A DNA stretch of 57,215 nt, the filler included, from Dugesia japonica (taxonomy: Eukaryota), in the NCBI GenBank assembly GCA_001938525.1. It is 6 parts of 6 records of this genome, joined end to end, with 100 filler letters (N's around TTAATTAATTAA, not from the genome) between each part and the next. Parts side by side here need not be neighbours in the genome. Positions count along the whole stretch, not along the records: positions 48,957 to 57,215 come from MQRL01196957.1; 5 more parts are not named here. One strand, written 5' to 3'. The translations under genes and the position numbers were made by a program. Under the pieces are notes generated by a model. The model ran no database searches, was not told the origin of the DNA, and worked only from the letters and a program-made list of their open reading frames with translations. Below, in pieces: positions 1 through 57,215 of this stretch; the stretch's first letter is position 1, and the number at the start of each line of letters is the position of its first letter.

Positions 1-1
1 T

Positions 2-133
2 GACGATTTTGTGAATACCATTCCAGAAGCAAACGAGTTAATTTCTTTTGACAATGAGTATGTCAATGTTGATGCAAGTCTTGTCTGTCATGAAGATGAA
101 GAAGATCGTGATAATGAAATTTTAGAAGTTTGA
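2..133 (+). pseudogene. Possible pogo/Tigger transposase C-terminal remnant
   Basis: Frame 2 reads DDFVNTIPEANELISFDNEYVNVDASLVCHEDEEDRDNEILEV*; EYVNVD plus an acidic tail resembles Tigger/jerky C-termini. Confidence 0.35.
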
Positions 134-331
134 GCAAACTGCCTAGGTTATAATCAATATACGAAGTGCAATCATCATGATCAAAAGAAGATAAAATTTG
201 CATTCACAAGTCGCCAGACATTAAATGGCTTCATTAAACAGGACGTTTCATTATGCGCCATGTACAGCCAGTGGCGTGGGACAATTTATTATCTTTAATT
301 AATGTGCTGGGTACTTTACTCAAGTTTATGC

Positions 332-332
332 C

Positions 333-366
<34 letters not shown>

Positions 367-367
367 N
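332..367. repeat. (AAT)n microsatellite
   Basis: Direct reading; runs into an N gap. Confidence 0.95.
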
Positions 368-834
368 NNNNNNNNNNNNNNNNNNNNNNNNNNNNNNNNN
401 NNNNNNNNNNNNNNNNNNNNNNNNNNNNNNNNNNNNNNNNNNNNNNNNNNNNNNNNNNNNNNNNNNNNNNNNNNNNNNNNNNNNNNACATCATTAAATTA
501 ATGAAGCGTGAACATCACTTCCGGAAAGTGTAGGTAATTTATTCCATTAATCAAGTGTCAGATTATTATTACACTTAATTAATTGACTTCTCACATCATT
601 TATCGACTTCATACGTAATATGTAAATATATATATTTTAATGTACCACCAGAATCGAAAAGTAATAAAAGTTTCATACTATGAGCCTCATTATTTGGCAC
701 TAAATAGTATTATTAACATATTATTGAAAACCCGCTGGAATTAATCAATTACTATTCACAAATCACAAATCTTAAAAAATCACAAAATTTATTATAATCA
801 TATTTTTATTAATAAAAATTCTCTCTCTGCATTT

Positions 835-1017
835 CACTTCGTGTGAGTGTTGATTATCCTACCCGCCGTACTCATCAGACATTGCTTCGTCGTATTACCA
901 CTTGTACATGGTCTGTCGGAGTGGAGCTNCATGAATTATGAAGATGTCAAAAAATGGCTAGATTATTGGAATGCCTCGAAACAAGATCAATTAATCTATG
1001 TTGGAATTCAAAAATTT
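835..1017 (+). mobile_element. Mariner transposase C-terminal remnant
   Basis: YPPYSSDIASSYYHL (degenerate YSPDIAPSDYHL), then HGLSE..NYEDVKKWLDYWNASK..GIQKF; followed by (TA)n. Confidence 0.8.
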
Positions 1018-1214
1018 CATATATATATATATATATATATATAATCAACAAAAATATGAATTTGCTGTAATGAAATATGCAGGAAGTTATTATTTGTGGG
1101 CGTATCACCCCAGATGATGATCATTAACTCACACTTAATTAATTGACTTCACATGTCATTAATTAGCACTTGATTGACTTTAAGTAGTTTAGACTACTAA
1201 TAAGCACAAAAAAT

Positions 1215-1510
1215 TCTTTCCTCCTCTTTCCATTTCTTTCATTAATATCATTTTCTTGAATAATCATTCGTTTCATATTTTCAGCTGGCTGCTGTTCACC
1301 TACATCATTTTTTTACAATTATTTTTTAATGTAAGTTGCTGATCATCATTATTGTCACATGACAATGATGATGCATCAATCAACCAACTTGTGCTAAAAT
1401 CTTTTCTATTATTATTTAAACCTAACATCCCATCGATTGAATAAGGCAGATTAGCATGGTTAATAGATGAACCATTAAACATTGCTAAATGCTGCCGATA
1501 ATTTTAAAAA
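1215..1510 (-). CDS. Probable exon of a transcription factor with a Pax octapeptide/eh1 motif
   Basis: YRQHLAMFNGSSINHANLPYSIDGMLG...; the frame continues (NDVGEQQPAENMKRMIIQENDINERNGKR) if an A-homopolymer near 1310 is one base off. Confidence 0.5.
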
Positions 1511-1964
1511 AATCTTTTTTTTTAAATAAACACAATTGGTTTTTAAACACTATTAGAAAAAAAATAATTTAATGTACTATTTATAATGCCTAGATTTATG
1601 TTGCTAGTAAAATGGTTATTGATAGTGATTATTTTAAGCAACATATTGTTTTAAATGTTTTTAATAATTATTGATAAACCAATTCTGATTAATATCAATA
1701 TATTTCATGTCAATGCTTTGCAGACTTTAAATTTTTTTTATCATTATTAGTTTCTTCTATAATTTAATGTTTTATTTAACAAGTAAATATAACTATTATT
1801 ATTGTTATTGACATTATTATTATAATCATTAAAATAATAAATTATTGTGTGAATAACAGTCAAATGTTATTAAAATATAATTATGTTCTCTTTATTTTCT
1901 TAAAATGTTAAATCAAACAATTGTATCAAAAAAATTTTTTTTTATCAAAATATTTTATTTATAG

Positions 1965-2700
1965 CTGGGCTATACTCTCGGTTTGGTAACTCCCTTTCAC
2001 GAGAGTGCTTTTATCCCCCCCCCTTTGGTTGGGTCCTGCGGACTTGAGTGTTAGTCTATCTTATAGTTTTGTGGTTTATATTCGTTTTACCAATTATCAC
2101 AAACAATAAAAAAAATTTAACTGAAAGTAATAACATACGCAATGCTAGTTCAATAAACTTATCGTTGGTGTTTCTGTCAGATGGAATGCGCGTAAGGCTG
2201 TGGCCTGGTATGGTCCTGTCGTTGGTTTGCTTATCTCGGGTGGTCATTCTCCAATAAAGTTTTACCATTAAAAACTGGTTCTGCGTACTCATACATAAAA
2301 CTAACGATAAATAATTTTAAGATAACAATAATGAATTTTTAGTTATCACCATCACAATACAGTACCAATTTGTATCGTTACAGTTCAGATTATTGATAAG
2401 TTAGCTATGCTGTTTATGTTAAATTTTCAGCCGCGACCGTTGTATGATTAGATTTTTGGGTTCTTTAGTTAATCAATCTCATTTATTAATCTTGCAATAG
2501 AATTAAGACTCCGTTTATTCGATACCATTTCCATCCCAACTAAACATGATGGAAGTTATAGAGATCATCTTTTCGTTATTAAAGAGATTGCCATAATAGT
2601 TGTGGCTTAGAGTAAAGTTTCGCCACAGAATACTGGGTAAAATTGTAAAGGAAAATTTGTTCTTACTTTAGAATTTATCAGTAAACCTTTTGATGATTTA
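1965..2700 (-). mobile_element. Possible 3' end of an LTR retroelement (degenerate ORF, polypurine tract, LTR stub)
   Basis: GC-richer island; minus-strand AAAGGGGGGGGA at about 2013-2025 downstream of a short ORF with a hydrophobic stretch. Confidence 0.3.
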
Positions 2701-4429
2701 CTTAAAAGTTGAGTAGGATCTTATCACTAAAGAAATTGTTTTACAAAAATATATAAACAACTAAAAGAATGCTTTTCACTCTCGCATATCACATCATCTT
2801 ATTCAAATTAAAATTAACATCTATGATGAATTATGATTTCGGATGTATTATTATTATTAATTAAATCTGCTGTTCCAAAAGGTTAAAATACTGCGATTAA
2901 TGATTTCGGGTTCTATTCATTTTTACCATATGACGAGGAACCGAATAACAACCCAATATTGTAATTAAATTTTTTTTGCAAACATGCTATTTTTACACAT
3001 AAGAGAAATTGTAGTCGAAAATGAATCTTTATACTTTACAAATATTTAATTCATTCATTTTATTCTTCTAAAAATTTTCGCTCATAAAACATTTCATCTA
3101 TTCCAACTTTTCATCTTTATTTTTGCATACTCAAAACCGTTATATTTGCATTGGCTAAATTCTTTCCCTTTTATTTAAATCAAAACTTATTACTCTCATC
3201 TTTATTTAACAACGTTACTTTCTTTCTGTTTTAGTTAGTAAAGGCTTATTANNNNNNNNNNNNNNNNNNNNNNNNNNNNNNNNNNNNNNNNNNNNNNNNN
3301 NNNNNNNNNNNNNNNNNNNNNNNNNNNNNNNNNNNNNNNNNNNNNNNNNNNNNNNNNNNNNNNNNNNNNNNNNNNNNNNNNNNNNNNNNNNNNNNNNNNN
3401 NNNNNNNNNNNNNNNNNNNNNNNNNNNNNNNNNNNNNNNNNNNNNNNNNNNNNNNNNNNNNNNNNNNNNNNNNNNNNNNNNNNNNNNNNNNNNNNNNNNN
3501 NTTCAATTCATAATTGCATATTATAATGAACCTAGTACACTTTCCAGTGTTAATATTTCGAAAGCTAAAACTATTATTTGTCGGTAAATATTGAGAATAT
3601 GCATTGGATTCTATTTGTTGAGATACTTTGGGGAATTATTACCAAAATAAATCAACAGTGCGTGTGTATAGATAAAAAAATTTTATGAAAAAATGTTAAT
3701 CCCAATTTATATGGATAGTATCGTATCTTAATATAGCTAATATAGATATAATAATATAATATAAATAAGCTATATAGTGTTCCTTAACTTTAAGAAAATA
3801 AATTACTTTTTAAAACAATTTTATTGTCCGTAAATTATATTACACTTTATAATTGTTATTATTATTTTGGCCTCAGTTGTGAATGGGAAACACTCCAAAC
3901 TGATAATGATAAAAATGAGAAACAATCCACTATTTATACTAGTGGCTTTTGAAGATCATGCATACAACTTATGAAAATAAATATGAAATTTTCCATAAAT
4001 TTACGTTATAATTATAAATTTACATTATAAATATAGAAAAATTTTTTCATTATTAATAAAAATTACCGATCACCACATATTCCAAAAGTTTTCATGAAAA
4101 TATTATTCCAAAATTTTCCATTGTTTATTCGATCGAAATTAATTTATAAAGTTCACAATAAATAAAATGTAAAATGATTGTTCGAATCACAAATTAATAA
4201 AGATGAAATGTANNNNNNNNNNNNNNNNNNNNNNNNNNNNNNNNNNNNNNNNNNNNNNNNNNNNNNNNNNNNNNNNNNNNNNNNNNNNNNNNNNNNNNNN
4301 NNNNNNNNNNNNNNNNNNNNNNNNNNNNNNNNNNNNNNNNNNNNNNNNNNNNNNNNNNNNNNNNNNNNNNNNNNNNNNNNNNNNNNNNNNNNNNNNNNNN
4401 NNNNNNNNNNNNNNNNNNNNNNNNNNNNN

Positions 4430-5258
4430 AGAAAAACTTACAACAGCTTTCAATTTCTTATCTACTATTGAAGCTAAACTAGTTCATCATCCGTTGAAAA
4501 ACTTACAAAATCAGTACAACAACTATGGTTACGGACCATTCACCTGTGCCTATGCAATTCTAATACACAATAAATTAAGATCATTACAAGAAAACGTTAT
4601 TAACGATATTCGAAAAGAAACTTATCAATTAAAAATTAAAAGTGTTAATAATAAAACAGCAGAAAATCATGCTGGTGGTATTCTGATAATGAAATATAAC
4701 CAAAACATCTTAAAAACCATTAACTCCTCTAGTAAAGATTGGGACTACCAAACTCTACAAAAGGTTAAGCCTTGCATAACGACTATACTTCAATATTGGT
4801 ACCTCAAACATTTAGACTTGTTAATCTTATCTGAAGATCTAACATTAAACATAATTTCTAATAATAACTCCTTCTTTATTGATAATGTGTTTTTAAAGAC
4901 TGTAAATGTTGAAAATGTCATTTGTGTTATTCGAAATGTTGACTATTGGTGCCTAATTATCTACTCTTTGAAACTTAAAGTCTGTCATATCTTTGACTTT
5001 TGTAATGAACCTGTTTCGGATAGTCTAAATGCTATCGGAGAAAATATAACTGACTACCTTAACGTATTTTTCCTTCAAAAGTCAATAAAATACAAATGTG
5101 AACATATTTTAATTCTCATTCATTTCTCTTCAACTGACCCAATTTACTTTGCAGCTGTATTTATTGTACAAACAGAAAAAATGATGTTCAATCGTAGAAT
5201 TGACAATACAATTGTGTATGATTCATTGCATGAACTGAATGAAAAAATTCGTGATTAA
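4430..5258 (+). pseudogene. Ulp1/C48-like cysteine protease region of the retroelement ORF
   Basis: LQNQYNNYGYGPFTCAYA resembles QxNxxDCGxF; VDYWCLIIYSLKLKVCHIFDF resembles the HWxL...xxFDS strand of a second repeat. Catalytic residues are degenerate. Confidence 0.6.
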
Positions 5259-6111
5259 TGGAAAATGGGAAATCAAACATTAAACATCGCACACAAACAT
5301 GACAAACAACATCGCACGCAAACATAACGCGAAGTCTATCACAGAATATCCCATTTAAGCATCAAATTCAATCAATCAATTCGGAACAATCCAAACAATC
5401 CAACATCAAACCTATTTGATTTAATCAACTTTATTTATCATCTTCTATTTGATCCAAATTAACTTTTAAATTACATTTTAATTGACAATTTTATAAATCA
5501 ATTTATTTGATGTTTATTTTTACTGTAGTTGATTTGTCTTATATCCGGTTTATTATTATTATCGATTATCGGATTTATTTATTATTATCAATTATCGGAT
5601 TTTTTTAAAAAAGGGTACAATTTTATTCTTAATTTTTATTTTTTTTAAGTAAATATTTTAATTTTAGCATGACTTTGAATTTTATTTCATGTAAATATTT
5701 ATAATTTTTATTATTCTATTGCTATGTAAAGGATGCGCACGCACCCGAAAATTTTGTATATATACAGCGTTAAAATTTAGTATTGTTACCCTAAAATTTG
5801 AAATCTCAAATCGAGTCGAGTGTTACTGAGGCAACACTCGAGAGATAAAAATTTTAACGCTATATAATCTGTAAAATTGTAATTCACAAATAAAGGTTTT
5901 ATTTAAAGTTATCATTTACATTTTCTTTTATAATTTGACTATATAGTTTATCTATACGAATATAATATAAATATAATAAATATATTAAGGTCATATAAGA
6001 AAATCATATAAGTTTACTTTAATAAATTTGGATTGTTTAAGAATATATTGGAAGACTATTGAACTCATGCAATTGCTGATTTGCTTTGACAAAAATTCCC
6101 AAAGCATCTCA
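5250..6111 (+). mobile_element. About 860-bp solo-LTR-like insertion; related copy at 36610-37571 on the minus strand
   Basis: Terminal 50 nt match the reverse complement of 36610-36659 at 46/50 positions and end in CA; weaker similarity (CAAT-rich tract etc.) upstream. Confidence 0.6.
5760..5864. mobile_element. Small palindromic MITE
   Basis: Ends TATACAGCGTTAAAATT ... AATTTTAACGCTATATA; internal hairpin TCGAGTGTTAC/GCAACACTCGA. Confidence 0.65.
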
Positions 6112-6942
6112 ATAAAACGATAAAACTATCAAAATGTATTTCAACGGGCTCAATTTGCCGATCACGTATATGCTACTGGAAACTACAATGTTTACTGCAA
6201 TCATCGAAAACTCATCAGAATACTTAAAGGATTTTCTTGACATCGAACAAGTCTGTTCAGCAACAACAGTTTTCGCTGTTTTAACACCGACGAAATATCA
6301 CAAGATACTTCTCATATTAGGTTACAATTGTGATGAACATTATATACTTAACCCAACATCAGAATCAGAAAATAAAGATTAAATCAGTTTATGTCGTGAT
6401 TTTAAAGATTAATGAAATTAAAGAAGTCGATAATCGCGTTACAACTCAAATCAGGCCTATTTAGCCAAATTCTCTTATGTGCATTTATCAAACACTTTGT
6501 ACTTGATAGATCTCTTACAAATATAAATCTTAGAAATATTGGTGACACAATCAACAAACTTCAAACTATCATTGCAGAGAACAGCACTCAATTGAAAGAA
6601 AAATTTACACAAGTACAATAAAAAAATGCTGAAGCTAACTCTAAATGATAGGAAAAGAAAATGCAATGAACCTATTATCAAATCAAGATCCCGATACAAT
6701 TCTTAGTTATATAATAGAAAATATTCCGAAGATAAACTTCAAATCAAATTTGCATAAACCATATCTCGGCAAAAATCAAAACAAGACAGAATCAAATAAA
6801 CATCAGCTTAGATTTCAATTTTTGACTAACATGAAACGGACTGTTACAAAAATATTAAACAAAAACAATACACAATGTAATGTAATGCAAATCTTGAAGA
6901 CATTCTTAGTCATTTTAATCTTGAAGAGCCAAAAATAAAAAG

Positions 6943-7915
6943 TTGGGATTTCATATTAAAAAGCTGCAAAATATCAGACCATTAAGTTTCGAGCCAATTA
7001 GCGAAAACGAAGTACTCAGAGAAATCAAAAAAGCTGATAATTCCTGTCCTCGTCAAGATGGAATTTACTATAGACATATTGCGTTATTAGATCCTGAAGG
7101 TAAAGTACTCGTATTACTCTATAACAGAATAATTGAATCAAAAACTATTCCCTACAGCTGGAAAACCTTCAAAACATTTCTTATACCGAAACTAGGTAAA
7201 GAAGGTCAATATGAAAAAATCTGATCATGGAGACCAATTGCACTACTCTTTGTCATTTATAAACTATTTTCTGTTATTTTAAGACGACTAATCTGCTTGG
7301 TAAATTATAACAATCTCTTACACGTCATTCAGAAGAGAGGTTCAAAATTTGAGGGGTGCATTGAACACAACTCAATTCTAACAGCTGCCTTAGAGCACTC
7401 TAAATCTAGTTAGAGTCGTCCAATTGCGATTGTATGGCTTGACATAAAGTATGCTTTTAGTAGTGCTAACACACGGTTACTTATGGGCATTGCTACAATA
7501 TATTTGGGTTGAAAACGACTTTGCTAACATCCTAGAACTCCTATATTCTGATACATCCTCATTTTATACTTGTAGTTCAATAGTCACAACAAATATTCCG
7601 ATCAAGAGAGGAGTCAAACAAGACTGCCCATTATCTAAGATCCTATTTAATTTGGCAATCAATCCAGTTCTCCAATCAATTTATGGATCCGACACAAAAC
7701 CTTTTATTATAGGTGCATCGAAAATCCCGACTCTTGGATATGCGGATGATTTGGCACTCGTTGCAACTAATACTAAAGACCTTTATAAAATAATCAATAT
7801 AGCAATAGAATCATTGGATTAGAATTTCGTCCGGAAAAATGCTCTTATTTTCAATTACCTCAAACCAACTTCACCAAAGAAGTCTCCATAAATGAAAAGA
7901 AAATTAAAAAATTAG
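6943..7915 (+). pseudogene. Reverse transcriptase of the NeSL/Utopia-type element
   Basis: RT motifs from PGxDG-like through YADD, with stops and frameshifts. Confidence 0.9.
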
Positions 7916-8134
7916 CTATAGTTATAAGTTACTCAATGCTATATAGTTATTATTTACTCAATGGTATATAGTTATAAGTTACTCAATGCTATATAGTTAT
8001 AAGTTACTCAATGCTATATAGTTATTATTTACTCAATGGTATATAGTTATAAGTTACTCAATGCTATATAGTTATTATTTACTCAATCGTATATAGTTAT
8101 AAGTTACTCAATGCTATATAGTTATTATTTACTC
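7915..8134. repeat. 25-bp tandem minisatellite (about 9 copies)
   Basis: Unit TATATAGTTATAAGTTACTCAATGC with variant TATATAGTTATTATTTACTCAATGG. Confidence 0.95.
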
Positions 8135-8178
8135 TTTTTTATTATTATTAGTTATTATTATTATTATTAATTTTATTT

Positions 8179-9515
8179 AGTAGTGGTGTTACATAGCCAT
8201 ACAGACTTTAGTGTATACCCTTCAATATTTTTTATAAAATGTCAGATGTAAAATGTAAGATGTAAAATGTTATATGTAAAATGTCAGATGTAAAATGTCA
8301 GATGTAAAATGTCAGATGTAAATGTAAAATATAAATGTTTAATGTTACATTTTAATTTCCAAGGTTCACGTGCCTTAGGTGAAATATGATACATGATAAG
8401 TATATAAAATGATTTACAAAAGGCTATTAATTACTTAAATAAAATGGCATTAGAATATATTAAATAATTTACAAAGCTCATGTGCCTTTTATATAAAATG
8501 AAAAAATAAAATAAAAAGAAATACCCCTTTATTTTTAATGACAATTTTTAAAAAAGTATCTGCGATTAAAATATTTTATTAATAAAATGGACACTCCATC
8601 ATATAAATGTAATAACTGTATTAAATCATTTAAAAATCTAGCAGGATTAAAAGGTCACATCAATTCAAAAATTTGTTACAAGGTAAATATCCCATTTTAT
8701 TGTGAAAAATGTAATAAAAAATTCAGTTCACAAAAAACTTTACACAAACATTTAAATTCTACAAAATGAGGAAAAATAAAAAATTATCCATTAAAATGTG
8801 AAATATGCAATAAAACATTTGCAAGAGAAAATCACGCTAAAGCTCATTTCAATTCTGATANACATAAACAACTAGAAATTAAGGTTTTATTTGATCAACT
8901 TCCAGGTGAAGAGGCAATTAATTATGATCCAGAAGTTAGAGAACTATTTAAAAATTACACAGATTATGAAATTGAATATTTTAAAGATAGCGCAGTTAAA
9001 ATGAAATTAAATGTAGATGAAATATATGAACCAATTAGAAATATTATTTTATTTAGAAGAGAAATAATAAAAATAGTTAGAAAGTATTTTAGATATGGAA
9101 AAAAGATAATTATAAGTATGAGTGTTAAAAGTAATTATTCAAAACAAATAAATAATGAATATAAAGAAAGAAATTTTACTTCTATATCAGAAAATAAAAG
9201 ATTTACAAGATATAGAGATATAAAAAATGGTGTCACTGAAATATTAAATGAATTACAAAAAAATATTGAAGATGGGGATAAAGAAGGAAGTGGATGGTCA
9301 ATATCTTTCATTAAAGATTTTACATTAAATCTTTCTAAATATCAATCATTAGCTGGTGCAACATATTGCACTTTGCCATTTAAAAAACAAGGTGTTATTA
9401 ACATAATAAACCAAGATAATAAATGTTTTCTATATTCAATTTTGGCTCATAAATATAGAGATTTTGATCAACCAAAAAGAGTAAATAATTACATTCCACA
9501 TTTATCTGATTTAAA
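8179..9515 (+). mobile_element. Polinton/Maverick-like element: left terminus and 5' part of pPolB gene
   Basis: Begins AGTAGT; subterminal 14-bp repeats (TAAAATGTCAGATG, about 8235-8330); then a zinc-finger-pPolB ORF. Confidence 0.7.
8587..9515 (+). CDS. Three zinc fingers fused to the N-terminal region of a protein-primed family B DNA polymerase (one internal TGA at 8767; cut by gap)
   Basis: CNNC..H..C, CEKC..H, CEIC..H..H fingers in frame with EGSGWSI, GATYCTLP, VINIINQDNKCFLYSILA, RVNNY, typical of Maverick/adintovirus PolB N-termini. Confidence 0.85.
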
Positions 9516-9615
9516 NNNNNNNNNNNNNNNNNNNNNNNNNNNNNNNNNNNNNNNNNNNNTTAATTAATTAANNNNNNNNNNNNNNNNNNNNNNNNNNNNN
9601 NNNNNNNNNNNNNNN
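9516..9615. other. Artificial scaffold linker N44-TTAATTAATTAA-N44 (also 18637-18736, 27950-28049, 38241-38340, 48857-48956)
   Basis: Identical 100-nt gaps containing a six-frame stop 12-mer. Confidence 0.95.
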
Positions 9616-10030
9616 TCATGAAGTCATATAATACAGACACAATCAACCCTATAAAGTCATATAATGCATGCAATATACACAATAGAGTCTTATACACACT
9701 ATAAGTCCAATAGGTGTTATACATGCTATAAACCAAATAGAGTTATATAATACACATAATACAAACCCTAAAGACACTTAAATACATGCGATAATTCCTA
9801 TAAAGTAATACACACACAATATAGTCATACGATACATACAATAAACCTAATAATGACATTATATTCCCACAAATAACTCAATTGAACTAGTTAAAACATA
9901 TAATAAGGCCAATACATAAAGTTAAATACATACAATAAACCATATAGAGTCATTAAGTACATTGAATATACCTATTATATGTACAATTAAATACCCTCAA
10001 TAAACAAAAAAAAGAGTTATATAATGCACA
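9616..10030. repeat. Degenerate ~30-bp minisatellite
   Basis: Recurring AAGTCATATAATACA..ACAATAAACC.AT-like units. Confidence 0.55.
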
Positions 10031-10197
10031 TAATATTAAAGGTTCCCGGGGAATATTAAATTTTATACATATTAATCCATGTGTGCATCATAAGTACATG
10101 TTAAGCAACGACAATGTAAACTAAACAAAGGGTTGATATAAACTTAACAAGTGATTTGTAAGTGAACTTACAAATGCATTTTTGTATAATATTATAG

Positions 10198-10590
10198 ACA
10201 ATATCATTGAACATATAATTTCATCTGTTCAAGATAATAATAATAATAACTAATATTAATCCAAATAATTATTTAATAGTAGATGATTTTCGAGAAAATG
10301 ATGTAGAGATGGATGAAATAGATGCAACATTAAAGGAAAAGATCAACGATACTAAACCAAATGATGATATTATTACCGAGAAAATGATTGATGCACAGCC
10401 AAATTATGTCATTATTGATGATGATAAAATAATTGATATGGTTCTAAATGATATTTCTGATGAAGTAATACCTGACACAAATACAAATAAAGATATGATT
10501 GGTGAGGAAATGACTGATTCACAGTCCAATGGGGAAATAAATGATAAAAAAAATAAATGATGAAGACGAATTGATTGAATTTTATTCTGT
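10198..10590 (+). CDS. Acidic ORF/exon with 13-15 aa repeats, unidentified
   Basis: EKINDTKPNDDIIT / EKMIDAQPNYVIID / DKIIDMVLNDIS / EVIPDTNTNKDMIG / EEMTDSQSNGEIN. Confidence 0.35.
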
Positions 10591-11092
10591 AATGAAGAAC
10601 ATGTGTGTGTGTGTGATCTAAATAAATTTTTCTCATAATTGTCTTTTGTGTATTATCTTATATAGATGTTTCAATTGTATTAATTAGATGATAGTTAAAA
10701 TATTACCAAATTACATAGAACTCATTCCAATTTTTAAAAAATTACATAGAAGTCGTGAAATATTTAATAAATTACATAAAGTCTACAAAGAAAAATTTTC
10801 ATAAATTACGAAATTAGTGAAATATTTTAAAAATTGCAAAAAAGTCCCACCAAAAAAAACTTCTTTGTCTAAATTGTATCAAAACAATAAACTTTAATTT
10901 AATTAGAACGTAATCGATTATGTAATCAAAATAANNNNNNNNNNNNNNNNNNNNNNNNNNNNNNNNNNNNNNNNNNNNNNNNNNTTCAAACGCGATTTTA
11001 TTTCGAAATGTAAAAAAGAATATAGAAATGCATTTGGTAAGCAGTTTAAATAAAGACAAATTGATTTGTCACTCAATAATATTTTAAATACA

Positions 11093-11134
<42 letters not shown>

Positions 11135-11344
11135 TATTTTCCCAAAAAAATAAAAATTTATTAAAAAAAAATTTAAATAAAAAAATTGTTAAAACAAAAA
11201 TTAAAAAATTATTTATTTAAAAAAAAAAAATTTCAAAAAATAAAATTTCAAAAAAAAATTTATTGAAATAAAAAAAATACAATTATTAAAACAAAAAAAA
11301 ATTATTTATTAAAATAAATTTTTTTTTCTCTAAATTATGTGTTT

Positions 11345-11448
11345 TCGTGGGGGTGTACTATTTTAAAGTAATATGTTTCCGTGAGGGAGGGGGTACTATT
11401 TTAAAGTAATATGTTTCCGTGAGGGGACGGAGTAGGGGTTAGGGGGGG
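11345..11448. repeat. 38-bp direct repeat (2 copies) with G-tracts
   Basis: GTACTATTTTAAAGTAATATGTTTCCGTGAGGG at 11355 and 11393, flanked by runs of G. Confidence 0.85.
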
Positions 11449-11554
11449 TATGATGTCTTTGTTCTGACATAGAAAAAAAGGAAAGTATGACTCATCGGAA
11501 CACAAAAAATTTTTAACAAAAAAAATTAAAAAAATAATTTAAAAAAAAAATTTT

Positions 11555-14295
11555 AGTTCAGTTAATTCCATTTCATGTTTTTGTGATTTTAAACTATGAT
11601 TGGTTTCATAACTTATTTCTATTGGATTACTTAAAACTTTATCATAATGCTCCATTCCTATTTTATTTACTTTTGAAACTTCTTTATGTTTAATTTCTAT
11701 ATTTTTGTTATGGTCTTGAATAATATCACTTTTTGCTTTTATATTATTTCATTTAACTATTTCATTTTTAGGTTTCTCATCTTTCATTTGAAATAAATTA
11801 TTCCCTAATAAACTTGTTACTTTATTTAAATTCTCTTGTCCAATTATTTCTACAAATATAGAATCTGTGTCAGGATAATGTATTTTGTATTTATTTGGTT
11901 TTTCTTTGTCTAACTGATTATAAATGAAATCATAAATTACTTCTTTGACATATTCTAAAATAGTAAAACCAATATATGGAAACTTGTTATTTTTTGTTTT
12001 ATGAAGATGAATAGCTGCTGATTCCGCTTCACCATTTTCTGTACATGTAAATATTTTACTTGATTTAAAATTAATTTTTGATTCAAATTTCTGATAATCT
12101 TTATCGTTATCTACTATTTCAACATTACATCTGTTTCTAATATTTTCTAATGTTTTTCCATAAAAAGTATTATTTAATAATTTAAAGAAATAATCACCAA
12201 AAACATCATTATTTCTTTTGGCTTCGTTTCTTTTATTAATATTAAATTGTATATAATTTTTTAACCAAGGATTTGTTGACATTTTATATTTTGAATGTAT
12301 TTTTAATTTTTATTCCTAAAGATTTATACAAATCTAAAGTACTTCCTAAAATAATATAATTTTGTTTATCAAGTTGATTTAAAGTTAATTTAATATTTTT
12401 CTTGGATAATTTCTTGTTAAAACTTAATTGATATGGACTTAACATTTTTGAGTTATATTTATTTGATCTGGTGCCAAAGGAAAGTTTTTGTCTTTTCATG
12501 AATTTCAGGTGGATATTCCAAATCAACTTCATACTTAATTTTATTTGTTGATTTTTCATATTTTAAGTCTTTACATTTGTAAATTTCACCTGTTGGTAAA
12601 GGCTTAGTCATACAAGATGAATACAATGAATTTTCATTTAAATATTTTAAATATGTTTCTTCTTTCTAATTTACAGGAACTATTTTATTTTTAATGAATG
12701 AAAATAATATACCTCTAACTTGTGCTTTATTGAATTGTTTGGTTCTTCCAAATCTAGTATTTGATTTTTGATTAACTGAAAAGACTTGTCTTTCTCCGCA
12801 AACACTGGAGTATCCACCCCGAATCCCTCTTTCAATTTTAATAAATCTATTATAAGTTTCTTTTTTTGCATATTTTTATTTTTGCCTAGTAAATTTCATA
12901 CCCATATTCGAAGTTAATCCCAGTGCAGAATAACAATAATATGGATCTATTTCATAATTATTTAAACACGTTTCTCTAAAATTTTCATTGAAATCTGCTA
13001 AAATAATTACATCTAGTTTCATATAATGTAACATATAATCAATTAAATTTGCAAAATTATTAAAATCATTTAAAAATAAATTATAATCATTTTCAGATAT
13101 TTTTTTTGTTTTAATTTATTATTAAATTCTTCTTTTGAAGGAATATTATTTGATTTTAATAAATTAATCACGACATTAATATTTTCTCCTTTTACATATT
13201 CATAAGGAAATACTATTTTCTTTGCATTTTAAATTAAATGCTTTCAAATGTTTATATTGTCCAGATTGATTTAACATTTCACCCATTTTCTCAATTGAAG
13301 TAAATGGGCTGAATCTATCTTGCTGAATCTAAAAATCTAATGTTTTCATATTGAAATAAAATATAAAATTTGTCACTATGTGGAATTATCTTTATAACTT
13401 TATTTGGATATTTACTAATTAATTCTTTAAAAAATAAATGATTATCATAACCTGATGCATTATGAAAATAAAATGGCATAAATAAATTCTTTATAGATTT
13501 ATCTTCTAAATTACATTTTGAGTGAGAATATTCTCTGAATTTTCCATCAAAGTGATCGTGATCAATTACTGGGTTTTCTGTTATTAATTTATCACAATAT
13601 CTACATTTCGTTCCTTGTGTAAATTTTGGATGGGTAGTTCCATTATAATATTCAATTAATTTATTTTCTTTTATATATTTTTAATTTATTATTAATTTGA
13701 TTTAAAAAATCAAAGAATTGTTCATGAATATTTTCTCCATGAAATTCTTTATATTCGTTTTGCATTAAATGCGGATATTTGCTTACCACATAAACTCCTA
13801 GGAATAGTGGTTTTTGTTTTTTGGTGTTGGAATTAGTCCAACTTTTAAAGTCCCCATAAACTACAAAGAGCCTTTTATTTTTATAATAATAATTTTGATA
13901 ATAATAATAATCATGTTTTGGGAATACTACATTACTAATTTCATGATTTATGCATTCATTTTGATGTTTAATTAATAAACCTTTACTTCTATAGGAATTC
14001 ATGCATCTAAAACATAAATAAGTTTTGTGTTTATTTGTTGAATAAAATATTTCTACATTTCAAAATAAAATAAAATGGTTTTTATAAACTAATAAATTAC
14101 ATTTATTTTCCTCTGGTTTTGATTTAGTTTCATAATGGGAAATATATAAAGGTTCAAGTATTTTAGAACCAGTTACAGTAAATACATTTATTTTCCAATT
14201 ATTTAATTTTTCAAATTTTTTAACATCATCAATATTTACAGGAAATTTAATTCCAGTTGTTTTCAATTCGTCTAAATAAGGAATATAATTGCTAA
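11555..14295 (-). pseudogene. Polinton/Maverick-type protein-primed DNA polymerase B with embedded endonuclease VII domain (frameshifted)
   Basis: GIKFPV..KFEKLN; ExoI VYGDFK; CRYC..DHDHFDG..HSKCNL; ExoII FHNASGYD; FPYEY; YMKLDVIILAD; GIRGGYS; motif A YLNENSLY; motif B KLLNNTFYGKT; motif C YPDTDSIF. Confidence 0.95.
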
Positions 14296-14299
14296 CCCC

Positions 14300-14600
14300 A
14301 TGTCTTAAAGCCGCCATTCCCCTACTACTAAAGCTTACGATAATATTAAACGAGCATCGCAGGCAATGATAAATCAAGGAAAACACCGTGTTAGTCACGA
14401 ATTCAAAGTAGGTGAAGACGTGTTAGTATGGAAAGACCTTCACAAATGGAAGAAGAATGATTTACTTTATGAAGGTCCTTATAAATTTACTGAATTTCTA
14501 ACACCTTACAAAGTTCGGTTAGAAACTCGACAAGGTTCCGAATTTAAAAGAACCAAATGGTTAAAGAGATGCGGATTCTAGAAAGAGAGGGAGAAGTTAA
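14300..14600 (+). mobile_element. Gypsy integrase C-terminus (GPY/F module) plus polypurine tract
   Basis: FKVGEDVLVW..YEGPYKF; AGAAAGAGAGGGAGAA directly after the stop. Confidence 0.8.
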
Positions 14601-14699
14601 ATATTTAAAAAACTGAATATTTTTTTAAATATTGTGTTTTAAGATTTAATGATATATTTTGAACGTATTGAATAAATTTATTTTGGAAATTAAGACTTT

Positions 14700-15703
14700 T
14701 GATTTAACTGTTATAAATTAAGATGTAAAAAGACACAAAAAATGCAGTTCGATGAATCACGTACAAATGATATACGCCTAAGGGGCGAGAATTCTTTGTG
14801 GTAGAAATCCATAACGCTATTCTTCGATCCTAACATGACCTATGACAAAAAAATGTATTTTGAAATTAGCGGACCTGTATAAAAATGGCATTGATACATG
14901 ATTTTGGCATTGATTTCAATGACGAAGTTCACCATTTTTTAAAATTCATTAAAGAGGAAAATATCGAGTGCCCTTTCAAAATGTATAAAACAAAAATTGA
15001 TGGATTGCAATCGACCTTTCATAATGTTGAAACTATTTTAAATTTTTTAACATTACCAATATGCAATGCAACAGAATAATGATCATTTTTCATTCTTAAA
15101 CTTATAAAAAATTATCTAAGGAATAGTCTTGGTCAAGAGCCTTCTCAAAATTTATCAATGATGTTCATAGAAAATGACATTTTGTAAAACATTAATTTTG
15201 AAGACATTATTGATAAATTTGCTGGATCTAAAAGTAGAAGAATTTTGGTATAAAGAAAGGGACTTTGAAATCAATATTATAGTGTTACTATTACTTTCCA
15301 TTATTATAATATGTAATCGTTTATTAGTCTACATAATTTTTTTGCGTTTTTAATATATTTGTATTATATCTTATGTATTCAATATTGTATAAATATAAAA
15401 TTATATATTGTTTCTTTCAATCGTGCCCGATTCTTCAAAAACATTTTAGCATTGCGTATACGCCACGAATCCGAGAGTAGGTACAGACTTAGTTTTGTAT
15501 ATTAGGGGAGAAGTTGACGAGTAAAATATGATTGCACTTCTAAAATTAAAATAAAATTTTTTAATACATTTTTGGTACATTCAAAAAATATTAAATATGT
15601 AAATACGTAATCTATTTTTCCAATTTTTCTACACAGGGGGGTTCTAAGGGAGCCACAGAATTGTATAGGACCTCGGGCCTCTTTGACGTTAAATCCGCCA
15701 CTG
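14700..15703 (+). mobile_element. hAT transposon 3' part
   Basis: Dimerisation domain FHNVETIL..FLTLPICNATE..KLIKNYLRNSLGQE..FEDIIDKFAGSKSRRI; ends AAATCCGCCACTG (TIR CAGTGGCGGATTT). Confidence 0.85.
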
Positions 15704-17064
15704 ATTATTATTATTATTATTAAATTTTACTTTTGTAGATTTTATTATAAAATAGTTTATTTTATAATTAATAATTGAAGGTGTTATTTGTATATTTATT
15801 AATTTGTGAAATTTAAATTTTGCAGAATTTTAACAGTTAGATGAAATATTTTCTGGAAAGAAAAAACTGATCCATTTTTTCTCGAATAAATTTTTGGAGA
15901 TAAATTCGTGTCCTGTTGTTGTTGTTACATCTAACATACATATTTTATAAATTTTATAATCAGAGGCTTACTATAATTCATTTTTTATTCGATAATAATT
16001 CTGTTAAATAATTTGTTTCATGAATAACTATTATAAGGTCTAACCAAAATAAAACAAATTTCATCAAAAACCATTTTTAGCAAACATACTATATATTATA
16101 TACACAACTATATATTTAATTATTAAACTAAAATTTTTAATTCTTAATATAATATTGAAATAATTTAAAGTGTAAAGCTTTTACATAATTGATTTTCATA
16201 ATTTTACTTACTTGACACTCTTTGTAGAAATAACAGTAGTTTGTATAAAATTGTTTAAATAAACCGATTATCTGAATTTCACTCAATTCATCAACAGACT
16301 TCAATATATTGCATGAAGTCACTATCATTCGATTATTATGCAAATATCCTTAATATAAAAAAAATTAATGAATTAAAAATTCAAATAAATATATTTAATT
16401 TAATAGATATAATTTTTATTTTTGCGAATTAATTCGAATTGTTTCTATTAGGATTTTGTAACAAGAATGAATTGAACAATCATTTTTGATGAAAACTGTC
16501 AAAATATTGAATAATCTATGAAAATAGATAAACTTCAATTGTGATCTTTGCTTTTTAAAAATTTCTAAATTTTTATGATTAGTGTTTAAAAAATTTTTAA
16601 TTTTTTTTAGTAAAACGATACTCATTTGAAATTACAAATGCACCAAATCACGAATAGGAAAAGGATGAGTTTCTGTATTAAAAACTCATCTATCTATTGG
16701 TACTAATGTGTTTTCTGAAAATACTATATACAAATATTCTAAAGTTTCGGTCATTAGAAAGCTTTGGATCAAAATTTTATCGGTTTATCTAAATTATAAA
16801 TTTTTTATTTAAATTAAATATCAAAAAAATTCTTTTAACTAAACTTAAAGTTTCAAATGTTTATCAATTATTAATTGGATTTTGATATTTTTTTTATAAT
16901 TTTAATATATTTGAAAATTTTTTAAAATTTTTTTCAATTATAATTATCATACATTACTACCAATAAAATTTTTATTATCATTGAGTCATTATTTTTTTTA
17001 GAAACAACACTATAATAAAATTTAAAATTTTTTTTTTATCAATTTTTCAAATCGTTTCTATATA

Positions 17065-17992
17065 CTAGGTTGAGTCAAACGTTCCCGGACACTTTAAACC
17101 AAAAGTATATGGAAAAAAAGTCATAAAAACATCAAAGTTTTACTCATCAAAATAAAGTCCTTTGCTAGATAAGCTCTTCAACCATCTATCAGCTAAATTT
17201 TGGATTCCTTTCTGATAGCATTCTGATGGCTTAGACTGCAAAAACTCAAGGACTCCACTTTCGACCTCTGCTACTTAATTAAATTTCTTACCAATCAGAA
17301 AATAACTGATTGACATGAATAAGTGATAATCTGATGGAGCTAAGTCTGGGCTATAAGCTGGATGATGAAGTAGTTCGATTCCATCGAGCTCTTCTAACTT
17401 AGACGTTACCACTTTAGAGTTATGAATTTGAACATTATCATGCTGCAGAAGTACCAGTTTTCTATTGATTAAAGCTGGATAACGAGTGGCCAGAACATCC
17501 TAAAGTTGTTCGAATTGTTCAACATACAGGTTTCCATCCACAGCCCTGTCTTCTGGAATTAGTTCCTATAATACAAGACCCTCAAAATTCGACCATATGG
17601 ATAACTTTACCTTGTGTTCGGACCTTCTCTTTTAAGCTACTGATGATGCCTTCTGACCTGGCTGAAGCCACTGCCTTTTGATAATAGTATATCCAATTTT
17701 CATCGCCAGTTATGATTCGTCTCCAGAACTTGTCATCTTGAGATTTATCCAACAATTTCTTGCAAATTTCTACTCATTTTTATGCTTGTTGATCAGAAAG
17801 TTGATGGCAAACAAATCTGGGTTTCTTTTTTTGCAAAATCAAGTTCTTGAAGCTGCCGAACAATGGTTGATTGAAACGTCTTAAGTTGAGTAGCCAGTAT
17901 GCTAGTGCTGGTGTCTGGCCTTTGTTGAATACCTTGCAAAAAAGCATCATTTATCAGGACCGATGGCCTTCCAAAACATGATTTATGACCAG
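17065..17992 (-). mobile_element. Mariner element, 5'-truncated
   Basis: LQHDNV..H, HPAYSPDLAPSDYHLF, GIQNLADRW..GLYFDE*; terminus CTAGGTTGAGTCAAACG flanked by TA. Confidence 0.95.
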
Positions 17993-17999
17993 AAAAATT

Positions 18000-18150
18000 C
18001 TATCATGGTTTCTGTAATTTGATAACCAAAGGTGCTTGCGTTTTAAAAAAAATTCTGGGATTGTGTTTGAGTTTGGATTTTTTAATAATATTTTGCAAGA
18101 TTTGGCTACATTTTTCATTAATGAAAGGTAATTTAATTACTATCTGTTAG
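18000..18150 (-). mobile_element. Penelope-like RT/endonuclease linker remnant
   Basis: IKLPFINEKCSQILQNIIKKSKLKHNPRIFFKTQAPL resembles the LPY...I...F..L linker of Penelope-like elements. Confidence 0.5.
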
Positions 18151-18736
18151 ATGAGTTTAGAAAACTCGTCGGATTATCCAAATCAGAACTCGAATTCATT
18201 ACAAGATTTATTAAAACAAATTAATAACACAAATTTGTTTTTTTCAAACAAATTTAAAAATTCATATTTAAAAGCGAAAAATACTAAAAATTAAAAGTTG
18301 TTAAATTTTTAAATATTAAATATCAGCAGTTGTTAAATTTTTTAAATTTTAAAATACCTATTTTTATTTATTTACTTTTATATTTTTTTTCTATTCGAAA
18401 TATTTTTAGTTTTAAAACTCTATTACAAAATTTTAAAATACCTGAAAATATTAAATTTTTTTATTTACTTTTATATTTTATTCTTCTGATATAAATTTTA
18501 AATACAAATTTAACTTTAATAAATTTCACTTTTGTTATGATACAACAACAATCTATTACAATTATTTATTAGATACCAAAATATATTCTGAATCACTTCT
18601 GATTCATCGAAATATATATATATATATATATATATANNNNNNNNNNNNNNNNNNNNNNNNNNNNNNNNNNNNNNNNNNNNTTAATTAATTAANNNNNNNN
18701 NNNNNNNNNNNNNNNNNNNNNNNNNNNNNNNNNNNN

Positions 18737-19466
18737 CGTTTAGTACGCAAGAAAGTAGTCTGTAAAACAAATATTCGTATTTATATATTTTTTTATTTAT
18801 TTATATTTATTTATATTTATTTATTTATATTCGTATTAATTTAAATTTTGGAAATTTCTTAACGAATGTTTAGTCATTGCCAGTAATAAGTTTAGAAAAA
18901 GAAGTATAATGTTGCTCATTGTTGCACTATTTGATGATTAAAAAATAAAATAAATTTGTCATTAGTTCGATTAAACGATTTGAGTTAAATAAGTTTTCAA
19001 TAATTCANNNNNNNNNNNNNNNNNNNNNNNNNNNNNNNNNNNNNNNNNNNNNNNNNNGTTAAAAATATTTATTAAAATATATAATCTTTTTTATTCTAGT
19101 TATTAATTAATTTTATTAATTCAGTCCGTTAGAATTATCGAATTTTCGATGAAATTACAATATGTTAAGCCGCATTAATTATATTTGTATGTACATTTAT
19201 ATTTGCACGTTTAGTACGCAAGAAAGTANNNNNNNNNNNNNNNNNNNNNNNNNNNNNATTTTTTTATTTATTTATATTTATATTTATATTCGTATTAATT
19301 TAAATTTTGGAAATTTCTTAACGAATGCTTAGTCATTGCCAGTAATAAGTTTAGAAAAAGAAGTATAATGTTGCTCATTGTTGCACTATTTAATGATTAA
19401 AAAATAAAATAAATTTGTCATTAGTTCGATTAAACGATTTGAGTTAAATAAGTTTTCAATAATTCA
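18737..19466. repeat. Near-identical ~270-bp duplication beside gaps (18737-19007 vs 19208-19466)
   Basis: Direct sequence identity with a few substitutions; probably unmerged haplotypes. Confidence 0.85.
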
Positions 19467-21097
19467 AGATTTACACAATTAAGTTAAATTAACATGAAAA
19501 AAATGTTAAAATTTTATTTTAGTATTTGCCATTTTGTTTGAATTGTTTTATTTTGGTTGATAAAGTAAATGATTAATAGAAATAATTAATTACTAATAAA
19601 ATCTTTCGAAAAAATCTTCAGTAATTATTATTGGAAATTATTGCAATTCAAAAAATTCACTGCTAATAACAAATATTTGCATTTCTTTTCAAGTTTAGAT
19701 TTGTCTTCCATTTTTGATTATTTGAAATATTAAGTTCTCAGAGGAAAAAATCGAATTTATATTCCTAAATTATCAGCAAATATCAGTCGAAAATTGTGTG
19801 AAAATGTGAATTTTTTTTCAAAATTTTATTTATTTAACAAATTCCGTTTCCTCGCTACTATTTATTGGCGGTAAGACAGAATTAATTTATTTTATTTATT
19901 GATTTTAATTTTTTGTTTTAATTTAGTAAATATTTATTAATATATAATTTCGTATATGGTAATATAATTGACAAAAATGCGTTGATAATTATCAGAAATA
20001 ATAATATGTTGGTAAAATATACAGAAAAATCGATCATCAAATGAAAATTGAATCACAAAAATAATATTTTATTTTCATTTATTTAAATTCAGATTCGGTG
20101 ATTTAAAAAACAGAATAAAATTTATTAATTTATGTTGACTTTATATGAAATTTCATTATTTATTACGAGTATATTTTGATTAAAAAAAAACATCATACTT
20201 TTCCGTTTTGAAATAAACAAATAAACATCTTGTTTTGTTTAATCAGATTTCACATTAATTTCAATATTTCATCTATTTATGNNNNNNNNNNNNNNNNNNN
20301 NNNNNNNNNNNNNNNNNNNNNNNNNNNNNNNNNNNNNNNNNNNNNNNNNNNNNNNNNNNNNNNNNNNNNNNNNNNNNNNNNNNNNNNNNNNNNNNNNNNN
20401 NNNNTTTAATATTGCATTGACACAACACGAGTGAAAAATTATTGTCTTAATTTTCCAATTTGAATTTAATTGAAAAACTGTTTATATTTTTTACAAACGG
20501 ATATTACCAAATAGTATGGCAATAAAATATGTACTTATTAGTTGCTAAAATCTATATTCATGTTTGAATAAAAATAGTATATATGTGTCTGACCAAATTA
20601 ATTAATTATCTAAATTTTTATTTTTTGGTCATACTATTTAAATAATATGACTCATATTATTCGGTAATATCCGTTAGCTACAAAGCTTTATAAATTCATT
20701 CTCGTTTGCACAGTTTTGAATGTAAATTAATAAATAGTTGTTTTTATTGGAATATTTATTAGCAATTATTCAAAATTTCTCACTATTTATTCAAATGTTC
20801 TTGATATAGTAAAATTTATATGTTGTAAACGAATATTATATCAAGTTGATCTAGATATTTGATTAATAGCCGATATGTATCAGACACAATCAAATCAATC
20901 AATATTTTCTGAGATAAATTTTGAATAATTAAATGTAGATGTGTAATATATTCAATAGTTGTTGGGTGTGGTAAAACTTTACGCCTAAAAATATAAATTA
21001 TTCTACTGCACTTATTCACTATTTATAATGTTTACATTATTGTTAATTTTTATGGTTTCTGGTTACATTTAATGACAAAATTTAAATTTAATTTTAG

Positions 21098-22099
21098 AAT
21101 CGAGACCGTCTCTTTCCAGTGTAGTTAATCACGGTCTCAATTACGAAACTACAACCTCGTGCAATGATATCTTCCTCAATAAAGTGTGCAAAGATGATTT
21201 TCAGAAATATAACTGTTCCTCTGCCGATTGTATTTTGGATTATCCGAAAAACATTAAATCAGTAAGTTTTCCATATAGCATTTTAAAACATAACATATTG
21301 ATAATTGAAATAACTGTTATTTTTAAATTTTTTTTNAAATTTTACATATATTTTGATTTTAAACCTAAAAAATAAAACATTTTTTTAAAATTTGATTATT
21401 TGTTAATTCTGAATGAAAATTTTTTTCGAAAGCTCAGTGGTGCACTTTGAATTCTGCGATTGACCATTTATTTTCACTTTGGTATTTTGGATTTTACCGA
21501 TCTTCTATAATGTTTGGAGATTTCAGGTGATGATATTCTTGATCAGCGAGAAATTCTCTATCGATTAGATAAAATGTTTTTCGAATAATTACTGATGGGT
21601 TCAAATCCTGCGAGTGACCATTTATTTTAAACTTGTTTTGGATTTTCAGAGCCTCATATAATATTCGGCAATTTTGGGTAATGATATTCGGAATTAACCA
21701 AAAATTCTCTATCGAATGAATACTTTGATGATCAAATTTGAGATACTTTTTTATTTTTTTGTGTAAAAATATCCATGTTTTAAATTATTTTGGAAAATTT
21801 TAAAGTTTTAGGCTGTTCATCTGGATTCCCATGAAAATTTGAATTATTTTTAAAAAATTTAAACATTTAAACAAAAATCATTAATATAATTACAATTATT
21901 GTGAGAGTAATTGTTGGACTTAACCNNNNNNNNNNNNNNNNNNNNNNNNNNNNNNNNNNNNNNNNAAATTTCCACTCGATTACTCAACCGATGTTGTAAG
22001 CATGGCCTAGCCGAAATTATTAGACAACATTATATGTGTGACATAATGTGGATTAATCCATTACACAATAGATTATTTGAAATTTCATCACCAAACTGA
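21098..22099 (+). CDS. Two exons (21098-21261, about 21966-22099) of an unidentified cysteine-rich protein
   Basis: TTTAG|..SCNDIFLNKVCKDDFQKYNCSSADCILDYPKNIKS|GTAAGT; terminal ISTRLLNRCCKHGLAEIIRQHYMCDIMW..*. Confidence 0.5.
21430..21720 (+). repeat. tRNA-derived SINE-like tandem dimer (~155-bp units)
   Basis: A-box-like AGCTCAGTGG, B-box GGTTCAAATCC; both units share CTGCGA.TGACCATTTATTTT..GGATTTT..GATATTC..AAATTCTCTATCGA. Confidence 0.55.
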
Positions 22100-22122
22100 A
22101 TACACGTGATTACAAAATATAT

Positions 22123-22331
22123 TATGGGTGGCCAACACGAGGCCCGCGGGCCGCATATATTTTTTTGATTTCATTTATATTTATATATTTTTTATAATTC
22201 ATTTTTAGTGTTATATTTTTTTACATTGTGCGTTTAAAATCTAATATGTGGTTATAATTGTATATGCGGCCCGCGGAGTTATGATGCATTTCCAAAGTGG
22301 ACCTTAAGATCATTTTGGTTGGCCACCCATA
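22123..22331. mobile_element. hAT (Charlie-type) MITE
   Basis: 14-bp TIR TATGGGTGGCCAAC/GTTGGCCACCCATA; subterminal GCGGCCCGCG motifs; imperfect 8-bp TSD AAATATAT/TAATAGAT. Confidence 0.85.
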
Positions 22332-23513
22332 TAATAGATTGTATAAAAGATACGTCTGTGGGAGGGGGCTTTGGTGATGTGCACTACTATCTATCCACTA
22401 CATTGCATTCAGAATTAAATCTTATGAATTTCTAGAACTGATTTCGTAACTGAACATTATCATTTGATTTTTAATTTTTTTTGTAAGAAATTCAAATTTT
22501 AAATTTTAATGATTGAAGCAAAATATTTCATAAATCAGTGTAAATTGAAGTTGAATGCGTAACTGAAATGATTTACTTGATGACTTATTAGAAGAATCTT
22601 GATAAAATATAAATCACTTTTTATTAAACTCACGGGAAATGATTATTTTGGTAGATAATCAATGCATGTATCCAATTATATTTTNNNNNNNNNNNNNNNN
22701 NNNNAAATTTTTAATAAATGTTATTTACATATACATTACAATCATTATGTTAATAATTGGAATAACTATATTAGTTATGACTTAAAAATTATCACAGAAA
22801 ACTGAAAAATATTATTTTTATATAGCACGATTATAAATTCAAGAAACAGTGTTGTAATATTAGCAACACAGGAGAATTTAATTATCACTTATTAAATCTA
22901 AATATTATTTATTTATTGAATTTATTGTCAGTATATTTAACCATTATCGTTATTATTATCAATATAACTATTTATTATTGAATAGCATGAATTCATTAAA
23001 GAAAAATACTTCCATGAAGTTAGCTTTAATTATGAAGATTTTATGATTAATAGCAATATTTGATAACAATTATTATCAGCATGTGTGTTTAATAACTGAT
23101 GTTTGTATGTCACTCGTCCATTATTACAACTAATCGATAAATTTTAATATCAGTTTCTCTAAATAATTTTCTTTTCCAATCGCTTATTTTGTCATTGAAA
23201 ATTCGCTGAATTATTGACCAATATAATAAACTTTTACATTTAACTGTAGTGGTTAATTTACTCTGTATTTCCTTTCAATGACGTAATCATAATTATTCAT
23301 AGATTTTGATATTTTCTTGTTTATAATCTTTGATAAATGAATGTTTATTCAAATTCAACTTTCTCTATCAGTATATATAAAGCGTCTATTCTATTCTTGG
23401 TTATATACAGTTTAGCATTTTACGAATTCTATCAATATTAATCGAGTTCGTTACATTAATTTTTTATTAATTTTCTTAGTATTAATATCCAACCAAATTA
23501 ACTTTATTTGTAG

Positions 23514-23704
23514 AATAAACAACACGAATCAGTTTCTAGTACTTCAGAAGATTTGATGGAGCATGAAGCCAAGCTCAATGCTGCTATAAATGTTATCCCT
23601 AATGAACAATTAGCTGTGAGTTAATTTTTTATAAAATTGTGTCCATCGTATTTTTGTTCAGGAATTTCCAGGTGTTGATGAACCAATCGTATCAAGTGAT
23701 AAAG
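23514..23704 (+). CDS. Two exons (23514-23615, 23662-23704) of an unidentified gene
   Basis: TGTAG|NKQHESVSSTSEDLMEHEAKLNAAINVIPNEQLA|GTGAG..46 nt..TTCAG|EFPGVDEPIVSSDK|GTAAT. Confidence 0.6.
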
Positions 23705-23868
23705 GTAATAACTAATAATTATAATAATAATAATAATAATTAAATTAATATAAATTTAAATTTTGTGTGTAAATATTTGCTGATAATTTTTTTTTACCGA
23801 TTTTTAAGAAATTTGAAATATTTATATCTTTCTAAAGAAAATTGTTTGTTTTGCTTGTAATATTAATG

Positions 23869-24445
23869 CAGTGGTTCTCAACCTCAGCTATTTACCTATG
23901 CACAAAATGAAGGGGTGAAATAATGAAAAAAAAAATTAAAATTAATGAAAATAAAATGTTACTTTAGTTTTGAAAATCTCGCTAGTGAAAAATTCTCCAA
24001 ATTAGCTACATCTACAATTGTAGAAGAGATTTTATATTTTAAAAATGACATCATGAAAATTTCACGATACAGTTGAAAACTTTTAGAATTTAGTTGACAG
24101 TAAGAAGTATAATCTTTTCAAAAAAAGCCTTCAAAATCAAATCCTGTTTTGGTTCTACACATTTGAAAATTTTTATTTTCCATCAAGAATATTATAAAAT
24201 CAAAAATCAGATTTCAACTTACTAATGCCAACCTTGATGATTGTCTCAGATTGAGATAATCATCATATACTTCAAACTGTGAGAAATTAGCAAATGTAAT
24301 GGATTGTCAAAGATTGAACTAATTTGACTTTTTAATAAATATATAATGTTATGATAAAGGACATTTATTTATTTATTTTCAAATCCAATTACGCCCGCCA
24401 CTATCTTTTGTAATCTCAAATGTGCCCGCGTCACTAAAAGGTTGT
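23869..24445 (+). mobile_element. Internally deleted hAT-Charlie/SPIN-like element
   Basis: TIR CAGTGGTTCTCAACCT; remnant FGSTH..IIKSKIRFQLTNANLDDCLRL; 3' GTGCCCGCG..AAAGGTTG. Confidence 0.8.
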
Positions 24446-24549
24446 GTTGATTTATTATTTTATATTGTTAAAAATAATAAAACAAGTTATATTTAAAAAT
24501 AAAAGCTATAGTATTTATTTGAGGAAATACGGTAAGTAAATATTAAAAA

Positions 24550-25200
24550 CTAGAAATTTGCCTCGCTCCGCTCGGTTTCTAACAATTTGGTTGCCGTTCA
24601 AAATTAAGTATATCAACAAAAATACTTTATTTTGAAGTTTAAATTGTGCTCGATTTTTAAACGCTTAGTTAGGGTAATTTCTAGTTATTCTTACTTAAAT
24701 TGAATATTTGCAACTTAAACCGTTATTTTGTCTGTTATAATAACTGTAATTTGATAAGATTCGTTTTGAAATGAAAGAAAACAAACATTTTTTTGAAAAC
24801 AAAGCAAGCCAAAACATAAAGGTTTATTACCAAACTTTATGATAGATAACATTTTTATTTGACATCGATTTGATGCTTGTGAGCAGTTTCATTAGCACGA
24901 TGTAGTCTTTGAGCTTCTATATTTGATCTTCGATTTTTAATCTTATCAGGAGATCAATTATTCAAAAATAATTTATATCTTTGATTAATTTATATTCTTA
25001 ATAACACTTCAACTTGATTTTGTTCTGCTAATCATCATTCATTACGTGCTGCTGTTTCTTAATTTTATTGAACAACGCTGTTCATTTTGTTAATTGTTTT
25101 GGATTTTTCTTGATGGCATTTTATTTCTATATTTAATTTGTAAACCAATTAATCTCGATAAAATAAAAAAATTTAAATGCGATAACAATAATAATCCAAC
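24550..25200 (-). mobile_element. Non-autonomous Helitron remnant
   Basis: Minus-strand 3' end CCGAGCGGAGCGAGGCAAATTTCTAG|T; upstream STPR-like peptides (ETAARNE, AQRLHRANETAH). Confidence 0.65.
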
Positions 25201-39585: not shown

Positions 39586-40380
39586 GTCAATATAACTCTC
39601 CCTTTATATACTTATTCAATAATTAATCCAAGTGTTGGGATGAAACACCCAGAAAAGAAATAACAGAGAAAGTGAGACCCCAAATAAGTAGAGTTTTAAC
39701 TCAATAAATAATAAAAAATAAGAATTAAAGAAAAATTAATCAAGTTAATTAAAGAAATAATCAAAAGAATTGGGAAAATAAAAAAATTAATGAATAAATT
39801 AATTAGAATGTGAAATATGGAGAGGTCCAATTAATTATAATTAAATTATAACGATAAATAAAATTAAAATAGGANNNNNNNNNNNNNNNNNNNNNNNAAA
39901 ATAGGTAATTAAGTAAAATAAGTAAACTAATTAATGAAAAAAGAAGAAGAGGGCAACAATTTTGGTCCAGAAGTTCGGAGAATAATGGAGTAAGAAAATC
40001 CGATAAGGCTGAAAGGAAGAAATCCGATTTGGTTAATTTTGAAAATTAAAACCCCTTGGAAAGATAAGGAAAGAGGTATTAAAGACAGGTCAATAAGAAG
40101 TCAGAAAAAAGAGAAAAGAAAACGAACTAAGTGTCATGTAGTTAATGAAAATAACCACCAATATTAGATAAAGAAAGATCAGGAAAAAAGGTAAGATTAA
40201 AATTAATCGCCAATAAAACGACATAAAAAGAGTTACAAGGTGTAAAGATCAATAAAATAAATAAATGTGTAAGACGGATAGTATTTAACCCCCCCTCCAA
40301 AATTTAGAAAAAAAGTCTAAAATTTATTCAGTCTTTAAAGAATCACTCAACTAGCTTTGCAAATCCTAATTTTTGTTACA
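39586..40380 (+). mobile_element. Purine-rich LTR-like repeat, related to 54645-55480
   Basis: Shared order: CCAATAAAAC, TATA-like box with C-tract, ATTTAGA..(G/A)TC(T/C)AAAATTT hairpin, TCAGT. Confidence 0.4.
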
Positions 40381-40469
40381 GTTCAATTAAAATTCTGAGT
40401 AAGACATTTGTTGTTTATTTTTATGTGTATTACGATATTGTACAATTTGTCAATGATCTTAGTTAATAA

Positions 40470-41830
40470 ATCATATTTTGCTGTTAAAATGAAAGTCAAA
40501 CATAAATATCCTCACAATTAATTAAACAAATGATCCGGGAACTGAGAACAGCTGTGGCAACAGGCGATTTTATTTCTTACTGCTTTTCTCTGCTTGATTA
40601 CCAGAAATAACATTAATGTCTCTCTTGCAGCACACCAATTGGTCTTCACATCACAATAGCTCATGAATTGACCTTACTATTCTAATATTGCTGTCCACAG
40701 ATTTAATATTATTGATGACATCCAAATCAGTATTTCATAATTTAATATAATCGGTCTTGTATAGATTTCAAGTGAGAAATTTTTAAATTACTATGATTTG
40801 TAAGAAATACTATATCATATTCTTTATAGCAATAAATTCTTTGCATATAAAAAAATATTTAAAAGGTTAGACAAAAGCAGTGTGGTTTTGATCTGATTGG
40901 CTCAAATTTAGTACTTATGCACGTGGAATATGCTCATGTATATTTTGGTGTTATTTTCATTTAAATGTGCTAAATGTGCTAATCTATATTCACTGAAAAC
41001 ACTTTTATCAATCTAAGGCTCTCTTGTATCATAGATTTTCACTTTTTCAAAATTCTGACTATATATTATCTAAAGAATATTTGGAGTAAAATGCTTCCTT
41101 TTTTATACAAAAGGTACTGGCGCATGTAAACAGCTGATGGGTTATCGTGCATTTGCAAAAATTGTTCTATTTCTTAAATTTATCGTCCAATCAAGACAAA
41201 TATAGTATGTTGGTACGTAATTAGATGACGCACATTACTATTATATTTCCAAAGTCACAAAACCAAAACCCGAATCAATATTTGACAAAAATTGCTTAAA
41301 AATCTATTTAAAAGAGGTTTACAAAACAATTTTTCATTCCAATCATTGTTTTGATTCTCTTCCATAGATTGATAAATTTAAATGTAATGGGTGTAACGCC
41401 ACATACATTAGAGAGACTTCTCGTCATTTCTGTACCAGAAATCAAGAGCATAGTCGAAATAGTGGTAGTAATAATATTGTTGAGCATCGGAGAAAATGTA
41501 GAAAATCAATAGATTGTTCTGATTTTAAAATCTTGTACAGTGGATTTAATAATTATTGGGAGAGAGTGATGTTTGAAGCTTTGTTGATAACGGCTTTAAA
41601 TCCTAAAATTAATGTTCAGTTGACAGATTCAACATTGCTCTTAAAATTATTTTATTGACTTTTTATTGAGATTGCACAATTAAAAATATATAATCATTTA
41701 AACTTTGTAAAAAAATTGTTTTAATATTCCTTAATTGCCTGAAGATGAAAATTATTCCGTCGAAATTGGTAGCAATATATAAATATTTTAAAAAATGGTG
41801 TTCAATAATTTAATTTTAAATTTTTATTGT
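40470..41830 (+). mobile_element. Penelope-like retroelement (degenerate RT, GIY-YIG endonuclease, pseudo-LTR)
   Basis: VR.LDDA RT remnant; FKCNGCNATYIRETSRHFCTRNQEH..IVEH..DFKIL..ERVMFEALLITALNPKINVQ (about 41370-41658). Confidence 0.9.
41734..41776 (+). ncRNA. Minimal type I hammerhead ribozyme
   Basis: Stem I ATTGC/GCAAT, core CTGAAGA...GAAA, rudimentary stem III TTGG, GTA cleavage triplet; located just 3' of a Penelope ORF. Confidence 0.7.
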
Positions 41831-42599
41831 TTACATACACATTGCATGTTCATTGTGCGTAGATTTCATGTGTACGAATGCATATAGTATGCGTATATCC
41901 ATATACCAATCTTCTTACTCCTCTTGAATCCGTGTCCATTGCCAGCCTTGTACAGTAGTATCGAGTAGCCACCTGAAAATATGCAACTTCATCAAATATC
42001 GACAGCAAGAACGACCATCAGTTAGCTATAAGTGTTTTAGATTTACTCTCCTGGTGTTTTACTCTGCTGTCTCTTGACTACAGGAACTGGTACAATAATG
42101 TACTAGCTTACTACCAGCTTAACAGCTGTGACACGGTTGTACAAAACCATGAAAATGTATCTCTGCTTATATTTTCACAGTGTAAAATAAGTTGTAATAT
42201 TAATGACATAGATATTCCTTTTAAGGTTTATCTTTCCCGAATAATACTTGAAACTATGCTTCCCTATTCGTAATTTTATTTGCTGACATTATAGTTCATA
42301 AAATTTGCTCGTCCACAAGGATTCTGAATAATCTTTATACCAATTTGAAATCTATCTAATTTTATAAGCTAAATTTCATCAAATATACTACCTGTTAGAA
42401 GTCTGTTTCATTTCCATCATATTTATTAAATGACAATCTAAAAAGGAGGAATAAATATATAAGTAATTATCATTTGAGCAAAAAATATACGTTAATCAGC
42501 AAACAAAAATTGACCTGTTATGCAACATACAAAATATTTGAACTCATAGTCTAATATAAATTATGCAACATGCAATTTTAATAATGATTTATAAATTAT

Positions 42600-42924
42600 A
42601 AACCGTTTAAAACCACTAGAAATAGTAAGAAATATATATTGGCTATTACATCAATTCAACAAGTATATTTCATTAACATCGGTAATTGACCAAACCGAAA
42701 AAACTGTAGCAAATACATTAAAAAATCAGTGGATTTTGAAATTCGGGGCACCTAAAATTATTACTTGTGATAGAGGAAGATTATTTGATTCGAGTTTGAT
42801 TAGAGAATTGACAGAAAAACATGGAATAGAGTTTAAATTCTCAAGTCCGTATCCTCTTTATAGTAATGGACAAATCGAAAGACAATTTCGAAGTATAAGA
42901 GAATTAATTATAAATTTATTATAA
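42600..42924 (+). mobile_element. Gypsy integrase core fragment
   Basis: WILKFGAPKIITCDRGRLF..SSPYPLYSNGQIERQFRSI. Confidence 0.9.
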
Positions 42925-43859
42925 ATTATTATAAATTATTATTATTTATTATAAATTATAATAAATATAAAATATCCTCACACTACTATTTTGTTTGTTT
43001 TAACTTTCTGGTAAGATTAATGCTGTTTTTTCTAATAAATCCTTTTAATTTGAATGATTCATTTTATTTTTAATAAATTAATTGTTTATTTTATCTTCTT
43101 TTTAATTAAGTTATTTATTGAATTCTCATCTTTCATTCTAAGAAAAATATTAAAACAATTTTAACTTTCTGTCTCGTAATAATTCATTTATTTATTCTTC
43201 TGTTGCTAATTATTAATTTAATTTAACATTTTTGTTCTTATTAATGAATTAATAGACATATTTGTTACTTAAAACTTCTTTGTATTCTCATTTTTATCGT
43301 CTTCTTTCTTTGTTATATTCTTTCAGTATTCATTCCAGTTGTTCTTTCTTATTATTTCATCTGACTCTGTATTTTCTTTCTACTCTTNCTTCGTTTCTGT
43401 CTGTTGATAGTTGTTCGCCGTTGATTTTTCCAGATGAATTATTCCTTAGGTCGCTTCATGCTGCATACCTTCTACTCCTTGGTCTTCATATTGTTTTCAT
43501 TTCTCAGCCTACTTAACAATTTTCTCTTTATTATCGATATTTTGGGGTGTTGTACCCCAGCAATATATGTAGTAAATATCGCTATCTGATTAAATTAATT
43601 CTTAGAAAACAAGTCATTCAATTTATTTTCAAAAAATATTTCAATATGATTTTAAAATTGTTAAATGTCAAATTAAATATGTCTAGCAGTAATCAAAATT
43701 TCATAAACCAAATAAAAAATATTAAACACACAAAACTCCAAAAATATATAATTTCTGATAAAAAAATACTAAAATTTATTAATCACAAAATTTCTATTAT
43801 TGGCACCATAGGTAATCAAGAAAATAATAGTGAAAATAATAATAATAATTCATTTTATT

Positions 43860-44271
43860 TTACAAAGACAAAAATTTGTCTTTGTTTTTCTGATATTCAT
43901 TCCACCTCCTTATAGCATAACTAAAGAAAAATCAAATAAATCATGTTACATATAAACAAATTACTCCAAATAATCAAAATCAATAACAGACTTCTGATAT
44001 TGCCAAATACTCCACATACACCACATTAAATGGGAAGCCTTATAATATATTTATATTATTTTTAAATAAAGGTAAAATTATCAAACCAGAGAAAATTTGT
44101 TAACCATTTTATACCAATGTTCAATTTCATTTTCGTCTAACCGATGTGAATCATTACTTTCAGCAAATCCATTCAATTCAGACGCATTGAGACGACATTC
44201 TAAATACTGACGGATCCATTTCTTTTGAAAGACTTCATTGGGAAACAAGGAATAGTCTGGCTTTTCTAATC
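43860..44271 (-). CDS. ETNK: Ethanolamine (choline/ethanolamine) kinase, last three exons: 44271-44087, 44038-43965, 43920-43860
   Basis: Spliced product GLEKPDYSLFPNEVFQKKWIRQYL..VNKFSLASHLMWCMWSIWQYQKSVIDFDYLDYAIRRWNEYQKNK..*; 48- and 44-nt GT-AG introns. Confidence 0.9.
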
Positions 44272-45202
44272 CTTAAAAATAAATTAATAATAATTGAAAG
44301 GATATTTTATCTATATTATGAATTTGTAGTTTACAAAATTAATAAATGACTGAGTTCAATTGAATGATATATTGATTAATAGATATGTTTGCGTTGCTGA
44401 TTCAGTAATATTGATTGTTTAAATCATAATGGTTTGTATTTATTCCTCAATTTCAGATATAGTAAGTAGATCAGCCACCTTGCCCTTCCTCCACTCTCAG
44501 TCGGTAAAGTGTACTATAAATTTGGTGATTTGAAAATTTTGCAATTTGATTTATCGACACGTTTTAGTAGAAACATTTTTTAATTTCAACTTTGATTAAT
44601 CGAAAATTTTGCACAAGAGAATTTAAATTTTGTAGCAAAATTTTCTTGATAAAAAATTGTTGAAGTATATCCATGGATACGTAATGCAATGATGGAGATT
44701 ACTATTTAGTTAAATTTTCATTCGGTAAAGAAATGTTAAAAATTGAAAAACCACGTAGAGTCATCATTCTATAAACACATATCATCGTAAAACCTGCACT
44801 ATTGAATAGACAATTAAACACTGCCTACACTATTTAAGGACTACTATCGCAAAAATCTTCATTTCCACGGAATTTCTGCCCCAAAGAACAAAAAACAGCA
44901 GCCGACTAATCGACTTGTAATAATAAAAGTGATAGTTGATTATTTAGTTAATAACATTTGGCATGAATTAATTAGCCAATTGTTTTAAATTTTAGCTCAG
45001 ACCACGATTAGGCGGTTCTTAAAGTCAAGGAACCTTACTCAACAATAATATTATATTAATACTAATCGTATTAGTAAAGTCAAAAATTTAAATAGTTTTC
45101 AATAATTACAGATTAAACAACTTTAAAAGCTTTCTGGGGTCGCGGGCCGCAGTTCACATTTTTCCACTTTTGCACTATCTTACCCTATTTATGACATGAT
45201 AT

Positions 45203-45520
45203 ATATATGCATAAGTTCACATCGTTTTAAGACGAATAATTTTTATTAATATTATTACAAATAACACAGTACATTCAATCAAAATATTTTTCATCGTTAT
45301 TCACGACTTTTCCCCATCTTTAGGTAAAAGATGAATGCCCTTATAAAAAAAGTCTTTGCTCTTGAATTGAATGTAAATGTCGATGAATTTTCGTGCTTCT
45401 TCAATATTCCCGAATCGTGTATCGGAAAGACTGCGCTGCATGGAACGAAATAAGTGAAAATCTAACGGGGCTATATCTGGAGAATAAGCCGGTTGTGGTA
45501 GAACTTCACATTTTAAAGCT
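45203..45520 (-). mobile_element. Mariner 3' fragment
   Basis: LPQPAYSPDIAPLDFHLFRSMQ..GIHLLP..WGKVVNNDEKYFD*; TA-flanked end. Confidence 0.9.
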
Positions 45521-45619
45521 TAAAATTAATAACAAGTTTGAATAAAATAAGAATCTTAAATAAAATTTTTCATAAAAATATAATTAAGGAAGAAAGTGTG
45601 CTGGCGATAGCTTACTGAA

Positions 45620-46620
45620 ATGTTAGTTAGATGGGTATGTCTGCATTTTGAAATCCAGCTCCTTTGTATCACCTTTATTTGCGTTTAAGGCTAATCAAAG
45701 GCAGAATTCAAGAGATGTTTGACTGAGAAAAATTTATTTCTTTGCATTTAATCACACAAAACGCTGTCTCATAAAGGTGGGTACTTCCAAGTATTGAAAA
45801 TAAGTGCAATCAAAAGTCGCATAAAATAGAACAATGTTGTTCAGAAAGAAGAGACCAAAATTGATTGATTGGAAGTGTGACTTTGCCTAATAAAAACTGG
45901 TAACTTTGTAAGTCACATAATCCAAGTTGCAAATCTTCATCAGTTCCTGATATAATCATGGTCAGCAGAGCATTTGAAAACACTGAAGCTTTCTTCAAAA
46001 TGCTGAAAATCTTGAAGTCACTCACCAAAGTTTATCATTCAGAATATCAAAAGTATCAAAAAAGCACGAAAAATCAATGTTCTCTATTTCTTTAGAAATA
46101 GCGTCGCATCTTGGAAAATGAATCAGATATCTTTTGAAGAGCTANNNNNNNNNNNNNNNNNNNNNNNNNNNNNNNNNNNNNNNNNNNNNNNNNNNNNNNN
46201 NNNNNNNNNNNNNNNNNNNNNNNNNNNNNNNNNNNNNNNNNNCTTTCGAAAAATTAACGTCTTGCAATAAACTTCCAAATCCATCATAGCCTTAATCCAG
46301 TTCTTCTAAAAAATGCTGAATATCATTACACATCCGCAAGAATTTTCCGGCCCTAAGTTAACGAACGGCAGAATGGAGTAAAACGTCAGAAAATTCCATA
46401 TTTAAATCTCTCAAGAAATCAAAAATTATCTAAGAGCTTTGTTGTTTATCGTAATGCGTGACATGACGACTGTGGTAGTGTTGTTGTACATTGTAATNTT
46501 CATAATGAAAATCGTTTCATTACAAATAAAACTTAAAACTCGCCCACTTTGTTCTTTTACCAGTTCTCTCAATTCCCAATCACCATTGAATTGATGCTTT
46601 TCGTCAGAGATTTCTCATTT
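45620..46620 (-). mobile_element. hAT Buster/Charlie-type transposase remnant
   Basis: LLHSAVR*LRAGKFLR (HxxVRWLS.G), QFWSLL, GSTHLYETAF C-terminal motif. Confidence 0.75.
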
Positions 46621-47129
46621 CTGAATCATCATAAAAGACTAAGATACTAAATCTAAAAAGACAATATTGAACATAATATGCATATAAATTTTACATTGCT
46701 AAAATACTTCAAGCTAGAAAATGAAATGATCGTATTAAAGATAGCGCTCAACCTTTTATTATTGCATTTAATTATGTATACATAATAATAGCTTTAAATA
46801 AAATCCACTTAAACCAAATGTTTGTTCCTTTAAATTTTACTGTTCAAGAGAAATATTCAATGTTAAACCATTGAATTATAGAAGGGTTGTCCAAAGGATG
46901 ATCCACACCCCTCTCTAATGAGGCTCGCGGTCTCTTCTAGAGAAAATTTATAAAATTAATATTTAGATGTTCACTTTTCGATTAAATTGAAAGCTACGAT
47001 CAAATGTTGCTTATTTTATTATTTTTTTAGTAGTTGTTAGTATTTTGAATTTTGTCATCTTCAGGAATTAACTTTTTGATTTATTTTATTTTATTGAATT
47101 TTAATTGGTAAATTTATTTAATTATTAAA

Positions 47130-47898
47130 AATTACATTGATTTTAGATCCATCTTCTTTAATTAGTAATTCTTGATGTTTCTTTCTGTGAAGTATAGAAA
47201 TGTAGCCTGTTCCTAGTGTTTTCCATGTTATATGATATTAGCTTAGTTTTCTTTTTATGAATTTGGATTTCTTAAATTCATTCTCATCTGAACAGGAATT
47301 TATTACACGAACTCTTTTATGATTACTAGAGCGGTGTGTCTTTATAATTTTGTCAATTAATTCTATATAATGATTATATGCATCATTGTCTTCTACCTTA
47401 TCATATTCATTATCACTTATATTGTCCTCATAATCACTAAAATCGTCCGTTTCTAGCTTAATTTTTCCATTTCTTCTTTTTTTGAGAATACCGTATTATG
47501 AAATTACCTTCACGACAATAAAATAAATAAAATAATTATTATAATAATGACTATTAGTGATATTATAATAATGAATATTAAATATATTTCCTTACTTCTC
47601 AGCTAATAATTGTCTTACCAGAAACAAAAATTATAACTACGATACTTAACATCAAATGAAATCTTCACGAAGTAATTACGGTATCATGGGTGAAATATCA
47701 CCCTAGATCAATTTTCTTTGTTGCGCAGCTAACAAAGTACTTAACAAAAGTGAACTTTAAATGATAATGGTATCCCTACTGACGTCATAAGTGATTACAC
47801 GAAAAATTAGTATTACCAGTAGTTCGGTTTTTTAAATAATATTAGAAAAACAATTGATGATGGGTGATTTTTCACTCATGATACTTTTTAAGAGTTAA
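47130..47898 (-). mobile_element. piggyBac 5' fragment
   Basis: TTAA|CTCTT terminus; subterminal inverted repeat GTATCATG(G/A)GTGAAA(T/A)ATCACCC at about 47681 and 47862; acidic N-terminus SDYEDNISDNEY..KRVRVINSCSDE. Confidence 0.65.
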
Positions 47899-48229
47899 GC
47901 ATAGTTTTTTAATTTATAAAAAAGCTATTATACCAAAATTTGGAATATGTTATCAATTACATACATGCAAAGATATGTCTAAACATATTNTCTTCAATCT
48001 ACGTGATATTGTACCTGTTATGATAGTTAAAACTCATGGCAAATTTGAATATATTTTTATTATCATAAGAAGTGCATTTAAACAAATATCAAAATACTTA
48101 ATTGATATTTATTCAATAAATATATTGCCACTTACAATACTACACATCAAATTATGAACTGATTTAACCAGATATGAAAGCTAGTTTCAGTCGATCATTA
48201 CCAATTTGATTGTTATTGTTTTCCTATTT

Positions 48230-48856
48230 AAACCTCGATTTATGACCTAGGGTGTACCTGAGTAGCTAACTCGTAAACCATGAAAAGTCTCGTTACATAA
48301 CCATACTTTATCTCATGTTTCAAATTCGTTTTGGCATAAATATTTGATGGTTTTGATGCCGTGGTATTAGATCGTTATTGTAGGACCTAATATTTTGCAT
48401 ACTTCATAATTTGCTTCTGCTTGTAATGACTCGATTATCAAATTTCCTGGAACTGTTGTATCAGATCTATAAACCACTTGGTTGAGTACCGTGTTAGTGT
48501 CTGTGTTAATAGAGTTATGTAATCCTAGAAGAACTTTATGAAGAACTTGCAATTATTTATGATCCGCATAGATAACATACGCTCTTAGAATATTTTTGAG
48601 AGTTCGAAGGAAACATTCCACTACATTATTACATTATGGATTTTCGATAATCATTATCAGAACTTATTGAAGGTTTCAGATATGAATTGACATCCTTGAT
48701 CCTAAATTACTATTTTTGTTGCACCTAATAATATACTTGTACACTAACTTTTTGATTCCGTAAACACATTGTAATTATTTTGATTCAAACGAAGTCTTAA
48801 AAATATAAGCTTGATAATTAATTTTTAATCTTGAAATCTAATAATCAAGGTTTCAC
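48230..48856 (-). mobile_element. Gypsy integrase remnant
   Basis: VECFLRTLKNILRA, LHKVLLGLHNSI..NQVVYRSDTTVPG. Confidence 0.75.
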
Positions 48857-48989
48857 NNNNNNNNNNNNNNNNNNNNNNNNNNNNNNNNNNNNNNNNNNNN
48901 TTAATTAATTAANNNNNNNNNNNNNNNNNNNNNNNNNNNNNNNNNNNNNNNNNNNNTTTTCTTTAATTAACTTTATCCTCTCGAGCTTG

Positions 48990-50605
48990 GTAATTTTTGA
49001 GAGGGATTATTGCGCTCCTTGGAATTTCTTGCTGAAATATGCTATTACTCGCTCTCTCCCCTGTTCCTCCAATCGTCTTAGCGCTGTGCCAATTGTGTAT
49101 CCTCTAGCATCCGTAGCTTGTATAAATGGTTTCTTGAAATCTGAGTCGACTAGTATTGGTGCAGTTAATAGCTTGTCTCGTAGCAATTCAAAGGCTTGTT
49201 GCTGTTCTGGTCCCCATATGAAGGCTGTATCTTGTTTAAAGAGATCCTGCATAGGTTTTGCTATTTTTGTGAAATCCTTAATGAATTTTTGATAATAATT
49301 TGCGAATCCAAGGAATTCTTATATTTTTAGTACACAATTTGATGCTGCGAGTTTCCTGATCTTTTCTGTGTTAATGGTCCGCCTTCTAAAATTAAGTGAC
49401 CCAAATAAGTGACCTTATTCTTTGCCCACTCAAACTTGATGGGTTGAATCTTTAGATTCCATTTCCGTAATCTGATAAATACATTGCATAAGTCTTCTAA
49501 ATGACCTTCAAATGTGGGTGAGTATATGACATACACTGAAATATGCCGTGTGTCACATAACTCATCATCCATTGAAACGATGCTGGTGCATAAGTGATTC
49601 CAAACAGCATACGAATGAATCGATTAAGATTTTCTTCCTATTTTTCATTATCGGTTTTGATGGGTGTTAATGTGCCTATTCTGGAGTTTGGTTTGATGGT
49701 GATATCTTTTTAATTAAAGTACTAGACTTATTGGTACTTCTCCGCTTTTGTTTATCGTGATCACTTCACCTGCTGTAGGTAATGCATATTGTTGTGCAAA
49801 TCCGTCATAAGGTTCGAAATAACAATCTCTTTCATATTCGCTTTTAGTGTTAACTACACTAAGCATCTGCTTGGCACCACAATTTCTTTTGTGGTGAATA
49901 CTTCGTGGTCCTTAACATAAGTATAACCCTCCAATGACTGTAAACACAATGTAGAGAAANTTAGCACTCCATCTCTCATCAGATCTGGTAGTAAGTCTGT
50001 GCCTAAAATGCACTGTCCGGTCATTTTGACGGCTATCATGTTGTGTCTGACTTTATTTTTAATATATTTTACTTCACATCGTATTTCTCCGAAGATTTTG
50101 AGACTACTCCCATTTGCCACGTCAGCCGTAGTATTTGTAGGTAATATGTTCTTATATTTCGTTTTGGCGATTTCCTCTATTGATAATAGTGAAATAGTTG
50201 CTCCGGTGTCAAATAGTGCTGAAATCGGTCTCCATTGATTTTGACCGGAATTATTAATAATGGTCCGCCTTCAAAGCTTGCACAATTTACTTCGGCTGGC
50301 CTTAAAGTTTTGCTCGACAGTTTGCTGTTCCCTTTCTTTCTGTCTTCGTTCTCGGTTTTGATATCTCGTCCAATCAGCTCTTACCATCGTGGTGGTATTA
50401 TTAATTCGCCTACATCTCTGATTTTCATTGTATGGGTTGTGGTAGTACGGCCATATTTGATATGCTATTATCGTTGGTGATTGGTTTCGTTGTCGTTGTG
50501 GATTTCGTCTGTTTGTATTTCCCTGGCTAGCACGTGGTTAACGTTCCGCAGTACTGTCTTGGATGGATAGACTCCTCAAGTCTAGTAATGCATCAGGACA
50601 TATTC
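48990..50605 (-). mobile_element. Gypsy element B: gag tail, protease, deleted RT, RNase H
   Basis: ALFDTGATISL..CILGTDLL; FIRMLFGITYAPASFQ; HLEDL..VTYLGH; FLGFANYY; FIWGPEQQQAFELLR; TDARGYTIG; VIAYFSKK. Confidence 0.9.
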
Positions 50606-51240
50606 TTGTTGAAAGCCAGTTCGTTCATTACCAACATCTTATTATACAGCCGAACTCCATCGAAATCGATTAAACAGATAACCTCTCCAATAAGCGATAC
50701 GTTTTTCTCGAAGGCCATGGTAATGTCTCCTTTGATAATTTTTATTTGATTAAACCGATAATCTCTAATCACTCTCTTATAAACTAGTGTTATGCTGGCT
50801 CCTGTGTCAATGATGCCAGTTATCCATTTCTCGTCAATTCGTATTCTTTTCCGTAAAAATGCAAAATTCGTTGTTGTCATGATGCAGATGGTTTGGGTTA
50901 ATAATCTGATAATTATCTGATTATTTGTTGCACACAGACTTTGGTCAATTGTCCTTCTATCGTTAACTGATAATTGTGCTACATTGTTATCTGTTAGTAA
51001 TGCAATGTTAGGGTATTGTGGTGAACAAATATATGTGGAATTGTACAATGGACCTTGTGCACACACTGGTAGTAGTTGCTTGTTTATTGGTGGCCAGCCA
51101 TGTTGTGGATAAGCGTTGTAATACATTTGAGCAGGTGCTGGTACGTTTTCAGTTCCGCCGAAACGAAGCGCATTTTTTATCCGTTGTAATTTACTAGTCT
51201 TCAAACATTGTTGTCTTTTGTAATCCACATCGTATTCCAT
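50605..51240 (-). pseudogene. Retropepsin aspartic protease of element A (C-terminally truncated)
   Basis: IRIDEKWITGIIDTGASITLV; lacks the closing ILG.D motif. Confidence 0.9.
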
Positions 51241-51469
51241 AGGTATATTAGGTAGTCCACTGCTTTATCCTCTATCGTCATCGCTGCTGTTGCTACAATC
51301 GTTACGGCTTTTTAATCTCTCTTTAAATTGATCGAATTATGATATTTACTTTTTACTGTTACCCTTTTCCTCGCATAGTAATCGTAATTGCATAACTACC
51401 TCCTTGTCAGATCCCCGTATCTGTCCGAGTTTGCGTATGAATCTTTTAACTTGATCTATGTCTTTTGAG

Positions 51470-53230
51470 TGACTGTTTAGTACTATTGTTTTAGCTAAGA
51501 ATGAAAATATTCCTGTTACCATTTTCCAATTTACTTTCTTTTCTCGTTTGTAAATGTCAAAACAGGCGAATAGTTGGTTTATTACTACAATTTAGCTACT
51601 GAGATTATCAGCATGACTCCTAATAATCTTGCTATAGGTTGACCGAACACTGAATCATCCCCACATTTTCTTCATGAAGTTTTCTGTGGATTTCTGAAAA
51701 TGATCTGCTGATAGTAGTACATCATAGTTGATATGACCCTCTATGTTGGACCCACTAGTCTATTTTACGATGTTTGATAGGCACTGCATTTTTCTGAATG
51801 GAAATAACATATACCCTCTTACCTTTTCCAAATCTTCCCTGCTGTAGATGTCTCCTTTGCTTGAATCGATTGGGGTCAATTTCATCCCTCCGTTTCACCG
51901 TAACATTGAGAATTGTCTAGGTTCAAGTCCTATTGCGATACGTTGTGGGTACCTTATCCATGATCTGTCTGATAAGACATTTTGTTGTCCGAATACGTTG
52001 GAACAATTTATGATATTTGGTTTATAACCACGAGATGAGATTATTCTGGTAATTGTTTGTGTGTAATGTTTCTTGTTTTTGTATATAATTTCCAATTCAT
52101 TATAACAGTGTTTCGGGTTAGATGAGAATTCAGCATCTATATCTTTACACTTGTATAGGTACATAACTTTTCTTACTACTTGGCGGAATTGTCCTCTTTC
52201 TAATGGAATTAGTAGTGTCACGCCATCTGGATTAGTGACTTCCATGGTCAGTTTTGTTTTCAATATCTCCTTGTTTAATGCACAATCATTTATAGTATTA
52301 AGTCTTGGTACACTTCATCGATGATATCTTGAGTTCTATGAAATAAGTTATCCACTTTATTATAAGTATATAGATGTAATTTTATATCCTGTGACATTAC
52401 AGTCACTTGACTTCATATGATTTTACATTCGGTTATAAATATTTCTTTATAATTGGTTTTATGCAGTATTTGTCAGCATTTTGATATAGTATCACCTTTT
52501 ATGAGACGTATTGTTTCATCATGTTCAGATGACATTAGTACGGTGGGTGTAATTTGCCAATTGTAATTATCGGATTGTGGCCGTTTTTTCATTGCTTTCT
52601 TGATATTTGGTATTCCTTCCTATTTTGGGGCTTCTTCGACAGCCGCTAGGGTCCGTTGGCTCTGATATTCGTTAAACATTCCTTTCTTTAGATGTGCTAA
52701 CTTGCAATCCTGGTAATCGACTTTGTATGTCAATGTTGATGAACAAGTGTTGCATGATCGATCCGCCACCCCAATATGACCTCGTTTTCATCGTCAGGTC
52801 TTGTGCATCAAAGAATGTTTCATATTCCTTGAGTTCTACCGTGTATGTTTTTATTGCTACTGCATATTTCGATACCTTTCCTCTTATAGTGTATGTTCCA
52901 TATTCGCATTCCCCTTTATGTGTGGATGTACCTCCAGCTGATTTAAACGGTTGGTCTATAATGTGCCCCTTTTTTGCGATAATCTGTGGACCATGTTTGA
53001 TGGTGAATTTGCTTGTTGTGAAACCCTCTTCCAATTGCTGACTAGTTATATGTACAGGATGTTTAACTATTCCAGGGTCTATTACAGATGTATAGCTGTA
53101 ATAACTGCAATGGAATATAAACGTTCGTACTATCACTATACACTCGCGAATTTGTGCTTTGTAATAATCCGATATTATTTTCTGCCAGTTCGCTTTTACT
53201 TTTGCGTATACCTGTGGATGTTGATAAAAA
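51470..53230 (-). pseudogene. Chuvirus-like (class III) viral fusion glycoprotein
   Basis: RECIVIVRTFIFHCSYYSYTSV, SAGG..GECEYG, DCALNKEILKTKL, VMYLYKC..HCYNELEI..TITRIISSRG..INCS..W..YP, DIYSREDL, then membrane-proximal and transmembrane segments (FSVFGQPIARLLGVMLII; WKMVTGIFSFLA). Confidence 0.8.
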
Positions 53231-53399
53231 TTGAGTAACTGATTCATTACTCGCCTTCTCCCGGTAGTGGTTGTTGATGCTTCTATTGTTTTGTATAAGA
53301 TTTTATTTATCCATTCGGATTCTGGTGAGGAAATTATTATTCGTTTCCTGGTGTCTTCCATCTCGATAACTTCTGTTAGTGCATCGTGTTAGTTATGAA

Positions 53400-54560
53400 T
53401 TTTTCTACGTGTTTTAATCATATTACACTGATTCTGGTGTGGTTCATTGAGTAGATTTTGTTTTGCCAATCTTGCTTGTTGTACTTGTAAATCTTGATTT
53501 TGCNATTGGAGCCATTCGTTTTTTNGTTGGGCTTTATTATAAACGTTGTCATAAGTGCTTTGTTGTAGTAGATTGACCTGCCCTTTATTTTCATTTAACC
53601 GTTGTCGCAGTCACTCGTTTTTTGCATCAAGTTGTTGAGGTTTATATTCGGATTTCGATTTTTATAATTTCGTTGATTTCTATTTCGGTATTTCTTTACA
53701 ATATTATCTCTTCTATTGCATTTGTAACAAGTGATTAGGTTTTTAGAAAACAGGTTTTCATGGTATGATTAATTTTCTTACAAAAGGTGCAGAAACGGTT
53801 CATATTGCTATTGCCTTTGCTTCTACATTCTCTTACTATGTGTCCTCTTTTGCCACATGCATTACATTGTATATTCTGTTTATTCTGCTAATTATTTTGT
53901 TGTGAGTTAAATCATCCTCCGTTTCCTTTGGGTAATTAGGCTTAGTGTTTCTGTTGTTCCGTTCCTGTCTTGGAGTCAGAGTTTTCATCATCGATTGTGT
54001 ATTAGGTATGAAATCTGATATACGCGGAATAGTTTCTTCAGTTCGGCCTTCCACCTTGAGTATTCGTACTGTTGATCGATCTGACACAATTCGCAGGGTA
54101 GTTAGTGCATCTTGGAGTGTCGTAGGTTTACTCAGTTTTAACATGAGATTTGCATTCTCGTTGAGTAGTCTATTTAAAAATATGGACAATATTTGGCTGT
54201 TTTACAGTTTATCTTCTAGTGTTAATTACCTCGTCTTTTGAGCTCCATCATATATGCCTGGTAGGATTCTCTTCGTTGTTGTTTTCAATTGGTGAATTGT
54301 TCAAAATCTTGACCGGTTAGCTTTAAGTTCATGAAATTGTCGGTTAATATTGCCACCACTTTATCCCATGTGGCACGGATCTCTTCCATACCCTTAATTT
54401 AATCTCAAAAAACAGTTTTGGCGACACCTGTTAGGTATGTTGGTAATTGGCTCCTCTTAGCTTTGTCATCCCATCAGCTGGTTTTGTCATAGATTTCGTA
54501 GTTTTGTATAAATTCATCCAATTTTTCCGGTATTTCGCTAATGTATTGTTGGGGTGAAAC
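53400..54560 (-). pseudogene. Gag of element A with CCHC zinc knuckles
   Basis: FIQNYEIY..WDDKAKRSQLPTYLTGVA; KPTTLQDAL; CNACGKRGH..REC, CTFCKKINH..TC, CYKC. Confidence 0.85.
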
Positions 54561-54644
54561 ACTTCATTACCAAAACAAGAATGATATAAAATTCCAATAC
54601 GAAGTAATAAGAAGAAACGAAAAATCTGGTAAATGATCAATACT

Positions 54645-55480
54645 GACCGTTAACTCAGTATCAATTATTAAATTATTAAAGAAAACTCATAAAGATTAAA
54701 AAATAACAGATAGACGAAAATGTATTCAAGATTACTAATAATAATTAGAAGAATTAAAATTTATGCTGGAATATATTAAATTAATTAAAATGAAAATTAT
54801 GCTAAAAAAATTAATTAATTTCATTTGAAAAAAGAATATTAATTATGAGAAAATCATTTTAAGGGCAATATCTTGGCCCCAGATGGTCAAAAAGAATCCA
54901 AGAAAGAAAATGTAAAGAGAAAAAGTTACGGGGCAGTTGAATTTCCCAACGAGAAGACTCTACCATCATAAGGAGAGTCTAGAAAAGGTTTCGAAGATTC
55001 GGCCAATAGTAGACCAGAAAATAATGAAAAAACAAAGAAATAGAAAACACGAGATGTCCTAAAAATATGCACCAATAAAACAGCTAAAAATCATGAAAAC
55101 TTTTATAGAAATAGAAATGGTACCAATTGGAGAGGCTAAAACAAAAATAAAATTAGAATGCCAATGCAAACCAAGTTGTGGTGCATGGGAAAATGGTATA
55201 TAAACCCCCATATTTTAGACACAAATATCCAAAATTTAACTACTTTATTTTGATCAGTTTGTTGTAAAGAAATAACAGTAATCTTTGGACGAAAAGAGAA
55301 TAGATTACCGTAATACTCTCATCATTTGACTTGAATTAAATTATCTCTCATAGAAGCTGGAACTACGTCAATTAACTCGTTGTCACATCGCTCGGAGAAA
55401 ACCGAAAAACTAACCCGTAGCAGAATTCCGGAAAAAAGGAATCTTTAAAAGTAGTTATTATATTTTTATTTGGATGTGAA
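54645..55480 (+). mobile_element. Purine-rich LTR-like repeat, related to 39586-40380
   Basis: CACCAATAAAAC, GTATATAAACCCCC, ATTTTAGAC..TCCAAAATTT, TCAGT. Confidence 0.4.
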
Positions 55481-56039
55481 TGATATGTTGTGTTATAATA
55501 AATATTTAATGATAAAAGGAATTACCTGATTCGATTACTAAAAGTAAATAAATCTAAAACAGAAAAACACATAAAATTCATAGTAAATTTTATTCTATTT
55601 TATCTAGATAGTGAGCATAATTTTAGTTATATTATTCATTAAGCCCTTGGCGGAACAGATCCAAACTGTTAATCTGCATAGTAAAACCGATGCTTAATTC
55701 CACGATGAGCAATTGTGTCTTTGTCTACAAATTTTCTTTTTACTCCACAATTATGGTTAAAAAAATTTGACCCATTAGCAGTACACTGTTTAAAGTTTTA
55801 TAAGTAAAAATTTGAGATTTTTAAAGTTTAATACGTGCTTTGTTTATAATTCTTTTGGTTTTTTAATGTAAAAATTAGTTTAAATTATTATTTTTAATAA
55901 TTAATTAATTATACGTATTGAAATAATCAATTTGAAGTTAAGTTTAATAATAAATTATATGTATTTTCGAAATTTAGACATTATTTATGAAAAGAAGACT
56001 TAAAAGTATATATATTTTTATTACATAATATCTTTAAAT

Positions 56040-56540
56040 TTTAAACACGCTGCATAAAATGTTTTAACTTATTATAATAATTCTTCATGCTAGTGTTTTT
56101 ATCTTCCCTAAATATTGAAGAAATTGCTGATTTGATTTGATTAAATTTTGAATCCGAATTTAATTCCAAATTATTGGTCAACATTTTCCGCAATTTGGAT
56201 TTAAAATGGGAAAATAATTTTCGATCGGATTTAAAAATGGATTGTAAGGTGGAAGGCTGACTATCTTGTGGTGACTATTGTTGTGAGAGTACGATTGTAG
56301 ATGGACGCATTATCATGTATAAGATAATATTCATTCGCATCAAATTTAAAAGATAAATCCAGAATAAACTTTTGGTAAATCACTTGATTGATGAACCCTT
56401 GATGTACTGAAAAATGAATTGGTCCATTGATGCCAATAGCCATTATTATTGATATGTTTTGGCTTCGTTGACGTGGGACTTGAATGTACGCATTTTCTCC
56501 ACTTATGCTTCTTCCTTTTAGCCTTTGTATCTACACATTG
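56040..56540 (-). mobile_element. IS630/Tc1-superfamily DDE transposase remnant
   Basis: MAIGINGPIHF..YLIHDNASIY; frameshifted LPPYNPFLNPIENYF. Confidence 0.85.
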
Positions 56541-57120
56541 CAATAGGTCTCGTCAATTATCAAGAGGATGAGATAAAACAAAAACAGCAGCATTTAGTCA
56601 AGCAATTTGCCACAATTAATGAACTGCAACAGTCTCACACAGTTCTTCAACCTATCTCTCATCCGTTAGTACTACCAATCCTACCACACCCAAGGAATTT
56701 AATCGTTTTTAATCCACCCAAATCATCATTAAACCCTGATGCTCCTGAATGGCAACCAACCAACTCTGGCCTACCAAGACAATTCACACCATTAATAATC
56801 CAGGATTCTACACTAGCCCCAGTCAAACCTAAAATACCCGATTGGATAAACAAAATAATCGATCAGGTCCCACACATACTTCAGCACCTTCCACAATGCC
56901 AACTCAACCCAGAAAACCAGTACCATTGGTAATACAAGAATCCCAAAATAACCAACTCGGTTTTGCAGCACCCAGCTGGATACCCAGTAGGACCTCAGTG
57001 TGGAATCATAACCAATTTAAGAGAAACCTGTCCCAATCAATCGTAATCGAAATATTACGGAAATACGGCTCTATCCTAAAAGCGAACAACCAGAACAACC
57101 TAGCAGAGGAAGTCGATTAG
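56540..57120 (+). pseudogene. Pro/Gln-rich gag-like ORF remnant with PAM2-like motif
   Basis: SSLNPDAPEWQP in a low-complexity ORF abutting the Tc1-like insertion. Confidence 0.35.
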
Positions 57121-57215
57121 AACGAGCTAGACTCGATGTATATAAACTGTAAATAATAATGATTCATTGAACTAATTGGGTAAACGAACTTTAAATGTAT
57201 TAATGTATACCGTAG

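Follow-up and report, generated by a model that had tools for sequence, protein, structure and literature searches.

One continuous gag-env-pro-pol ORF is reportedly carried by the nematode endogenous retroviruses that are compared with our locus below. In the planarian Burro elements, env is described as lying in frame between gag and pol (PMC6431247). GAG-ENV-POL elements with a gB-type env are described in flatworms, nematodes and bryozoans in the consulted parts of PMC13524379, which also report chuvirus-like env beside gypsy pol as widespread and not mainly a BEL/Pao feature. The first-pass annotation of the present locus had placed chuvirus-like glycoprotein capture mainly in BEL/Pao elements and had regarded the architecture as not well described; neither statement is borne out by these parts of the two sources, and the architecture is not new.

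The window, which is the whole stretch of 57,215 nucleotides of Dugesia japonica DNA analysed here, contains a broken Ty3/gypsy-type copy with gag, a chuvirus/gB-type env, two consecutive proteases, RT and RNase H, which is likely a member of the published flatworm-type GAG-ENV-POL group; we assign this reading a probability of about 85%. Because the layout has been published for flatworm and nematode elements, the locus probably represents an unremarkable dead element of a known group. The relatives, and the fold of one of them, support the proposal of a relic of an enveloped LTR-retroelement, here a Ty3/gypsy lineage whose single membrane-spanning polyprotein comprises Gag, a class III fusogen and Pol; the two publications remove the novelty that the proposal implied.

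Overall structure of the locus

Pfam, tblastn and translation place gag with zinc knuckles, a Monjiviricetes-type fusion glycoprotein and a retropepsin in this order on the minus strand (Table 1), and frame reading agrees that the layout first noted, with a Cys-patterned glycoprotein leading in frame into the retropepsin, is real. The order gag, env, pol on one strand is seen at the locus itself, which measures ~5.6 kb from gag to RNase H. The contig had been described as single and gap-free, which holds insofar as the nearest gap is located at 48857-48956, but three single N (49960, 53504 and 53525) are present inside it. The window as a whole is a graveyard of mobile-element fragments.

No LTR-sized direct repeat was detected in 44000-57215. 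Only two purine runs of at least 12 letters (51545 and 50341) are located between gag and RNase H, and neither is followed by an LTR, in agreement with the earlier observation that no PPT or LTR intervenes between gag, env and protease. No LTR or integrase linked to the copy was found; the 3´ end is lost at the gap, and an integrase remnant beyond the gap has env-less proteins as its best matches.

Two other origins of the layout were weighed. The abundance of mobile-element fragments, together with the lack of a common frame for gag and env, would suit a chance nesting in which gag, an endogenous chuvirus glycoprotein and protease derive from unrelated insertions. This origin is very improbable, as env runs in frame into the first protease (PR1), and one set of relatives, with one domain order, is matched by gag, env, protease and RT/RNase H alike (tblastn). 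Furthermore, seven of the 11 best env matches (E up to 1e-30) are proteins longer than 1200 aa, and all seven have protease or pol domains after env. An assembly artefact joining repeats could be suspected in a repeat-rich draft (1901 N) in which more than 1200 related contigs per run map to the locus; however, contigs at depth 5-10 with few differences, from runs of two studies, span 52821-53295, 50983-51544 and 49891-51011. These low-depth contigs cross both the env N-terminal junction and the junction between PR1 and the second protease (PR2), and such an artefact is hardly credible.

Searches for other copies gave little. A search of metagenome contigs with the relative P0003 as query gave 212 pattern matches, none of which was confirmed as a related locus. 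Word-based searches retained 0 of 315 candidates with a 139-aa env piece and 3 of 117, at most 48% identical, with an RNase H piece. The Atlas matches were all under 0.9. Approximately a quarter of one RNA run gave 27 reads, all less than 95% alike, and a second run gave none.

Table 1. Features of the retroelement copy, in window positions.
Feature	Positions	Strand	Evidence
gag, capsid-like N-terminal part, with stops	54234..54560	-	tblastn, 25-30% identical to the gag of env carriers (lowest E 2e-5)
Two CCHC zinc knuckles of gag	53750..53869	-	Pfam zf-CCHC E 0.0012, zf-CCHC_4 E 0.079; sequence
gag-env spacer; no signal segment, ubiquitin-like or Bcl-2-like domain detected	53173..53749	-	hydropathy; relatives' profiles
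env, Monjiviricetes/chuvirus-type (HSV gB-like, class III) fusion glycoprotein	51430..53172	-	PF24664 E 8.3e-38; tblastn to P0003 35-42%; fold of relative P0001
env membrane anchor; frame differs from flanking env blocks, no stop in frame	51594..51650	-	hydropathy peak 1.82
env tail and linker, in frame with PR1, three TAA stops	50875..51429	-	frame reading
Retropepsin 1 (DTG at 50808); no C-terminal motif visible in its frame	50596..50874	-	Pfam RVP E 0.15; blastp against the proteases of relatives (set of 72) E 3e-10
Retropepsin 2 (DTG at 50210)	49941..50270	-	Pfam gag-asp_proteas E 8.1e-5; weak grouping with RT-proximal proteases
Protease-RT linker (dUTPase-like position), frameshifted	49660..49926	-	weak blastp to same linker of env carriers, best E 0.001
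RT remnant, N-terminal part deleted, YxDD motif lost	49378..49637	-	Pfam RVT_1 E 0.021; 42-49% to env carriers
RT connection and RNase H start, ending just before gap 48857-48956	49007..49414	-	Pfam RT_RNaseH_2 E 3e-16; best matches env carriers; tree

Gag and the gag-env spacer

The comparison set comprises 275 proteins, of which 114 are long and contain an RT motif, and 20 of these contain this env. The gag similarity to relatives extends over 54530-54234 (tblastn), and the six best matches of the window gag among the 114 long proteins are env carriers. The two zinc knuckles lie downstream of this stretch and ahead of env, as first annotated; the zf-CCHC match scores 19.3 bits, under the Pfam cut-off of 20.8. 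A third, degenerate CCHC knuckle follows the two in another frame. By eye, the spacer had suggested a helical, ubiquitin-like or Bcl-2-like domain in decay; this idea is unsupported, as the relatives' profiles match nothing there. Frame continuity from gag to env is visible in the relatives and not in the window copy.

The env glycoprotein

The env aligns to its relatives from 53172 to ~51430 (tblastn), which confirms the proposed length of ~580 codons. The relatives' Pfam match begins ~60 residues ahead of the window alignment, so that the N-terminal ~60 residues of env are absent, as expected from the suspected deletion of the signal peptide and N-terminus. The frame changes four times, near 52780, 52295, 51660 and 51590, and at least five stops are present. 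With the signal segment absent and LTRs not found, the copy is dead. Stops, frameshifts and deletions also set the locus apart from intact elements, for which PMC13524379, in the part consulted, takes uninterrupted ORFs as the inclusion rule.

The frame that leads from the WKMVTG tail of env to the IIDTGAS protease contains exactly three stops, all of which are TAA (51348, 51339 and 51267), as originally read. The membrane anchor sits in a different frame from the tail.

The AlphaFold model of the env of relative P0001, which is 37% identical to the window env over the matched stretches, has a pLDDT of 81 and matches herpes gB in the PDB (E 1.6e-13) as well as chu-like viral glycoproteins (E 1e-41). 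The gB/chuvirus G fold anticipated at the outset is thus predicted for a relative, and the model of P0001, as distinct from one of the window env, supports a class III gB-like fold for the latter.

Proteases, RT and RNase H

Protease, RT remnant and RNase H follow one another in gypsy order, and the contig ends before integrase. No dUTPase-like domain was matched by Pfam in the protease-RT linker, which weakly resembles the linker of the relatives. The 10 best matches of the RNase H stretch among the 114 proteins are env carriers. In a FastTree tree of 67 rows, for which the 12 best env-less rows and every third one below them were kept, this stretch falls within a clade of 19 env carriers and 3 env-less proteins (support 0.90). 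The window branches are long in both the protease and the RT/RNase H trees. The earlier view, in which the element had no RT of its own, is probably mistaken: positions 50270-49007 contain a second protease, a deleted RT and RNase H, all of which group with the env-carrying lineage. Judged from sequence, the RT remnant and RNase H would belong to the element.

The presence of two proteases also permits a composite origin, in which an element A (gag-env-PR1) was joined by deletion or recombination to an element B (PR2-RT-RNase H) of the same env-carrying lineage. An origin from two elements would explain why the six best matches of PR1 are RT-proximal proteases, but PR2 sits with 24 of the 27 RT-proximal proteases (SH-aLRT 90) and PR1 outside them in a quick and weak tree. 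By eye, the stretch near 50420-50370 resembles the start of a protease-RT linker, yet blastp gives no linker after PR1 (best E 7). Deletions have also removed the env start and the RT start; conversely, no LTR or gag is present between PR1 and PR2, and at least two protease motifs occur natively between env and RT in 10 of the 20 env-carrying relatives. We regard the composite origin as possible but doubtful, and favour one broken copy with two consecutive proteases.

Domain order in the relatives and a proposed mechanism

The env precedes RT in the same ORF in all 20 env carriers, and 13 of the 20 also have a CCHC knuckle upstream. The count of 20 is biased: each protein was retrieved either by env or by the pol of a protein with env before RT, which leaves no way for an element whose env is a separate downstream ORF to be counted. 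In a weaker match (P0034), env follows a DUF5641 domain. Hydropathy detects a hydrophobic segment ahead of the conserved A/G-Y/F-D-C start in 10 of the 14 relatives having that start, and, in all 15 that extend far enough, an anchor after the ectodomain. As in Burro, the relatives show ubiquitin-like, Bcl-2-like and ankyrin segments; the Bcl-2-like segment was recognized from a weak Pfam match, an alignment and PMC6431247.

We infer from these features that intact members would make one polyprotein. Targeting of the ectodomain to the ER lumen would depend on an internal signal segment immediately ahead of env, which signal peptidase would cleave. Past the ectodomain, the anchor would bring the polypeptide back to the cytosol, where RT, RNase H and integrase would be released by the retropepsins. 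Particles may then form by budding of Gag through membrane that carries env, and the class III trimer may fuse them with another cell. The window copy is incapable of this cycle, as the signal segment is absent, env is frameshifted and RT is deleted.

The single copy matters little, being dead and of published layout. The lineage, unlike retroviruses, would derive its capsid, its fusogen and its replication enzymes from a single polyprotein that spans the membrane, and the extra proteases in half of the relatives offer a handle on polyprotein processing and particle formation. These extra proteases may be the undescribed part of the lineage. More tentatively, accessory retropepsins immediately after the env anchor (two to five motifs in the env-RT interval, and further ones after integrase), with their own role in cutting Pol free, together with a second membrane protein after integrase, could define an undescribed multi-protease branch. 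Duplicated proteases are not described in the literature searched or in the main text of PMC13524379, although its ORF maps may show them.

Comparison with known elements

The Anakin BEL/Pao elements share the env family and are Pao-type host elements (PMC7642597, as far as consulted). In contrast, the window RT/RNase H matches Ty3/gypsy proteins, the retropepsin families are gypsy-type, and env lies 5´ of the protease. The nematode endogenous retroviruses (Sacco et al. 2022, doi 10.1099/jgv.0.001739, as cited in PMC13524379) share ENV before POL and an RNA-virus-type glycoprotein. The 10 nematode env rows compared do not line up by eye with the window env, and the consulted part of PMC13524379 assigns them to separate clades.

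The Burro/GYPSM1 giant planarian retrotransposons, as described in PMC6431247, share env in frame between gag and pol, matches to mononegavirus fusion glycoproteins, two to three CCHC knuckles and a protease-RT linker. In Burro, a dUTPase-like domain occupies this place between protease and RT. Their env placement is mirrored by the env-to-protease frame at the locus and by the single ORFs of the relatives; the gag-to-env frame is not visible in this copy. Burro has a 4,873-aa ORF and exceeds 30 kb, far longer than the copy described here. Cargo domains (ubiquitin-like, BCL2, BIR, ankyrin and MATH) have no Pfam match at the locus, nor do the ubiquitin-like and Bcl-2-like profiles of the relatives match, and a deletion could hide them.

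The 'ancient errantiviruses' Smed_errantivirus_1-6 (HSV/gB-type ENV, group Platyhelminthes_C1a) in the consulted parts of PMC13524379 share a gB-type env, the GAG-ENV-POL order and, as far as the protease, RT remnant and RNase H of the copy extend, a Ty3/gypsy pol. These elements are intact and mostly multicopy, whereas the window copy is decayed, its env has no signal segment, and neither LTRs (in 44000-57215) nor a linked integrase were found; its two proteases have no counterpart in the main text on these elements. The HSV/gB-type class III env is present at the locus, as indicated by the PF24664 match and by the resemblance of the relative's fold to herpes gB. Domain I of the window env aligns ungapped to Smed_errantivirus_5 and Smed_errantivirus_6, with 45 and 42 of 130 residues identical (hand count on supplement rows), within the 32-64% of the four pairs shown.

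Domain order and decay of the copy

The copy, a decayed Ty3/gypsy-type element, was searched with Pfam in each minus frame, with stops read as X. The matches, together with the alignments of related database proteins, bear out the minus-strand order of gag, env and protease proposed in the first-pass annotation. The first retropepsin (PR1) is followed by a second (PR2), a linker, RT and RNase H; the RT lacks its N-terminal part and the YxDD motif. Env aligns to relatives in three long blocks, and its membrane anchor lies in a frame that differs from those of the other env blocks, so the env frame changes (n = 4). At least five stops lie inside the matching env blocks. Between the env tail, which begins with WKMVTG, and PR1 there are exactly three stops, every one TAA, as originally counted. 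Pfam env starts approximately 60 residues ahead of the window's alignment start in relatives (residue 130 versus 191 in P0001, 146 versus 206 in P0002 and 133 versus 195 in P0006), and no hydrophobic segment is found upstream of env in any frame, which indicates that the signal segment is absent, as the annotation had proposed. The search for LTR-sized repeats returned none, in agreement with the earlier view that no LTR separates the domains.

Features of the copy and of its surroundings in the window
Feature	Position	Strand	Evidence
Zinc knuckles (gag)	53869-53750	minus	weak Pfam match
Env, Monjiviricetes_fusion PF24664	53172 to ~51430	minus	Pfam E 8.3e-38
Env membrane anchor	51650-51594	minus	
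Retropepsin PR1	~50810	minus	weak Pfam match
Retropepsin PR2	~50210	minus	Pfam E 8.1e-5
RT remnant	downstream of PR2 and linker	minus	Pfam E 0.021
RNase H	after RT remnant	minus	Pfam E 3e-16
Integrase remnant, beyond gap	48725-48403	minus	env-less proteins match best
Integrase remnant, probably of another element	42595-42924	plus	
Tc1/mariner-type DDE transposase remnant, upstream of gag	56190-56566	minus	DDE_3 E 3.1e-6
Non-LTR-type reverse transcriptase remnant	6925-7822	plus	RVT_1 E 1.2e-7 for 7448-7822
Second non-LTR-type reverse transcriptase remnant	32753-33891	plus	by eye
ORF resembling Penelope-like GIY-YIG endonuclease	41368-41658	plus	by eye; no Pfam match
Pieces like Polinton-type DNA polymerase B region	11749-14422; 8770-9567	minus; plus	PF03175 E 0.009; endonuclease VII E 3.6e-5; C2H2 finger
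Tandem array, 14-base unit	28171-29300		
Tandem array, 37-base unit	29854-30297		
Tandem array, 25-base unit	7867-8184		

Lineage of the pol part

The element's own RT had been regarded as missing, which is probably wrong: the downstream RT remnant and RNase H best match the relatives with the same env family (env carriers). Among 114 proteins, env carriers account for all ten best matches of the RNase H stretch and nine of the ten best of the RT stretch. A FastTree tree (67 rows, 204 columns) puts the window, on a long branch, inside a clade (support 0.90) made up of 19 env carriers and three env-less proteins. These best matches and this clade place the pol part in the env-carrying lineage. 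That the pol part belongs to the same insertion as gag-env-PR1 is less sure, at roughly two chances in three. In a quick protease tree, 24 of the 27 RT-proximal proteases share a group with PR2, and PR1 falls outside it; neither sits in a well-supported set. The six best BLAST matches of PR1 are all RT-proximal proteases. The integrase remnant beyond the gap probably derives from another element.

Env fold and domain order in relatives

The fusogen fold was checked on an AlphaFold model of the relative P0001 (pLDDT 81, pTM 0.56, 75 sequences). As the annotation had anticipated, this model matches herpesvirus gB (E 1.6e-13, TM ~0.3-0.4) and chu-like glycoproteins (E 1e-41).

With the env-to-protease frame as query, phmmer returned 251 matches at E <=0.001 and 11 at E <=1e-30 among 1.84 billion representatives; seven of these 11 exceed 1200 aa and have protease or pol domains downstream of env. 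Together with a second search seeded with the pol of P0154, 275 proteins were collected, of which 114 are long with an RT motif and 20 of the latter contain env. Env lies upstream of RT in a single ORF in 20/20, an order toward which the gathering method is biased. Of these 20 carriers, 13 have a CCHC knuckle ahead of env, and 10 have at least two protease motifs separating env from RT. In P0034, a weaker match, env is located after DUF5641. Ten of 14 relatives have a hydrophobic segment ahead of the conserved start of env; an anchor is present behind the ectodomain in 15/15.

Several retropepsin motifs per polyprotein occur in P0002, P0006, P0008, P0151, P0154, P0162, P0174, P0176, P0189, P0192, P0197 and P0201, where the motifs lie in the env-RT interval and, in addition, downstream of integrase (maximum seven, P0151). 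The gag-env interval contains Bcl-2-like segments in P0001, P0002, P0020 and P0128 (Pfam Bcl-2 weak in P0001, E 0.00096) and, by eye, ubiquitin-like segments in P0008, P0020, P0128 and P0154; neither cargo was detected in the window. Two further hydrophobic segments downstream of integrase in P0005, P0006, P0023, P0151 and P0154 suggest a putative second membrane protein at the C-terminus. P0219 and P0227 have immunoglobulin-family Pfam entries. P0005, a 2627-aa env-pol polyprotein of the same lineage whose record calls it a hypothetical protein from a Flavobacteriaceae MAG, is likely animal DNA binned with bacteria.

Assembly support and sequence setting

Logan contigs of sequencing runs X2 and X4 (two studies), either of which could itself be the assembly's source data, were aligned at 85% likeness to 48960-53503, a range that runs from RNase H to the gag-env spacer. 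Spanning contigs have a depth of 5-10 and few differences. They bridge the junction at the N-terminal side of env (52821-53295 and 52821-53247), the tail of env (50983-51544) and the boundary between PR1 and PR2 (49891-51011 and 50256-50656); no single contig covers the whole range. Most aligned contigs are <95% alike (1096/1260 and 1155/1338), and depth, when summed, climbs into the thousands over portions of env, linker and RNase H, versus ~8 around PR1. Many related copies are therefore present in the source organism, and the depth sums are not a copy number.

AT content is high across the window (GC 17-38% per kb), which has 1901 Ns and contains abundant mobile-element fragments throughout. 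Gaps of 100 bases with a TTAATTAATTAA spacer in the middle lie at 9516, 18637, 27950, 38241 and 48857. From 54560 to 49000 the minus strand is constantly A-rich with only single Ns (n = 3), and the next gap is 48857-48956. The Schmidtea genome is >70% A/T, according to PMC11410931; the AT content of the window, taken with the env resemblance to the Smed_errantivirus elements, may point to a planarian-type host.

Proposed mechanism for intact relatives

The domain order, env family and env-to-protease frame are directly established, as are the single ORFs and the two hydrophobic segments flanking the ectodomain in relatives. The following steps extrapolate from the way membrane polyproteins generally behave. 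A signal within the chain would direct the ectodomain to the ER lumen and then be cleaved, and the anchor would bring the chain back to the cytosol, where retropepsins could free the pol enzymes. Gag would bud through membrane bearing env, whose class III trimer might mediate fusion with another cell. The present copy cannot perform such a polyprotein or particle cycle.

Comparison with known systems

Over 53172-52783, the window env is identical to Smed_errantivirus_5 at 45 and to Smed_errantivirus_6 at 42 of 130 ungapped positions (hand counts); the 10 nematode and 10 bryozoan env rows shown do not line up with it by eye. PMC13524379, which describes GAG-ENV-POL errantiviruses, credits a nematode ENV-before-POL case to Sacco et al. 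2022, and BEL/Pao elements with a chuvirus glycoprotein are treated in PMC7642597. The lineage has a habit that may be new, namely several retropepsins and, downstream of integrase, a putative second membrane protein; a limited literature search, including terms within the main text of PMC13524379, found no description of either. The copy does not pass as an intact GAG-ENV-POL errantivirus, and it differs from Burro proper, the giant planarian elements (PMC6431247), in size and cargo. It works like a GAG-ENV-POL errantivirus of flatworm type and most likely descends from one; the copy is real but dead, and its kind is known.
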